A stretch of DNA of 60,468 nt from an uncultured Gammaproteobacteria bacterium (GCA_964366085.1 CAYISM010000002.1:1-60468), one strand, 5' to 3'; positions 1 through 60,468 are shown, numbered from the stretch's first letter. The notes: generated from the letters alone by a model not told the origin. Program-made: numbers and translations.

Positions 1-1
1 A

Positions 2-340
2 ATAAATCAAGATGAGGAATTTATAAAAAGAATAATAGGACTTCCCGGAGAATCGGTTTCAATCAAAGACAATCATGTATATATTAACGGGAAAAAACTA
101 AGTGAAAGCTATCTTGACGAAAAACTTACTACAACCCCGGGCGCATTTTCGTTAGAGGCCAGAGAGGTCGTTGTCCCAAGCGGTCAATATTTCGTTTTGG
201 GAGACAACCGTCCTCATTCTTCAGATTCAAGAGCTTGGGGGTTTGTCACTAAGGATAAAATTACGGGCCGTGCCTGGCTGACTTACTGGCCGCCACAAAA
301 GGCCGGTATTATCAAAGGCGTTACTTACAATTTTTTTTAG
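2..340 (+). CDS. lepB: Signal peptidase I, C-terminal part (5' end lies outside the window)
   Basis: Frame open from the window edge to TAG at 338-340. It is absent from the ORF track because there is no start codon in the window. Translation ...IIGLPGESVSIKDNHVYINGKKL...YFVLGDNRPHSSDSRAWGFV... carries the S26 GDNRxxSxDSR box. Confidence 0.85.
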   Translation: MNQDEEFIKRIIGLPGESVSIKDNHVYINGKKLSESYLDEKLTTTPGAFSLEAREVVVPSGQYFVLGDNRPHSSDSRAWGFVTKDKITGRAWLTYWPPQKAGIIKGVTYNFF

Positions 341-341
341 T

Positions 342-1181
342 CTAAAGAGAATTTAGTGCTTTATGGACTTTTTGAAGTCTTTCTTCGGTTTCATCCAAGC
401 TACCTTTAAATACTAATGTGATTTTGGTTTCTCTTCTTGATCTTACCAGTTTAACCTGTGTCTTAATACTGTCATCCGAAATTCCGTTATTTAATGCATC
501 CTCCATTTCTTTTTGCATACTGTCGATCTCTTCGGAGATTATCCTTATAGTATCCATTCTTCCTTTCGGTTCTTGCTGAGATTTTGCCTTCATACGTCTG
601 GCCAATTCTTCCGCCCGTCTAACCGATCCCGATTCTCTCAAAATTATTTTGTACGCCTCAACCATCAAGTTTGTGTCATCAATTGCGGCAAGAGCCCTGG
701 CGTGGCCTTCGGAAATAAGACCGGAAAGAAGACCGTCTTTTAAGGCATCGGGAAGTGAAAGCAACCTTATTGAATTGGAAACATAAGCCACTGACTTTCC
801 GATCCTCACAGCAATTTCAGAAGTCGTCAGGCCGAATTCGTTCATAAGGCGTTCAAAGCCCTTCGCACGATCCAATGGATTAAGATCAACTCTCTGGACA
901 TTCTCAACAAGGGCCATTTCAAGCATTCCCTTGGGGGTAGTTTCACGAATTATGGCCGGAATATGGGTAAGACCAGCCAATCTTGAGGCTCTCCAACGTC
1001 TCTCCCCCGCAATAATCTGAAAACCGGCCGGAGTTTTTGCAATAACCAATGGTTCAAGTATTCCGTGCTCGCGAACCGAGTCGACAAGATCTACCAAACT
1101 TTCCGGGGTTATTGCTCCACGAGGCTGAAGAGGATTCGGCTGCAGTTGATTTATTTCTATTTGGATAACTTCTTCTGCCAT
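342..1181 (-). CDS. parB: ParB/Spo0J-family partition protein
   Basis: 279 aa with LQPNPLQPRG and the GERRWRASRLAGL ParB box II, followed by an HTH region. No parA is adjacent. Confidence 0.9.
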   Translation of the reverse strand: MAEEVIQIEINQLQPNPLQPRGAITPESLVDLVDSVREHGILEPLVIAKTPAGFQIIAGERRWRASRLAGLTHIPAIIRETTPKGMLEMALVENVQRVDLNPLDRAKGFERLMNEFGLTTSEIAVRIGKSVAYVSNSIRLLSLPDALKDGLLSGLISEGHARALAAIDDTNLMVEAYKIILRESGSVRRAEELARRMKAKSQQEPKGRMDTIRIISEEIDSMQKEMEDALNNGISDDSIKTQVKLVRSRRETKITLVFKGSLDETEERLQKVHKALNSL

Positions 1182-1186
1182 TTGCG

Positions 1187-1435
1187 TTAGTTAGCGACTG
1201 AAACAGTTTTTCTACCGAGTTTTTGGCCAAATTTTACCATTCCTTCACAAACAGAATAAAGCGTATGATCTCTCCCCACCTTCACACCAACCCCCGCTTT
1301 AAAAGGTGTTCCTCTTTGCCTTACTAAAATCATTCCCGGTGAAACTTTCTCTCCATGCGCCACTTTTACCCCCAATCTTTTTCCTTCCGGTCGTTCATGT
1401 TGAGATGTTTTTCCTCCTTGTTTATGTTTTGCCAT
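1187..1435 (-). CDS. rpmA: 50S ribosomal protein L27
   Basis: 82 aa, MAKHKQGGKTSQ...GMILVRQRGTPFKAGVGVKVGRDHTLY, a typical L27. AGGAG lies 6 nt upstream of the ATG. Confidence 0.95.
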   Translation of the reverse strand: MAKHKQGGKTSQHERPEGKRLGVKVAHGEKVSPGMILVRQRGTPFKAGVGVKVGRDHTLYSVCEGMVKFGQKLGRKTVSVAN

Positions 1436-1454
1436 TCTTTTCTCCTACAAAGAG

Positions 1455-1483
1455 AGAATAAACAATATTTTCACAGATGTCAA
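1455..1483 (-). promoter_or_regulatory. Putative sigma70-type promoter in the rplU-rpmA gap (TTGACA-17-TATTCT)
   Basis: Minus strand reads TTGACA (1483..1478), a 17-nt spacer, then TATTCT (1460..1455), followed by AGGAG and the rpmA ATG. Confidence 0.4.
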
Positions 1484-1524
1484 GAGAGCAGTAAGAGACA
1501 ATTTGATATATTTTGTTGTGAATA

Positions 1525-1827
1525 TTAAGAAGTAATCTTTTCAATGAGAAGTCTTGTGTATTTGGGTCTAAAGCCTGTGTGTTTTCGATAGCGGGATTTG
1601 GCTTTAAATTTATAAACGTCCAGTTTTTCTCCCTTTTCCTCCCCCAACACCTTAATTTTCACCTTTGCATCCGAGAGAGTCGGCTTTCCTAATGAAACTT
1701 TACCCTCATCAACTACCAAGAGAACCTCCGGCTCAACTTTTGAATCCGAAAGTTTGTCTACTAAAATCTCTTCTGTCTCGGAGACTTTGTACTGATGACC
1801 GGAGACCCTAATAATTGCGTATTTCAT
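1525..1827 (-). CDS. rplU: 50S ribosomal protein L21
   Basis: The ORF-track entry 1525..2115 carries an implausible N-terminal extension that overlaps rodA. The internal ATG at 1827 gives a 100-aa product, MKYAIIRVSGHQYKV...KSRYRKHTGFRPKYT, typical of L21. Confidence 0.9.
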   Translation of the reverse strand: MKYAIIRVSGHQYKVSETEEILVDKLSDSKVEPEVLLVVDEGKVSLGKPTLSDAKVKIKVLGEEKGEKLDVYKFKAKSRYRKHTGFRPKYTRLLIEKITS

Positions 1828-1859
1828 AATGTGTATTTTAATCATAAAACCGTCTAAAC

Positions 1860-2921
1860 TCAAGCAACGATTTTTTTCCTGCATCCTATCGCAATCCCTA
1901 AACCAATCATTGTCCCCAAAAAGGAAGACCCTCCTGCGGAAACAAGAGGAAGCGGAATTCCCGTAATTGGAAGAAGTCCCATATTCATTCCAATATGAAT
2001 TAGTATTTGCATAAGAAAGATCAAAACAAAGCCTGAAAGATAAGCCCTCTCGGAAACTCCGCCGGCATTTTCCAGTATATAAAGGAGTCTTAAAACTAAG
2101 AGAAAAAGGCTGCACAAAATTAAAGCCGCTCCGACAAAACCCAATTCCTCCGCAATTGACGCAAAAACAAAGTCGGTTTGTCTTTCGGGCAAAAATGCCA
2201 GTTGTGTTTGAACTCCTTTTCCCAGTCCTCTTCCTAAAAGTTTTCCGGATCCAACCGAAATCATAGATTGAATGCTGTTATATCCCGCACCTCTGGGATC
2301 TTTTGAAGGCTCAATAAATGTGAGCAATCTTTGTTTTTGATAAGGAGCCAGAAAGTAAAAAAATATGGGGACTGCCGAGAGAAAAAGAAGTGCGCCGAGA
2401 AGTATGTATCTTTTACTAAAGGCCGATGCAATTAAAATCCCCCAAAAACCAACTGTTGTTAATATTGCAATTCCCAAAGAAGGCTGTATCAAAATTAATG
2501 CTACAGGCAGAACCAATAAAAAAAGAGCTTTAATAAGTCTTTTAAAAGTAACCGTCGTATTTGTTAAAAAGGCTGCAAAAAATATAAGTAAGAATGGACG
2601 GACAATCTCCGCCGGCTGAATTGTCAAAGGACCCAGGGGAATCCAGCGAACCGCGCCTCTGGTTACTTGTCCAATTAAAAGAGGAAGAATAAGTAAAACT
2701 ATGGATGAAATATATAGAAACTTGGAAAACAAGGACAAGACTTCAAAGTCAAAAAGAGAGAAAATAAAGAAAAATAAAATTCCCAAGAAAAGGTAGAGGA
2801 AATAAATCGGGAATATAAATTTGGCAATCGAATTTAGGATTATTGTACTTGTTAAAATCAAAAAACCGATGGCTAAAAGAAGTAAAGGGTCAGCCCTTTT
2901 AAAATAAGAAGAAAAGTTCAT
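1860..2921 (-). CDS. rodA: SEDS-family peptidoglycan glycosyltransferase (RodA/FtsW family), non-dcw copy
   Basis: 353 aa and polytopic, with a C-terminal LPITGIPLPLVSAGGSS SEDS signature. It is paralogous to the dcw-cluster copy at 13330..14421. Confidence 0.85.
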   Translation of the reverse strand: MNFSSYFKRADPLLLLAIGFLILTSTIILNSIAKFIFPIYFLYLFLGILFFFIFSLFDFEVLSLFSKFLYISSIVLLILPLLIGQVTRGAVRWIPLGPLTIQPAEIVRPFLLIFFAAFLTNTTVTFKRLIKALFLLVLPVALILIQPSLGIAILTTVGFWGILIASAFSKRYILLGALLFLSAVPIFFYFLAPYQKQRLLTFIEPSKDPRGAGYNSIQSMISVGSGKLLGRGLGKGVQTQLAFLPERQTDFVFASIAEELGFVGAALILCSLFLLVLRLLYILENAGGVSERAYLSGFVLIFLMQILIHIGMNMGLLPITGIPLPLVSAGGSSFLGTMIGLGIAIGCRKKIVA

Positions 2922-2926
2922 CTGAT

Positions 2927-3202
2927 TTATTTTTTTTCTACTTTAAATTCGCCTTCTCGCAGGTCTTCTGTGAGTGTTTTCTTTTTTATCTTTTCGACAA
3001 GATCTTTATTTTTTGGCAACCAAGGAGTATAAACATTTATTTTTTGCGTAAGATTCATTCCCATATTTTTTCTTTCCTCCTGAATTTTTCTAATCAAGTC
3101 CCTGGCCTTGGCTTCCTCTTCAAGCTCGGGGGTAATTTTTGTATCCAATTTTACCTTAATTTCGCCCTTTCCCTTTTTGTATTCGACCGACTTGATATTT
3201 AA
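2927..3202 (-). CDS. ileS: Isoleucyl-tRNA synthetase C-terminal segment, in frame with the main ORF and downstream of it, separated by one TAA
   Basis: The same reading frame as 3203..5908 stays open for 91 codons after the TAA at 3203-3205: LNIKSVEYKKGKGEIKVKLDTKITPELEEEAKARDLIRKIQEERKNMGM.... This matches the conserved IleRS C-terminal (E)LNVK ... LtpeLeeEGlaRelvRriQ region. The first possible start is TTG at 3148 and no SD is visible. Confidence 0.6.
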   Translation of the reverse strand, partial: LNIKSVEYKKGKGEIKVKLDTKITPELEEEAKARDLIRKIQEERKNMGMNLTQKINVYTPWLPKNKDLVEKIKKKTLTEDLREGEFKVEKK

Positions 3203-5908
3203 TTAGTCCAGCATCAATTGTTCCATGTTCTTGTTTGATAATTGATAATTGATAATTGATAATTTACTGAGGGGCTGCCTAACAGGAATTTTTGCTTTTT
3301 TCCTTTCAGCGTGTGCGCTTTCGACAATCTCTCTGACTGTTTTCATTTCACTTAGTATCTTAGTATCTTCTTCACTTAGTATCTTTCCTTGTGGCCATTC
3401 TGAAAGGTGAACCGATTCTTCCTTTGTTAAATTTGTGTATATGATTTCTGATATAAAAGGCGTAAACGGGGCAAGAAGTTTAGAAAGTGTCATTAAAACG
3501 TAATGCGTAGTTTTGTAGAATACGCCCTTTTCAGGGTCGGACCCGCCGTCGGGTCCGACCCTGTCACGCGATCTTCGGATGTACCAAAGAGAAAGATCAT
3601 CGACAAATTTTTCTACTTCGAAGCTAGCCGAGAAGGCATCAAATTTTTCTAAAGAATTCGTGACTTCTTTTATTGTCTGACTTAGTCTTGCCAAAATCCA
3701 CTTGTCAAGAACAGTTAATTGTTGACCGCGAAGCGGGTTATTCTCGTTAATGGTTAATTTGTCATTTGGATGCCATGCATCCAAATTGGCATAAGTTACA
3801 AAAAAGTTATAAATGTTCCAAAGTTTTAAATGAAATCGTCTTCTTGTTTCGTCTGCCATTTTATATCCAAAGAGCAAATTATCACCCGGGTTTTGTCGAA
3901 CGTACATCCAGCGCATAACATCAACTCCGATTTTGTCCGCCCCTTCATTAAATTCAATAGCGTTTCCTGAACTTTTATGCATCGGTCTTCCGTCTTCGCC
4001 AAAAAGAGTTGCAAACCCCAAAACAGTCTCAAAAGGTTTCTTGTTTTCTAAAACAGTGCTCATTGCAAGAAGTGAATAGAACCAATTTTTAAACTGTCCT
4101 GGGAAAGACTCTGTTATAAAATCGGCAGGAAACCACTTTTCAAATTCCTTTTTGTCTGGTCCGTACAAAGGCTCACTTTTATTGTCCCTGCTTATTGTTG
4201 AGAAAGAAACAATTCCGGCATCCAGCCAAGGATTGCCAACGTCCGGAATTCGGCTCATTTCGCCATCGCACTTTTCACATTTAATTTTGACATTATCTAT
4301 CCAAGGTCGATGCGGAGAGTTTCCTTCGAATTTATCTAGGCCTGAAATTGCTCTTTCCCCTAATTCCTCTTTCCCGCCGATTACTTCGAAGTGCCCATTT
4401 TTACAAATCCAAATGGGAAGTGCCAATCCCCAATACCTTTTTTTGGAAATAAGCCAATCGTGCATATTATCAAGCCAATCAAGTTCGCGTTTTAGACCAA
4501 ATTCCGGAAGCCAATTAATTTTTTTGGCAACTTTCTTCATTGGTTCTCTCAATGCGTCCATCGATATATACCATTCATCAACCACCCTCCAGACCAGTTC
4601 GGTTTTGCAGCGCCAACAAGCGGGATAGCGGTGTGTGATGGGGATAATATCAAAAACCCAATTGTTGCCTTTTTTATCTTCGTTTACCAAATAATCAAGT
4701 ATGACCCGCGGATCTTTCTTTGCATTTTTGCCCGAAAATTCGCCCAACCCATCCATATAATTCGCTTCCTCATCTATAACTTCAATTAAAGGAAGTCCAA
4801 GTTTTTTGCCAAGTTGAAAGTCTTCCTCACCAGCAGAAACAGCCGTATGGACAAGTCCCGTTCCTTCTTCTGTTGAGATGGGCATAATTTTTTCGTCTGT
4901 AGCAATCACCGTATGGAATTTTTCCTTATTTTTTTCGGCTACTTCTTTAACCCTTGGAAGGTGGTCAAAAGCCCAAGAATATCTCAACCCTACCAATTCT
5001 TTCCCTTTTACAGTTCTGACAATTTTCTTGTAGTCTCCTTTAAATATCTTCTCGACCAAATCTTTCGCCAGCCAAAACTTATCACCGGTATTTCCTTCGA
5101 CTAACGAATAATCTAAATTTTCATCAACTGCTACCGCAATATTTGCAGGCAATGTCCAGGGGGTTGTCGTCCAAACCAACAGATATTCGTCGTTTTTCCC
5201 CTGTAACGGCAACTCAAAATAAATAGATTCATGGCTTACTTCTTTATAATCTTCGGTTAGCATCTCATGCTGGGAAATTGCAGTTCCACAACGGGGGCAC
5301 CAGGGAACCGAATCATGGCCTTTATAAATTAAGCCGCGTTCATGACACTTTTTCAAAAAATGCCAAATCATGTAGTTATTATTGTCGGAAAGTGTGTAGT
5401 AAGAATTTTCCCAATCCGCGAAATAGCCAAGTCTTTTTGACTGTTCTGTCTGAATTTTTGAGAATTTAAAAACCCTCTCCTTACAAAGTTCCACAAATTT
5501 AGCGATACTTGCCTTAATTTCGCCGGGAACTAAATTTTCTATATCTTTTTTGCTTTTAAATCCAAGTTCTTTTTCTACCTCAACCTCTACCCAAAGACCC
5601 TGACAGTCAAATCCGTTTTGAAATCTCTGGCGGAACCCTTGCATATTTTTAAACCTTTGCCAAAGGTCTTTGTAAGTTCTTCCCCAAGCGTGGTGAACCC
5701 CCATCGGATTATTTGCGGTAATGGGACCATCCAAAAAGGAGAAATATTTTTTAGAGTTGTCATTTTTGTGAAGATATTTCCAAACAACACTCTTTTTATC
5801 AACCAGAGGCCGATCAGCCTTTGGCTGATACCATTCATTCAAAAGCTTCTTCTCTATTTCCGGGAAGTTTACCTTCAAATCAACCGGTTCAAAAAAATCC
5901 TTGGCCAT
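3203..5908 (-). CDS. ileS: Isoleucine--tRNA ligase (class I, type-2-like), 901 codons ending at a premature in-frame TAA
   Basis: Contains the HIGH-type motif PMGVHHAWGR, the KMSKS-type motif RPMHKSSGN, and editing-domain and Zn-finger CxxC pairs. The overall length and order are those of IleRS. Confidence 0.92.
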   Translation of the reverse strand: MAKDFFEPVDLKVNFPEIEKKLLNEWYQPKADRPLVDKKSVVWKYLHKNDNSKKYFSFLDGPITANNPMGVHHAWGRTYKDLWQRFKNMQGFRQRFQNGFDCQGLWVEVEVEKELGFKSKKDIENLVPGEIKASIAKFVELCKERVFKFSKIQTEQSKRLGYFADWENSYYTLSDNNNYMIWHFLKKCHERGLIYKGHDSVPWCPRCGTAISQHEMLTEDYKEVSHESIYFELPLQGKNDEYLLVWTTTPWTLPANIAVAVDENLDYSLVEGNTGDKFWLAKDLVEKIFKGDYKKIVRTVKGKELVGLRYSWAFDHLPRVKEVAEKNKEKFHTVIATDEKIMPISTEEGTGLVHTAVSAGEEDFQLGKKLGLPLIEVIDEEANYMDGLGEFSGKNAKKDPRVILDYLVNEDKKGNNWVFDIIPITHRYPACWRCKTELVWRVVDEWYISMDALREPMKKVAKKINWLPEFGLKRELDWLDNMHDWLISKKRYWGLALPIWICKNGHFEVIGGKEELGERAISGLDKFEGNSPHRPWIDNVKIKCEKCDGEMSRIPDVGNPWLDAGIVSFSTISRDNKSEPLYGPDKKEFEKWFPADFITESFPGQFKNWFYSLLAMSTVLENKKPFETVLGFATLFGEDGRPMHKSSGNAIEFNEGADKIGVDVMRWMYVRQNPGDNLLFGYKMADETRRRFHLKLWNIYNFFVTYANLDAWHPNDKLTINENNPLRGQQLTVLDKWILARLSQTIKEVTNSLEKFDAFSASFEVEKFVDDLSLWYIRRSRDRVGPDGGSDPEKGVFYKTTHYVLMTLSKLLAPFTPFISEIIYTNLTKEESVHLSEWPQGKILSEEDTKILSEMKTVREIVESAHAERKKAKIPVRQPLSKLSIINYQLSNKNMEQLMLD
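3234..3268. repeat. Heptanucleotide tandem repeat (ATTGATA; TATCAAT on the coding strand), 3 perfect and 2 imperfect units, inside ileS
   Basis: Plus strand reads tttgata attgata attgata attgata atttact. It is translated as SIINYQLS, 30-60 nt upstream of the in-frame stop. Confidence 0.9.
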
Positions 5909-5915
5909 AGTAGCT

Positions 5916-5921
5916 ATTTTA
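5916..5921 (-). promoter_or_regulatory. Putative -10 box (TAAAAT) 7 nt upstream of the ileS ATG
   Basis: Minus strand reads gggTAAAATagctactATG with no SD in between. No convincing -35 was found. Confidence 0.35.
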
Positions 5922-6009
5922 CCCTGAAAATGAGTATTGTGGAAGATGTCACGAATTTCCGAACTGAAGAAACATTGATATTCGTCAAAATCTCGAAACG
6001 CACTGTACT

Positions 6010-6396
6010 TTAGTGGGCGAAAATATTCGGGAACGCTGAAATGAAGCGCTGATAAGATTCTAGCTCACCGTTGAGTAACAGCGCTTGGGCGAGAAGTCCT
6101 TGATCCGATGTTCCCGCTGGAACCTTGATCCTGTTTTTGCAAAGAATTCCGTAATAGGCCAGGGTTTGGGGAAGCAATTCTAGACCGGCTGTCTCTGCCA
6201 TTTTGCGTGCTTGTGTTTGAGTCCACGGCGAGAGCGTTTCTATACCCGGAACCTCTGCCTGATTTTTAACTGTATGGAATAGACCTATCTCCAAAATTCC
6301 ACCGCTCTTGAGGTAAGCTTGATATAGATCCTCAACGTGCTTGCTCTTTGGAACATCCTGAGGTGAGCTATGTAACTCTGCCGAGACCACGGTCAT
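6010..6396 (-). CDS. Hypothetical protein (GC-rich orphan)
   Basis: 128-aa ORF with no family I can recognise. Hand-counted GC over 6001-6240 is about 49%, against roughly 30-38% in neighbouring genes. Confidence 0.55.
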   Translation of the reverse strand: MTVVSAELHSSPQDVPKSKHVEDLYQAYLKSGGILEIGLFHTVKNQAEVPGIETLSPWTQTQARKMAETAGLELLPQTLAYYGILCKNRIKVPAGTSDQGLLAQALLLNGELESYQRFISAFPNIFAH

Positions 6397-6404
6397 AGTT
6401 GTTT

Positions 6405-6620
6405 CTAGTTTACACCTTTTTTGGAAATTAGTTTTAATTTTTTAAATTTCTCTTTCCAATTATTATCGTATTGATTTGCCTGCCCGGCTAGGTAAACCTT
6501 TTGTTTCATATCTGAAGTATATCGCAACTCTGTCCCAAATTTCTCAAAGGTCAAATTTTTATTGTATAAACTCCACTTACTCGAATTTGCAATTCTCGTT
6601 AAGTGATTTTGATCCCCCAA
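6405..6620 (-). CDS. Doubtful small ORF or gene remnant
   Basis: 71 codons from a TTG start. The 5' part overlaps repeat copy A, where conservation is at nucleotide level and not protein level. The segment NLTFEKFG recurs as an unstartable fragment near 7720-7760. Confidence 0.25.
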   Translation of the reverse strand: MGDQNHLTRIANSSKWSLYNKNLTFEKFGTELRYTSDMKQKVYLAGQANQYDNNWKEKFKKLKLISKKGVN

Positions 6621-6667
6621 AATGTTATTTATAGTTACAAATCAAAGTATTTTGGGTATAATTAATT
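6579..6667. repeat. Copy A of an ~88-bp repeated intergenic element (two conserved stems plus an extended -10 box)
   Basis: About 85% identical to 15511..15595. The shared core is actcgaRtttgcaaYtctcg...tgatcccccaaaatg...ttttgggtataattaa. Confidence 0.85.
6657..6662 (+). promoter_or_regulatory. -10 box TATAAT 6 nt upstream of the ATG at 6669 (leaderless-type)
   Basis: Reads tTTACAAatcaaagtattttgggTATAATtaattaATG, with TTACAA as a -35-like hexamer at a 16-nt spacing. Confidence 0.5.
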
Positions 6668-6668
6668 A

Positions 6669-7013
6669 ATGAAATTTAGTATAAGGCTTCTTTATCTTTA
6701 TCTTTTTTCGTTCATCGGACTTTTAGTCGCCGTTATCGGTTGCATCAGAATAATCCAACTTGGAATTAAAGTTTATGTTTTCAAGGGAGCCGACCAATTT
6801 AATGCCATCACCCCGCCCGCAGGAACACCCGACGACAAAACAGTTGCCCAAACTCAAGCCGAAAAAGATGCGCAAACAAAAGCAAACGATCTCGAAAACC
6901 GGAGGCAGCGCCAGCGCGAAGTTTCGGAAGCGGTCGCTATGCTTATTGTCGGAATCCCCCTTTACAAGTACCACTGGAAGATTATTCAAAAAGAAGGCAG
7001 AAAATCCTCATAG
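6669..7013 (+). CDS. Small membrane protein (two TM helices flanking a charged loop), function unknown
   Basis: 114 aa. It has an N-terminal hydrophobic helix LLYLYLFSFIGLLVAVIGCI and a second helix AVAMLIVGIPLY. Confidence 0.7.
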   Translation: MKFSIRLLYLYLFSFIGLLVAVIGCIRIIQLGIKVYVFKGADQFNAITPPAGTPDDKTVAQTQAEKDAQTKANDLENRRQRQREVSEAVAMLIVGIPLYKYHWKIIQKEGRKSS

Positions 7014-7119
7014 GTTTTAATTTGCTTAACTCCGTCGGGAGAAGTTATCAGACACTAGGCACTCGTTTGCCTTAAACTTCAGTGGTTAAATCATTTTCCG
7101 ACTCCTTGTTGCAACCGCA

Positions 7120-7141
7120 TATCATATATTAATATATGATA
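7120..7141. promoter_or_regulatory. 22-bp perfect palindrome tATCATATATTAATATATGATa, 1 nt past the stop of the regulator gene
   Basis: Read directly from the sequence. It is a near-identical twin of 7570..7591 and differs only in the central dinucleotide (TA versus CG). Confidence 0.6.
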
Positions 7142-7142
7142 G

Positions 7143-7562
7143 TTATTTCTGGTAACTTTTTCGAAACGGATTTGGAACCCTACCCGATCCGGCAACGATT
7201 GCATAGTCAAGAATTTTAAATAAAATTTTCTTGGCGATTTCGCCTCGTCTTTGCCTCTCTAATTTATTGAAAATCATATCAAAACCCTCCTGGTGAGTTT
7301 GAATCCAAAGCTTAAGTCTTGCGACTGTGGCAGGTGTTAATTTTAATATATCCTGAATTTTTTCAGATTCGATGTTGTGTCTCAAAAGAAAAGCTGCAAC
7401 TACCCTCTTGGCAATCATTATTCTTTCGGTTTCCGAGAGAATTGATGACAAAAACTTTTCGGTATCGGGAACATTGTTCAAATTCTTTATGAGAAGTGTT
7501 AGCGAATCTAAGATCTGTTTTTTTATTTCAGGCTCAATTTTTCTCTTAGAGACATGTGTCAT
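7143..7562 (-). CDS. TrpR/YerC-like helix-turn-helix DNA-binding protein
   Basis: 139 aa. LSETERIMIAKRVVAAFLLRHNIESEKIQDILKLTPATVARLK resembles the Trp-repressor-related YerC/YecD family. Confidence 0.6.
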   Translation of the reverse strand: MTHVSKRKIEPEIKKQILDSLTLLIKNLNNVPDTEKFLSSILSETERIMIAKRVVAAFLLRHNIESEKIQDILKLTPATVARLKLWIQTHQEGFDMIFNKLERQRRGEIAKKILFKILDYAIVAGSGRVPNPFRKSYQK

Positions 7563-7567
7563 ACTTA

Positions 7568-7596
7568 AGTATCATATATCGATATATGATAGTCAA
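7568..7596 (-). promoter_or_regulatory. Putative promoter of the regulator gene (TTGACT-17-GATACT), with the spacer filled by the palindrome
   Basis: Minus strand reads TTGACTatcatatatcgatatatGATACTtaagtATG. The -10 box ends 5 nt before the ATG. Confidence 0.4.
7570..7591. promoter_or_regulatory. 22-bp perfect palindrome tATCATATATCGATATATGATa (putative autoregulatory operator)
   Basis: It lies 8 nt upstream of the regulator's ATG, between the predicted -35 and -10 boxes. Confidence 0.6.
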
Positions 7597-7776
7597 CTCG
7601 CCTTATTGCTTTATCCAATCCAATGAAGGAGTCTGTATAGAAGAGAAAATATATCTTTTCTTTGCCTTTTATAAATTTTTTCCAACCCCGCGTCTTCGTC
7701 AATACTTCCAACGCGATCTGGCTCACAGAGATACTTGAATCCAAATTTCTCGAAGGTTAAATTTATTTCTAGGAGT

Positions 7777-8517
7777 TTAACCTAAAGTATTTAGGCTCAT
7801 TCCGCCGTCAATTGTCAAAACCTCGCCGCACATTGCGTCATTTTTCACTAAGAAAAGTATACTGTCGGCAATCTCGTCTGGTTGAATCATACGTTTGATT
7901 AAGTGTTTTTGCCCCAATCTTTCCTGATCATCCAAGGTAAGCTCGCCCCACTGGGGGGTTACAACTTGTCCGGGAGCAACTGCGTTGACCAATATGTTGG
8001 GTGCAACAACTTTTGCCAAATTTTTAGTGTAACTATCAAGCGCAGCCTTCAAAGCAGAATATGCCGCCGTGTCACCTCTACCGAGTCCTAGCCTTCCATG
8101 AATAGACGAAACGAATATTATCTTACCTTTTTTCATCAACTCGAGAGCGTATTTGGTTACCAACACTTGCCCTAAAAGGTTACATTTAAAAACATTTTCA
8201 AAAGCTTCAATATTTGTAGGGCTATCATGACTGTCAAAAATCCCGGCATTATTTACCAAAACGTCTAAATGTTTATATCTATTTTTTATTTCAGAAAACA
8301 AGGATTTTACCTGATTCTCGTCCGTAATGTCTGCCCTTAAAATCACATTCCCTTTAGAATACTTATTACACTCATCAAGAACTTTTTGGGCCGATGTTAA
8401 GTCGGACTTGAAGTTTATAATTACAAAAGCACTTTCTTTGGCAAAACTAACAGCTGTTGCCCCCCCAATACCCTTGGAGGCCCCAGTTATAAGAACAGCT
8501 TTATCTTTCAGATTCAT
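7777..8517 (-). CDS. Short-chain dehydrogenase/reductase (FabG-like)
   Basis: 246 aa with TGASKGIG, NNAG and the YSALKAAL (YxxxK) motif. Confidence 0.88.
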   Translation of the reverse strand: MNLKDKAVLITGASKGIGGATAVSFAKESAFVIINFKSDLTSAQKVLDECNKYSKGNVILRADITDENQVKSLFSEIKNRYKHLDVLVNNAGIFDSHDSPTNIEAFENVFKCNLLGQVLVTKYALELMKKGKIIFVSSIHGRLGLGRGDTAAYSALKAALDSYTKNLAKVVAPNILVNAVAPGQVVTPQWGELTLDDQERLGQKHLIKRMIQPDEIADSILFLVKNDAMCGEVLTIDGGMSLNTLG

Positions 8518-8519
8518 GG

Positions 8520-8963
8520 TTAATTTTCAGAAGAAATTATTTTGGGCGGTTCGGGCTTAAATTCCGAATATTTCCACCACTTGGGAACGAATTTCAAAAG
8601 TACATCAGTTTTACTATCTTTCCATTTATCCATTCCCACAAACTTTTCGGCATATATTTTCCAGGCTTCATCAAGCTCTTTTTTATCTTTTATCAAATAA
8701 ATTTCTCCCTCCATTTGAAACTGCACCCACTCTTCCTCGCTAAAACCAATTACCAAAGATGCCGGATATTTCTTACCTTCCGTAAAATGCTTACACTTTC
8801 TACTTTCCCTCTCTGTCAAAAATACAAAAGACAGAGAATTTGCTGAAAAAGCGTAATGCATTGAGGCTGAATGGGGATTCCCGTTATCAAGAAGAGTAGT
8901 TAAAACAGAAATCCTGTGCTTTGCTGCAAAATCGATGACTTTTTTATTAACATTCATATCCAT
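8520..8963 (-). CDS. Pyridoxamine 5'-phosphate oxidase-like (FMN-binding split barrel) family protein
   Basis: MDMNVNKKVIDFAAKHRISVLTTLLDNGNPHSASMHYAF... resembles the PNPOx-like/general-stress-protein-26 family. The ATG at 8963 is preferred over the TTG at 9011. Confidence 0.55.
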   Translation of the reverse strand: MDMNVNKKVIDFAAKHRISVLTTLLDNGNPHSASMHYAFSANSLSFVFLTERESRKCKHFTEGKKYPASLVIGFSEEEWVQFQMEGEIYLIKDKKELDEAWKIYAEKFVGMDKWKDSKTDVLLKFVPKWWKYSEFKPEPPKIISSEN

Positions 8964-9013
8964 ATTATATACCCCTGTTTCTGAAATTAAAACCCATTTC
9001 TTAAAGGTCAACC

Positions 9014-10177
9014 TTAGTGGATTTTGCGAAGAAACGCCGGAATGTCGAACTTTTCTCCGAATTCATCCTCTTCTTGAGGACGCTCAAAAGAAGGCTCATC
9101 TGGAGATAACCTCTTTCTTTCGGGTTCTTCTTCATTTTTCGATCTTAACGGCGGTTCACTAACTACGCCCTGAACAATTGACTCATCCACAGGCTTATTC
9201 ATCTTGGCAAGACGCGAGCGGGTTTCATCAAATCCCGTTGCAATAACTGTAATTCTCACCTGGTCAATTAGTTCATCCTTAACTACGGCTCCAAAAATAA
9301 TGTTTGCGTCAGGATCGGCAGATGAGGAAATTATCCTGGCTGCCTCGTCTACCTCAAACATTGTCAAATCCTGCCCCCCCGCAATGTTAAATAAAACTCC
9401 GCGAGCTCCTTCTATCGAAAGATCAAGTAGCGGAGAAGAAATTGCCGCGCGGGCTGCCATTTGGGCTCTATTTTCACCAACCCCGGTGCCGATTCCAAGA
9501 AGAGCCGTTCCCGCTTCCTTCATTATGGCCTTAACGTCCGCAAAATCCACGTTAACAAGTCCCGGAGTTGTAATTATTTCGGCTATTCCTCCAACGGCTT
9601 GCGCCAAAACCGAATCCACCACCTTAAACGCCTCAACCAAAGTCATTTTCCTATCAATTACATCCATAAGTCTTTGATTCGGAATTACAATCAATGTGTC
9701 AACAAATTCTTTGAGCTTTTCTATTCCGTCATCAGCAACAACCATTCTTCTGGTTCCTTCAAAAGCAAAAGGCTTTGTCACAATCGCGACAGTTAAGGCT
9801 CCGGATTCTTTTGCAAGCTTTGCAATAACCGGAGAAGCTCCGGTTCCGGTTCCACCACCCATACCGGAAGTTATAAAAACCATGTCCGAATCGATCAAAA
9901 GTTCTTTTACTTTTTCCTGAGATTCTTCAGCAGCTTGAGATCCCATTTCGGGACTACCTCCTACCCCTAAACCTTTAGTGAGTTTTTCTCCTATTTGAAG
10001 TTTTGTAGGTACTTTATTCGCTAAAAGTACCTGGGCATCAGTATTTACTGCTATAAATTCTACTCCATTTACAGTACCGCTTTCGATCATTGAGGAAACT
10101 GCATTTCCTCCACCGCCGCCAAGACCAATTACTCTTATTTTAGCTATTCGTGCCGAATCCGGTTTAACAAGTGCCAT
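9014..10177 (-). CDS. ftsZ: Cell division GTPase FtsZ
   Basis: Contains GLGGGGGNAV and the GGGTGTG tubulin signature, with an acidic C-terminal tail ending DIPAFLRK. Confidence 0.97.
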   Translation of the reverse strand: MALVKPDSARIAKIRVIGLGGGGGNAVSSMIESGTVNGVEFIAVNTDAQVLLANKVPTKLQIGEKLTKGLGVGGSPEMGSQAAEESQEKVKELLIDSDMVFITSGMGGGTGTGASPVIAKLAKESGALTVAIVTKPFAFEGTRRMVVADDGIEKLKEFVDTLIVIPNQRLMDVIDRKMTLVEAFKVVDSVLAQAVGGIAEIITTPGLVNVDFADVKAIMKEAGTALLGIGTGVGENRAQMAARAAISSPLLDLSIEGARGVLFNIAGGQDLTMFEVDEAARIISSSADPDANIIFGAVVKDELIDQVRITVIATGFDETRSRLAKMNKPVDESIVQGVVSEPPLRSKNEEEPERKRLSPDEPSFERPQEEDEFGEKFDIPAFLRKIH

Positions 10178-10241
10178 AATTAAGAATTAACTTTTGTTGG
10201 CAGATTTTACAGTGGACAGTTTCTAATTACAAGTAGAGTGT

Positions 10242-11507
10242 TTATGGCAGGAGATTTTTAATACTTTCTATGAGCTTTCCAAATATTCCTTTCGTTGGTA
10301 GTTTTATCTTTCTGGCAAAAATTGTCAAGCCCTCTGAGGTTGGAGCTACCTTTGCTCCATACAAAATAAGTCCGATTGCCGTCGTGAATGCCGGGTTTAA
10401 AATATCGTCAACCAGTCCGGAAACTCCTCTGGGTTGACCAATCCTGACGGGGAGAGCCAGGACTCTTTTTGCGCAATCAACAGCCCCAATAGTCATTGCT
10501 CCGCCTCCGGTAATTACTGCGCCGGACGGAACACGAGCGTTAATTCCGGCTTTTTCCAGCTCAAGTCTAACCATTGTAAATATTTCATTTAATCTTGGTC
10601 TTATTATTCCTTCTATCAGGGTTTTTTTGGAAACCTTCTTCACCTCGCTTACTCCCAGTTCAGAAATGTCGATTTGGTCCGACTCTTCGGCACCTTTTTT
10701 CTTGCTTTCAGAAAGTACCAACTTTATTTTTTCCGCTCCCTCCAAGGAAACTCTGAGTCCTATTGCCAAGTCATTAGTAACATTTTTGGCTCCAATCGGA
10801 ATTACCCCCGAATATGCCAAACCTCCATCAATATACGCAACTACCGAGGTTGTACCTCCCCCAATATCTATAAGGACACAACCCAACTCTTTTTCGGTTG
10901 CCGTGATAGCCGCTTCTGCCGATGCAACTGCCGAAAAAACAATTCCCTCAATATCTATTCCCACCTCGTTTATTGCCTTTTTTAAATTTTTTATTGCTGC
11001 CGACGAAGCAGTTACAAGGTGTGTTTCAACTTCCAATCTTACCCCGGTCATCCCGATTGGATCCTTGACTCCCGATTCCCCATCAACAATAAATTCTCTT
11101 GGCAAAACATGGACAACTTCACGGGATGACGGAAGTGATACGGCACTCGCCGCTTCCATCGCCCTTGCCACGTCGTCGCTGCCTATTTCACCGTCCGGAT
11201 TTGAAATTGCTACAACGCCGTGAGAATTTTGAGAAAGAATATGCGCCCCACCGAGAGCTATAAATGCGCTGTCAATATTATAACCGGCCATTCTTTCGGC
11301 GGCTTCTACCGAAGAAACCGTTGCCTCAACTGTTTCTTCTATATCAACAATCTGGCCCTTTTTTACCCCTCTTGACTCCCCCGATGCCGCTCCTACTATG
11401 TTTATAGTACTTTCATAAGTTACAGGGTCGACTTGAACTTGAGCAATTAATGTACTAATTTTTGAAGATCCTACTTCTATGCTTGCTATTATTCTATTTT
11501 TTTTCAT
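10242..11507 (-). CDS. ftsA: Cell division protein FtsA
   Basis: 421 aa, actin-like ATPase (IEVGSSK, DIGGGTT). It sits immediately upstream of ftsZ. Confidence 0.95.
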   Translation of the reverse strand: MKKNRIIASIEVGSSKISTLIAQVQVDPVTYESTINIVGAASGESRGVKKGQIVDIEETVEATVSSVEAAERMAGYNIDSAFIALGGAHILSQNSHGVVAISNPDGEIGSDDVARAMEAASAVSLPSSREVVHVLPREFIVDGESGVKDPIGMTGVRLEVETHLVTASSAAIKNLKKAINEVGIDIEGIVFSAVASAEAAITATEKELGCVLIDIGGGTTSVVAYIDGGLAYSGVIPIGAKNVTNDLAIGLRVSLEGAEKIKLVLSESKKKGAEESDQIDISELGVSEVKKVSKKTLIEGIIRPRLNEIFTMVRLELEKAGINARVPSGAVITGGGAMTIGAVDCAKRVLALPVRIGQPRGVSGLVDDILNPAFTTAIGLILYGAKVAPTSEGLTIFARKIKLPTKGIFGKLIESIKNLLP

Positions 11508-11517
11508 ATCTGACTCC

Positions 11518-12216
11518 TTATTTAATTACAGGATTTTTGAATCTTAAATCAATTATCGCGACGTTCTTTCCATCTTCGATTTTAAGGCTTCCGTTCTCAT
11601 CCTTCAATCTGGAAATAATTAAGATAAGCGCCGAAACAAGCTTTTCTCTATCTCCTTCTAAAGGAAATATTACAGTTGGTCCGCTGGAAAGTTCAATTGA
11701 TAAACCATCGTTTTCAATCTTACCCTTTTGTACTTGGTAAATGTAGTACATATCTGCGATTATCTCAAGGGCAAATTGAGAAACATCCGATACTTTTTCT
11801 CCGACATTCGGCGGATTCTCGCTTGTCTCTAAAAACGGAAGAGCGTTAGAGAGCTCCACCGCCAAAACGTCCCCTTTGTTATCAACCAAAAAGAATGAAT
11901 CTGTCCCGACCTTTTTAAGAGCATATCTCGCCTTCTTCATCAAAACAGAAACTTTTAATTTATTGGGAAATCTAAAATGCGCGGAATAAGACAACGTAGA
12001 ACTTTCGTCTTTCAAAATTTCTTTTACGCTCATTTTTACCTCATAAAGGTTTTTTCCTTTTAATTTATCGAGTCTTGCCTCCAACCTTTTATTGCAAACC
12101 CCGTATTGGCTACTACAGTCAATTTCAGAAATATTAATAAGTCTGGGAAGAGCCAAAATTGTAAGAAGTACTAACGTAATTAAAAGAAAGACCAGTCCTA
12201 ACTTCAAATGTTTCAC
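11518..12216 (-). CDS. ftsQ: FtsQ/DivIB-like cell division protein
   Basis: 232 aa with a single N-terminal TM helix and an extracytoplasmic domain. It occupies the canonical position between murG and ftsA. Confidence 0.6.
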   Translation of the reverse strand: MKHLKLGLVFLLITLVLLTILALPRLINISEIDCSSQYGVCNKRLEARLDKLKGKNLYEVKMSVKEILKDESSTLSYSAHFRFPNKLKVSVLMKKARYALKKVGTDSFFLVDNKGDVLAVELSNALPFLETSENPPNVGEKVSDVSQFALEIIADMYYIYQVQKGKIENDGLSIELSSGPTVIFPLEGDREKLVSALILIISRLKDENGSLKIEDGKNVAIIDLRFKNPVIK

Positions 12217-13343
12217 TTTTCAAAATATTCCTCAATTAGTCCCACAAATTTGCCCGATGCATAAATGTCCGGATTGTCTTTAGTAACTTTTCTTACCATA
12301 TCGTTCCATTTGTTTTTAATTGTACTAACTTCGATCAAAAGAGCCTCGGGTGTTGCCTCTTCTTGATTAATTATCGTTGCTATTCCCATTTTTTCCGCGT
12401 ACTTGGCGTTTTTATTTTGTTCATCAAGGTACGACCAGGGAATTGGTATTAATATCGAGGGTCTTTTGGTTGCAATTATTTCCGATACCGTATTTGCTCC
12501 GGCTCTTCCGATTACAATATCCGAGCGTTTATATAGTCCGCCAATTTGCATTGGGTCAACAGTTGAGTAAATTTCATAATTTTTACTTAGAGTTTTGTCT
12601 AAAAAGACCTTTTTTCCGCTAAATTTATTAAAATCAAGTTGTCCGGTAATGTGGATTACGCAGTAGCTCCTAAGAAGTTTTTCTAAGATGGGCTCGATAA
12701 GGCTGTTAATGCGCTGCGATCCGCGCGAACCCGCAGTTACTAAAATTGTCGCAGGGTCTCCGATTTTCTCTTTAGGTAAAATCTCCCTTATGTTCGAAAG
12801 AAGGGGGTTACCTATAACTTTCGATTTTCCTTTGGGAAAATATCTTAGGCTTTTTTCTCTGGCAAGGGCGATTTTAGATGCAAAAAATGAGGAATACCGG
12901 TTTGCGCGTCCGGCAGTTGAAGTTTGTTCGTGAATAATGATGGGAATTCTTAAAATCCATCCGACGGTAACTACAGGGAAAGAAGCAAAACCTCCAAAAG
13001 ACACTATTAATTTGGGTCTAATTTCAAGAAGAATGAGGAGTGCATGAATAAATCCAATTGGAATTTTAATTAAAGAAGGGACTGTCCAAATCCCAAATCT
13101 TTTTTGAATTCTTCCCGCAATAATTGGGTGAAATTTAACATTTAATTTCGGGAAAATTTGGTACTCTAAAGTCGGAACGGATTTCCCCTCTATAGCCTTT
13201 GTTGCTCCTATCCAATGAATATCCCATTCAAAGTTCCCCCTTTTTCTTAATAACTGCTCAACTACCGAAATTGCGGTTGTTGCCGCGTGCCCGCCGGTTA
13301 AAACTATCTTTCTTTTTTCGGCAGTATCTTTAGTTTGTCGCAT
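12213..13343 (-). CDS. murG: Lipid II synthase MurG (UDP-GlcNAc transferase)
   Basis: Contains LTGGHAATTAISV and GRAGANTVSEIIATKRPSILIPIP. The ATG at 13343 is preferred over 13376 and overlaps the ftsW stop by 14 nt. Confidence 0.9.
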   Translation of the reverse strand: MRQTKDTAEKRKIVLTGGHAATTAISVVEQLLRKRGNFEWDIHWIGATKAIEGKSVPTLEYQIFPKLNVKFHPIIAGRIQKRFGIWTVPSLIKIPIGFIHALLILLEIRPKLIVSFGGFASFPVVTVGWILRIPIIIHEQTSTAGRANRYSSFFASKIALAREKSLRYFPKGKSKVIGNPLLSNIREILPKEKIGDPATILVTAGSRGSQRINSLIEPILEKLLRSYCVIHITGQLDFNKFSGKKVFLDKTLSKNYEIYSTVDPMQIGGLYKRSDIVIGRAGANTVSEIIATKRPSILIPIPWSYLDEQNKNAKYAEKMGIATIINQEEATPEALLIEVSTIKNKWNDMVRKVTKDNPDIYASGKFVGLIEEYFEK

Positions 13344-14421
13344 GTCTGGAAATATTAAGAAGTATACCAGTTGCAATTAAGATCATTGTCAAAGACGAGC
13401 CTCCATAAGAAATAAAGGGAAGCGGCACCCCTGTTAGCGGAACTAAAGAAGTCATTGAGGCGATATTAATAAAAGTCTGGCCTCCGATCCAGGTCACCAG
13501 TCCAATTGAAAGTATCTGGGAAAATTTATCCGGAGCATTTTTCGCAATCAACAGCCCTCTGAAAACAAAAACAGCGTAGGCAACGATAAGAGCGAAAGAC
13601 CCCAAAAATCCTATCTCCTCTGCGATAATTGCAAAGATAGAATCTGTTGCCGATTCCGGCAAAAAAAGGTATTTTTGTTTTGACTGACCCAAGCCTACCC
13701 CAAAAAGTCCTCCGGAGCCTAAAGCCAGAATAATTTGTCGGATATGGTAGGAGGAGCCTAGTGGATCGTGGGTACCTTTCAAAAAGGTAGTTAGTCTTTC
13801 TCTCCTATAAGGGGAAAATAAAACCAAAGGGATACCAGCTAAAAAAATTAAAACCGGAAGAATTGAAAAATAAAGTAAGTTTATTCCTGAAACAAAAATT
13901 TGGGCAAGGCCTATGCCAAGTACAATTATGGTTGTCCCAAGATCGGGTTGAAGCATAATGAGACCCGCGGTTAAAAATAAAGGGACAAACAAGGCAACCA
14001 GTTTTGATTTGGAAGAGATTACTTTAGCCAAATACAGGGCAAGTCCAAGTTTAACAAATTCGGACGGCTGGAACGATAAAGCTCCCAAATTAAGCCACCT
14101 TCTGGCCCCCAGAACTTTAGTTCCCAAAGACGGAACCAAGACCAGTAGGAGCGCGATCACACTAGCCACAAAAACCGGAATACTTATCTTTTGCCAAAAT
14201 GAATAATGAATTTTTGAAACAATAAACATTAAGACAATTCCTAAAAGTCCCCATAAAGCTTGTTGTTTTACAAAATAAAATCTGTCCGAAAAAGCGCTAA
14301 GGCCAGTCGGGGCCGATGCATCGGCAACCGCAATAAGGCCAACGATTGTAAGAGTTAAGGTAACCGTAAGAAGTGTCTTGTCGATCCTTTTGTGCTGTTT
14401 TTTAAGATTAGTCCTTCGCAT
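13330..14421 (-). CDS. ftsW: SEDS protein FtsW (dcw copy)
   Basis: 363 aa and polytopic, with LVPLTGVPLPFISYGGSS. It lies between mraY and murG. Confidence 0.9.
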   Translation of the reverse strand: MRRTNLKKQHKRIDKTLLTVTLTLTIVGLIAVADASAPTGLSAFSDRFYFVKQQALWGLLGIVLMFIVSKIHYSFWQKISIPVFVASVIALLLVLVPSLGTKVLGARRWLNLGALSFQPSEFVKLGLALYLAKVISSKSKLVALFVPLFLTAGLIMLQPDLGTTIIVLGIGLAQIFVSGINLLYFSILPVLIFLAGIPLVLFSPYRRERLTTFLKGTHDPLGSSYHIRQIILALGSGGLFGVGLGQSKQKYLFLPESATDSIFAIIAEEIGFLGSFALIVAYAVFVFRGLLIAKNAPDKFSQILSIGLVTWIGGQTFINIASMTSLVPLTGVPLPFISYGGSSLTMILIATGILLNISRHATN

Positions 14422-14443
14422 AATGTGAAGTGATTTTCGGAAA

Positions 14444-15499
14444 CTAAATTGTTGCTAACCATAATCCGAAAATTGCCAATATTACTCCGACAAGCCAGGC
14501 TCTCATTACAATCTTTGGCTCCTCCCAACCCATTGCCAAAAATGTGTGGTGGATGGGGGCAAGAGGAAAAATTGGCCTTTTTAAAACTCGCCATCCGAAA
14601 ATTTGGATTGCGGAGGAAGCTGCCTCTAGGGCAAATATGCCTCCTATGATAAATAGTGCCGCGATATTGCCCGTAAGAAGCCCAATCACAGCAATCATTG
14701 CACCAAATGACAATGCTCCGGCATCCCCCAGAAAAATTCTGGCCGGCCAAACATTGAAGTAAAGAAAGGAAATAATTGTTCCGATCCAAAGAGCAATAAA
14801 AATTGAAAGTGGGGTATCCAAATTTCCCGCGGCGATTATCCAAAAAGCAAAAAGGTAAATCATAAGAAGTCCCGAAGCAAGACCGTCAAGACCGTCCGTA
14901 ATATTAAACGCATTCGTAAAGAAAACGATTACAAAAGCTGCGAAGGGAATATACCAAAGCCCCATATCAATAACTTTATTAATAAATGGTATATGAACAA
15001 TTTGAATTCCCAAAAATTTATAAAGAGTAAAAGCAATAATTAAGGCCAAAATCCATTGCAGCGAAAATTTCTGAAACCTGCTCATCCCTATCCACATCCC
15101 CAGCGCTCCCTGCCGAGCCCTACCGAAAATTTTAATCAAATCGTCCGACAAGCCCAAAAGACCAAAGGAAATGAAAGTGAAAAATATAATCAAGAGTTCA
15201 TATTTTAAAGAATGACTTAGCTCGATAAATACTCCCAAGTAGGAAATTAAGGGGAAAATTGCAGAAAAAAGTAAAGTTACTATGGCAATCAGTAGTATCC
15301 CGCCACCCGTCGGCGTACCTGCTTTTTTATCGTGAAGTTTATCAAAAAGAGGAACTTTCCCTTTTTTTGGAGCTTCCTTTTGCCGAACAATATTTAGTTT
15401 ATAAAGAAAGTCTATGAATGGAACTACAAGAAGGCTTGAGATGGCAAATGCAAAGAGTAGTAATCCTAAAGCCAAAGGCAGATTAGCCGGAATATTCAT
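14444..15499 (-). CDS. mraY: Phospho-N-acetylmuramoyl-pentapeptide transferase MraY
   Basis: 351 aa with NAFNITDGLDGLA and the C-terminal PIHHTF motif. Confidence 0.95.
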   Translation of the reverse strand: MNIPANLPLALGLLLFAFAISSLLVVPFIDFLYKLNIVRQKEAPKKGKVPLFDKLHDKKAGTPTGGGILLIAIVTLLFSAIFPLISYLGVFIELSHSLKYELLIIFFTFISFGLLGLSDDLIKIFGRARQGALGMWIGMSRFQKFSLQWILALIIAFTLYKFLGIQIVHIPFINKVIDMGLWYIPFAAFVIVFFTNAFNITDGLDGLASGLLMIYLFAFWIIAAGNLDTPLSIFIALWIGTIISFLYFNVWPARIFLGDAGALSFGAMIAVIGLLTGNIAALFIIGGIFALEAASSAIQIFGWRVLKRPIFPLAPIHHTFLAMGWEEPKIVMRAWLVGVILAIFGLWLATI

Positions 15500-15510
15500 A
15501 TATTCATTTT

Positions 15511-15595
15511 ACTCGAGTTTGCAACTCTCGTAAATGATTATGATCCCCCAAAATGCTATTTAGAGTACAAATTGAGGTCTTTTGGGTATAATTAA
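15511..15595. repeat. Copy B of the ~88-bp repeated element, in the murF-mraY gap
   Basis: Aligns with 6579..6667. The small hairpin differs by a compensatory pair (GAATT/AATTC in A, GAGTT/AACTC in B). The CCCAAAA...TTTTGGG stem is conserved while its loop has diverged. Confidence 0.85.
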
Positions 15596-15604
15596 GTATC
15601 TTAA

Positions 15605-15634
15605 ATTATATGATACACCAAAATCCCCTGGCAA
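15605..15634 (-). promoter_or_regulatory. Putative internal dcw promoter upstream of mraY (TTGCCA-18-TATAAT)
   Basis: Minus strand reads TTGCCAggggattttggtgtatcaTATAAT. This would give a leader of about 95 nt containing repeat copy B. Confidence 0.4.
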
Positions 15635-15645
15635 TCGTGAAAATC

Positions 15646-16899
15646 TTATTTTAAGGTTTCAACAAGTTTTTCTAGTCCAATTGACCTTGATCCTTTAACC
15701 AAAACCACAGAATTTCTATTTATTAAACTTTTTACCGAATCGACTGCCGAGATGGAATCCTTTATCCAAAAACAATTATTTCTTTTCATTCTCTTGACGA
15801 CGATATTATAAGTGTACTTTGATGCTTTGCCTACGCATATTAACTTATCGATTTTTGAAGTTAAAATTAATCGGCCAATTTCCTGGTGAGACAATTTTTC
15901 TAACTTACCAAGCTCTAACATGTCCCCAAAGACAAAAATTCTCTCTCTTTCGCCAGGAAACGCCAAAAGTGTGGTAATAGCTTCAGCCGCAGCCGCAGGA
16001 TTGTTGTTGTATGAATCATCCAAAACTAAAGCACCCGATTTAAGTTTTATAACAGTCATTCTGTGCTCGGGCATTTCGTAATTTTCCAAACCCTTTTTTA
16101 TTTCACTATTTGAAAAGCCCAAAGTACTCGCCGCCGCCGAAGCCGCAAGAGCGTTTTCTACGAAATGCTTACCAAACACCGGCAACTGAATAGAAATTTT
16201 ACCCGAGCTGTTAACTAGAACAAATTTTGTTTTCAATTGATCGGTAAGCTGAATTCTTTCTGAGAAAACATCTCCTTTTTCGCCAAAGGTGACAAGTTTT
16301 GCCCTGATCCTTTTTGATATTTGATTGAAAAACTTATTATTTGTTCCGAGAATCGCTAAAGCATCTACCGGAAGGTACCTAACTAATTTTGACTTTTCTT
16401 TGGCAACCCCATCGAGCCCACCAAAATATTCCGTATGTGTCGGATGTATATTAATTATAATTCCAATATCCGGCCTCGCCAGCCACAGATAAAAATCCAT
16501 TTCTCCGGGGTATTCAACTCCCATTTCAAGAACTAAATATTTCGTAGTTGGCTTACAAGACAGAATTGTAGTTGGAATATTGTAAACCGGGTCTATATTC
16601 GCAAACGAGGCAACCGTTTCTCCCTTTTGTTCCAATATGGAAAAAATCATTTCCTTTGTGGAAGTTTTGCCTGTACTACCAGTGATCCCAACGATTTTTA
16701 GTCCGAAAAATTCCCGCAAGGATTTGATGTAATATTTAGAAATTCTTCTTTTAATGGGATGTACAATCCATTTGGCAAAATAGTCTCTCCAAATTTGATA
16801 AACATTTCCAGAATTGTCCTTCGAGGAGATAAGTATGTGCTCAAGTGGAAGCTTGGGAGTAACCCACCATCTAACTAAAGTCAAAAAATATTTGTTCAT
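15646..16899 (-). CDS. murF: UDP-MurNAc-tripeptide--D-Ala-D-Ala ligase MurF
   Basis: 417 aa with the GITGSTGKTSTKEM P-loop. The domain order and position next to mraY fit MurF. Confidence 0.88.
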   Translation of the reverse strand: MNKYFLTLVRWWVTPKLPLEHILISSKDNSGNVYQIWRDYFAKWIVHPIKRRISKYYIKSLREFFGLKIVGITGSTGKTSTKEMIFSILEQKGETVASFANIDPVYNIPTTILSCKPTTKYLVLEMGVEYPGEMDFYLWLARPDIGIIINIHPTHTEYFGGLDGVAKEKSKLVRYLPVDALAILGTNNKFFNQISKRIRAKLVTFGEKGDVFSERIQLTDQLKTKFVLVNSSGKISIQLPVFGKHFVENALAASAAASTLGFSNSEIKKGLENYEMPEHRMTVIKLKSGALVLDDSYNNNPAAAAEAITTLLAFPGERERIFVFGDMLELGKLEKLSHQEIGRLILTSKIDKLICVGKASKYTYNIVVKRMKRNNCFWIKDSISAVDSVKSLINRNSVVLVKGSRSIGLEKLVETLK

Positions 16900-16907
16900 T
16901 ATTTCCC

Positions 16908-17711
16908 TTAATCTAATATCTTAAGTCTTCGAAATTCCAATGTTCCTTCTTTATATAGCTGTTGCCAGGATTTTCCTATCTCTGGTTTAAAACCAAAGTG
17001 TGGCTTTTCTCGATCGGCGGAAAAATTGCTTAGATTTACGCCATCCGGAACTACACTCACCTCTGACTGAGTAATCATAAATTCGCCATTCTGTCTTACA
17101 ACCAGTGCTATATGTCCGTATTCATCATTTCCTTTTTTAAAACAAATGATGTCTAAAGAACTTACATTTTGAGGCATAATAACTTTTGAAGCTTCCCCTG
17201 CAAAAACAAAAACCCCGGCACGGTAAGTTGTTTGAAATTTAGGGTTTTCCCAACTTAAGGAATCATTAAACTGCTGCAACTTACCAATTTTACTAAATGC
17301 ATAACTTAATGTTTGATAAATAAAACCGGAACAGTCTATTCCAAGTCCGTATAATTTCATGAATTGCCTAATTACTTCTGGCGAAGCGTTCCTGAGAGAT
17401 AGTCCCATTTTTTCTGAGAGAGTCGTTGTAGCAAAAGTGATCTCTTTTGGTGTCCCTTTACCCTGATACCATCCATATGGAATCTTTCTTTCTTTGTATG
17501 CGTCATAGAAAGCTTTCAATTTTTCACTTGATACTCCTACATTTCGCATTAGTTGGGTAAAAAATCTCGCCGGAGTATTTATAAAATATGGAGTTAAAAC
17601 TTTCTTGCCATAAATATCCAATTCTTGATAATCTCGAATTCGTTCCATGCAAAGCTCAGTTAGAAACTCTAATCTACTGGAAAGGGTTTTTTCTGTCATG
17701 AATTTATTCAT
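16908..17711 (-). CDS. Cytoplasmic NlpC/P60-like cysteine enzyme (paralog 1) with an unknown N-terminal domain
   Basis: 267 aa with GLGIDCSGFIYQ (catalytic Cys box) and DEYGHIALVV (His box), and no signal peptide or TM helix. It overlaps the stop of the upstream Mur ligase by 8 nt; an alternative ATG is at 17699. Confidence 0.65.
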   Translation of the reverse strand: MNKFMTEKTLSSRLEFLTELCMERIRDYQELDIYGKKVLTPYFINTPARFFTQLMRNVGVSSEKLKAFYDAYKERKIPYGWYQGKGTPKEITFATTTLSEKMGLSLRNASPEVIRQFMKLYGLGIDCSGFIYQTLSYAFSKIGKLQQFNDSLSWENPKFQTTYRAGVFVFAGEASKVIMPQNVSSLDIICFKKGNDEYGHIALVVRQNGEFMITQSEVSVVPDGVNLSNFSADREKPHFGFKPEIGKSWQQLYKEGTLEFRRLKILD

Positions 17712-18993
17712 TAACCAAAGCTCCTTTGACAGCTTTTATATCGCTCCAAGGATATTCTTTATCTCCTATTGCCATACTTTTTTCATGTCCTTTGCCGCAA
17801 ATTACTATTGTATCTCCCCTTCTTGCAATTTTCTGGATTACAAAAGAAATTGCTTCCCCTCTTTCTGGTATCCGAATGAACAAATACCGAATACTGCGAT
17901 GATTTAAATCATCAAAGTAATTTTTTGTTACTTCCTTAGTTTTAACCTTTTTTGTTCCCCCTACCATTTGGTCTATTATTTTATTAACATCTTCATTTCT
18001 AGGGTCTTCGGCAGTAAAAACTGAAACGTCGGCTAATCGAGTTGAAATTTCTCCCATCATAGCTCTTTTGGCTACATCTCTTTCCCCAGCGCAGCCGAAT
18101 ACAGAAATTAGTTTACCTCTTTTGTGAACCTGCTTATGCAGTGCCTTTAGAACTTGCTCCAACGCGTTAGGGGTGTGCGCAAAATCTACGATCACGCGAA
18201 GCCCTTTACTGTTTTTAATTTCTTCCATTCTTCCGTGAACACCCTGAAAAGATTTTATTGAATCAACTATCGTATTGTTGTCAATGCCTAAATTTCTTGC
18301 AATAACATAAGCAGCGGTTGCATTTGAATAATTATAAAACTCGCCTTTAAATCTTTCCTTTATTGCCCTTAGTACTTTCGGAGTTGCCGAGAAAACTGAA
18401 TAAGGAACAATTTTAACGTCTTTTTTTATATATTTTCTTATTTTTTCGTATGAGCTATCATCTCTATTTAAAATAGCCTTTTTTGAAAGATTAAAAAGTT
18501 TCGCCTTGGCCTTTATGTAGTTTTCAAAACTTTTGTGATAGTCAAGATGCTCATGGGTAATATTTGTCAGGACAGATATTTCAAAGTTAATTCCGAAAAA
18601 CCTACATTGTTCTAGAACATGGGAAGTTACTTCTAAAATCGCATATTCGCATCCCCTTTTAACCATAAGCCTCAAAAATTTATGTAACAAAAATGGTTCT
18701 GGGCTAGTAGTATGAAAACCCGTGTCATAGGTGTTATTACCTATCTTTGCACCAACAGTTGAAATAAGTCCAGTTCTTTTCCCTCCTGCCCTTAGAATTG
18801 AACATATTAAGTTTGACGTGGTCGTCTTACCGTCAGTTCCAGTTACCCCGATTATTTTAAGTTCTTTATGAGGAAAACCATAGAAGATCATAGCGGCCTC
18901 TGCACGGAGTCTGTGGTAGAAATTCTTTAACAGTCCAGAGATAAATTCTTTCAATAAACTAAGATTCCTCATAATTAAAAAGAATTTTATCAT
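17704..18993 (-). CDS. MurE-family Mur ligase lacking the N-terminal UDP-binding domain
   Basis: 429 aa. The IIGVTGTDGKTTTS P-loop sits only about 45 aa from the N-terminus. It also has TNITHEHLDYH, VDFAHTPNAL, EDPRNED and a GKGHE C-terminus. The closest in-window relative is murE at 19768..21282. Confidence 0.75.
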   Translation of the reverse strand: MIKFFLIMRNLSLLKEFISGLLKNFYHRLRAEAAMIFYGFPHKELKIIGVTGTDGKTTTSNLICSILRAGGKRTGLISTVGAKIGNNTYDTGFHTTSPEPFLLHKFLRLMVKRGCEYAILEVTSHVLEQCRFFGINFEISVLTNITHEHLDYHKSFENYIKAKAKLFNLSKKAILNRDDSSYEKIRKYIKKDVKIVPYSVFSATPKVLRAIKERFKGEFYNYSNATAAYVIARNLGIDNNTIVDSIKSFQGVHGRMEEIKNSKGLRVIVDFAHTPNALEQVLKALHKQVHKRGKLISVFGCAGERDVAKRAMMGEISTRLADVSVFTAEDPRNEDVNKIIDQMVGGTKKVKTKEVTKNYFDDLNHRSIRYLFIRIPERGEAISFVIQKIARRGDTIVICGKGHEKSMAIGDKEYPWSDIKAVKGALVNE

Positions 18994-19017
18994 TTTTGTG
19001 ATAAATAGTTCCTTAAA

Positions 19018-19026
19018 TGCTAAAAT
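19018..19026 (+). promoter_or_regulatory. Extended -10 (TGcTAAAAT) 6 nt upstream of the GTG at 19033
   Basis: Reads aaaTGcTAAAATtagataGTG with no SD. Confidence 0.45.
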
Positions 19027-19032
19027 TAGATA

Positions 19033-19803
19033 GTGAAAATCTCACTACCACCCAAAACTTCTGCCACGATAGAAAGATATCTTAACCTCAAGATAGGCCG
19101 GTTTAAGATAAGGTGTCCTTATTTTCAAAACATAATGGACAAAAAAGGTCGTAGTGTCTTTATTGGTAAGGGAGACCCATTTGAAATAGAAAAAGAGGCA
19201 AACAGTCTTTTTGGGGGATTAGCAAAGAACCCCGATAATTTCGACGAGAACTCAATAAGACACTATATGTTAATGGCGGGATTGGGTGTTGATTGTTCCG
19301 GATTCGTAGCAAACGTTCTTGCTGAATTTTTGAAGGAGAAAAAACTAGGTTCGATCAGAAAACATATTAAACCGGAGATGAAAACGTTACTTACCCCACT
19401 AACATTTTTATTAAGGCCCATAACCAATATCTCTGCAAATGTGTTAACTAATGATATTAATGGTATAAAGATAGACAATTTGAATAAAGTTATGCCAGGA
19501 GATCTAATTAGATTTGGGCGAAAGCACGTAGCATTGATAGGGGAAATAAAAAAGATTGACGGAATTCTAAAGGAAATCACTTATTTCCACAGCACCTGCG
19601 ATTATCTCGATCAACAAGGGGTAAGAAAAGGAAGCATTATCATCTCTGATCACAAATTCCCTCTTGAGAAACAGGTTTGGAATGAAACCTATCGCGGTAA
19701 AAATTGGAGCTATCAAGATTATATAAGCGCAAAAGAGGGAGACAGAGGAATAAGAAGAATAAAAACTCTAGCCTCTTTTTATTCTAAACACTCCACCATC
19801 TAA
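19033..19803 (+). CDS. Cytoplasmic NlpC/P60-like cysteine enzyme (paralog 2)
   Basis: 256 aa with GLGVDCSGFVANV and PGDLIRFGRKHVALIGEI (a typical NlpC/P60 GDL..F...HV box). It shares CPYFxN, GKGxPxEI and a C-terminal RRxK with paralog 1. Its 3' end overlaps murE convergently by 36 nt. Confidence 0.65.
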   Translation: MKISLPPKTSATIERYLNLKIGRFKIRCPYFQNIMDKKGRSVFIGKGDPFEIEKEANSLFGGLAKNPDNFDENSIRHYMLMAGLGVDCSGFVANVLAEFLKEKKLGSIRKHIKPEMKTLLTPLTFLLRPITNISANVLTNDINGIKIDNLNKVMPGDLIRFGRKHVALIGEIKKIDGILKEITYFHSTCDYLDQQGVRKGSIIISDHKFPLEKQVWNETYRGKNWSYQDYISAKEGDRGIRRIKTLASFYSKHSTI

Positions 19804-21282
19804 AGCAGTTTTGACAGCCTCCTCGTCGGACCACAAATAATCAACTCCGTTATAGTCAATATATTTTTCGTGACCCTTTCCGCAAATAACCACAATGTCT
19901 CCTTGTCTTGCAAGATTCTGTATTGCAAAAGATATTGCTTCACCCCTATCGGAAATTTCGTAAGAAGTGTGATTCTTGTTATTTACTCTTCTTATACCCG
20001 TCGAAATATCTTTAATTATTTTTCTCTCGTCCTCATTACCAGGGTCAACAGATGTAAGAATAGATAAATTAGAAAACTTGGCAGCAATTTCACCCATTAA
20101 AGCTCTTTTGGCTACATCTCTTTCCCCCTCAGCACCAGTAATAACTATAAGTTTATGCTTCCCCTTCTCTTTACCTAAGGCTTTTAGCACATTCTCAAGA
20201 CCATTTGGGGTATGAGCATAGTCTATGTAAATCTCAAAACCTTTATTGTTTTCGACCCTTTGCAATCTACCCTTTGGAAGCGGAAGTTCTGGTAAAGACG
20301 ATATAATAGCGTCCCAGGGAACACCCAATTGTCGTACAGTTGCCACAGCTGCCAAGACGTTTGCCGCATTGTGTTCACCAAATAATTTGACTGTCGAGTC
20401 AAAAACTCCTCCCTCACCTCTAATACGTAAATTCATGCTGCGATTTTTCCGACTAATAGCATTAACGTAGTAATCCGAAATACTCGTCGGACTCAGTGAG
20501 TAGCTTACAATTCTACAACCTTGACCTACTACCTGTGACATATAATCAAAAGATTCGTCATCTCTATTAAGGACCGCAACATCAATATTTTTAAACAATT
20601 TGGCCTTAGCAGCCATATAATCTTTCATAGAACCATGGTAATCTATGTGTTCGTGAGGCGTTATATTTGTCAAAACACCAAACCTAAATTTGACACCTGC
20701 AACGCGTCCCTGATCAAGAGCGTGGGAAGAGGTTTCCAATACTACATATTTACACCCATACTGAACCATCTCTGCCAAAAATTTTTGAACGTCTAAAACG
20801 GCCGGCGTCGTCAGTCTGCCAGTATCATAAAGATGCTCGCCTATCCTTACACCAACAGTCGAAATTAGTCCGGTTTCTATACCAACCCCATTCAAAAGAA
20901 AATAAATACCATTTGCAGTAGTTGTTTTTCCGTCAGTACCTGTTACTCCTATAACAACTAAATTCTCTGATGGGTAGTCATAAAACGCCGACGCCAGCCT
21001 ACCAAGAGCCTCTCTCGAATCTTTCACCTTAACATAAATTAAACAGTCAGAAGCTAAATCAAACTCGGTTGGTGGCTTTTCTCCGACTATCACACTTGCG
21101 CCAGAACGAACGGCTTGGGAAATAAATCGATGTGAATCAACTCGTACTCCACGTTTTGCGACAAACATACTGCCTTCGCTGACTTTCGTTGAATCATCCT
21201 GTATATCTTTCACAACCCCACTATTATCCCCAAATAATTCATATCTATCTAATGAACTCAATAACAAAGAAAGTTCTTTCAT
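19768..21282 (-). CDS. murE: UDP-MurNAc-L-Ala-D-Glu--diamino acid ligase MurE (full length)
   Basis: The N-terminal domain is present (DSTKVSEGSMFVAKRGVRVDSHRFISQAVRSGASVIV). It also has VIGVTGTDGKTTTA and GKGHE. The ATG at 21282 is preferred; the ORF-track start at 21399 overlaps ftsI. Confidence 0.88.
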   Translation of the reverse strand: MKELSLLLSSLDRYELFGDNSGVVKDIQDDSTKVSEGSMFVAKRGVRVDSHRFISQAVRSGASVIVGEKPPTEFDLASDCLIYVKVKDSREALGRLASAFYDYPSENLVVIGVTGTDGKTTTANGIYFLLNGVGIETGLISTVGVRIGEHLYDTGRLTTPAVLDVQKFLAEMVQYGCKYVVLETSSHALDQGRVAGVKFRFGVLTNITPHEHIDYHGSMKDYMAAKAKLFKNIDVAVLNRDDESFDYMSQVVGQGCRIVSYSLSPTSISDYYVNAISRKNRSMNLRIRGEGGVFDSTVKLFGEHNAANVLAAVATVRQLGVPWDAIISSLPELPLPKGRLQRVENNKGFEIYIDYAHTPNGLENVLKALGKEKGKHKLIVITGAEGERDVAKRALMGEIAAKFSNLSILTSVDPGNEDERKIIKDISTGIRRVNNKNHTSYEISDRGEAISFAIQNLARQGDIVVICGKGHEKYIDYNGVDYLWSDEEAVKTALDGGVFRIKRG

Positions 21283-21314
21283 TTTTTTATGGACTTTGAG
21301 TATATCACCATAAA

Positions 21315-23027
21315 TCAATTTTCCGGCTGGATTCCAAAATATGGGAAAAGATCGCGGGCAATTGAGTACCAAGCCGGGGCTGCGGTTTCGGAGGCCCAAG
21401 GCGAAGTTGTTGGCTCCTGAAGAGTAAGAAGCATTATAAATTTAGGGTCGTAAGCGGGAGTAAAACCGATAAATGATGCTATTGTTTTTTCTTTGTCGTA
21501 ATGACCCGCAATCGGAATTTGAGCGGTTCCGGTTTTTGCAGCTACTTTAAATCCTGGAATTCTCGCCCATTTCGATTCACCTTTTTCCGCTGCCTCAACC
21601 ATCATGTCTGTCATTTCTCTTGCAGCTTTTTCGGATATAACCCTTTCGCCCACTTGAGGCTTTACGTCATTCTCCCAAGCATCTCCTACCAGCTTGCCAA
21701 CTACTTGTGGAGTAACAAGCACACCGCCATTTGCAATGGCTGCAACCGCTTTAATCATTTGAATCGGTGTTACCGCAACTCCCTGGCCAAATGAAGCAGT
21801 TGCCAGATCAACTATGTTCCAAGTTTCTTTGGGTCTTAATTTAGGACTAACCTCTCCTTGTAAATCAATTGCCGTGGGCTTTCCAATTGCGAATTTGTCA
21901 AGATAATCATAAAGAGCCTCCGCTCCAAGTTTTTGTCCGACAAAGATCATTCCTACGTTGTCAGAGTGAATTATGACATCCGTAATTGTTGAGTCGGGAA
22001 AATATTTATTATTCCAAGTTTCTATCTTATATTTATCGACTCTGACGGGTCCATCACAAATATCACATTTAGTATCCGGGGTAACTACACCGGCATCCAG
22101 TGCCGACGCCATTATCAGGACCTTAAAAATTGATCCCGGCTCAAAAGTAAAACTTATCGCGGGATTTTTAAAAAACTCATCTGACCACTCCCAATATTTT
22201 GAAGGATCATATGACGGGTATGAGCTCATCCCTAAAATTGCTCCGTTTTTCGGGTTCATTACAATTGCAGTTCCCCCACGGGCTCCATATTTTTCAATTG
22301 CATCTTTGAGTCTTTTATCCAGCGTTAACTGCACGCTTTTATCAACATGTGTAAATAAATCAACCCCCCCAATTGCCGATACTTCCTTTGTTTTGTCCGT
22401 AACGATAGCCGTTCCTTTTGCATCTTTTTCGTGAGCTAAAAATCCCGGCTTTCCCGAAAGTGGAAGATTATAATATCCCTCAAGACCAAAATATCCCTGG
22501 TCCTGACCCTCCAGATCTTTTCCGACAAAACCAAGCAGTTGCGCGGCTGAAGAGGCCTCAGGGTAAAACCTTGCTTCTTGTTTTTCAAATCCAATCCCTT
22601 CGATTTTTAGATTCTCAATCGTATTTTTTACTTCATTTGTAATTCTTTGTTTTAAGGGAACCCAAACAACTTCCCTTTTTGAAATAAGATTTACAAGTCT
22701 ATCGACCTCGGCAAGTACGTCATCTTTTATGGAAGGATCATCAACAAAAAATGGTGCAAGTAAATTTGCAATATCTTTGTTGGGTCTTTTAAGTTCAGGG
22801 ATTGAAGCAAAGATAAGCCAAGCATCGGTTTTTGCAGCCAGTAAACTTCCGTCTGAGGCCAAAATATTTCCCCGAGGAGCGGAAACTGCGCTTTCTGATT
22901 TGTATTGATATCTGGCTTGAACTTTCAAATCCTTAGCCCGAATTATCTGCCAATAAAAAAGCTTACTGATTAAACTGGCAAAAAAAACAAAGAAGACAAG
23001 GGAAAGAAGTTTAAGTCTAATCGGCAT
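21315..23027 (-). CDS. ftsI: Class B penicillin-binding protein (FtsI/PBP2-type transpeptidase)
   Basis: 570 aa with an N-terminal TM helix and the SxxK (GSIFK), SxN (HSDN) and KTGTA motifs. Confidence 0.92.
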   Translation of the reverse strand: MPIRLKLLSLVFFVFFASLISKLFYWQIIRAKDLKVQARYQYKSESAVSAPRGNILASDGSLLAAKTDAWLIFASIPELKRPNKDIANLLAPFFVDDPSIKDDVLAEVDRLVNLISKREVVWVPLKQRITNEVKNTIENLKIEGIGFEKQEARFYPEASSAAQLLGFVGKDLEGQDQGYFGLEGYYNLPLSGKPGFLAHEKDAKGTAIVTDKTKEVSAIGGVDLFTHVDKSVQLTLDKRLKDAIEKYGARGGTAIVMNPKNGAILGMSSYPSYDPSKYWEWSDEFFKNPAISFTFEPGSIFKVLIMASALDAGVVTPDTKCDICDGPVRVDKYKIETWNNKYFPDSTITDVIIHSDNVGMIFVGQKLGAEALYDYLDKFAIGKPTAIDLQGEVSPKLRPKETWNIVDLATASFGQGVAVTPIQMIKAVAAIANGGVLVTPQVVGKLVGDAWENDVKPQVGERVISEKAAREMTDMMVEAAEKGESKWARIPGFKVAAKTGTAQIPIAGHYDKEKTIASFIGFTPAYDPKFIMLLTLQEPTTSPWASETAAPAWYSIARDLFPYFGIQPEN

Positions 23028-23030
23028 TGT

Positions 23031-23330
23031 TTAAGGAAGCTTGGCAACTGCCTCTTTTTCGGTTATGTAAAATATCTTTTCAGGACGTTTATACCCCAGC
23101 TCCTCCGCCTTTTTTTCAACGAATGTGAGGGATGAGGATTTGACAAGTTTATCGGAAAGATTTTTGTTCGACTCGCTCAATAAATTTTCCTGTTTTCTGA
23201 TTCTTGATAATTTATCGCCAAAAGTTGAAGCTTCAATGGAAATAAAAACTGTTCCCATCAAAAGTACAAAAACTACCGGCAATAAAAATAGAGATAACTT
23301 AGATTTTTTTTGATTTATATTTTTTGTCAT
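23031..23330 (-). CDS. ftsL: FtsL-like small bitopic division protein
   Basis: 99 aa with one TM helix and a coiled-coil-like region, in the canonical slot between rsmH and ftsI. Confidence 0.55.
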   Translation of the reverse strand: MTKNINQKKSKLSLFLLPVVFVLLMGTVFISIEASTFGDKLSRIRKQENLLSESNKNLSDKLVKSSSLTFVEKKAEELGYKRPEKIFYITEKEAVAKLP

Positions 23331-24247
23331 AATTTTTCTAATATCCTTAACCTGGCGCTTCTTGACCTCGGATTTATCGAAACTTCCTCTTCACTCGGAT
23401 GAATCGGCTTCTCTGAAATTTTGGCACCGCCGCTATCATCACTTTGTCTAAAAAAGTTTTTCACAATCGCATCTTCACTTGAGTGGAAACTAATAACTAA
23501 GAGCCTTCCACCCCGCACCAATATCTCAAATGCATTGGGAAGAGTATCTTTTAAGTTCTCAAGCTCGCTATTGACGGCAATACGTAAGGCTAAAAACGCT
23601 CGGGTAGCAGGGTGTAGCTTTCCCTTTGCATCTATCGATTCCGCGATTTCTAAAAAGTCCCCGACAGTTTCGATCTTTAACTCTTCTCTTTTTTTGACAA
23701 TTTCTCCCGAGAGTTCTTTCGACTCTTTAGGATTTAAAACTTTTTCAAAAAGAGAATATAATTGATCCTGTCTTAGAACATTTAATAAATCCGCCGCGGT
23801 TATGGATTGAGAAAATTCATCCAGTCTCATATCTAGCGGTGCTTCCGGGTTTTCAAAAGAAAATCCTCTATCGTCGGATTTGAAATGGATGTTGCTTATC
23901 CCTAAGTCAAACAAAATCCCATTTGCCGGCACAAAACCGGTTTTCCCGGCTATCATCTTGATATCTCTGAAGTTACCTTGTACGAGTTTAAAGAAACCAT
24001 GAACCTTCTGGTTCATAGTAGGGCAGGCGTCTTTTAATCTCGTGTATGCAACTTCTAACATTTTAGGATCTTGTTCTATCCCTAAAACCGACCCGCCTTT
24101 CTTTATTATTTCCAAAGCATGTCCGGCAGTTCCCAATGTTGCGTCAATATATTTACCTCCGTCAAAAGGGCGATCTTGGTTATTAAGGTGCAATCCTTCT
24201 ATTACCTCGCGAACCATGACTGATTCGTGGTAGTTGTCATTTTTCAT
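23327..24247 (-). CDS. rsmH: 16S rRNA m4C1402 methyltransferase RsmH (MraW)
   Basis: 306 aa with YHESVMVREVIEGL, DATLGTAGH and SFHSSEDAIVK. Confidence 0.93.
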   Translation of the reverse strand: MKNDNYHESVMVREVIEGLHLNNQDRPFDGGKYIDATLGTAGHALEIIKKGGSVLGIEQDPKMLEVAYTRLKDACPTMNQKVHGFFKLVQGNFRDIKMIAGKTGFVPANGILFDLGISNIHFKSDDRGFSFENPEAPLDMRLDEFSQSITAADLLNVLRQDQLYSLFEKVLNPKESKELSGEIVKKREELKIETVGDFLEIAESIDAKGKLHPATRAFLALRIAVNSELENLKDTLPNAFEILVRGGRLLVISFHSSEDAIVKNFFRQSDDSGGAKISEKPIHPSEEEVSINPRSRSARLRILEKL

Positions 24248-24671
24248 TCTTACTTAAATCTTCAATATAACGGGCGGCTTCTTTTGCAATCACTTTTTCT
24301 TTCTCATCCCAAGTATCTTTATTCCAAATTTCCACTCTATCTCTCACTCCCAAAAAATAAACATCTTCACCAAGAGCGGCATAGGCTATTAGCCTTTCAG
24401 GGACAACTATTCGCCCCTGATCGTCCGGCTCTATTTCATAGGCAGAAGCAAAAATAAAATGCTCCGATCCTCTAATAGGAGCTGTTATCAAGCCCTGCCT
24501 ACCCGTTATTCTTGTCAAAAGTGCATCCCAAGAACTCTTACCCACTAAAACCAAACACTCTTCGTACCACTTGGCCAAAATATAAATTTCTCCAAGATCT
24601 TTCCGAAGTGGAGCAGGAACTGCCACGCGGTGCCCTGCGGCAAATTTTGCTTGATAGGTTCCAAGAAGCAT
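24237..24671 (-). CDS. mraZ: Transcriptional regulator MraZ
   Basis: 144 aa, MLLGTYQAKFAAGHRVAVPAPLRKDLG... followed by a second DxxGRxxxP repeat (DDQGRIVVPERL). Confidence 0.92.
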   Translation of the reverse strand: MLLGTYQAKFAAGHRVAVPAPLRKDLGEIYILAKWYEECLVLVGKSSWDALLTRITGRQGLITAPIRGSEHFIFASAYEIEPDDQGRIVVPERLIAYAALGEDVYFLGVRDRVEIWNKDTWDEKEKVIAKEAARYIEDLSKNEK

Positions 24672-24699
24672 AACTATTTTCTGAACTGGGCAGGTTCAT

Positions 24700-24752
24700 A
24701 TTATAAATTGGTGTAAATGGTTTATTCCATTTCTCACCATTACTAACCATTT
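24700..24752 (-). promoter_or_regulatory. Putative Pmra promoter with an array of MraZ-box-like direct repeats
   Basis: The minus strand carries AATGG three times at exact 10-bp phasing (plus-strand CCATT at 24727, 24737 and 24747). An inverted copy lies at 24716..24720. A TATAAT box lies at 24705..24700, 29 nt upstream of the mraZ ATG. Confidence 0.5.
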
Positions 24753-24811
24753 TGGAGTATTTTCACGGACGTGTCAAGGCCCGATTTGCTAGTTTCACAG
24801 CAAAGAAAGGA

Positions 24812-25570
24812 TTATTGTGTTCCTATGAAGATTCCGACTCCGCTTGCCGTACCTGAGGAAAGCTTGGTCCAAGACGACCCATCCCATCGATAGATAGTTG
24901 ATGAATTCATAGTAACTTTTCCGCTTGCAGAGTCTTTTATTGAAGAAAACACTCCATATGGACCTTCCTTAATTTCTGCCGGAGCGGAACTACCAATTCC
25001 GAATGTTTGCATAGTTACGAAAAATGTCTTTGTTGGTACTTTTGTTAAATTATATGAAAAGTTTCCTTCCAAAGAAGCGAGACTGTTTGTTTTTGATTGA
25101 AGATGAAACTTAGTTGCAAATTTAGCAACAAGCTTTCCTTCATTATTTCTGAATCTTAAAGTTAGATTTCCTTCCCTAACTCCCTCATCGTATCTGAATT
25201 TGCCGGAGGATTCTGATCCTAAAAGTAAATCCCTTTCGATTGAAACCTGACTTCCTAGCTTTATTGTTCCCGGGACGCCTTGTGTCCTTCCGTCAGGAAG
25301 TTCGTAAAGAAGTTCGTAATCCAAAGAATCTGCCTTGATCTTAATTTTATCAATTTTTAGCTTCAGCCAATGTCCGTCAGAGCTCGGAGTCAAAGAAGTG
25401 ACGGGTCTGTCGCCAAGAGCTACCTCAACGGCCACTGTCCCACCCCCCTCTTCTCCTATATTCTGTGCCTTTTTGCCCCTAATAAAAACAAAATAAGCAG
25501 TTACAAAGACTGCAAGTCCGACTACAAACAAAATTAAGGGCAGAAATTTTTTCATAACTACTCTAACCAT
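24812..25570 (-). CDS. Membrane-anchored extracytoplasmic protein, function unknown
   Basis: 252 aa with an N-terminal TM helix (FLPLILFVVGLAVFVTAYFVF) and a beta-rich Ser/Gly/Thr-rich ectodomain. Confidence 0.7.
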   Translation of the reverse strand: MVRVVMKKFLPLILFVVGLAVFVTAYFVFIRGKKAQNIGEEGGGTVAVEVALGDRPVTSLTPSSDGHWLKLKIDKIKIKADSLDYELLYELPDGRTQGVPGTIKLGSQVSIERDLLLGSESSGKFRYDEGVREGNLTLRFRNNEGKLVAKFATKFHLQSKTNSLASLEGNFSYNLTKVPTKTFFVTMQTFGIGSSAPAEIKEGPYGVFSSIKDSASGKVTMNSSTIYRWDGSSWTKLSSGTASGVGIFIGTQ

Positions 25571-25604
25571 TATTTTTCATCCTAACTGAACTTCTGTCAA
25601 TAAG

Positions 25605-25627
25605 CATCCCACTCCGGGAGTGGGATG
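25605..25627 (-). terminator. Strong hairpin downstream of glyQS (11-bp arms CATCCCACTCC / GGAGTGGGATG)
   Basis: A perfect inverted repeat 18 nt after the glyQS stop. The trailing tract CTTATT is a weak U-run, and a TTGACA follows immediately (25600..25595). Confidence 0.45.
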
Positions 25628-25645
25628 ATTCACAACCAATGTGAT

Positions 25646-26926
25646 TTAAGAAAGCTTCTTCTCAAAATAGGCAATGAGTTTGTCGATTGGAACTCTTACC
25701 TGTTTTGCTGTGTCCCGATCACGAACCGTCACCGTGTCATCCTCAAGTGTCGTAAAATCAACAGTCACGCACCAGGGAGTTCCTATCTCGTCTTGGGCAA
25801 AATAACGCTTGCCGATATTTCCCCTATCGTCCCAAGCCACAGAATTCAGTCTAAGTTTAAGTCTAAGATAAACTTCGCGAGCTTTCTTAACTAACGCCTC
25901 TTTATTTGCCAAAAGCGGAAAAACTGCAACTTTAACTGGAGCTAACTTCGGATGTAGCTTTAAAACTACCCTATCGCCGTCCTCATTGTATGAATCAATT
26001 AAAAAGAATAGAGTCGCTCGGTCAACTCCCCCCGAAGTTTCAATTACCCAAGGGGTATATTCTTCGCCTGCTTCATCTTTGTAAGTTAATTTGTGATTCC
26101 CTAAATCATAATCTCCCCTGTGGTGAATTCCTTCAAATTCACTCCAATCAAATGGAGCATCGTATTCAATATCCGTGGCAACCTTTGCGTAGTGTGCCCT
26201 TTTCCCCGGTTCGTGGTCGCGAAATCTCAATTTAGCCTTATTCATCCCTAAAGAAACATACCATTTAATTCTTTCTTCTTTCCAATACTCGAAAGTTTTT
26301 TTTCCCTCTTTCTCGTCCGGCTTAATAAAATATTCAAGCTCCATTTGTTCAAACTCACGCGATCGGAAAGTAAAGTTTCCCGGAGTAATTTCATTTCTAA
26401 AAGCTTTTCCAATCTGAGCTATGCCAAAAGGAATTTTTACCCGGGTTGAATCAACAACATTTCTAAAATTCACAAAAACCCCTTGTGTTATCTCTCCGCG
26501 GAGATAAGCCTTTTCCTTAGGTTCGATTACTCCAAGAAAAACTTCTGTAAGAAGATTAAAAGTTTTGGGTTCGGTCCAGTCGTTTTTGCCGTCGTGTTCT
26601 TTTTCATGAGATGCAATGCTTTCTTCGCTGTCAGCACGAAATCTTTTGTGACAAATCTTGCATTCAACTAAGGGATCTGTGAAATTTGTTGTATGGCCTG
26701 ATACTTCCCAAACTTTGGGATTCATAATAATGGAAGCATCGACTCCGACTACATCTTCCCTTCCATAAACCATTGACTTCCACCACTCCCGTTTGATATT
26801 ATTTTTAAGCTCCGTCCCCAAAGGACCGTAATCCCAAAATCCGCCGTATCCCCCGTAAATTTCAGAGCCCTGATAAATAAACCCCCGGCGCTTGCAAAGA
26901 CTGACAATCTTCTCCATCAAGTCCAT
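25646..26926 (-). CDS. glyQS: Glycine--tRNA ligase (alpha2 dimeric type)
   Basis: Begins MDLMEKIVSLCKRRGFIYQGSEIYGGYGGFWDYGPLG, with class II motifs. The ATG at 26926 sits 6 nt downstream of TATAAT (26938..26933); the ORF-track start at 26932 is a TTG. Confidence 0.93.
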   Translation of the reverse strand: MDLMEKIVSLCKRRGFIYQGSEIYGGYGGFWDYGPLGTELKNNIKREWWKSMVYGREDVVGVDASIIMNPKVWEVSGHTTNFTDPLVECKICHKRFRADSEESIASHEKEHDGKNDWTEPKTFNLLTEVFLGVIEPKEKAYLRGEITQGVFVNFRNVVDSTRVKIPFGIAQIGKAFRNEITPGNFTFRSREFEQMELEYFIKPDEKEGKKTFEYWKEERIKWYVSLGMNKAKLRFRDHEPGKRAHYAKVATDIEYDAPFDWSEFEGIHHRGDYDLGNHKLTYKDEAGEEYTPWVIETSGGVDRATLFFLIDSYNEDGDRVVLKLHPKLAPVKVAVFPLLANKEALVKKAREVYLRLKLRLNSVAWDDRGNIGKRYFAQDEIGTPWCVTVDFTTLEDDTVTVRDRDTAKQVRVPIDKLIAYFEKKLS

Positions 26927-27022
26927 AATCAAATTATATAGGAAAATTAGATTTTGCGGAAGGCTTTTACAGTATCAGAATTTCGTTGACATCGCAAATA
27001 ACATGCAGAGACCAATTAAAAG

Positions 27023-27301
27023 TTAGGAGGAATTATGAGTAGCGTAGTTTTGGAAGATGGTTGAATACATGAGAGCGTCTTCGGCGAGTTTTTCTTTGTC
27101 TTTTTGTCCAAGTGTTTTGGGAAGTTTATTTAAAATTTCGTGAATATACGGTTTTTCTTTTTGAATATCTATTTCGACTTTTCGCTTTAATGCTTCTTTT
27201 ATAAAACGGTTGGCAGTCTCGGTTGATCCGCTATGATAGCCGAGAGCAACTCTTTTTAAGTCCATTGCCAAAGACGCGATGGTAATTTTGTTTTTTGTCA
27301 C
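27023..27301 (-). CDS. Hypothetical small helical protein
   Basis: 92 aa. Its GTG start overlaps the stop of the upstream ORF (GTGA). No family recognised. Confidence 0.55.
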   Translation of the reverse strand: MTKNKITIASLAMDLKRVALGYHSGSTETANRFIKEALKRKVEIDIQKEKPYIHEILNKLPKTLGQKDKEKLAEDALMYSTIFQNYATHNSS

Positions 27302-27636
27302 ATTACTTTCTTAAAAAAATATTCTGTTAACCTTTCGTATTTATTTCTAATTTTAGCATCTTGGATCTCGTTACTATTATTGCTGTCCTTGGGGCGAATA
27401 TTAATAAAGGAATTGTAGTCGATAACTTTTGTTGCCAGATCTATTCCTCCCCCCCAAATATTTAATTGATGAGACCCTTGTTTTAGAAGTATTTCTTCCG
27501 ACTCAAAATGCCTGTCACAACCGGCCGAACAGATTTTTTTTTCGATGTCGATTGCGGTTTTTATATATGTATCAAAAGGATCCCTTAACTTTTTTATTTC
27601 TTCTTTGGTATATGGAGTGGATTTTGTGATAATCAT
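27298..27636 (-). CDS. Hypothetical protein
   Basis: 112 aa. An extended -10 box TGgTAAAAT (27655..27647) lies 10 nt upstream of the ATG. No family confidently recognised. Confidence 0.6.
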   Translation of the reverse strand: MIITKSTPYTKEEIKKLRDPFDTYIKTAIDIEKKICSAGCDRHFESEEILLKQGSHQLNIWGGGIDLATKVIDYNSFINIRPKDSNNSNEIQDAKIRNKYERLTEYFFKKVM

Positions 27637-27751
27637 GACTTACATAATTTTACCACTTATTTTTCGATTCCTTTAAGTTAGGTTTTGGTCTGTTTTACTC
27701 CCCCATGGTTCATTATTACTGAAGGGCGGCCGTGATTTCAATTCCGACTAA

Positions 27752-28075
27752 CTATTTTTCTAAAAACCTTTCCAAATGAGCTTCCAGGATTTCGCAACCG
27801 CTTCTGGATAGAAAAAAATGACAAGTCAGACAAGTAACTGGAAGTACCTCATTCCCTGTTCTCGGATCAAAAGTCTTTTCCCATACGTATGAACGATCCA
27901 TTTCAATATTAACAAGCCTAAGACAAGACATCTTTTTTAAAATATCGACCGGACTTTTAATATTGCCCAGTTCCAATAATTTTTGTGTGAATCTTTCTCC
28001 GGAATTAAACTCGGACACAGAACCCTGGATCTGTCTATAATTAGAGGAATTAGCTGAAACCTTGATTCTTTCCAC
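27752..28075 (-). CDS. Hypothetical protein with a CxxC motif
   Basis: 107 aa with a GTG start 9 nt after the recO stop. It contains CLTCH. No family recognised. Confidence 0.45.
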   Translation of the reverse strand: MERIKVSANSSNYRQIQGSVSEFNSGERFTQKLLELGNIKSPVDILKKMSCLRLVNIEMDRSYVWEKTFDPRTGNEVLPVTCLTCHFFLSRSGCEILEAHLERFLEK

Positions 28076-28084
28076 CGGCCAATT

Positions 28085-28633
28085 TTATCCCATAAGCATT
28101 CTTTTGCCAACTCTTTCTGTGTTCATTTTTCTTTCCGTCACTTCCTCAAGCTTTCCATCTATATCTAAAAGCCTTTTTCCTTTCGGCCAAAATCCGAGCG
28201 TTGTAAGAACTTCATATACAAACTCTGCCCTTAACTTTTTTAGAGCCGACTGCTCTCTAAGTAAGGAGAGATATTTTAGAAGTAAATCATATAGTTCTTC
28301 ATTCTTTTCGTGCTCGCGGGTAGTCTTTCCAATTACCTCCATAAAATAATAAGCAAGTGCCACTTTTTTTAATTTTTTTCTGATTTCAACGTACGCATCA
28401 ATAATTTCTGCTTCTGTAATTAAACCGAGGCTTTTTCCTGAAGTTGCTTGAAATTTTATGTGATTAAAAACCTCTATATGCCCCCTTTTCCTGCTTGTTG
28501 GTTTTCTGACGCCTTTAGCCAAAAGGGTAATCCTCCCGTAATCTTTGGAGTATATCGCCAAAATTCTATCTGCTTCTGAATATTTTTTTCTTGCCAGCAC
28601 AACCCCCCTCGAAGAATATGTTCTTTGTTTCAT
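28085..28633 (-). CDS. recO: DNA repair protein RecO (short form)
   Basis: RGVVLARKKYSEADRILAIYSKDYGRITLLAKGVRKPTSRKRGHIE is a typical RecO N-terminal OB fold. The ATG at 28633 avoids overlap with the upstream gene. Confidence 0.8.
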   Translation of the reverse strand: MKQRTYSSRGVVLARKKYSEADRILAIYSKDYGRITLLAKGVRKPTSRKRGHIEVFNHIKFQATSGKSLGLITEAEIIDAYVEIRKKLKKVALAYYFMEVIGKTTREHEKNEELYDLLLKYLSLLREQSALKKLRAEFVYEVLTTLGFWPKGKRLLDIDGKLEEVTERKMNTERVGKRMLMG

Positions 28634-28647
28634 GATGATATTTACCA

Positions 28648-30615
28648 TCAAATCCTTACTTTGAAGTCTTTATCGGTCTTTAATAAAAATTCTTCCTCGT
28701 ATTTACCCAATTTTATTCTCATAAGCGGGCCGTCGGTACCGGGCTGCTTTTGCATTAAAAGCCTGTATGTATCTTTAGCCTTCATAGGAATTTTATATTT
28801 GATAGTTACTTTTGAAACTCCTTGCGGTCTTAATTTGAAAAATCCCGCAAAAACCTCTTTTCCAAATTCTTCGTAGGGGACTGCTTTATCCTCTACACCT
28901 TCGAAAGCCAGAAGCTGGCTTCCCTTAGGTACATAAACCCTTACCCAATTGGGCAGTACCGAATTTAGCCATCCATCCTGGGCTTGGGGATTTTTATAGG
29001 TAATCGTGACTGTTTTTTCGACACTTCCATCTTTTCCGATCTTAATTTCCTGCTCTATTTCTTGCGACGTATAAAGATTCGATTTTCTTCCCCCCAAATT
29101 TGCATCGTTTACGTGCAAGTAATCTCCGTCATAATCTTTTATCCGACCGGCAATATTAAAACTTTCAACCGCCGATTGTGCTTTTGCATCAAATAGATAG
29201 AAAAGAACGTGTTTTTCAACCAGCGACCTATATCCTGCTTCGAAAAGCTTTGGTAGCTTGTCTTTTGGCTGACCCATGGCATTTGCCAAAATAGAATTCA
29301 TTAAAGGACCAATTATTTTCTTCCTGTTGTCAGAATTCGGAGGTCTATAAATAATTTTTCCTGTGATTGGATCCCAAATAATCGGACCTTCAACGTCGGC
29401 AAAACTTTCTAGTTCGTGAATAACTTGCGGACAATCGCATTCAGGAATTTTTGTCGTACTGAAATTTCCGAATCCGGGAACGCCAATTTGTCCCAGAGCG
29501 TCAAGAAGATTAACAAGAAGGTGAGTATCAACCGCTATTATTCCGTCTATATCCTTTATTCCAACTTTCTCAGCCTCTTTTATAAACGTTTTCATACTTT
29601 CCGCAAAATCCGGCGACCAGTTCATATCTCTTAATCTTATGTTTTTGGAAAGAATATACGGACCCTTAAGATATTTCACCAAGGGTTCCGCCGCCGGGAA
29701 GGAAGGCTTGTATTTTGCGTCCAAATTATAGATATCACTTGAAATTACGGGATTAAAAGTACCTTTATCTACTTTCATTATCGAATAGGCCGTTAAAAAT
29801 CCTCCGGTTGGCCTTAATTCCTTGTCATTTTGAAATAAAACCAGATATTGCCTGGGAGCGTCTATCCCAAGAAGATAAGGCGCTTGTGCCAAAAGAGGTT
29901 TGCCGTCAACTATGAAGTTTGCAGCTTCGTCGACCAACTCCACTCCCATCCGGATCTTTTCGCGTATTGCCATACCCCTAAATTTAACGGGGTAACTATC
30001 CGGACTTATCTGGTCAACTTCTTTTTTGGCCAAGTTTACTTTTTCTGAGATGCTATCTACCCTAGGAACTATTTCCGGAATACTTTTAACCAGAAAATCA
30101 ATTCTATCCTTGGCTGTTTTTGCACCATCTCCGGTTCTTGACTCAGTCCCTCCGGTAAACCCGGCAAGGTCAGCGTAAGGCTCAACCGCAGTTACCAAAA
30201 TTTGCCCCGCGTCAAGTCCGTATATCAAAGCCATGGTTGCATGCTTGCTATCTGATACATATTTGCCAATCCAAGGTACTGCCTTCAACCAAAAAAGTGG
30301 AGCAAGGGAACCTTGTAGGGCTTGTGTTGATTTCTTGGTTTTTTGAATTTCTTCTTTTATTTTCGGAAGATTTTTCGAACCTGCGGCGGCCTTTAGAGCT
30401 TTTACTTCTGTTTCGAAAGATTTCGCTTTCGAATAAACGTTAATAAGTGGAAGGACGACAAGAATTAAGATAGATCCCAATATTGCCAAAACTGTTATCA
30501 AAATCGTGGGAAGTACCTTTTTTGAGCCTTGCGGCTTTTGAACTTCTATCGCCACCTTATTTTCGGAAGCATTAAGATTGGGTTTAATTTGGGGTATGGG
30601 ATTATCAGGTTGCAT
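28648..30615 (-). CDS. DUF4012-domain membrane-anchored protein
   Basis: LLGIDAPRQYLVLFQNDKELRPTGGFLTAYSIMKVDKGTF matches the DUF4012 signature. It has one N-terminal TM helix. The ATG at 30615 is preferred. Confidence 0.8.
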   Translation of the reverse strand: MQPDNPIPQIKPNLNASENKVAIEVQKPQGSKKVLPTILITVLAILGSILILVVLPLINVYSKAKSFETEVKALKAAAGSKNLPKIKEEIQKTKKSTQALQGSLAPLFWLKAVPWIGKYVSDSKHATMALIYGLDAGQILVTAVEPYADLAGFTGGTESRTGDGAKTAKDRIDFLVKSIPEIVPRVDSISEKVNLAKKEVDQISPDSYPVKFRGMAIREKIRMGVELVDEAANFIVDGKPLLAQAPYLLGIDAPRQYLVLFQNDKELRPTGGFLTAYSIMKVDKGTFNPVISSDIYNLDAKYKPSFPAAEPLVKYLKGPYILSKNIRLRDMNWSPDFAESMKTFIKEAEKVGIKDIDGIIAVDTHLLVNLLDALGQIGVPGFGNFSTTKIPECDCPQVIHELESFADVEGPIIWDPITGKIIYRPPNSDNRKKIIGPLMNSILANAMGQPKDKLPKLFEAGYRSLVEKHVLFYLFDAKAQSAVESFNIAGRIKDYDGDYLHVNDANLGGRKSNLYTSQEIEQEIKIGKDGSVEKTVTITYKNPQAQDGWLNSVLPNWVRVYVPKGSQLLAFEGVEDKAVPYEEFGKEVFAGFFKLRPQGVSKVTIKYKIPMKAKDTYRLLMQKQPGTDGPLMRIKLGKYEEEFLLKTDKDFKVRI

Positions 30616-30643
30616 ATAAAAATAATATCTGAAATTTACAAAT

Positions 30644-31282
30644 TTATACAGCCCCTTTTCCAATGATCATGGCAAATGGGGTCTTAAGAAGAATCAAAAA
30701 ATCAAGAAGTATTGACCTTTTTTTAGTATAATAAGAGTCCATCTCGATTCTTTTATCGAAATTTACCTCGCTTCGGCCCGAAACCTGCCAATATCCGGTT
30801 ATTCCGGGCTTCATCGAAAGCACATCTTTAACCAATTCTTTAGTATAGGGATATTTGTTTGTCTGTTGCTCCAATTCGTCCGGATAGTAAGGCCTGGGAC
30901 CTACTATACTCATTTCGCCCTTGAGTACATTGATAAGCTGGGGAATTTCGTCTATTGAATGTTTTCTTATAAATTTACCTACCGTGGTAACTCTGGGGTC
31001 TTCGTGAAGTTTAAAACTGGATTTTTTATATTCTTCATATAGTTTCTTAAATTTCGGGTCCCGCCTAAGAAGGCTGTGGGCATTAAGAATCATTGATCTA
31101 AATTTATATGGGTAAAAAAGTTTGCCGCCTTTTCCTATTCGTTTCGGAGTATCCGCAAAAACCGGACCGGGCGAGGAAAGCTTAATTAGAATAGATGTCG
31201 TTAGTATAACCGGAGAAAAAATAAGCAACAAAACTATCGCTCCCACTAAATCGATTGTTCTTTTTACAACCTCGTACACCAT
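30644..31282 (-). CDS. Polyprenyl-phosphate sugar-phosphate transferase (bacterial sugar transferase family, WbaP/EpsL-like)
   Basis: Contains VKRTIDLVGAIVLLLIFSPV, KFRSM and DEIPQLINVLKGEMSIVGPRP. The ATG at 31282 lies 1 nt after the upstream stop; the ORF-track start is 31324. Confidence 0.88.
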   Translation of the reverse strand: MVYEVVKRTIDLVGAIVLLLIFSPVILTTSILIKLSSPGPVFADTPKRIGKGGKLFYPYKFRSMILNAHSLLRRDPKFKKLYEEYKKSSFKLHEDPRVTTVGKFIRKHSIDEIPQLINVLKGEMSIVGPRPYYPDELEQQTNKYPYTKELVKDVLSMKPGITGYWQVSGRSEVNFDKRIEMDSYYTKKRSILLDFLILLKTPFAMIIGKGAV

Positions 31283-31283
31283 A

Positions 31284-32369
31284 TTACTCAACAAATTCAG
31301 GTTTTTCTTTTTCCAAAATTCCAAAAAGATCCTTTACTTTCCCGGTTTGACTCGTCTCAGAAACCAAAAGGCCGTCCGGTGTATCGATAACCGTAATGTT
31401 TGAAAGTCCAATCACTCCTATTGCCTTACCTTTTGGCCCGATTACTAAATTACTATTTGAATCAATAAATTTGGTATAAGATTCCCCTTCCACAACATTT
31501 TCTTCCGCATTTTTCCTTACAGCTTTATAAAAAAGATCCCAGGTTCCCGCGTCTTCCCATCCGAATTCTGTAGGAATTGTAACACTTTTGTCTTGGGGAA
31601 GTTTTACAAAAATACCGAATTCTATAGTATCTTTTATAAATTTGTGATACTCACGATAGATAATCGTATCCTCATACTTACTACCATCGGCCTCCATTAT
31701 TTTAATAAGTCCCTTATACATTTCAGGTTGGTACTTTTCAAAGTAAGAAAGCATCACATCTGTTCTCCATGCTCGATAGCCCGTATTTAGTAAGTAAGCA
31801 TCCGATTGAAACATCTTTTTCGCAAGTTCTAATTCCGGCCGCTTAATTGTCTCTAAAATCTTAACAATTCTAAAACCAGCCACCTCATCAATTGTTTCAC
31901 CGAACCTTACCCATTCGTTTTGCGTAGACGGAGTCTTTGGTTTTTCATTCACCGAAACGATCAACCCTGTTTCCTGGGCATACTTTCCCGCAGTTACCAT
32001 TGCTTTTAAAAAAGTAGATTCTTTGCCTATAAAGTGATCGCTCCACGACACCAACATTACCTCCCCGGGACATCTCTTTTCCAATAACGCGGTTACAAGT
32101 CCAACCGCGGCCAAATTATCTTTTCTCTCGGGCTCGGCAATTATGTTTCTGGAGGGGATCTCAGGTACCTGCTTTTTAACAAGACTGATGTACCTCTTTT
32201 CAGTTGAAACTAGTATGTCTTCCGGTTTAAATACTTTCCTAAAACGTATATAAGTAGTCTGAAAGAAAGACCTACCGCCAATCAGGGGATAAAATTGCTT
32301 GGGAAAACTCTTGCGGCTGGCGGGCCACATGCGGGTACCGTAGCCTCCACAAAAAATTACAACTTTCAT
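31284..32369 (-). CDS. Sugar-1-phosphate nucleotidyltransferase (mannose-1-phosphate guanylyltransferase-like)
   Basis: Begins MKVVIFCGGYGTRMWPASRKSFPKQF, the nucleotidyltransferase signature. 361 aa. Confidence 0.8.
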   Translation of the reverse strand: MKVVIFCGGYGTRMWPASRKSFPKQFYPLIGGRSFFQTTYIRFRKVFKPEDILVSTEKRYISLVKKQVPEIPSRNIIAEPERKDNLAAVGLVTALLEKRCPGEVMLVSWSDHFIGKESTFLKAMVTAGKYAQETGLIVSVNEKPKTPSTQNEWVRFGETIDEVAGFRIVKILETIKRPELELAKKMFQSDAYLLNTGYRAWRTDVMLSYFEKYQPEMYKGLIKIMEADGSKYEDTIIYREYHKFIKDTIEFGIFVKLPQDKSVTIPTEFGWEDAGTWDLFYKAVRKNAEENVVEGESYTKFIDSNSNLVIGPKGKAIGVIGLSNITVIDTPDGLLVSETSQTGKVKDLFGILEKEKPEFVE

Positions 32370-33445
32370 ATATTTTCAATTAACTTTCCAAATTCTTTCT
32401 GAAATCTTTCCTTTGAAAACTTTCTGGCTTGATTGATGCAGTCTTCTGGTTTAAATTTCATTTTCTCAAATCGTTTGATTGCATCTACTAAGGAATCAAC
32501 AGTTGGCTCAGGAAAAAATATTCCTGTTACTCCATCTTTAACAGTATCTAACACTCCGCCCCTTTTGTAAGCTATTACCGGTGTACCGGCCAGTTGTGCC
32601 TCAACTGCTACAATTCCGAAATCCTCCTCCTGTGGCATTATTAATGCGACGCATCTTTTATAGTAGACAGCTAACTCCCCATATGTCAATTGTCCGACAA
32701 ATTTAATGTTTTCTTTCGCCATTCGTTTGAGCTTACCTTCCTCACTTCCGGTTCCAACTATTACAAGCGGCACGCCCATTTTGTTAAAAGCCGCAATCGC
32801 CAAATCAACCTTTTTGTAAGGTACTAGTCTTGAAACGACAAGAAAAAAGTTTTCTTCATTTACCACACCACTACGTAGTGGTGTAGTGTCCAAGGTATCT
32901 ACAGGTGGAAATATTATTTCAGAATCTCTGTCGTAGTACTTTTTAATTCGATTTTGAACCTCTGTCGAAATCGCAATCATCACATCCGGCCTTTGAGAAG
33001 CAATTCTGTCCCACCTTTTAAGATGGTCCACCACCGGCCATGTAACACCTTTAAAGGTTGAACCTTTAAAATATGTCTCGTAGTGACTCCAAAGGTAGCG
33101 GGTGGGAGTAAGACAATAGCAGATATGTTTTGTGCATGGTTTTGTGATTATTCCCTTTGCTGCTTCAGAAGTAACCGAGATAACCAGATCGAATTCGTCT
33201 AAGTTGAAACTTTCAAAAGCAATCGGCATAAGAGGAGCAAGAAGCTCATGATTTGTCGATGCGAAGGGAATTTTTTGTAAGAAAGAGCTGTAAACTTTCG
33301 GGAAAACGGCTGCCCAGGAAGCTCTTTTTGAATCATAAACCGAAGTGTAAAGGGGCGCATCAGGAAAAATCTCATGAAGAGCGAGAAGCACCCTCTCCGC
33401 CCCGCCCCATTTATTAACCCGATCATAAACCAAAGCGGTTTTCAT
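32366..33445 (-). CDS. Glycosyltransferase family 4
   Basis: 359 aa with the ExFGxxxxEA motif (EEDFGIVAVEAQLAGTPVIA). A strong GGGGGT SD lies upstream. Confidence 0.88.
   Translation of the reverse strand: MKTALVYDRVNKWGGAERVLLALHEIFPDAPLYTSVYDSKRASWAAVFPKVYSSFLQKIPFASTNHELLAPLMPIAFESFNLDEFDLVISVTSEAAKGIITKPCTKHICYCLTPTRYLWSHYETYFKGSTFKGVTWPVVDHLKRWDRIASQRPDVMIAISTEVQNRIKKYYDRDSEIIFPPVDTLDTTPLRSGVVNEENFFLVVSRLVPYKKVDLAIAAFNKMGVPLVIVGTGSEEGKLKRMAKENIKFVGQLTYGELAVYYKRCVALIMPQEEDFGIVAVEAQLAGTPVIAYKRGGVLDTVKDGVTGIFFPEPTVDSLVDAIKRFEKMKFKPEDCINQARKFSKERFQKEFGKLIENI
32865..32884. repeat. 20-bp perfect palindrome ACACCACTAC|GTAGTGGTGT inside the GT4 CDS
   Basis: Read directly from the sequence. It encodes TTPLRSG. 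Confidence 0.9.
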
Positions 33446-33515
33446 TTTTCAAACCCCCTTGGTTTGACTTCTTCTAAATAAACCAGAGCCACCCTCATCA
33501 ATCTATTTTATTCTT

Positions 33516-33767
33516 TTATCGTTGACCAAGCCAGGACGTGATGGGAGAAACTCTATTCTGAGATCTTTCATCAAACCGGATTACCAAAATCTCACCTACC
33601 CCACCATAAAAATCTGATATTCTACCGTAATTTTCAAATTCCCGCATTACCAATAAGTCATCGGAATTAAGTAGAAAAGTGTCTGCCTCTCTAAAAAACT
33701 GCGCTTGGCCTTTAGGAACCATTTTTGCTGCATAAATACTAGCATTAGTTTGATGACGTCCTCCCAC
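33516..33767 (-). CDS. Hypothetical ORF or gene fragment
   Basis: 83 codons from a GTG. The frame stays open further upstream to 33818, so it is possibly truncated by the adjacent element. No family recognised. Confidence 0.3.
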   Translation of the reverse strand: MGGRHQTNASIYAAKMVPKGQAQFFREADTFLLNSDDLLVMREFENYGRISDFYGGVGEILVIRFDERSQNRVSPITSWLGQR

Positions 33768-33827
33768 GACCTTACGGTCGGGGTTTCCTTCTTTATCTGG
33801 AGGACTACATGTCAGTATTCAATTCAT

Positions 33828-33854
33828 CCGTGAGCTTACGCTCACGGTTTTCTT
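33828..33854 (+). terminator. Rho-independent-type terminator hairpin at the left side of the element
   Basis: Reads CCGTGAGC-ttac-GCTCACGG followed by TTTTCTT. A second hairpin with a TTAC loop, CGACC-ttac-GGTCG, lies at 33767..33780. Confidence 0.55.
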
Positions 33855-33968
33855 GAATGCTGTCATAAAAGCGGAGAATGGCTACTGATTTACCATCAAA
33901 ATTTCTAATTTGCCGGAAATTCAAAATCAATTTGTAAAGTCTTAGGGTAAAGTGCATTTACACATTTA

Positions 33969-33981
33969 CACCCTTAGGGTG
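33969..33981. repeat. Left subterminal hairpin CACCC-TTA-GGGTG
   Basis: Pairs with the right copy at 34740..34752. CTTAGGGT also recurs at 33941..33948. Confidence 0.7.
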
Positions 33982-34001
33982 GTTTAGGTTCACACATATT
34001 C

Positions 34002-34030
34002 TTGACAGGGATCTAATAGGGCTTTATAGT
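34002..34030 (+). promoter_or_regulatory. Promoter of the transposase gene (TTGACA-17-TATAGT)
   Basis: Consensus -35 at 34002..34007 and -10 at 34025..34030, 9 nt before the ATG at 34040. Confidence 0.6.
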
Positions 34031-34039
34031 CAAAATTGC

Positions 34040-34747
34040 ATGGCGACAAATAGAAAAACCATCTTCGCGACCGGAGAGATATACCATGTATTTAATCTAG
34101 GCGTTGAAAGAAGAGATATCTTCACAGATATCAGAGAGTACAAACGTGCAGTTGAAACAATCAGATTCTATCTCCACTCCAACTTACCAATCAGATATTC
34201 ACAATTTATAAATCTGCCGCTAAATCTTAAAGAAGAATTTTCAGAAAAACTAAAACAACTAGAAAGGGAGGTAAGTATAATTGCTTACTGTTTAATGCCA
34301 AATCACTTCCATTTAATTCTTAAACAATTAAGAGAAAAAGGGCTAACAAGATTCCTCTCAAACATCACCAACAGTTATACTAGATATTTTAACGCGAAAC
34401 ATAAAAGAATTGGCCATCTTTTTCGGGGACCGTTTAAGGCCGTGCATATTGAGACGGATCAACAACTCTTCCATTTAACTCGTTACCTTCACCTTAACCC
34501 GGTTGCATCTTTTTTAGTTAACATTAATAAGTTAAAAGGATATATCTGGTCTTCCTTTCCTGAATATTTAGATCTCGTAAAGGATCCCATTTGTAATACC
34601 TCGCTTACTGATTCTGTGTTCCGCAAAAGAGAAGACTATGAGAAGTTTGTATATAACCAGATAGAGTACGCGCAAAAATTAGAAAAAATAAAACATTTAG
34701 CCATAGATTCGAAAAATGAGAAACAGTGTGAACCTATATCACCCTGA
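34040..34747 (+). CDS. Y1 HUH tyrosine transposase, REP-associated (RAYT)/IS200-like family
   Basis: 235 aa. It has the HUH motif in CLMPNHFHLIL, TNSYTRYFN...GHLFRGPFK, and YLHLNPV...YIWSS. Confidence 0.85.
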   Translation: MATNRKTIFATGEIYHVFNLGVERRDIFTDIREYKRAVETIRFYLHSNLPIRYSQFINLPLNLKEEFSEKLKQLEREVSIIAYCLMPNHFHLILKQLREKGLTRFLSNITNSYTRYFNAKHKRIGHLFRGPFKAVHIETDQQLFHLTRYLHLNPVASFLVNINKLKGYIWSSFPEYLDLVKDPICNTSLTDSVFRKREDYEKFVYNQIEYAQKLEKIKHLAIDSKNEKQCEPISP

Positions 34748-34752
34748 GGGTG
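34740..34752. repeat. Right subterminal hairpin CACCC-TGA-GGGTG
   Basis: The loop is the transposase stop codon (34745..34747). Confidence 0.7.
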
Positions 34753-34755
34753 TAT

Positions 34756-34836
34756 GAACATTTCGTGAAGCGCCAAAAGCACCCTCTCCGCCCCGCCCCA
34801 TTTATTTACTCGGTCGTAGACTATAGCAATTTTCAT
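34756..34836 (-). pseudogene. Orphaned 5' end (27 codons) of a GT4 gene
   Basis: MKIAIVYDRVNKWGGAERVLLALHEMF compares with MKTALVYDRVNKWGGAERVLLALHEIF at 33365..33445. The two are 65/81 nt identical with a 30-nt identical core. Homology stops exactly at the element hairpin. Confidence 0.75.
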
Positions 34837-35989
34837 ATACCTCCAGCGTTTGCTCTGCCATTTTAGACCAGGAATAGGTTTTTACAAACTCGTTTGCATC
34901 TTCTATCCTTTTCGCGCGTTCCCCTTCAGGCATTGCAAACGTGTCCTCCAACACTTTCTGAATGGAAGAAAAATCGTAAGGGTTAAAATAAATTGCGTTC
35001 TTTTTATATATCTCGTTAAAAATAGGAATATCAGAAGCAAGTACTAAAGTTTTTGCCTTCATAGCTTCCAGGCCTTGAAGACCGAATCCTTCAGACAAAG
35101 AAGGATATAGAAAAGCAACTGAATTTTCATAAAGAACCCAAAGATCTTCATCTGCTACAAAACCCAAAAGCTTTACACAATCTTCTGCTTTTAACTCGTT
35201 GATAACTTTATCAAGCTTATTAACAAAAAAGTTTCTTGCCGAGGCAATCAAAAAGAAAACCTTTTTACTTCTATCTTTATTAAAAAAAGTAAAGGCCTCA
35301 ATTGCCCTCTTTAAATTTTTGTGTGGATATGCATTGCCTGCATATATAAAATAAGGTCTATCTATTCCATATTTTGTCAAAATTTCGCTTGCCCCGCGAA
35401 GCCCTGCCTTGCCGGCAGGCAGGTTTAGCGAAGTGGGGTTAACCCCCTCATAGGTAACCGTCACCTTCTTTTCATCCAAGAGATAAGTTGAGTTCGTTTT
35501 TCCGCCGTAAAAATCTGTCAATTCTTTTTTAATGGTGCAAGACGGAACAATTATTTTTAAAGAGTTCTTAACAGCAGAATCAAAAACAATTCTGTAACCA
35601 ATCCTTTTAACCAGATATAAAAGAGGATTAAGCGTAGTTGCCTCAAAACCCATTTGTTTGTGCATGAGGACGTCGTGAATGGTAACAACGTATGGTTTTT
35701 TATACAAAATCGGAACATTAAAATGCAAAAAATGCACGATGTCGGGATTTTCTGAAGATATTATTTTAGGAAGAGCGCTTTGTTCTAAAAAACTATAGTG
35801 TCTAAATTCCGTTAAAACTTTTTTCCAATTTTCAGGAAACTTTAATCGGTCAAAGTACTTTTTTCTCAGAAGAATAACATAATTATTGTCTCTATCTATC
35901 TTCGCCAGCTCTTTAATCAAGTTTAGACTGTAGCGTCCTAATCCTGCATTCTCTAATCCCCAAAGCCGGCCATCAATTAAAATTTTCAT
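34802..35989 (-). CDS. Glycosyltransferase family 4
   Basis: 395 aa with SEGFGLQGLEAMKAKTLVLASDIP. Confidence 0.88.
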   Translation of the reverse strand: MKILIDGRLWGLENAGLGRYSLNLIKELAKIDRDNNYVILLRKKYFDRLKFPENWKKVLTEFRHYSFLEQSALPKIISSENPDIVHFLHFNVPILYKKPYVVTIHDVLMHKQMGFEATTLNPLLYLVKRIGYRIVFDSAVKNSLKIIVPSCTIKKELTDFYGGKTNSTYLLDEKKVTVTYEGVNPTSLNLPAGKAGLRGASEILTKYGIDRPYFIYAGNAYPHKNLKRAIEAFTFFNKDRSKKVFFLIASARNFFVNKLDKVINELKAEDCVKLLGFVADEDLWVLYENSVAFLYPSLSEGFGLQGLEAMKAKTLVLASDIPIFNEIYKKNAIYFNPYDFSSIQKVLEDTFAMPEGERAKRIEDANEFVKTYSWSKMAEQTLEVYENCYSLRPSK

Positions 35990-35991
35990 TA

Positions 35992-36894
35992 TTAAGTTAA
36001 AAATGCTTTCACATATCTTAATCTCCTAAGGAAATTTATTCCCAAAACCACAAGCAAACTAACCATTAATGGATATTTGTTCCATAATCTTTTTTTATAA
36101 AAAATTTCCATTGAGTTTACTCCGGCTAAAACATATTTTAGTTTTTCTTCTTTGGTAACTTTCCCAAAACTATGATGCTTTTTGCCTTTTGTAGCTCCTT
36201 TAATGTGTTGAATTGAAACTTTTGGGTAATAAACTATTCTCCAACCTTTCTCCTTAATTTTCCAACAAAGATCAATATCCTCCCCGTCTAAAAAATAATC
36301 CTCATCAAACCAACCAACCTCGTCTAAAATATTTTTCCTTACCATAAAGAAAGCTCCTTGAAGAACGTCGACTTCACAAGTTTCGTCAGCTGATAAGTAA
36401 CCATACCAATACTTGGCAAACAACTTACTTTTTGGAAATACTCTATCTAGTCCGGAAAAGTGTGTAAAAGCCACCCAAGGTGTTGGAAAAGATCGTCTTG
36501 CGTCTTTGTCCAATTCACCGTTGAGAAGAACTATTTTACAGGTGAGTGCGCCAACTTTGGGCTCCCCCTCGATATAATCTATAGACTTTTCTAACGTTCC
36601 ATCCTGAACTACGGTATCCGAATTTAAAAAGAGAACGTATTTGCCTTCTGCTAACTTTTTAGCCCTATTGTTCCCCTTTGCAAATCCAATATTTTGATCT
36701 CCTTGAATAATTTTAACCAAAGGAAACTCACTCTTAATCATTTCAACACTACCGTCAGTTGATCCATTATCAGAAACAATTGTTTCAAAATCTACTTCTT
36801 TTTTTACTTTCTCAAGTGAAGTCAAACACTTTATAAGAAGATCTTTTGTGTTGTAATTAAGAATTATTATTGAAAGATCAGGATTTTTTTTCAT
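35992..36894 (-). CDS. Glycosyltransferase family 2
   Basis: Contains LSIIILNYNTKD, SDNGSTDGS and LNSDT. The ATG at 36894 is preferred over 36918. Confidence 0.88.
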   Translation of the reverse strand: MKKNPDLSIIILNYNTKDLLIKCLTSLEKVKKEVDFETIVSDNGSTDGSVEMIKSEFPLVKIIQGDQNIGFAKGNNRAKKLAEGKYVLFLNSDTVVQDGTLEKSIDYIEGEPKVGALTCKIVLLNGELDKDARRSFPTPWVAFTHFSGLDRVFPKSKLFAKYWYGYLSADETCEVDVLQGAFFMVRKNILDEVGWFDEDYFLDGEDIDLCWKIKEKGWRIVYYPKVSIQHIKGATKGKKHHSFGKVTKEEKLKYVLAGVNSMEIFYKKRLWNKYPLMVSLLVVLGINFLRRLRYVKAFLT

Positions 36895-38098
36895 TTCCAA
36901 CCTCTCTATAAATCTCATCTAATTCTAGTGATATCTTGTTCCAGTTATAACAGTCTTCAAACAATTTTCTTGCGGCTATAATCGTTCTTGAGTATTTTTC
37001 AGCATCTTCAATTAAGTTTATTGCAGCTTCTGCAATTTCGTCAGGATTATCTCTTATCCAAACTTCCTTTCCATCTTTAGCTTTTATTCCTTCTATTCCC
37101 ACCGAGGTAGTTACTACCGGAATTCCAGCCGCCATCGCACCCAGGATTTTTAGTCTGGTCCCACCCGGACCTGCAAGCGGAGAAACGAATACAGATGCTT
37201 TTTTATAAGCCTCTCTAACACCTTCAATATCAGAAGTTTCAAGTTCTTTTATCTCAACTCCGTTTCCCTCTAAATTTCCGATTTTACCCTTAACTCCTTG
37301 TCCTACAATCCAACATACTGCTTGAGGGATTTTAGCTTTTATCTTGGGAAAAATATCTTTAATCAAAACCTCTGCCGCTTCCGTGTTTTGAAGCCAATTA
37401 AAATTTCCCTGATAAAAAACGATGGGCTTAGTTCTATCCCTTTCTTTTTCTCTAATGTCCCAAAGATTTACCAAATCCTCTCCCGCACCATTGGGTACGA
37501 TTTCAACGTCTAAATCGTCAACCAATGAAAGCATTTTTGTCTTGTCGGCTTGTGAAACTGCGACAACTTTTTTTGCTTTTTGCCAAAATTTCGATTCCCA
37601 ATATTTTAACTTATATACATCAATGTAAAGAAGCGGCTTTAAAAGAAAAAAGCGAAAGGTATCAACAAAATGCTGATACACTTGATATTCAATTGTCTGT
37701 TCAACCAATAGAATTGGTATGTCAGTTTTTGGAATATGAGGCATTACATAAAAAGTTTCCGCGTGTATCAGGTCATATTTTTCTTGAGCCATCTCTTCCT
37801 TAACAGCTTTTCTCTCTTCAGGCACAAGATTTCTAATAACCAAAAATGGGTAGGGGCCAAAACCGGTTAAAAGAATGTTTCTAAGGGTCCAGGGAGTCTT
37901 GGGACGCTTAAAAACTGAAACTTTTTTGCAATATTTTTCTAGTTCCGGAATATTCTTTTTTTCAATATCATCTTTTATCAAAGAAAAAAGAGTAATATCG
38001 TGTTTTTTACCCAATTTTTTTATTAAGTTATACGATCTTACTTGCCCTCCAGAAGAAGGCGGATAAGGCAAATAAGGGGTGAGCATAAGAATTTTCAT
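36878..38098 (-). CDS. Glycosyltransferase family 4 (GT-B)
   Basis: 406 aa with GPGGTRLKILGAMAAGIPVVTTSVG. Confidence 0.85.
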   Translation of the reverse strand: MKILMLTPYLPYPPSSGGQVRSYNLIKKLGKKHDITLFSLIKDDIEKKNIPELEKYCKKVSVFKRPKTPWTLRNILLTGFGPYPFLVIRNLVPEERKAVKEEMAQEKYDLIHAETFYVMPHIPKTDIPILLVEQTIEYQVYQHFVDTFRFFLLKPLLYIDVYKLKYWESKFWQKAKKVVAVSQADKTKMLSLVDDLDVEIVPNGAGEDLVNLWDIREKERDRTKPIVFYQGNFNWLQNTEAAEVLIKDIFPKIKAKIPQAVCWIVGQGVKGKIGNLEGNGVEIKELETSDIEGVREAYKKASVFVSPLAGPGGTRLKILGAMAAGIPVVTTSVGIEGIKAKDGKEVWIRDNPDEIAEAAINLIEDAEKYSRTIIAARKLFEDCYNWNKISLELDEIYREVGNEKKS

Positions 38099-38143
38099 AT
38101 AATTAAAATTCTTGACTCTCGCCTAAGGCTCGAATAAGAATTT

Positions 38144-39595
38144 TCATTTCCCCCTTGCATTTTTCAGATCAACCACAACATAATTGTCAGTTTTTTCTAG
38201 AACTTTATATTTCTCCATTACATATTTCGTATCAGGATCGTTGAAGTTTACAGAAACATAAAAACTCGCGCCTTTAGCAATTACTTGGTCAAAAGATTCC
38301 TCGACAACCGGCCAACCGCGTCTTTCGGTTTGATAAAGAAAAGCGGTATCACCGTTATACGGTGCAATAACCAGCGCATCTTTGGGAGTAAGTCTGTCAA
38401 CGGCGGCCCCTGCTTCGATTATTTCGGGATGATTTATTTTATAAAACTCTTTAACTTGATAAGCACTTATCCCAAACATCATTAAAACCGAAAAAACAAG
38501 GATAACTTTTACTAGAGGTGACTTAAATTCTTTAGAGTTCCATAAGTTCAAAACTCCTTGTGCAAGAACAAGACAAACAGCAGGAATGATAAAAATTTGG
38601 TAATAATCATGGCGTACAGACGCCGTAGCGACAACCGTCATATAAAGAAGCATTCCGAGCAGAAAAAGTAAGTTAAAAGTGGCTGTCTTAAGAATCCCCA
38701 GCGTAAATGGTAAAATCCCCCAAATTCCCAAGATTAAATTCCCAAGTCTTTCTCCAAAAATCCATCTCCAAAATGCGGGACGGAAACGGATTTTATCTCC
38801 ATTAAACGCCCACTCGAAGTGAGGAATCCCTGCGGGAAACTGATTAACCCATATTCTCCAAAGAAAAAAGGGGGCAATTGCTATATCAAATGCTAAAACT
38901 AATTTAACATTCTGGAAAATCTTTTTAAATCCATATTTTTTAACCAACAAATAGAAAAGCGGCAACATATAAAAGAAGGTAAAGGGTTTAATAAGAAGTG
39001 ACAGGGCAAAAAATACCGCAGAAATATATAACTGCCAGTCTAATTCGGTATCAATAAATTTTATGAACAAGTACATCGAAATGAGGGCAAATGCGGTAGC
39101 GGCAGGTTCGGGAAGTATTACTCTTGAAAAATAAATGTTGTAAGGCAGAAACGCAAAGAAAAACGCAGACAAAATTCCACCCGCCCTTCCCATAAATTTT
39201 TTTCCAATTGCAAAAAGGCAAACGGTGGAAATTAATGAGAAAATAATCGAGAGCATTCTTCCCCAAATTTCCAGAGAAAGTTTTGGAAACGTCAATACCA
39301 AGAGAGCGTGAATTCCATTGTAAATCGGAAATTCTACCATTCTTAATCCTTTGGGGTTATAAATTCCGGTCTGAATACTTGATATGTCGTGATAGCGGGG
39401 CAGTAATAGATTTATGCCTTTCTCTACGTATATTCTTGTTACCGAGGCGGTGTCTGCCTGCCTCCAGGAATGCCAATCGGCAACGGGGCTCGTGATCTTA
39501 TATAAACGTACCAAGAAACCTAAAAGCAGTACCGTTCCCAAAAGAAAATAATCCAGATTTTTAATACGACCTAACTTTTTAAAAAAATTCATCAT
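38144..39595 (-). CDS. GT-C fold membrane glycosyltransferase (ArnT/PMT, GT39/83-like)
   Basis: 483 aa and polytopic, with WHSWRQADTASV in the N-terminal loop and a C-terminal soluble domain. Confidence 0.7.
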   Translation of the reverse strand: MMNFFKKLGRIKNLDYFLLGTVLLLGFLVRLYKITSPVADWHSWRQADTASVTRIYVEKGINLLLPRYHDISSIQTGIYNPKGLRMVEFPIYNGIHALLVLTFPKLSLEIWGRMLSIIFSLISTVCLFAIGKKFMGRAGGILSAFFFAFLPYNIYFSRVILPEPAATAFALISMYLFIKFIDTELDWQLYISAVFFALSLLIKPFTFFYMLPLFYLLVKKYGFKKIFQNVKLVLAFDIAIAPFFLWRIWVNQFPAGIPHFEWAFNGDKIRFRPAFWRWIFGERLGNLILGIWGILPFTLGILKTATFNLLFLLGMLLYMTVVATASVRHDYYQIFIIPAVCLVLAQGVLNLWNSKEFKSPLVKVILVFSVLMMFGISAYQVKEFYKINHPEIIEAGAAVDRLTPKDALVIAPYNGDTAFLYQTERRGWPVVEESFDQVIAKGASFYVSVNFNDPDTKYVMEKYKVLEKTDNYVVVDLKNARGK

Positions 39596-41009
39596 ATTTG
39601 ATTTTCACTATCGCTACGGCAAACCCAAGTAATAGCCAAAATGAAGTTGCAAATTTTGATGCCTCAAAAACATCTATAAATACTGCGTTTAGAAAAATTC
39701 CCGGGACGGCTCCGATTATTCCGGCAAGGTAAACGCTTCCTAAGTCCAGGTTTTGACTAAGTGGAAGAGCTTTCAAAAAAGCCTTGGCGATTCTTAAAAA
39801 TACTATAAAGAATGACAAAAAACCCAATATTCCCAACTCGCCAAGAAGCCTTAAATAGTGACTATCAGTTGCCAAAGTTATTGAAGAAAATCCGGTTCCT
39901 AGTAGGGGATTTTTAGAAAAGGCTCTTATCGCTCTCGGCCATTCAACATTCAGTCTAATCGAAGTCGACCTGTCTTCGAAAACCGGCGCTACCGAAACTT
40001 CTTCTTTATTTTTAGAGCTCTCTCTTCTTTTCGGCAAAGATGCCTCATCCGCGGCTTGAACTATATTAACAGACTTTATATACATAATCTTGTTGGTCTT
40101 CATAAAATCCTTTACCGTTACTTGAATAACGGTGGAATATCTACCCACCAAATCCGGTGAGAATAACATAATAACGATACTCACAATTATTACTATTGGT
40201 ATCGCCTTATATTTACGAATTAAAAATAAGGCTATCGAGACTCCAATAAAGTAAGAAACTACAGAAATTCTGGAAATCGCATTTATCAATAACCAAAATC
40301 CTGACGATATCACAAACAGGATAAGCACCTTTTTAACCTTTTCTTTTAAGGTAAAAAATAAAGAAAAAAGCACGGGAAAAACCAACACAAGATATGTTGC
40401 AAGGTCATAATGCCCGGCAAAGGTAGAAGGAATATGCGATCCGGGGGTATATCTTAAAGCAACACCTTTGGAATATTCGTTATTTTGAGTAGTAATTATC
40501 GGCCAATACAAATATTTTTGACCCATACCATAAATACCGGCAATAATAACAACTATCAAAACACACTTAAGATAAAAAGCCAAGTCTTTCTCGGTTTTTA
40601 CCGAAGCTACTCCGATAAAAAATGCGGTGAAGTATTCCAGCCTTCTTACCCAATGCAAAATTCCAATATGAAAGACAACGGTTTTAGTTAAAAAAACCGC
40701 AGAGAGAAGTGAAACTAATGATACAATTAAAAAAATAAAGATTCCCTGATTAATTTTACTTTTCAGAAAGCTGCCGGGATTTCTTAAGGTAATTAAAAAC
40801 CAGATAACAGCTACAATCAAAATTAGAAAATCCTCAATTCTTATGGATACATAAGTTCCGGGAACGTTTATAAATGGGAACTTTGGGTAAAGTGGAATCG
40901 CGATAAGAATCGCTGCCACGCCAAACTTTAGTGCCTTCTCGAGCGTCGAAGAAATCTTGTTGAGTTTCTCTTCAATGGATGTTTTAAACTTCTCTATAAG
41001 CTTTTGCAT
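39579..41009 (-). CDS. O-antigen ligase/polymerase-like (Wzy_C-type) membrane protein
   Basis: About 476 aa with at least 10 TM helices and a large loop between the late helices. The ATG at 41009 is preferred. Confidence 0.55.
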   Translation of the reverse strand: MQKLIEKFKTSIEEKLNKISSTLEKALKFGVAAILIAIPLYPKFPFINVPGTYVSIRIEDFLILIVAVIWFLITLRNPGSFLKSKINQGIFIFLIVSLVSLLSAVFLTKTVVFHIGILHWVRRLEYFTAFFIGVASVKTEKDLAFYLKCVLIVVIIAGIYGMGQKYLYWPIITTQNNEYSKGVALRYTPGSHIPSTFAGHYDLATYLVLVFPVLFSLFFTLKEKVKKVLILFVISSGFWLLINAISRISVVSYFIGVSIALFLIRKYKAIPIVIIVSIVIMLFSPDLVGRYSTVIQVTVKDFMKTNKIMYIKSVNIVQAADEASLPKRRESSKNKEEVSVAPVFEDRSTSIRLNVEWPRAIRAFSKNPLLGTGFSSITLATDSHYLRLLGELGILGFLSFFIVFLRIAKAFLKALPLSQNLDLGSVYLAGIIGAVPGIFLNAVFIDVFEASKFATSFWLLLGFAVAIVKIKYDEFF

Positions 41010-41901
41010 AAATCGATGCTGTGTCCTTTCCTTCAAGTATACCGAAAAGAACAATTCTACCCAAAGCTCCCAGTTTTAGAAGAAAACGAAGGATAGGGTA
41101 TTGCCAAGAAGGGAAATGCTTTTTGTAAAAAAGTTTTACTCCGTTATATTCGGCGAGAAGTGGAAATTCACTTGTTGAACTTTTGCCCCCATAATGGATA
41201 ATACTCCAGCCGGGCAAGTACCAAACTTCCCAACCGGCTTTTTTTATTCGATAGCAAAGATCAACCTCTTCCATATACATAAAATACTCTTCATCCCAAC
41301 CTCCAACCTCATCAATAACTTCTTTTCTGGCCAACAAAAACGCGCCCGTTACCCAATCCAACTCCTTTTCTCTCAGATAAAAACTTTCGCCTTTACCGAA
41401 AAACGACTTACCATGAAACGGGTGAAACGGCTTAATCAAAAAGTCTACGCCCGGAATATCCTGAATAGTCATCCAAGAAAAAACTCGGATAAGCGTCGGG
41501 AAATACCCTCCGGTACCTTGAAGAGATCCGTCCTTGCCTTTAAGCATGCAGGAGGCAGCCCCAACCTTTTGATTTTTGTCCATCCAATTAACCATTTCAG
41601 AAAGCGTGTTATCTAAAATCAAGGTGTCTGAATTTAAATACAAAACATACTTTCCACCGGCTACTTTTGTGCCTTGATTGTTACCGTTAGCAAAACCTAA
41701 ATTAGTTCTATTCTCTATCAACCGGAGATTTGGAATAGTGGGAAGTTTTTTGATCGCTTCTTGGGATCCATCCTTCGAACCGTTATCTACAACTATAATC
41801 TCATATTTAATCCCCTTCGTGTTTTTTTCCACAGATTTAATGCATTTTTCTAAAAAATCTTTTGTATTAAAACTGACAATAATTATGGAAAGATTTACCA
41901 T
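40984..41901 (-). CDS. Glycosyltransferase family 2
   Basis: Contains LSIIIVSFNTKD, VDNGSKDGS and LNSDT. Confidence 0.88.
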   Translation of the reverse strand: MVNLSIIIVSFNTKDFLEKCIKSVEKNTKGIKYEIIVVDNGSKDGSQEAIKKLPTIPNLRLIENRTNLGFANGNNQGTKVAGGKYVLYLNSDTLILDNTLSEMVNWMDKNQKVGAASCMLKGKDGSLQGTGGYFPTLIRVFSWMTIQDIPGVDFLIKPFHPFHGKSFFGKGESFYLREKELDWVTGAFLLARKEVIDEVGGWDEEYFMYMEEVDLCYRIKKAGWEVWYLPGWSIIHYGGKSSTSEFPLLAEYNGVKLFYKKHFPSWQYPILRFLLKLGALGRIVLFGILEGKDTASIYAKAYREV

Positions 41902-42428
41902 TTTTTCTTAAGTGAAGAAATAAATTGTATTATTACGAAATATCCCAAAACTAGCGCAGCAGCTCCTATGGTTAACCGTACCATAACATTGGAAGGATAG
42001 ATTTTAACCGTTAATTTTTGAAGATAATGATTTCCTCTGTACCAAATTTCATCTTTTGCAACTTTTGGTTCAAATCCATTTACGAAAAATGATTCCCTGA
42101 AGGGATGCACAATTTCTTCCAAGGAAGTACTTCTTGTTTGGTCTCTGATTAACGTTTGGGCATCCTCGGGCGGATAATTTAGTCTATACGTGGGAAGAGG
42201 GATACTTAAAAAGCTTGAAGCCCCAAATTCTTTAACATAGTGTTTCATTACCTCCGCCCTTGTAAAATTTGTAAAGTAAGCTCTCTTAAGCGGGATCTCC
42301 GTATCCGCTTCTTCCTGGGACTGAACCGAATCAGAAGGGGGAGATGGAAATTCCGGAGCAGGAATTGCCAAATAAATAAAAAAAATGAATGAAAAAGCTA
42401 TGTAGAGAATTCGAAGAAAATTCTTCAT
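41895..42428 (-). CDS. Hypothetical bitopic membrane protein
   Basis: 177 aa with N- and C-terminal TM helices. Start and stop overlap the neighbouring genes. Confidence 0.65.
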   Translation of the reverse strand: MKNFLRILYIAFSFIFFIYLAIPAPEFPSPPSDSVQSQEEADTEIPLKRAYFTNFTRAEVMKHYVKEFGASSFLSIPLPTYRLNYPPEDAQTLIRDQTRSTSLEEIVHPFRESFFVNGFEPKVAKDEIWYRGNHYLQKLTVKIYPSNVMVRLTIGAAALVLGYFVIIQFISSLKKKW

Positions 42429-43066
42429 TGGAAAAGTCTGGCCCGACCGAGATGATATTTGGGACTTTTGTTTTTCCTTTCTCCTATAACTTTTGCCGGC
42501 ACACCCCCCACCAAGGTGAATGAAGGAATATCTGATGCAACAACCGCTCCGGCCGCAACTACCGCTCCTTTTCCAATTTTCACTCCCGGAAGGATAATTG
42601 CGCGCGGTCCGATGAAAACATAGTCTTCTATTTCAACCGGTTCCTCGGTTGCATGAAAATCTTCCGCTTCCAGATCGTGCTCGGAGTTATAAATCATAAC
42701 TTCTGAAGATATATCAACATGACTACCAATTGTTAAATCCGCACGGCCATCAAGAAAGGCTCTGTCGCCAATAATTGTATCCTCGCCGATTCGAACTTTT
42801 GAGGGGTTGAAGAATTTGCATCCCATATGAATGGTAGTCCCTTTTCCGATTTTTACTCCGGCCAATTGAAAAACAATTTTTCTTATAAAATAAAAGGGAA
42901 CGTGGAGACTGATAAGATGTATGACGAAAAGTTCAAAATCCTGGAGCCAGTTTTTAACTCTAATAAAAGCTTTTCTAAAGGCAATAGAAACTGTAAGTGG
43001 ATTTCCATTTTTATCGGTAAATAAAATTCCCTTACTATTTATGTGTATATTTTCTCCGTAAATCAT
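42425..43066 (-). CDS. Hexapeptide-repeat (LbH) acyl/acetyltransferase
   Basis: Left-handed beta-helix repeats: IGEDTIIGDRAFL..., IGPRAIILPGVKIGKGAVVAAGAVV. Confidence 0.82.
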   Translation of the reverse strand: MIYGENIHINSKGILFTDKNGNPLTVSIAFRKAFIRVKNWLQDFELFVIHLISLHVPFYFIRKIVFQLAGVKIGKGTTIHMGCKFFNPSKVRIGEDTIIGDRAFLDGRADLTIGSHVDISSEVMIYNSEHDLEAEDFHATEEPVEIEDYVFIGPRAIILPGVKIGKGAVVAAGAVVASDIPSFTLVGGVPAKVIGERKNKSPKYHLGRARLFQ

Positions 43067-44175
43067 TTAAATAATATTTCTAAAGTTTGCCTTGCAGTTT
43101 TTTCCCAAGAAAAATTCTTTACCCGGGATAATCCTTTTGCCACAAGCTTATTATATTCTATTTTATTCATTGAAAGAACTTTTGATAAGGCCTCCTTAAT
43201 ACTTTCAATTTTATAAGGGTCAACTAAAATTGCCGCATTTGCCACTACCTCTGGTAAAGATCCTACCCTAGAGACCACAACAGGAATACCACAAGCCATC
43301 GCATTTAAAGCGTCAAGTCCAAAGCCTTCCCAAAAAGACGGCAGGATAAACACCTTAGCACCTGAAATTAATGGCCCTTTATCTTTTTCTGCCACATAAT
43401 CTGTAAAGATAACCCTATTTTCTAATTCCAGTTCTTTTACCAATTCAAAAATTGAGGAGTAAAGCCATCCCTTTTTCCCCGCAATAACGAGCTTATTGCT
43501 TGCGGAAATTGAGGCAAAGGCCTTAATGAGCCCTTCGACGTTTTTACTTGGCTTTAAGGCACTAAGAAAAAGAATGTAGTCTCCTACTATAGTATACTTT
43601 TGCCTAACACGTCGCACATCCTCTTTATTAATCTTAGTATTAAAGCGTTTCTCATCATAACCAAGATGCGTAACATGAACTTTCCCGGCCGCAAAGGGGT
43701 AATGTCGCACAATGTCTTGTTTTGTACTATTTGATATTGCTATGACCGCTTTTGATACTAGTATTGACCAAGCACTCCAGAGCTTTAACTGCCAATAGTC
43801 TGTTTTTCTAAATTGTTCCGAAAATTCGAGGTAACCAAGGTCCATAATTGAGCATATACGAGGCATCGGGGCAAAAGGGGGAACATAGTGAGAGGGTGTA
43901 AAGAAAACATGCGGCCTTGTGGTTCCTCTAAATAGAGCCGGCATAAGCTTTGTTATTATCCAAAGGCCTTTGGCCGGAATCACATTGTACTTGAAACTCT
44001 CGGTCTCAGCCGGCATGTCCCTAAGGGGAGGGTTTTTAAGATAAACTATAAGCTTATGCCTACTTGACCACTCTTTTTGAAGCCGCCAAATAGATCTTAA
44101 TAGCTCAAAAGCATACACGTTAACACCGACTCTGTTTTCAACGTTCGCCTCATTCCCATCAATCCCGATAAGCAT
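43063..44175 (-). CDS. Glycosyltransferase family 4
   Basis: 370 aa with WEGFGLDALNAMACGIPVVVSRVGSLPEV. Confidence 0.88.
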   Translation of the reverse strand: MLIGIDGNEANVENRVGVNVYAFELLRSIWRLQKEWSSRHKLIVYLKNPPLRDMPAETESFKYNVIPAKGLWIITKLMPALFRGTTRPHVFFTPSHYVPPFAPMPRICSIMDLGYLEFSEQFRKTDYWQLKLWSAWSILVSKAVIAISNSTKQDIVRHYPFAAGKVHVTHLGYDEKRFNTKINKEDVRRVRQKYTIVGDYILFLSALKPSKNVEGLIKAFASISASNKLVIAGKKGWLYSSIFELVKELELENRVIFTDYVAEKDKGPLISGAKVFILPSFWEGFGLDALNAMACGIPVVVSRVGSLPEVVANAAILVDPYKIESIKEALSKVLSMNKIEYNKLVAKGLSRVKNFSWEKTARQTLEILFK

Positions 44176-44223
44176 ACCTCAATTGTACTAAAACAGAAGT
44201 ATAATAGGAAATCAGTTAAGAAA

Positions 44224-44543
44224 ATGAAAATAATTACTTTTAATGTAAACGGAATTAGATCAGCGTATCGGAAAGGTCTTGAAAGCTGGGTGAAAAAAGA
44301 AAATCCAGATATTCTTTGTCTACAGGAAACTAAAGCTAGTGAAATTAATAATACCTCTTCATTATTCGAGACAAACTTACATGATATATATCATGTAAGT
44401 TTTAATCCTGCCTTGAAAAGAGGATATAGTGGCGTAGCCATCTACTCAAAAGAAAGGCCAATTAGACAAAGCAAAATCTTGGTTTTGACCGATTTAACAA
44501 AGAAGGAAGAATTCACACTTTGGAAGAGACTACTTCTTTGTAA
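44224..44543 (+). pseudogene. xth: Exodeoxyribonuclease III remnant (frameshifted and 3'-truncated)
   Basis: Begins MKIITFNVNGIRSAYRKGLESWVKKENPDILCLQETK...KRGYSGVAIYSKERP. After the A4 run at 44473..44476 the homology continues in the +1 frame (NLGFDRFNKEGRIHTLEE) and ends near 44528, where the minus-strand GT4 gene ends. The rest of the 172-aa track ORF is antisense to that gene. Confidence 0.75.
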
Positions 44544-45633
44544 GCAAGCTTGCCGCTTCGCGGTAAACTTCAAGAGTCTCCTCTGCTGCTTTTTGCCAGG
44601 AAAATTCTTTAGCCCTCTTAATTCCCTTTTCTACCAGACCTTTCTTATTATCCAGCGCTTTTTTTATCCCCTCTGCTATCGAGTCAACACTAGATGGATC
44701 AACAAGTACCGCTGCATTCCCTGCAACCTCTGGCATACTTGAAACATCAGATGTTACAACTGGACATTTACAGGCAAAGGCTTCTAAAATCGGTAGTCCA
44801 AAGCCTTCGTAAATTGACGGATATACCAAGGTCTCCGCCCCAGAGTAAAGTGTAGCCTTTTCTTCGTTTGAAATATAACCCGTGTAAACTACCCCTCTTG
44901 TCTCTGAAATCTGATCCGTACCTCCGGCTACAACCAGTTTTAAATCTTTTCCTGGTCTGACTTTCTCAAAAGCGGAAATTATATTATCTGTATTTTTTCT
45001 AAGTCCCACACCAACAGCCAAAATGTAATCACCACTTATTCTGTATTTCCTTTTTAGATTTTCAACAGTTTCTTTACTTCGCTGTTTAAAAACCTCGTCA
45101 ACTCCTTCATAAATAACAACAATTTTCTTTTCAAGAATACCAAAATCTATAAGATCACTTTTTGTAGAATTTGAAGGCACTATTATTCTGTCTACCTCCT
45201 TCTTTACCCACTCTAATCGTGCTTTATGAGCCTCTGACACATTCCTAATAAAATCCCTCCCTCCAAGATCTGGAAACAATACAGGGGCAAGATCATGGAC
45301 TGCGGTTACTTTAAAAGCGGAGGTTGGTGGTTGACTCCAATCAGATGAATGAAACACGTCCACTTTTCCTATTAAAGCTTCTATTGGTAAAATGTGTAGT
45401 CGGTTCCAGATTAAATCAGCAATTGTCGGTGGGATAGGGAAAATTTTTCTTTTGAAGTTTCCTCTTAGACCATTAACCATTAGCCTTAAGTCATTAATTC
45501 TTCTTAGTGATCCACCAAAAAGTATATATTCGTTTTCCTTGTCAACGAGAAGTAGATTTTTAACCAGATTTTCGACGTAAGTCGAAACCCCGGTTCCATA
45601 AATTATTTGTGAGCAATCAATTGCAATTTTCAT
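44530..45633 (-). CDS. Glycosyltransferase family 4
   Basis: Contains YEGFGLPILEAFACKCPVVTSDVSSMPEV. The ATG at 45633 forms an ATGA overlap with the upstream stop. Confidence 0.88.
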   Translation of the reverse strand: MKIAIDCSQIIYGTGVSTYVENLVKNLLLVDKENEYILFGGSLRRINDLRLMVNGLRGNFKRKIFPIPPTIADLIWNRLHILPIEALIGKVDVFHSSDWSQPPTSAFKVTAVHDLAPVLFPDLGGRDFIRNVSEAHKARLEWVKKEVDRIIVPSNSTKSDLIDFGILEKKIVVIYEGVDEVFKQRSKETVENLKRKYRISGDYILAVGVGLRKNTDNIISAFEKVRPGKDLKLVVAGGTDQISETRGVVYTGYISNEEKATLYSGAETLVYPSIYEGFGLPILEAFACKCPVVTSDVSSMPEVAGNAAVLVDPSSVDSIAEGIKKALDNKKGLVEKGIKRAKEFSWQKAAEETLEVYREAASLLTKK

Positions 45634-46997
45634 TTTTGATATTTCCAAACAACTACTCCATTAAAATTATATTCTCGTATCTTTTTGAACTTTGCCATTT
45701 CAATCTTCTTCCTAAGCTTATCTTCCGGATCAAAAACGTCCTGCACATAACGCATGAGCCAAATCTCGCCTGTTTTATTCGAAAAACCCTCTGGGCCTGA
45801 TATTATAGCGTGAGGGACGTAATAACGATAGGCTTCCATTTGCGAATTGGCAGGAAAAAGAACTAGGCTATCTTTTCCACGATTTGCTTCTATCATCCCA
45901 ACCAATCTCCTCCAATCTTCTCTGCGAAATCGCGGATTGAATAAATAGGCGCCAGTTGAAAGTAAATTGACTGTCAATATAGTGACCAACGTGATATTTC
46001 GCCATTTCTTATCAAGCGATGAAATTCCTTTCGCCACAAGAAGATAAAATGCCGGAAGCACAAAAAGAAGTCTAAAGTATGAAAGGACCGAGACCTTAAG
46101 TCCGATAAGAATTATTAAAACTACTGGCACAAATAACCAAAGGGCGACAAGCTTGGTCTTTTCTTTCTTCGTGTTCTTGAAAGCCGCTAGGATCAGAAAT
46201 CCGAAAATCAAAAATAAAATTCCTAGAAGTAGGGGATAGGTGAGAGGATTTTCGATGCTTACCCTTCCAATAATAAACTTTACAGGAATTAGTAAAACTT
46301 CCTTAAATGTTGTGCGACCCAAAATATCCCACCAGGCAGAGGATCTAACAGATAAACCCCCCAGGAATTGTTTCCAAAATATCGGTGACCACGCTAAAGC
46401 TGCAACAAGAAGTGGTATTTGGGAAAGCAAAAAATTCTTCCACCAGTGAAAATTTCTGCGAAAAAGAATTCCCCAGATACCAAAAACAGTCAAAATCGTT
46501 ATTGGTAAATAATCCGTCAAAAAAATTAAGGGTAAGATTATTGAAAATAGGATCCAGAACTTTACTCTCCCCTCCTCCACCCTTGTGAAAAGATAAAAGG
46601 CTAAGGCGGCGAAAAAAGTTGCCATTACGTACATTCTTGCTTCCTGAGAATAGTAAACATGAAGCCCGGATGTAGCTAAAAGTAGCGCCGCAACCACTCC
46701 CACCTTACTATCAAAGAGTTTCTTTCCTATCAGAAAGACGACATAGACTGTGGCTAATCCAAAAACAACCGAGAGCATCCTTGCCGAAACTTCATTTAAA
46801 CCGAACATCTGGGTCCAGGTCTTAAGCAAGACGTAATAAAGCGGCGGATGAAAGTCGCCGGGAGAGAATTTGGTAATTATCTGGCTAAAACTTAAATCTC
46901 TGGCAACTACTGCCGAGGTTGTTTCATCAAGCCAAAAAGACTGATTGAGAGAAATTAGTCTAAGTATAAGTCCGAATATAATTATTAGAAAAATCAT
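45630..46997 (-). CDS. GT-C fold membrane glycosyltransferase (GT39/ArnT-like)
   Basis: SFWLDETTSAVVARD...DFHPPLYYVLLKTW...EVSARMLSVVFG is a typical PMT_2/ArnT-like N-terminus. Confidence 0.72.
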   Translation of the reverse strand: MIFLIIIFGLILRLISLNQSFWLDETTSAVVARDLSFSQIITKFSPGDFHPPLYYVLLKTWTQMFGLNEVSARMLSVVFGLATVYVVFLIGKKLFDSKVGVVAALLLATSGLHVYYSQEARMYVMATFFAALAFYLFTRVEEGRVKFWILFSIILPLIFLTDYLPITILTVFGIWGILFRRNFHWWKNFLLSQIPLLVAALAWSPIFWKQFLGGLSVRSSAWWDILGRTTFKEVLLIPVKFIIGRVSIENPLTYPLLLGILFLIFGFLILAAFKNTKKEKTKLVALWLFVPVVLIILIGLKVSVLSYFRLLFVLPAFYLLVAKGISSLDKKWRNITLVTILTVNLLSTGAYLFNPRFRREDWRRLVGMIEANRGKDSLVLFPANSQMEAYRYYVPHAIISGPEGFSNKTGEIWLMRYVQDVFDPEDKLRKKIEMAKFKKIREYNFNGVVVWKYQK

Positions 46998-47812
46998 TGG
47001 TTTATAGAATTTAATATCTTAGCGACTCCAGCAATTTTATCCTTTCCTATAGTCTGATCCCAAGAAAAAACCGCGACACCGATTGACGGCGGAGTTAAAG
47101 CTTGTCGAACTTCTTCCTTTATTTCAGTAAGTGTAAGCTTGTCATCTAAATCATCTGGCATATCTTTTAGTTGAACGATGGGCAAAATTTTGGCTTTCAT
47201 TTTTAATGACGCAAGATATCCTATATATTCTCCAATATAGCTAACCGGTTTATTTATCATCCTGTGATAAAGCATTGGACTTACATAGTCAAAAATATTG
47301 CATAGTTGTGAATGGTTTTGGCCAAGTTCAGTCTGCAATCGCCCTTCGAAATCCCTTGATGTACATGGAACAGCAAAATATCCAATTTTTATATTAGATG
47401 GAATTTCTTCTCGAAGATTTTGTGCCAGATCTTTTATGACCAAGGTTCTGTCTTTCCCTTTACAAAACTCACATCCGATGTGTGTTCCTACAAGTTCGTT
47501 TTTTAATCGTTCCCACTTTCCCTCGAATCTCAAATGGTCAAACCAAATAACATCCGGATTCCAGATAAGTGCGTCTCCGACTTTCTTAAGCAAATAATTT
47601 TTCCCCTCGGAAGAGACAGGGCAAATGTTTGCTCCGGGAAAAGAAACAAGAGAAATACCGAATTTAAAGCCAAGCCTTTTTATTTGTTGGACTCTCTGTT
47701 CATTCAACTTTTCCAATGAAGCCATAACGAAGAAGGCTTTTGGATATTTCAATTCGTCGTCAGTAAAATCCCTGAATTTATACTCAAGAAATAGGGAAAC
47801 TTCTTTTCTCAT
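46994..47812 (-). CDS. Hypothetical cytoplasmic protein, possibly TIM-barrel glycoside-hydrolase-like
   Basis: 272 aa. FDYVSPMLYH is reminiscent of GH-like DUF families, but the assignment is weak. Confidence 0.6.
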   Translation of the reverse strand: MRKEVSLFLEYKFRDFTDDELKYPKAFFVMASLEKLNEQRVQQIKRLGFKFGISLVSFPGANICPVSSEGKNYLLKKVGDALIWNPDVIWFDHLRFEGKWERLKNELVGTHIGCEFCKGKDRTLVIKDLAQNLREEIPSNIKIGYFAVPCTSRDFEGRLQTELGQNHSQLCNIFDYVSPMLYHRMINKPVSYIGEYIGYLASLKMKAKILPIVQLKDMPDDLDDKLTLTEIKEEVRQALTPPSIGVAVFSWDQTIGKDKIAGVAKILNSINQ

Positions 47813-48657
47813 TTTGATATTTTACCAAGAATTAAGTATTCCAAAATTCCGATAAATGCCCCGAAGTCAGAAACAATTTTGAAAACAAAAAACTCCGGTA
47901 GCATGTAGTATGTAGCAAGTAGCATGCCGACTATTAATGAAATAGGAAATGAAACCCGGATTAGAGCTACCAAGCTACCTAAAGCACCTAATTTGTATCT
48001 CCGCTTTGCCATCCACTTTGATTGAATAAAAATCTCGGATAAAGTTTCCGGATTTTTATGATAAAAAATTGCGCCGGGTGCTGCGACCGCTTCAATTCCC
48101 AGCTTTTCTGAGAGCGACCAATCATCTGTGTAACCTGCTTTCTCGTCAAATCCTCCCGCTTTTCCAAATTCCTCTTTTAAAATCGCTCTAAAAACCTTTT
48201 GTATATTCGGATAATTCTCGATGTGCATTTTTTCCGGAGGAAGTCCCCTATTTATATTCCAACATCTTGCCCAAACGTTATCTTTATTTGCCAAATATTC
48301 TTCTTTGCTAAACGTTCCAATAGTTTTTGCGTCAATAATCGGTCTCACCAAATTCTTGATGAAGTCCTTATGAAATGTCATATCACTATCAACAAAAACT
48401 AAAATCTCGCCTTTTGCATGCTTTACCCCCAAATTTCTCGCAGCCCCCGCTCCTTGATGTTTCTGACGAAGCAAGTTAATTGATTGATTTGTTAATTGGT
48501 TGATTTGTAAAACAGAGGCAACTGTTCGATCGGTCGAACCATCATCAATTACAATAATTTCAACCTCCTTGTAGTTTTGTTTTGCCAACGAAGTCAAACA
48601 ATCCCTTATTGTTTTTTCTTCATTGTAAGTTGGTATAACAACCGATACTTTAGTCAT
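47809..48657 (-). CDS. Glycosyltransferase family 2 with a C-terminal membrane anchor
   Basis: Contains VSVVIPTYNEE, DDGSTDRT and VDSDM. Confidence 0.88.
   Translation of the reverse strand: MTKVSVVIPTYNEEKTIRDCLTSLAKQNYKEVEIIVIDDGSTDRTVASVLQINQLTNQSINLLRQKHQGAGAARNLGVKHAKGEILVFVDSDMTFHKDFIKNLVRPIIDAKTIGTFSKEEYLANKDNVWARCWNINRGLPPEKMHIENYPNIQKVFRAILKEEFGKAGGFDEKAGYTDDWSLSEKLGIEAVAAPGAIFYHKNPETLSEIFIQSKWMAKRRYKLGALGSLVALIRVSFPISLIVGMLLATYYMLPEFFVFKIVSDFGAFIGILEYLILGKISK
47898..47925. repeat. Imperfect heptad array (GTAGNNN)x4 inside the GT2 CDS
   Basis: Reads GTAGCAT GTAGTAT GTAGCAA GTAGCAT and encodes MLLATYYML. It is 24/25 nt identical to 50715..50739. Confidence 0.85.
48475..48510. repeat. 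16-nt tandem repeat (2.25 units) inside the GT2 CDS
   Basis: Reads gttaattgattgattt gttaattggttgattt gtaa and encodes QINQLTNQSIN. Confidence 0.8.
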
Positions 48658-49718
48658 AAATTTTCAAACAAACCTTCGTATTGTTTTACTATCTTGTCCC
48701 AAGAAAATTTCTCTGCCTGACGTCTGGGTTTATCTCCCCAATTTGTGTTTAGAGCTTTTTCTATGGCTTGAGCATAGGCCTTGATATCTGTGGGGTCAAC
48801 GAACAAGCCGGCATCCCCCACTATTTCCCGGCGGATGGGGTCATCATTGGCCACTACAGGTAATCCGGATGCCATGGCTTCTAACAGAACTATGCCAAAC
48901 GCTTCCCAAGAACTGGTGGGGTAGGTAAAAAGATCACAAGCTGTATATACTTTGGGCATTTGGTCGTATGGAAGAGAAATAATTTTAAATCTTCCCTTAA
49001 GATATGTATCCCCAAGTTTTTGCAATTGATCCTTCCCCTCTCCTTCGCCCACTAGAAGGAGCGAACCCATGGGTAATTGGCTCACGGCTTTGATCAGCAG
49101 GTCTTGTCTTTTCATCCATGACCACATGGCTCCAACGCATAAAATAATGGGGTGAGGAAGATGGACTTCCAGAGGTTTGGCCTGTGGGGAAAATTTTCCG
49201 GTATCGACCCCGTTGGGAATTTTAACAAGCTGCTTAAGAAAAGGATTGGCAGATTTAGCCCAGTCACGCTGAAAACTAGACAACGGTACAAATACGTCCG
49301 GAAAGCTCCAAAGAGCGATTCTCTCGTCTATTCCTGGACCGGCGTGGCCAGAAATAATCATTTTGGCGTGATGCTGCGTGGCCCAGAGCCGGCTTAATAT
49401 CCCCTGCCAACGGTTGTTGGTAGGAATTATTATTTGGGTATCTGAATCAACTAAGGCTAAGGATTTGACGGCGAATTCTCTGCCGGCCAAAATGTCTTTT
49501 ACTTGATTTATGCCGGCGGCCAGTAAACCTTGGGATGAAAATTTAACTTTAATTGAGACCGTTACTGTTTTATATTTCACTCCTTTTACGGGTGGACCAG
49601 TTTGATAAACCGTAACTTTATGACCGAGAGAAGTTAATTGATTTGAGAGTTCATGAACGAAAGCTTCCACTCCCCTATCGAGTAACCCCGAATAAAAACT
49701 TAAAAATGCAATTTTCAT
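48654..49718 (-). CDS. Glycosyltransferase family 4
   Basis: Contains WEAFGIVLLEAMASGLPVVANDDP. The ATG at 49718 is preferred over 49739. Confidence 0.86.
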   Translation of the reverse strand: MKIAFLSFYSGLLDRGVEAFVHELSNQLTSLGHKVTVYQTGPPVKGVKYKTVTVSIKVKFSSQGLLAAGINQVKDILAGREFAVKSLALVDSDTQIIIPTNNRWQGILSRLWATQHHAKMIISGHAGPGIDERIALWSFPDVFVPLSSFQRDWAKSANPFLKQLVKIPNGVDTGKFSPQAKPLEVHLPHPIILCVGAMWSWMKRQDLLIKAVSQLPMGSLLLVGEGEGKDQLQKLGDTYLKGRFKIISLPYDQMPKVYTACDLFTYPTSSWEAFGIVLLEAMASGLPVVANDDPIRREIVGDAGLFVDPTDIKAYAQAIEKALNTNWGDKPRRQAEKFSWDKIVKQYEGLFENL

Positions 49719-49731
49719 ACTTCGGTTCCTT

Positions 49732-51132
49732 TCACTCACTCAGGGCAAGTTTTCTTTGCCATAGCCAAATTCCAGAACTGACCTCTTCTTTCTTGATATA
49801 GTTTTCTTCTATCCAGTTTTTAATCTTTTTGGGTTGGTAGACTCCTAAGTCGTGCCAATTCCCCTTGAGAGGCTTCTGCCAAAATATACTCTCAGGAGGG
49901 TCTTTTGCCCATCCAGAAATTATTTCTTCTTGAACTCCCGGAATTTCCAAATACCAGCCAAAATTATCAGTCCAACGTTTTGGCGGAACTCTTCCAGCGA
50001 AAACATATAAAGTTGAGTATGGCCCAAGAAGGAAAATTTTATCGTCCGGATTTGTTCTTTGAAAAATTAATTCACCTAACTTAATATCTTTTTCTCCCCA
50101 AAACCTCGGCTCCTTTTTCCAATCAGAAATCACAGTTGGCCGGATAATTATTATTGCGATTAATACAAAGTACATAGCGCAGAGTGCATAGATAAATTTG
50201 CTTTTAATCCTACCGGCTAAGTATCCAAAAAGAATTGCGATAAATGCCAGTACCAGCTGAAGGTGAAAAAAGGAAAAACGGGGATAGACCAGTGCAAAAG
50301 AAAGTAGCAAGTAGCAGGTAGTAAATAGCATGGGTTTGTTCGCAAGAAAACTTTTCCAGGACTTAACTAACAAAAGAACTAGAGGCAGAATAAGGAGTGC
50401 AAGTGTCAAAAGCTGATGATTCGACAAAGTCATTTGAACATAACCCGGAAATTTACTCCAATAAGTGAGCGGATAAATAAGCGTCCAGTTGATAAAATTC
50501 GCTAGCGAATTTTCAGCAATCAGTCTAAGTATAAGTACAAGTCCAAGAAACATCGGCCCCAGAAGAAGATATAGCGTGGGCTTGAACTTCCTATTCCTAT
50601 ATACTATATACAATATACTAAATACCAAATACAACCCCGCTGTTTGTTTAATCAAAGCGGCAACTCCTAATGCAAATCCGATGATAATTAAATTCTTGGG
50701 AGAACTTTTTTGTAGCAGGTAGTATGTAGCAAGTAGTACGGGAGGAACTATTGCCAGATCAAACCAAAGCTGGTTTCCCTCCAGGAACGGCTGAAGTAGG
50801 ATGTAGGATGTAAGACTTAAGATTACACTTAAATTATTTTTTGTTATTTTTCTAACGATTGCAACAATTAGTAAGTCGTTTACTAAGATAATTGTCCAAG
50901 TAAAAATCTTTAGAACTAGGAGTTTATATCCAAAAACTTTATAAAGAAAGGCGAGTGCCATGGTAAGAATTGGCGGATAAGGGTGAATCATATCCTTGTA
51001 GAGCAAAAATCCATTATTGCGAAGATACGCATACGAAATCATCTCCGGCCAGACAGTAAACTGCAGATTAAAAAGCAAAAAAAGATGTAAACCCAAAAGG
51101 CAAACAAAAAAGACGATAATTTTTTTTGACAT
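49732..51132 (-). CDS. Polytopic membrane protein, GT-C-like putative glycosyltransferase
   Basis: 466 aa with at least 10 TM helices and a C-terminal soluble domain. It carries three CTAC-heptad arrays. Confidence 0.6.
   Translation of the reverse strand: MSKKIIVFFVCLLGLHLFLLFNLQFTVWPEMISYAYLRNNGFLLYKDMIHPYPPILTMALAFLYKVFGYKLLVLKIFTWTIILVNDLLIVAIVRKITKNNLSVILSLTSYILLQPFLEGNQLWFDLAIVPPVLLATYYLLQKSSPKNLIIIGFALGVAALIKQTAGLYLVFSILYIVYRNRKFKPTLYLLLGPMFLGLVLILRLIAENSLANFINWTLIYPLTYWSKFPGYVQMTLSNHQLLTLALLILPLVLLLVKSWKSFLANKPMLFTTCYLLLSFALVYPRFSFFHLQLVLAFIAILFGYLAGRIKSKFIYALCAMYFVLIAIIIIRPTVISDWKKEPRFWGEKDIKLGELIFQRTNPDDKIFLLGPYSTLYVFAGRVPPKRWTDNFGWYLEIPGVQEEIISGWAKDPPESIFWQKPLKGNWHDLGVYQPKKIKNWIEENYIKKEEVSSGIWLWQRKLALSE
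50304..50331. repeat. Heptad array GTAGCAA GTAGCAG GTAGTAA ATAGCAT
   Basis: Lies inside CDS 49732..51132 and encodes MLFTTCYLL. Confidence 0.8.
50712..50739. repeat. Heptad array GTAGCAG GTAGTAT GTAGCAA GTAGTAC
   Basis: Lies inside CDS 49732..51132 and encodes VLLATYYLL. Confidence 0.85.
50796..50816. repeat. Heptad array GTAGGAT GTAGGAT GTAAGAC
   Basis: Lies inside CDS 49732..51132 and encodes LTSYILL. Confidence 0.75.
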
Positions 51133-51212
51133 ATATACTTATTTTTGTTAATATAAACGCAGGTTGGATGCTTTGGCGACCACCGCTCGTAATTGACGGT
51201 CTGAACCAGACA

Positions 51213-51686
51213 TTATCTCCTCACACGAGATCTCCAGCCTTTTTTATTTGATTTGAATAAGATAAGCACTTCTTCTGAATTGACAACCATATCTGGTTTT
51301 ATTTTTCCTCTGTATGTTTCTATGGCAATCTTGTGAGCAGGACTATTTTTTGTAATTTCCATAAAATGTATTTGTGGGGAAAGTTTCTGAAACTTCCTGT
51401 AAAAATTAACTAAAATCAATTTTATTGTTGCCTCATGCCCAGGATACTCTTTATCAATTATTACCTCGCTTATTTTTTCGCCTTTTAAAAGCAAATAAAT
51501 TAAGGCTGCAAACAATTTATATATAAATACTTTTTTGGGGTAATCCTGTTTTCTTAATACCAAAATTGCTTTTCTCTTTTCCCTGCCAGCAATTTTGAGA
51601 GTCTTCGTCTTGCCATTTGCAACAGCAACTATTGTAAGACTGCTCGTATCCTCAACTTTGCCAGACTGATCAATTTGATATACCAC
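51213..51686 (-). CDS. Hypothetical protein
   Basis: 157 aa, MVYQIDQSGKVEDTS..., with one central hydrophobic segment. No family recognised. Confidence 0.6.
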   Translation of the reverse strand: MVYQIDQSGKVEDTSSLTIVAVANGKTKTLKIAGREKRKAILVLRKQDYPKKVFIYKLFAALIYLLLKGEKISEVIIDKEYPGHEATIKLILVNFYRKFQKLSPQIHFMEITKNSPAHKIAIETYRGKIKPDMVVNSEEVLILFKSNKKGWRSRVRR

Positions 51687-51714
51687 TAAACAATTTTACC
51701 ATTCTAGAAGCATC

Positions 51715-51723
51715 TGATAAAAT
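51715..51723 (+). promoter_or_regulatory. Extended -10 (TGaTAAAAT) 6 nt upstream of the ATG at 51730
   Basis: Reads cTGaTAAAATtcaactATG with no SD. Confidence 0.45.
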
Positions 51724-51729
51724 TCAACT

Positions 51730-52332
51730 ATGATTAAGGTTGTTGCTTTTGATTTTGGTGGAGTAATGGGTTCAGAATCTGATGACTTCGAAAACACATT
51801 CAAGAAGATTTCCGAACTGTCCGGACTAACAACGGAAAGACTTCATTCTATTTTTGATAATCATTGGCCGAAACTTAAAATAGGAAAAGAATCAACAAAA
51901 AACTTTTGGAAAGATGTTCTCAGAGAATCTAGTAAACATATTGCTGGAAATGATTTAGAAAAAGAATACGAATCAAATATATTTATAGATAAAGAAATGT
52001 TAAAAATAGTAGATGAGGTAAAAAAGAAAAATTATAGAATCGTGCTGCTTCCGAATGAAACAAAAGAATGGATAGACTATAAAATTAAAAGATTCCAACT
52101 GAATATGATATTCGACAAAATTTACTGCTCCGCCTACCTTGCAATCGGTAAGCCCAATAAAGAAATCTTCGAATATGTACTAAAAGATCTAATGATAAAA
52201 CCTGAAGAACTTTTGTTTATAGACAACCAAGAAAATAACATTGAGGTAGCAAGATCATTGGGTATAAATTCAATACTCTACACAAATTCACAAAAGGCAA
52301 AAGGGGAAATTATGCGTTCCCTTTCCATCTAA
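51730..52332 (+). CDS. HAD-superfamily hydrolase (subfamily IA-like)
   Basis: Begins MIKVVAFDFGGVM (motif I) and has an FIDNQENN (motif IV-like) region. 200 aa. Confidence 0.78.
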   Translation: MIKVVAFDFGGVMGSESDDFENTFKKISELSGLTTERLHSIFDNHWPKLKIGKESTKNFWKDVLRESSKHIAGNDLEKEYESNIFIDKEMLKIVDEVKKKNYRIVLLPNETKEWIDYKIKRFQLNMIFDKIYCSAYLAIGKPNKEIFEYVLKDLMIKPEELLFIDNQENNIEVARSLGINSILYTNSQKAKGEIMRSLSI

Positions 52333-52678
52333 CTTGGAATCCTACCAAAGGCCTGTTCGACCTAACCGGACTTTTGAAAGATGTATTAATTCCCTCTCTT
52401 GCTACCTTGAGAGTATCAGGTTCTGTTGTTGGTCTCCACATAATTCTATCCTCGATATCTTGAGGTATCACAATCTTACTGTAATTGATCTCAATCGTAT
52501 CTAAGTCTAGAACCTTAGTTTCTAATGTCTTGTAGTACACATTAGCTTTAGATAATACGCCATATTGTTCTTCGACTCTAAAACCTCCGGATAATCTAAA
52601 GCCCAACGATTTGGGGTTTGCTTTATATAAAACTTTTCCTGGATTCTGTTTTTCCCACTTACTAATAGGAATTCTCAA
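52310..52678 (-). CDS. Hypothetical protein
   Basis: 122 aa with a TTG start. Its 3' end overlaps the HAD gene convergently by 23 nt. Confidence 0.4.
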   Translation of the reverse strand: MRIPISKWEKQNPGKVLYKANPKSLGFRLSGGFRVEEQYGVLSKANVYYKTLETKVLDLDTIEINYSKIVIPQDIEDRIMWRPTTEPDTLKVAREGINTSFKSPVRSNRPLVGFQVRWKGNA

Positions 52679-52742
52679 TGTGTACGGGAAAATATTTTCC
52701 TTGCTTCTATTGTCATAAACCTAGCGTGTATTATACAGGGTT

Positions 52743-53603
52743 TTACTGTCTTTTTCCAATCAAACTCATGCTATCTCCCATATTTAGCCAAGTAGTAATT
52801 AACGAATAGGGAAAAGTAATTAGATTAGTAATGAAACGTTTTTTTAGGGTTGTTAAGGCATCCAAAAGTTCAAGCCATGGATTTGCAAATTCTAAAAGTC
52901 CGGATCTTGACTCTTGGTGAATAACTTTAAATCCGGCTTTCTCAAAAACTCTCTTTAGAGTTTCAAAGGTAAAATGAAAAAGGTGCTCTTCTGGGGTTAA
53001 GAACCGCCAGTAATAACCAAATATTTTTGAAGAGAGACTTCCAAAATTTGGAACGTCCACAAAGACTATTCCACTATTTTTTAAAATTGTCCTGACCTTT
53101 TTTAAAACAACTATTGGGTTTATGACGTGTTCTAGGGTATGGTTTAAAATAACAACGTCAAAATAGTTAGACGGTAGCCTTGCTTTTTCAAAAGTTGATC
53201 TTAAAACTTTTATGCCTTTTTCTTTGGCTACTTCTCCGCTTTCCGATGGCTCTACTCCCCACACTTCACATCCTTTGTCCTTGAAAAGCTTCAAAAAAAC
53301 TCCCGTTGAACAACCTATATCAAGAACCCTCCTTTTTCTACTACTAATGAATCGATTCATTAGTAGTAACCTCTTAAGAAAAATGTTGCGAAACATTTTC
53401 TCAAATATTTGATAATCTTCATCTCTATGATAGTTCTCATAGCTTGTCTTTGTCTTGCCATGAGTAGCAATCAAACCACAATTTAAACATCTGTCGACCG
53501 AAAGATTATTAATTACATGAAGTTTTTTAAATTTTTTGCCGCCGCACAAAACGCATTCCACCTCAAAAAATCCTCCTTTTAATTCTTTTAAGAGGGGTTT
53601 CAA
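52743..53603 (-). CDS. Class I SAM-dependent methyltransferase with an N-terminal Zn ribbon
   Basis: Contains CVLCGGKKF...CLNCGL followed by VLDIGCSTGVF (motif I). Confidence 0.85.
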   Translation of the reverse strand: MKPLLKELKGGFFEVECVLCGGKKFKKLHVINNLSVDRCLNCGLIATHGKTKTSYENYHRDEDYQIFEKMFRNIFLKRLLLMNRFISSRKRRVLDIGCSTGVFLKLFKDKGCEVWGVEPSESGEVAKEKGIKVLRSTFEKARLPSNYFDVVILNHTLEHVINPIVVLKKVRTILKNSGIVFVDVPNFGSLSSKIFGYYWRFLTPEEHLFHFTFETLKRVFEKAGFKVIHQESRSGLLEFANPWLELLDALTTLKKRFITNLITFPYSLITTWLNMGDSMSLIGKRQ

Positions 53604-54387
53604 GTAATGCCCTCAATTTATAATTTCGATCCATTGTGGCCCATGGAGAGGTAACTATTGTCGGTCTATTTCGGAAAAAAACTTCAGGATAATAAAAATC
53701 TTTAGGAAATTCTTCTCCAATCTCATATTTGATTTTAAACTTTCTTCTGTAAGCCAGCAGGTCTTGTCCAATGTTTCCCGATCTTAACAGGTGTGTAGCA
53801 TGCAAATAAGGGGCTTCGACGTAGCGATTTTTTTTGGGATCACGATTCTGAATCATATTATTATTCTTATCTACCCACCCCCAGTCCCATTCCACTCCAA
53901 ACGATTTCAATCCCGGTATCTTTCGGTTTATACCACGAAGGTTCATGTGTCCCATCCTTCCCGCAAGTCTATATCTACCCGCTTTTTCTTCAAGATAGTG
54001 ATAAACGTCTCCAACAAGATTTACCGTTGGAACAACAATAGATTCAAGCATGTCCCCTTCCTCTTTAATCAATTGAATTACTTTTGAAATAGAATCATCC
54101 CACCAGATTTCATCTCCATCTACAACTAAAAACCAATCAGATTCTGTCGCATCTAACATTTTTTGCCTTATATCGTCTTCATTTCTAAAATTCTCTCTGA
54201 TAATTCTGAAGTCTATTTTTTCTTGAGACTCTTTGGTTTCTAAAATTTTCTTTATAATTTCAAGCGTTTCATCGTTACTCCCATTGTCCCAAAGTAAAAT
54301 TCTATCAACATAATTTATAACTGACATTACTGAATACCAGATAAATCTGGCTTCGTTTTTAACCAAACAATGACAAACTATTTTCAT
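53563..54387 (-). CDS. Glycosyltransferase family 2-like
   Basis: Contains MKIVCHCLVKNEARFI, WDNGSNDET and VVDGDEIW. The ATG at 54387 forms an ATGA overlap with the upstream stop; the ORF-track start at 54546 is an extension. Confidence 0.78.
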   Translation of the reverse strand: MKIVCHCLVKNEARFIWYSVMSVINYVDRILLWDNGSNDETLEIIKKILETKESQEKIDFRIIRENFRNEDDIRQKMLDATESDWFLVVDGDEIWWDDSISKVIQLIKEEGDMLESIVVPTVNLVGDVYHYLEEKAGRYRLAGRMGHMNLRGINRKIPGLKSFGVEWDWGWVDKNNNMIQNRDPKKNRYVEAPYLHATHLLRSGNIGQDLLAYRRKFKIKYEIGEEFPKDFYYPEVFFRNRPTIVTSPWATMDRNYKLRALLETPLKRIKRRIF

Positions 54388-55655
54388 ATAGATTTTTTGA
54401 ACTTGTTCATCACCCAAACTGCCGGGACAACCAAACCGAAGAGATCTCCAACCAGAATTGCTAAAGCCGCTCCCACAATTCCAAAGTTTGCGATAAAGAA
54501 CCAACCCAAAATACCAACAATAAAAAGTTGTCCAAGCGTTATCCATACAAACAATTTTGGGTATGCAAAATAATAAATAATGCTGGTATGGACGGGGACA
54601 GAGATTAAAAATATTGATTGTGCGACAAGAAGAATTATAAAGGGAGCAATACTTGCATAGTAAGCGGCGCCATAAAAATGTGGAATTACAAAATAAGATA
54701 ACGGTATACCGAAAACCAAACCGATAATCGCCAGACCAATTACAAATAACTGAAATTTCTTAAGATAAGAAATCACTTTTGGATTATTATCAAAACTTGC
54801 AAGTTTGGGTGCAACGACTACCCCCAAAGCAAAAACTATTTGGGGAACGACACTTGCAAGATTATTGGCAACAGAATATATACCGACATCTTCTAACGTA
54901 AGAAATCTTGTGATCAAGAAAGTGTCTAATCTTGAAGCAACTGCTGCAATTAGGGTAAAAATCGCAACCCATTTATTAAATGAAAGTAGTTCTTTGATGA
55001 CCGATCCCTCGCCTTTCACGACTAAAAATTTAGGCAGGAATAATAGTCCTCCCAGAAATCCAAAAAATGGGAATAGTATATAAACCCAAAGTGAAGAATT
55101 CAAACTAAGAAAACCTGTGTAAAAAAGAATAAAGATAACAAGAAGTCTCAACAGATTAGATGAAATAATAAGTCCTCCCCAAGCCCAAAATTTTTGTAAA
55201 GCCTGTATTGCGGAGGTTGAAAAAGAAAAAAGTAGTGCGCCTCCCACACCCAGCAAGGAAAGTCTCAAAGGATAAACTAGCTCTGGTTTCTTAAAAAAAT
55301 TCCATGCGACAATCGGGATTAAAAACCATCCCAACGCCAAGACGATCAATGAAAATAAGATTTTTATTTCAAGACTCAACTTAAGGACTTTAAGTGCTCT
55401 CTGCTTTTCCGAAACAATATATTTTCCAACAAATTTAACAATTCCCGTCCCGGTTCCTACATCCGAAATATCTCCGAGGAGGGTGAGCGTCGCAACAGAG
55501 ACTGAAAAAATTCCAAACGAAGACGGACCCAAATAGCGCGCCAGGAGTATATAAAAAACCATCCCTAACGCCGCGTTTATAATCGTTGCGGAGGAGGTGA
55601 TAACACTCTCATACACCGTTCTTGTTTTCAATAACGAAAGTATCTTATCCTTCAT
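54384..55655 (-). CDS. Polysaccharide/oligosaccharide flippase (Wzx-like, MOP superfamily)
   Basis: 423 aa with at least 12 TM helices and typical Wzx-like N-terminal topology. Confidence 0.72.
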   Translation of the reverse strand: MKDKILSLLKTRTVYESVITSSATIINAALGMVFYILLARYLGPSSFGIFSVSVATLTLLGDISDVGTGTGIVKFVGKYIVSEKQRALKVLKLSLEIKILFSLIVLALGWFLIPIVAWNFFKKPELVYPLRLSLLGVGGALLFSFSTSAIQALQKFWAWGGLIISSNLLRLLVIFILFYTGFLSLNSSLWVYILFPFFGFLGGLLFLPKFLVVKGEGSVIKELLSFNKWVAIFTLIAAVASRLDTFLITRFLTLEDVGIYSVANNLASVVPQIVFALGVVVAPKLASFDNNPKVISYLKKFQLFVIGLAIIGLVFGIPLSYFVIPHFYGAAYYASIAPFIILLVAQSIFLISVPVHTSIIYYFAYPKLFVWITLGQLFIVGILGWFFIANFGIVGAALAILVGDLFGLVVPAVWVMNKFKKSI

Positions 55656-58170
55656 TGTTCTTAGTTTTTACCCATAAATATATAACTCCCAGGAGTAGCA
55701 AAGAAACTCCCGACCAATACATTCCCCACCGCACATTTTCCTGTCCTTTAAATTCAATTCTCAAGTCTCTCCATTTATCATCGACGTAAAATCCATTAAC
55801 CATAGAAAAAATAGGTACAGAATCATGAGATTCTTCACCGCGTCTTAGTTTCCAAAGTGGACTGAACCTATCCGTAAATATAATCCAGTGATAACCCTCG
55901 GATGGGATAAACTTATATTTTAATGTTCCCCATTTCTCCATATTGACTTCCCTGTATCCTAACTCTGATTTCAAATTTTTCATATCAGTCTCGCCAAAGT
56001 GTTTGACAAAAACATCGGCTTTTGCCAGCGCCTTTTCATAATCGCTCTTTGAAACCAGTCCAACCGTATTTAGAATCTCCAAATCATAATTATTTTCAAA
56101 GACTTGCACAGATTTGCCTTTTGAAAGTTTAAGGGGGGTACTACTCCACCTCATCTGAGTTTGGTGTTGGGAAGGAATCATTGAGCGGTAAATTAATAGA
56201 TAATCTCCATTTTCGGGAACCTCAAATTTAAATTCAATCTTTTCACCTTTTTTAGTAGAAAAAGCAATTCCTTTTCCAAAATCAAAGTCGTTAAACTTAA
56301 TGCCTCTAATCAGAAGCTCGTATTTATACTTTAGATATTGATCTTTTGTATAAACAGCCCACTGCTTTTTAGACGCCTCACTTGGGCCAATAAAAAACTT
56401 TTGTAAAAAACTCATTGCAAGATCGGATTTCTCCCTGTTGTTAAAAATCAGCGAGACAGAGTTTGCGTCAAGACCCTCAAGATCCGTAAAGTTGAGCTTG
56501 CCGTCTTCGAAATATACAGTTGGCACGGGCAAGTTGTTATTTTCCAATGGCTGACCAACAACCGCCACCAACTTCTTGACCGCAAAAAATCGGGGATAAG
56601 CATCATTAACCTTATATACCGGAATATTTGTTCCCCAATTAACTTTCTCCAGATTCTTGGAAGAATTAATCAAATTCAGAATTGCATTCCAGTTCTTTTT
56701 CTCACTGTCATCTTTTGTCATAGACCTGGGATCATCGGACAAAATCAAATATCTAATTCCCAAAACTCTTAACCATCCTGCATAGTTGTCAAAATTTAAG
56801 AAATTAAAAACATCCTCACCGGCATTCATATAGGCAAACGGCCAAAAGGTCGCAAGGTCTCTGGCGTCAATTGCCGGGTGGTCAATGGTTTCGAAAGTAA
56901 GTGGATGTCTTTCCGGAAACCAAAGAGTTCGATAAGCAAAGCTTGCGCCTCCGGCGTAAAATGAGTTATCGCTTTTCAGATTTTCATAAATCTTTTGTAA
57001 GTCTGTATTTTGTTGCCTATTAGACAGATTAAAATTCATCTTTCCCAAAAGTGCGGGAGAAATTAACAATAGAAGGTAAATATAAAATGGGACTTTTAGT
57101 TTTTGCGAAATTGCGTCAATAGTATTTCCTATTAACATTCCGCCAAATAGAACCAAAGGGATAAAGAATTTTGTTGAGTCCCGAAAGGCCGATCCATAAG
57201 GTAGGTTAACAATAAAATTGTAAGAATATAAAATTGCGAATGCTAAAAAGATAAATCCTAAAGAAATTGTCTTTCTTTCTCGTCTAAAAAATAAGCCTCC
57301 AAATATCAAAAGAGGCACAACGGCAAAATAAAAAGGCGGACGAGAAACTTTACCAAACAAATTCACCGGCCAATGAGGGGCACGCAAAAGAAAGGGGTCA
57401 AACCATGATGTAATCTTTAATTCCGATGGAAGAAATGGGTGTCCGGAACCTCCGTTTTTGAGAAGAGGATATATCCAATATAAATTGATTAAGAACCAAC
57501 AAAAAATAAGAGGCGCAAGAAATAGAAGAGACTTAAACTTTAATTCTAAAATTTGCCAGATCACTACTACCGCCAGGGCAATAGCTGCAATTCTCGGGTC
57601 CGCAATCCCACACAATACTAAAAAGAAAAGGCCTAAATAAAAATTTTTAAGGGATGGAGCGTCAACCAGTTTTTTCAAAAAAAGCAAAGATAAGGGAAAA
57701 AGTCCATAGGAAAGAGCTATTCCAACTTGTCCACCATCAATTACAAGAAGGAAATACGTATTAAGAATATAGAATAACGAAGAAAAAAAGGAAACTGTCT
57801 TTGATAATTTCAAATATCTTGTCAACAAAAACGGACCAACACCCGCAAGAATTATCGAAGGGAAATAAAACAAAATTCTAATAATTAAATCGTTATTTAA
57901 GGTAAAGATGTTATGTAGCAGTCCATAAACTACCATGATCGGCGAAAGCCAAAGAACTAGATTGACACCACCCAAACTGTGTCCGCGATTAATCCATGCT
58001 AAGGGTTCACTCACCAGTTCTCTCAGGCCTTCCGGATAAAAAAACGGCGCATCTCCCCAAACGAGATGCCCTAGCCCGCCTGTCGGCGAGGTAAAAAGAA
58101 AAAGGTTCTTAAAAACAAGAAGGGAAGGAAGGACAATTGCCAGGAAAAATGCTATGTTCTTGAATCTCAC
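55645..58170 (-). CDS. Large polytopic membrane protein with a C-terminal ectodomain and terminal TM helix (YfhO/GT-C-like)
   Basis: 841 aa with a GTG start. The C-terminal module FSPLWKL...VNGFYVDD...LRIEFKGQENVRWGMYWSGVSLLLL is paralogous to the partial ORF at the window end. Confidence 0.7.
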   Translation of the reverse strand: MRFKNIAFFLAIVLPSLLVFKNLFLFTSPTGGLGHLVWGDAPFFYPEGLRELVSEPLAWINRGHSLGGVNLVLWLSPIMVVYGLLHNIFTLNNDLIIRILFYFPSIILAGVGPFLLTRYLKLSKTVSFFSSLFYILNTYFLLVIDGGQVGIALSYGLFPLSLLFLKKLVDAPSLKNFYLGLFFLVLCGIADPRIAAIALAVVVIWQILELKFKSLLFLAPLIFCWFLINLYWIYPLLKNGGSGHPFLPSELKITSWFDPFLLRAPHWPVNLFGKVSRPPFYFAVVPLLIFGGLFFRRERKTISLGFIFLAFAILYSYNFIVNLPYGSAFRDSTKFFIPLVLFGGMLIGNTIDAISQKLKVPFYIYLLLLISPALLGKMNFNLSNRQQNTDLQKIYENLKSDNSFYAGGASFAYRTLWFPERHPLTFETIDHPAIDARDLATFWPFAYMNAGEDVFNFLNFDNYAGWLRVLGIRYLILSDDPRSMTKDDSEKKNWNAILNLINSSKNLEKVNWGTNIPVYKVNDAYPRFFAVKKLVAVVGQPLENNNLPVPTVYFEDGKLNFTDLEGLDANSVSLIFNNREKSDLAMSFLQKFFIGPSEASKKQWAVYTKDQYLKYKYELLIRGIKFNDFDFGKGIAFSTKKGEKIEFKFEVPENGDYLLIYRSMIPSQHQTQMRWSSTPLKLSKGKSVQVFENNYDLEILNTVGLVSKSDYEKALAKADVFVKHFGETDMKNLKSELGYREVNMEKWGTLKYKFIPSEGYHWIIFTDRFSPLWKLRRGEESHDSVPIFSMVNGFYVDDKWRDLRIEFKGQENVRWGMYWSGVSLLLLGVIYLWVKTKNNEG

Positions 58171-58240
58171 ATCTCAATTATATATACTCATCGCTCCTTA
58201 GTCACTATATGGGTAGATGAAGACAACTCATTGGCGCTAA

Positions 58241-59794
58241 ATGTATTTTTGGTATAAAGTACTCCCACACATGTCTGTTTTTTTAATTCTACTCACGGTA
58301 ACTACTTTTGTTTACCTCCCATTTTTTGCAAATCCTGCCTTACTCTTAAATAGAAATAATGATCTGACAGAATTTTTCTGGCCGATTTTTTACTATCTAA
58401 AGCAAAATATTTTGGTAAATCATCAAATTCCTTTTTGGAATAATATGTTTTTTGCAGGCACTCCGCTTTTGCCAGACCCTCAAAATCCTATCTGGTATTT
58501 GCCAAATGCAATTTTTCTTTTTACTGATATCAATACTGGAATAATAATATCGCTATTTTTACATACTCTTTTCGGAAGCATTGGTATGTATATTGCTTCA
58601 AGAAAAGTTTTTAAATTTTCTAGCCTAATAAGTCTTATGGTTTCTGGAATTTTTACTCTTTCCCCTATTTACTTTTCTTATTTGGAAGCTGGGCATTGGG
58701 GTCTTGCGATTTCTTGGACTTGGATGCCTTATCTTTTACTATCAACTTACCAACTTGGAAACAAGCCAACTCCTAAGAATGTTTTCCTTTTTGCAATTAG
58801 TGCAAGTTCCATGTATTTCAATCATGTTGTTACTGCATTAATTGCAATTGCCCCGGCGGTAGTTTACTGGCTATACAAAAAATCAATCCGTTATCCGACA
58901 GTAGCTCTACTTTTGGCACTTGTTACCATATCTCCTGCTTTAATTCTCCAACTCTCGTGGCTACCAAACACAACCAGGCAAATTCTCCTTGCTTACCCTG
59001 AAACATTTCCGATCTGGAGGGGAAAAAGGGAATATATAAGAACTGTATTTCTTTTTAATCCCGAAACCGAAAAGGCAATTACTTTTGGCATCGTTCCAAC
59101 TATTCTGGCTTTGTATGGATTTATTAAATTAAAAAGAAAACTTAAACTTTTTTTAATTCTTCCCGCTATATTGTTGCTTTTAATAGTTCTTAACAATGTT
59201 TCGCCTATTTTGCCTCTTCTTTTAAAGATTGATTTCTTTGTACTTATGAGAGTAACAACAAGAGTTTGGTTTTTGATTTTCTTTATTCTACTTTTTTCGT
59301 TTGGTTATGCTCTTGAAAAACTAAATAAATATATGACAGTCGCACTCGGATTCTTGGCACTAGTTGAATCAACCCTGATTGGCTACTCATATTTCGTCAA
59401 GCCGATATCAGCAAGGGAAAATATTCCAGTAGTAATCTACAACATTTTAGAGTCAGACAAAACCAATTTTCGTGTATTTTGCCTTTCTCGATGCATCCCA
59501 CAAAAAGAAGCGGCGTTGCGTAATTTGCACCTCGTCGAAGGATACGGAACCTTACCTGAAAAGAATTATTTCTATGTACTTGGGGAAGCTTTAAACACAA
59601 GATGGGACAAGTACTCCTTAAGCGTTCCGCCGTTTGAGGCATATCTTTATCAAAAACTCCAGCCAAATGCCAAACTTCTTAGGGCATTCAATACAAAATA
59701 CGTGATTTCAAAGTATCCTCTTAACGACACAAATTTTGTTTTTTGGGAAAAATTCGACGAATATTATCTATACTTAAATAAACTATGGTTTTAG
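58241..59794 (+). CDS. YfhO-like polytopic membrane protein (putative GT-C glycosyltransferase)
   Basis: DLTEFFWPIFYYLKQNILVNHQIPFWNNMFFAGTPLLPDPQNPIWYLPN resembles the YfhO-family N-terminus. Confidence 0.65.
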   Translation: MYFWYKVLPHMSVFLILLTVTTFVYLPFFANPALLLNRNNDLTEFFWPIFYYLKQNILVNHQIPFWNNMFFAGTPLLPDPQNPIWYLPNAIFLFTDINTGIIISLFLHTLFGSIGMYIASRKVFKFSSLISLMVSGIFTLSPIYFSYLEAGHWGLAISWTWMPYLLLSTYQLGNKPTPKNVFLFAISASSMYFNHVVTALIAIAPAVVYWLYKKSIRYPTVALLLALVTISPALILQLSWLPNTTRQILLAYPETFPIWRGKREYIRTVFLFNPETEKAITFGIVPTILALYGFIKLKRKLKLFLILPAILLLLIVLNNVSPILPLLLKIDFFVLMRVTTRVWFLIFFILLFSFGYALEKLNKYMTVALGFLALVESTLIGYSYFVKPISARENIPVVIYNILESDKTNFRVFCLSRCIPQKEAALRNLHLVEGYGTLPEKNYFYVLGEALNTRWDKYSLSVPPFEAYLYQKLQPNAKLLRAFNTKYVISKYPLNDTNFVFWEKFDEYYLYLNKLWF

Positions 59795-59843
59795 TCTTAA
59801 TTCTTGTTTCGTCATTCATACTTCGTCTCCGATACAATATATT

Positions 59844-60215
59844 TTAAAACCTTCTCAACCTTTCTCCAAAAAGTAAAGTAACACCAATTAAAAAGGACTG
59901 GAACGTATAAATTGAGATCCTCTCAGCCCAAACATTTATCCCCAAGATTCTCATTCCTCCCGCAAATATCCAAAGCAACAAAGACACAACAAACAAAGAT
60001 CTACTTCCTGCTCCTAAAAGAATAACCGAGGCGATAAGCGAAATAAAGACAATAACATTGATACTTATTATCCAAAAAGGATCGAAGTATTTGGCCGAAT
60101 GTAACAACACCAGGATAATTAGTAAAGTGTTAAATATCGCCAAATTTATATAATGAGAAGAAACCCAAACGGCCGCTTTTTTTTGGAGATTTACGAGAAT
60201 TTTTGAGTGTAACAT
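59844..60215 (-). CDS. Small polytopic membrane protein, function unknown
   Basis: 123 aa with 3-4 TM helices. Confidence 0.6.
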   Translation of the reverse strand: MLHSKILVNLQKKAAVWVSSHYINLAIFNTLLIILVLLHSAKYFDPFWIISINVIVFISLIASVILLGAGSRSLFVVSLLLWIFAGGMRILGINVWAERISIYTFQSFLIGVTLLFGERLRRF

Positions 60216-60217
60216 TA

Positions 60218-60468
60218 TTATTTATGTCGACTCCTCCGAATGAGAAAATATCCGCAACTTATGAGAAGTGTTAAACATGATATCGCCAGGCCGGTATTAA
60301 ACAATATTTGGGGTTTATAGTATATCTTGAAAGTATATTTATCAGGCATTCCTTCAAAATACCAACCGTTTGCATATAAGTTTATAGAAAAGTGTTTTAA
60401 TTCGGCATTAATGGGATTACCCATCTCATTAAAAACTTTAATTTCCCAATCAGGCGAATAATTCTCGG
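60218..60468 (-). CDS. C-terminal part of a YfhO/GT-C-like membrane protein (5' end lies outside the window)
   Basis: The frame stays open to the window edge (ENYSPDWEIKVFNEMGNPIN...YANGWYFEG...FKIYYKPQILFNTGLAISCLTLL). It parallels the C-terminus of the 841-aa protein. Confidence 0.65.
   Translation of the reverse strand, partial: ENYSPDWEIKVFNEMGNPINAELKHFSINLYANGWYFEGMPDKYTFKIYYKPQILFNTGLAISCLTLLISCGYFLIRRSRHK

What the first reader, a model, noticed from the sequence alone, without database searches (positions are those of the whole stretch)
16908..21282. Duplicated module (cytoplasmic NlpC/P60-like Cys enzyme next to a MurE-family ligase) inside the dcw cluster, in place of murD/murC
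Between ftsI and murF the cluster holds two MurE-type ligases. One is full length (19768..21282). The other (17704..18993) has its GTDGKTTT P-loop only about 45 aa from the N-terminus, so it appears to lack the UDP-MurNAc-binding domain 1.

Each ligase sits next to a member of one divergent protein family (16908..17711 and 19033..19803). These proteins have clear NlpC/P60 Cys and His boxes (GLG[IV]DCSGF; GDLIRFGRKHVAL / YGHIALVV). They also share an unfamiliar N-terminal region of about 110 aa (CPYFxN, GKGxPxEI) and have no signal peptide or TM helix. Paralog 1 overlaps its ligase by 8 nt, which suggests translational coupling. Paralog 2 is convergent with murE and overlaps it by 36 nt.

No murC, murD, murB or ddl is in this window. 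NlpC/P60 enzymes are mostly secreted wall hydrolases. The cytoplasmic ones act in murein-peptide recycling (the YkfC type, with the Mpl ligase) or as acyl/peptidyl transferases. A Mur-ligase fold without the UDP domain, paired with a Cys enzyme, also recalls the MurT-GatD logic. This could be an undescribed stem-peptide editing, salvage or alternative peptide-ligation system. That interpretation is inference.
Basis: partly seen in the sequence, partly recalled or inferred. Interest (0 to 1): 0.75.

Follow-up and report, generated by a model that had tools for sequence, protein, structure and literature searches.

The report
Cytoplasmic NlpC/P60 enzymes in cell-wall operon
In the cell-wall precursor operon of a Patescibacteria genome sit two members of an uncharacterised family of cytoplasmic cysteine amidases, and this family turns out to be linked across the phylum to MraY, Mur ligases and an ATP-grasp ligase, while the "truncated" MurE is the lineage's normal MurE and the full-length neighbour is the odd one.

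Summary

**Ligases**
- The 429-aa ligase lacks domain 1, and its start is not mis-called.
- Domain-1-less MurE is common in Patescibacteria. It keeps every conserved MurE residue (EDPR motif) and is the only MurE in syntenic relatives. It is therefore the ordinary MurE, not a MurT-like enzyme.
- The full-length neighbour is the divergent paralogue. It has VDPG instead of EDPR and differs at 16 of 97 conserved sites. Only a close relative shares it.

**NlpC/P60-like proteins**
- The two ~260-aa proteins are ancient paralogues (subfamilies A and B), not a recent duplication.
- They belong to an unnamed, almost Patescibacteria-only family of about 900 clusters. Members have a P60-type Cys-His-(Gln/His) core, a unique ~115-aa helical N-domain and no export signal.
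- In 67 loci, mraY lies directly downstream in 14.
- An ATP-grasp ligase lies directly upstream of subfamily B in 33 of 48 loci and is fused to it in two proteins. A ThrC-like PLP enzyme and a LysW-like protein ending in EEEK usually accompany it.
- Cell-wall clusters that carry this set show no MurD or MurL nearby.

**Best reading:** a cytoplasmic amidase that edits or salvages stem-peptide intermediates alongside amide ligases. The substrate is unknown.

The parts
19768..21282 (-). Full-length (three-domain) but divergent MurE paralogue ('MurE*'). It has VDPG where the family has EDPR. The ORF could also start at TTG 21399.
   Evidence: Pfam Mur_ligase N+M+C and TIGR01085 at 469 bits. VDPG occurs in only 3 of 203 Patescibacterial MurE homologues. 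The protein deviates at 16 of 97 columns that are at least 90% conserved, including H156R, D405N, E412V and R415G. The orthologue P0291 sits in the same arrangement in L090.
19033..19803 (+). NlpC/P60-like cytoplasmic Cys enzyme, subfamily B ('NlpB'), 256 aa. It is convergent with MurE* (36-nt overlap) and divergent from the short MurE (39-nt gap). It lies antisense inside the minus-strand dcw gene string.
   Evidence: Family alignment with invariant C, H, GKG, N and R. Full-length matches to subfamily-B genes in many loci, up to 174 bits. No export signal. A promoter-like site at 18998-19026 lies just upstream; this is a consensus match only.
17704..18993 (-). Domain-1-less MurE, 429 aa. This is the lineage-typical MurE, with a canonical EDPR motif.
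   Evidence: for architecture and start. for the spread of short forms. for conserved residues (only 4 conservative deviations out of 97). Searches show that the short MurE is the only MurE in the syntenic clusters L087, L088 and L089.
16908..17711 (-). NlpC/P60-like cytoplasmic Cys enzyme, subfamily A ('NlpA'), 267 aa. Its start overlaps the short MurE stop by 8 nt.
   Evidence: AF2 model with pLDDT 93.9 and pTM 0.90. Foldseek matches only the C-terminal half to Spr/MepS, LytE and YkfC-like structures. A profile search of the PDB hits MepS/Spr at E = 6e-5 over the Cys and His boxes. Overlap and Shine-Dalgarno sequence. Homologues P0001-P0031; 897 clusters in the exhaustive search.
15646..16899 (-). 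murF, 417 aa. The N-terminal domain is not recognisable.
   Evidence: TIGR01143 at 315 bits, aligned only from profile position 67; Pfam finds M and C domains only.
14444..15499 (-). mraY. In other genomes this gene lies directly downstream of the NlpC-like gene.
   Evidence: mraY is directly downstream on the same strand in 14 of 67 loci, with gaps of -16 to 113 nt.

Best explanation
This is the core of a Microgenomates-type (Patescibacteria) dcw cluster.

Shown.
- The 429-aa ligase is the organism's ordinary MurE, in the domain-1-less form common in this phylum.
- The full-length neighbour is an extra, divergent MurE paralogue. Its amino-acid-binding motif is altered (EDPR to VDPG).
- The two ~260-aa proteins are members of two ancient subfamilies of a Patescibacteria-restricted, cytoplasmic NlpC/P60 family. 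The catalytic half is P60/MepS-like, with Cys127 and His200 and a third residue that is Gln in subfamily A and His in subfamily B. A family-specific helical N-domain carries invariant Asn45 and Gly-Lys-Gly84-86, and the C-terminus carries Arg261-Arg262.

Inferred.
- These proteins are thiol amidohydrolases, or possibly acyl-transfer enzymes. They act in the cytoplasm on a gamma-glutamyl or diamino-acid amide bond of soluble stem-peptide intermediates: UDP-MurNAc-peptides, salvaged murein peptides, or a branch on them.
- They work as the hydrolytic or editing partner of ATP-dependent amide ligases, at the MurE/MurF stage, just before MraY commits the precursor to the membrane.
- In most genomes the partner ligase of subfamily B is an ATP-grasp enzyme, giving a synthetase/amidase pair as in glutathionylspermidine synthetase/amidase. 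In this genome NlpB sits next to the divergent MurE paralogue, and NlpA is translationally coupled to the ordinary MurE.
- The cationic invariant residues (Lys85, Arg261/262) probably bind the carboxylates or the pyrophosphate of the substrate.
For: Catalytic core and fold.
- Invariant DCSG Cys, His, and a Gln/His/Asn column.
- The profile aligns both boxes to MepS/Spr.
- Foldseek's top hits are all NlpC/P60 peptidoglycan peptidases, with probability 0.96-1.0 and TM 0.46-0.51 normalised to the target.
- Confident single-globule model.

Cytoplasmic location. No signal peptide or TM segment.

Genomic wiring, from 67 loci with a confident family member.
- mraY lies directly downstream in 14, often overlapping. 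A random gene in a genome of about 1000 genes would do this about 0.1% of the time.
- A peptidoglycan gene lies within 10 kb in 23.
- The gene sits between murE and murF in the window, L090 and L001.
- The order is NlpA-mraY-short murE in L017 and L020.
- The ATP-grasp ligase lies directly upstream of subfamily B in 33 of 48 loci. Natural ATP-grasp~NlpB fusions exist: P0139 (623 aa) and P0166 (718 aa).
- In relatives, the slot just upstream of mraY is otherwise filled by known stem-peptide-branching enzymes: FemAB in L091 and L093, and ATE_C/Fem-like genes in several loci.

Ligase assignments..
Against: - No substrate has been tested. The N-domain has no structural relative, so specificity cannot be read off.
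- Nineteen subfamily-A loci are mostly in variable, non-cell-wall contexts; only about 6 are near peptidoglycan genes.
- In the window NlpB is convergent with MurE*, not co-transcribed with it.
- The window holds no ATP-grasp, PLP or LysW-like gene, so the partner of NlpB here is unknown.
- Chlamydial YkfC, the best-studied cytoplasmic NlpC/P60, acts on free peptides and does not interfere with precursor biosynthesis (PMC9928106). Action on UDP-linked substrates would therefore be unprecedented.
- The association counts come from related genomes and are not phylogenetically independent.
Confidence: 0.45

Rival explanations
1. Salvage or recycling peptidase, as a functional analogue of YkfC or LdcA. 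NlpA/NlpB cleave murein tri/tetrapeptides taken up from the cell's own wall or from a host. The cut would be at gamma-D-Glu-diamino acid, or at the diamino acid-D-Ala bond in the manner of an LD-carboxypeptidase. The pieces would then be re-used by MurE/MurF or a MurC/Mpl-like ligase. This overlaps with the best explanation but restricts the substrate to free peptides.
For: The closest sequence and fold relatives are MepS (DD-endopeptidase/LD-carboxypeptidase) and YkfC-like enzymes. A cytoplasmic NlpC/P60 does exactly this in genome-reduced Chlamydia (PMC9928106). The gene order short murE-NlpA-murF fits a product that MurF would use. In clusters with subfamily B, the MurC-like ligase scores almost as well on the Mpl model as on the MurC model.
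Against: No SH3b domains as in YkfC. No peptide transporter or epimerase genes recur nearby. This reading does not explain the fusion to an ATP-grasp ligase, or the ThrC-like and LysW-like partners.
Confidence: 0.22
2. Release hydrolase of a carrier-protein pathway. The LysW-like Zn-ribbon protein with a conserved EEEK C-terminus would carry an amino acid attached by the ATP-grasp ligase (LysX-like logic). The ThrC-like PLP enzyme would modify or racemise the tethered amino acid. NlpB would cleave the gamma-glutamyl or isopeptide link, releasing a wall-specific amino acid (D-Glu, a D- or diamino acid) for the Mur ligases.
For: LysW-like genes lie next to the PLP gene in 21 loci, and their C-termini end in EEEK or a variant (DEGK, ETEK, IEEK). 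The set PALP-(MTase)-ATP-grasp-NlpB recurs. P60-type enzymes typically cut gamma-glutamyl amide bonds (established knowledge of the family).
Against: None of these partner genes is in the window. Subfamily A occurs without them (L017, L020). The carrier tail ends in Lys, not in Glu as in true LysW. No kinase, reductase or aminotransferase of known carrier pathways is present. A PLP enzyme needs a free alpha-amino group.
Confidence: 0.13
3. MurT-GatD-like amidotransferase. The domain-1-less ligase would act on a lipid-linked or free peptide, and the Cys enzyme would supply ammonia or an activated group.
For: The analogy is superficial: a Mur-ligase fold without domain 1 lies next to, and is translationally coupled to, a Cys-His enzyme.
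Against: The short MurE is the only MurE in the clusters of L087, L088 and L089, and it keeps canonical MurE residues and C-domain. It scores 218 bits against MurE structures and 30 bits against MurT. The partner has a papain-like fold, not a class-I glutaminase fold. NlpA also follows a full-length MurE in L001. Short MurE occurs without any NlpC-like neighbour (L087, L088).
Confidence: 0.04
4. No special function: two ordinary wall hydrolases that happen to lie in the operon, or decaying genes.
For: Pfam scores are below the cut-offs.
Against: The catalytic residues are invariant across about 900 clusters. There is no export signal. Gene order with mraY and the ATP-grasp ligase is tight and recurrent, and fusions exist. 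The ORFs are intact and full length relative to homologues.
Confidence: 0.03

Closest known systems
YkfC (Bacillus; Chlamydia trachomatis YkfC, PMC9928106): cytoplasmic NlpC/P60 gamma-D-Glu-L-diamino-acid endopeptidase of murein-peptide recycling
   Same: Cytoplasmic. P60-type Cys-His papain-like core. Works on stem peptides. Retained in a genome-reduced bacterium.
   Different: YkfC has N-terminal SH3b domains that select a free L-Ala N-terminus. This family instead has a unique helical ~115-aa N-domain with PYFxN and GKGxP motifs. YkfC is not encoded next to mraY, Mur ligases or an ATP-grasp ligase. Sequence similarity is marginal.
MepS/Spr (E. coli): periplasmic NlpC/P60 DD-endopeptidase/LD-carboxypeptidase
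   Same: Best sequence and fold match. GIDCSGF and GDL...H boxes align, with a Cys-His-His triad as in subfamily B.
   Different: MepS is an exported lipoprotein of about 130 aa with no extra domain, and it acts on the sacculus. This family is cytoplasmic and twice as long.
Glutathionylspermidine synthetase/amidase (CHAP amidase fused to an ATP-dependent synthetase); from established knowledge, not tested here beyond a weak CHAP hit
   Same: A papain-like Cys-His amidase physically coupled to an ATP-dependent amide ligase. The ATP-grasp~NlpB fusions P0139 and P0166 suggest a make-and-break pair on one amide bond.
   Different: The domain order is reversed. The substrate is unrelated. The CHAP match here is only E = 3.6e-4, below the cut-off, and trypanothione synthetase ranks 43rd in Foldseek.
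MurT-GatD lipid II amidotransferase
   Same: A Mur-ligase fold lacking the UDP-binding domain 1, paired with a Cys enzyme.
   Different: The short ligase here is a bona fide MurE by score, residues and synteny. The partner has the wrong fold. See the membership test.
Aslfm/Racfm of Enterococcus faecium (ATP-grasp D-aspartate ligase plus racemase, adding a branch to UDP-MurNAc-pentapeptide); from established knowledge
   Same: An ATP-grasp ligase, plus an enzyme that could supply a D-amino acid, encoded with precursor genes. This is a possible model for the ATP-grasp + ThrC-like pair that accompanies subfamily B.
   Different: There is no NlpC/P60 partner and no LysW-like protein. The racemase there is PLP-independent. 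Homology of the ATP-grasp proteins was not tested.

Membership tests
NlpC/P60 superfamily (P60-like branch) | Catalytic Cys at the start of a helix in a D-C-S-G type motif | tested here: met
   D126-C127-S128-G129 is invariant in 31 of 31 sequences and aligns to GIDCSGF of MepS/Spr.
NlpC/P60 superfamily (P60-like branch) | Catalytic His on a beta-strand after a (G)DL motif, plus a third polar residue (His/Gln/Asn/Glu) on the next strand | tested here: met
   D187 and H200 are invariant. The third column is Gln in subfamily A and His (once Asn) in subfamily B, followed by a near-invariant Ser. The geometry was not checked because no coordinates were available.
NlpC/P60 superfamily (P60-like branch) | Papain-like alpha+beta fold | tested here: met
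   AF2 pLDDT 93.9. Foldseek's top 10 are all NlpC/P60 structures, with probability up to 1.00 and TM 0.46-0.51 normalised to the target. Only the C-terminal half aligns.
NlpC/P60 superfamily (P60-like branch) | Reaches Pfam PF00877 gathering score (23 bits) | tested here: not met
   15.6 and 13.1 bits for the two window proteins. 13 of 31 family members match at E < 0.01. The family is a remote, unmodelled branch. There is no NCBIfam hit.
YkfC-type recycling endopeptidase | N-terminal SH3b domains gating the active site | tested here: not met
   No SH3 hit. The N-terminal 115 aa are helical with one hairpin and have no structural match.
YkfC-type recycling endopeptidase | Hydrolysis of L-Ala-gamma-D-Glu-diamino acid peptides | not testable with these tools
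   Needs an enzyme assay.
[quoted passage not shown] | Score above the TIGR01085 cut-off; P-loop; middle and C-terminal domains | tested here: met
   377 bits against a cut-off of 257. Mur_ligase_M and Mur_ligase_C present. Best PDB match is T. maritima MurE 4bub at 218 bits.
[quoted passage not shown] | N-terminal UDP-binding domain 1 | tested here: not met
   Matches start at profile position ~88. No extension is possible. The same holds for 65 of 203 close Patescibacterial MurE homologues, including the only MurE in the L087-L089 clusters.
[quoted passage not shown] | Conserved amino-acid-site motif (E. coli DNPR; EDPR in Patescibacteria) | tested here: met
   EDPR in the short protein and in 191 of 203 homologues. 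The full-length paralogue has VDPG, so it does not meet this feature.
MurT-GatD | MurT-specific C-terminal DUF1727 domain and best similarity to MurT | tested here: not met
   The C-domain is an ordinary Mur_ligase_C. MurT structures score 30 bits against 218 bits for MurE.
MurT-GatD | Partner is a class-I glutamine amidotransferase | tested here: not met
   The partner has an NlpC/P60 fold.
LysW/LysX amino-group carrier system (considered for the subfamily-B gene set, outside the window) | Zn-ribbon carrier with an acidic tail ending in Glu; RimK/LysX-type ATP-grasp; LysZ/Y/J/K enzymes | tested here: inconclusive
   PF21344 Zn_ribbon_LysW hits. The tails end in EEEK rather than Glu. The ATP-grasp is PF02655 with weak RimK similarity. 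No LysZ/Y/J/K homologues were seen.

The most novel reading that the evidence does not exclude
The subfamily-B enzyme, its ATP-grasp ligase, the ThrC-like PLP enzyme and the LysW-like EEEK protein may form an undescribed route that replaces MurD together with its D-Glu supplier (MurI or MurL). The Glu-containing part of the stem peptide would be made off-line, as a dipeptide or on the small carrier. It would then be corrected or released by the NlpC/P60 enzyme and attached by a divergent MurC/Mpl-like ligase. In the window's genome, the divergent MurE paralogue (VDPG) next to NlpB could play the ligase role.

Basis.
- All 11 loci that combine a cell-wall gene cluster with this gene set lack MurD and MurL within 20 kb.
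- All comparable clusters without the set have MurD. L017, L020 and L088 also have MurL, and L092 has a racemase instead (MurI-type, Asp_Glu_race).
- In Woesebacterial L089 the set occupies the position that MurL-MurD holds in L088.
- The MurC-like ligase in these clusters scores below the MurC cut-off and nearly as high on the Mpl model.
Probability: 0.15. Interest if true: 0.9.

Novelty: new variant of a known kind. Interest (0 to 1): 0.6.

Why it matters
Cytoplasmic peptidoglycan precursor synthesis is regarded as one of the most invariant pathways in bacteria, and it is a major drug target.

This work points to a phylum-wide protein family of about 900 sequence clusters with no name in Pfam or NCBIfam. 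It places a thiol amidase inside the precursor pathway, often fused or coupled to an ATP-grasp ligase and to mraY. That implies an editing, salvage or alternative ligation step in the wall synthesis of Patescibacteria, organisms that depend on hosts for most building blocks.

It also shows that the UDP-binding domain 1 of MurE, and apparently of MurF, is dispensable or replaced in many of these bacteria. This is a structural question in its own right.

If the MurD-bypass reading holds, it would be a new way to build the stem peptide. If only the conservative reading holds, this is a new cytoplasmic branch of a well-known hydrolase superfamily.

Tried and rejected
1. **Mis-called start of the 429-aa ligase: rejected.** Stop codons lie 16-17 codons upstream and further upstream still, and there is no domain-1 remnant.
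2. **Recent tandem duplication of a ligase + NlpC module: rejected.** The NlpC-like pair is 26% identical and falls in two old subfamilies. Each ligase is closer to orthologues elsewhere than to the other. The orientations differ.
3. **The NlpC-like N-domain substitutes in trans for MurE domain 1: no support.** NlpA also follows a full-length MurE (L001). Short MurE occurs without any NlpC-like neighbour (L087, L088). The N-domain is helical and matches nothing.
4. **MurT-GatD analogy: rejected.** See the membership test.
5. **AF2 model of the natural ATP-grasp~NlpB fusion P0166: no result.** The aim was to find the ligase's structural relatives. The alignment was too shallow: the ATP-grasp part had pLDDT of roughly 25-50 and overall pTM was 0.42. 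No fold search was made on it.
6. **Sequence search of the PDB with the ATP-grasp protein:** nothing significant. The PLP enzyme resembles threonine synthases and, more weakly, Asp/Ser racemases.
7. **Literature searches.** Topics were Patescibacteria/CPR with peptidoglycan, NlpC, MraY, MurE, MurD and LysW. No description of this family, of short MurE or of the gene set was found.
8. **Search of the window for the partner genes (ATP-grasp, PLP, LysW-like) and for other Mur ligases:** none. An ATE_C-like gene was not among the window's matches either.
9. **Rfam and tRNA scans of the window:** nothing.
10. **A genome-wide test of MurD absence** could not be run.

Full report
**1. What is in the window**

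The minus strand carries a dcw cluster: mraZ, rsmH, ftsL, ftsI (21315-23027), a full-length MurE (19768-21282), a 429-aa MurE-like ligase (17704-18993), a 267-aa protein (16908-17711), murF (15646-16899), mraY, ftsW, murG, ftsQ, ftsA and ftsZ. A 256-aa gene lies on the plus strand (19033-19803) between the two ligases.

- The 504-aa protein has all three Mur-ligase domains.
- The 429-aa protein has only the middle and C-terminal domains. It still scores 377 bits on the murE model, and alignments begin near profile position 88.
- The upstream frame is closed by many stop codons.

The overlaps of 8 nt (ATGAATAA, with AGGAG upstream) and 36 nt are real. No other Mur ligase lies in the 60 kb.

**2. 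The ligases: which one is odd?**

Homologues of the short protein number in the thousands and are almost all Patescibacterial. Sources that name them call them MurE. About half of the best 120 lack PF01225 and are 386-440 aa long.

In an alignment of 203 close homologues of the two window ligases, the length before the P-loop region is bimodal: 11-39 aa in 65 proteins and 78-135 aa in 138. On a neighbour-joining tree the short forms make one clade of 42 plus at least nine small clades. The window's short protein sits next to long forms of 477-479 aa. Domain 1 has therefore been lost repeatedly.

Relatives share the window's upstream synteny (DUF4012, recO, glyS, mraZ, rsmH, ftsL, ftsI).
- The short MurE is the only MurE in the cluster in these relatives:
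  - L087: ftsI-sMurE-murF-mraY-ftsW-murG-ftsQAZ.
  - L088: a complete set of murA, sMurE, murC, murB, murL, murD, pgeF, ddl, alr, murF and mraY.
  - L089.

- Other relatives have only a long MurE (L091, L092, L093).
- Only the window and its close relative L090 have both.

At the position of the E. coli DNPR motif, 191 of 203 proteins have EDPR, including the window's short MurE. The window's long MurE has VDPG, which is shared only with its L090 orthologue and one other protein. Over 97 columns that are at least 90% conserved, the short protein deviates four times, all conservatively. The long one deviates 16 times, including H156R, D405N, E412V and R415G.

The short protein is therefore the lineage's ordinary MurE, and the full-length one is a divergent extra paralogue. 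murF here also lacks a recognisable N-domain: 417 aa, aligned from profile position 67. It is shorter still in relatives, at 356 and 385 aa. Loss of N-domains is thus a lineage trend rather than a mark of a special enzyme.

**3. The NlpC/P60-like proteins**

The 267-aa protein ("NlpA") found only 31 homologues by word-seeded search. A profile of these, run against 1.8 billion representatives, found 897 clusters at E <= 1e-3 and 545 at E <= 1e-10. Nearly all are about 250-aa single-domain proteins.

The alignment shows two subfamilies.
- Subfamily A has a ~27-aa insert after PYFxN. The window's 16908-17711 belongs here.
- Subfamily B lacks the insert. The window's 19033-19803 belongs here.

Invariant residues are N45, G84, K85, G124, D126, C127, S128, G129, D187, H200, G224 and R262. 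The column expected to hold the third catalytic residue is Gln in A and His in B.

Structure and database matches:
- AF2 gives a confident single-globule model, with pLDDT 93.9 and pTM 0.90.
- Foldseek matches only the C-terminal half, to Spr/MepS, LytE and YkfC-like structures. The helical N-terminal ~115 aa match nothing.
- A profile search of PDB sequences aligns both catalytic boxes to MepS.
- No Pfam or NCBIfam model reaches its cut-off.
- There is no signal peptide or TM segment.

**4. Gene neighbourhoods**

A scan of one genome per GTDB species gave 80 loci. Almost all are labelled Patescibacteria (WWE3, Woese-, Dojka-, Sacchari-, Magasanik-, Ames-, Levy-, Roizman-, Colwell- and Nomurabacteria). 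A few carry other labels, probably from binning.

I called ORFs and classified them with reference proteins from the window and from L088 and L089. Of 67 loci with a confident member (19 A, 48 B):
- mraY lies directly downstream on the same strand in 14, with gaps of -16 to 113 nt.
- A ~475-aa ATP-grasp protein (PF02655) lies directly upstream of subfamily B in 33 of 48.
- A ~300-aa threonine-synthase-like PLP enzyme is in 33 loci.
- A small methyltransferase is in about 18.
- A peptidoglycan gene lies within 10 kb in 23.

(for the family assignments)

Two proteins, P0139 (623 aa) and P0166 (718 aa), are natural fusions of this ATP-grasp domain with a subfamily-B domain.

Small LysW-like Zn-ribbon genes lie next to the PLP gene in 21 loci. 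Their C-termini end in EEEK or a variant (DEGK, ETEK, IEEK). An ATE_C/arginyltransferase-like (Fem-like) gene follows short murE or mraY in many of these loci.

Subfamily A is found as NlpA-mraY-short murE in L017 and L020, and as murE-NlpA-murF-mraY in WWE3 L001. Most A loci, however, have variable neighbours.

**5. A complementary pattern**

Eleven loci combine a cell-wall cluster (murC-like, murE, murF, mraY, murA/B) with the ATP-grasp/PLP/NlpB set: L027, L033, L038, L044, L045, L058, L072, L081, L084, L085 and L089. None shows MurD or MurL within the 20 kb held.

Comparable clusters without the set all contain MurD (L017, L020, L088, L091, L092). Three of them (L017, L020, L088) also have MurL, and L092 has MurI.

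In L089 the set sits where L088 has murL-murD.

The MurC-like ligase in these clusters scores 235-263 bits on the MurC model, whose cut-off is 335, and 200-221 bits on the Mpl model. L088's MurC scores 392 and 217.

This is suggestive, but it rests on 20-kb windows and on related genomes. I could not scan whole genomes.

**6. How it most likely works**

Shown:
- An intact P60-type catalytic core.
- A cytoplasmic location.
- A unique N-domain with cationic invariant residues.
- Tight, recurrent coupling to mraY and to amide ligases, including fusions.

Inferred:
- The enzymes hydrolyse, or transfer across, an amide bond of a soluble stem-peptide intermediate.
- They act as the editing or salvage partner of ATP-dependent ligases at the MurE/MurF/MraY stage.

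The nearest functional precedents are cytoplasmic YkfC in Bacillus and Chlamydia (PMC9928106) and, for the ligase-amidase pairing, glutathionylspermidine synthetase/amidase (established knowledge).

Rival readings are:
- pure recycling of free peptides;
- a LysW-like carrier pathway in which NlpB is the release hydrolase;

**7. Verdict**

It is partly wrong: the truncated ligase is the normal MurE, the full-length one is aberrant, there was no module duplication, and there is no MurT-GatD logic.

In novelty terms this is a new variant of a known kind.

Interest is 0.6. It would be higher if the MurD-bypass reading (probability about 0.15) proves true.

Noticed in passing
window 19768-21282: The full-length MurE has VDPG where 191 of 203 Patescibacterial MurE proteins have EDPR (E. 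coli DNPR). It differs at 16 of 97 highly conserved positions. Only its L090 orthologue (P0291) and P0305 share VDPG. It is probably a neofunctionalised paralogue with altered amino-acid specificity.
   Followed up: partly
window 15646-16899; L087 11154-12224; L088 19393-20550: murF in this lineage also lacks a recognisable N-terminal domain (417, 356 and 385 aa; the TIGR01143 match starts at profile position 67). Loss of Mur-ligase N-domains therefore seems to be a lineage-wide trend, not something specific to MurE.
   Followed up: partly
L005 4825-5016, L089 13951-14142, L033 3583-3756 and 18 other loci: Small LysW-like Zn-ribbon proteins (~55-63 aa) lie next to the ThrC-like PLP gene. Their C-termini end in EEEK or a variant (DEGK, ETEK, IEEK), which differs from the Glu-terminal tail of true LysW. 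They could be a carrier or a substrate of the ATP-grasp/NlpB pair.
   Followed up: partly
P0139 (623 aa), P0166 (718 aa); L068 8450-10657 (735 aa): P0139 and P0166 are natural fusions of the ~470-aa ATP-grasp ligase with a C-terminal subfamily-B NlpC/P60-like domain. The L068 protein is also long, but only its NlpC/P60 part was recognised.
   Followed up: yes
L089 11990-13315, L072 18484-19902, L027 13384-14853: The MurC-like ligases in clusters with the ATP-grasp/NlpB set score below the MurC cut-off and almost as high on the Mpl model. The MurC of L088, a cluster with MurD and MurL, scores far above the cut-off.
   Followed up: partly
L088 13701-16474; L017, L020: MurL (UDP-MurNAc-L-Ala-L-Glu epimerase) plus a MurD-type ligase are encoded in Microgenomates dcw clusters. 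This suggests that the alternative L-Glu-then-epimerise route known from Xanthomonas is used in these Patescibacteria.
   Followed up: no
P0197, P0199, P0236, P0239, P0243, P0246, P0247, P0355 and others; L093 10001-12286: MurE proteins of 635-774 aa are fused at the C-terminus to an NTP_transferase domain (PF00483/PF12804, GlmU/MurU-like). They are common in Woesebacteria-type genomes and occur with both short and long N-termini.
   Followed up: no
L089 11218-12003; L038 8976-9731; L072 17722-18471; L081, L084, L085, L086 after mraY: An ATE_C/arginyltransferase-like (Fem-like fold) gene of about 215-260 aa is coupled to short murE or to mraY. It is probably an aminoacyl-tRNA-dependent enzyme that adds a branch to the stem peptide. 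FemAB plus DegT take the same slot in L091 and L093.
   Followed up: partly
window 18994-19049: Only 39 nt separate the divergent starts of the short murE and NlpB. A promoter-like site (GTGATA-17-TAAAAT, TG-extended) ends 7 nt before the NlpB GTG. A weak terminator-like hairpin lies on the minus strand at 19049-19029. NlpB lies antisense within the dcw gene string, so either the operon is interrupted here or NlpB is transcribed against it.
   Followed up: no
L008 9956-11492; L009 5506-7097: In two Woesebacteria genomes the subfamily A and B genes are directly adjacent (the A copy in L009 looks frameshifted) and away from cell-wall genes. The two subfamilies may act together.
   Followed up: no
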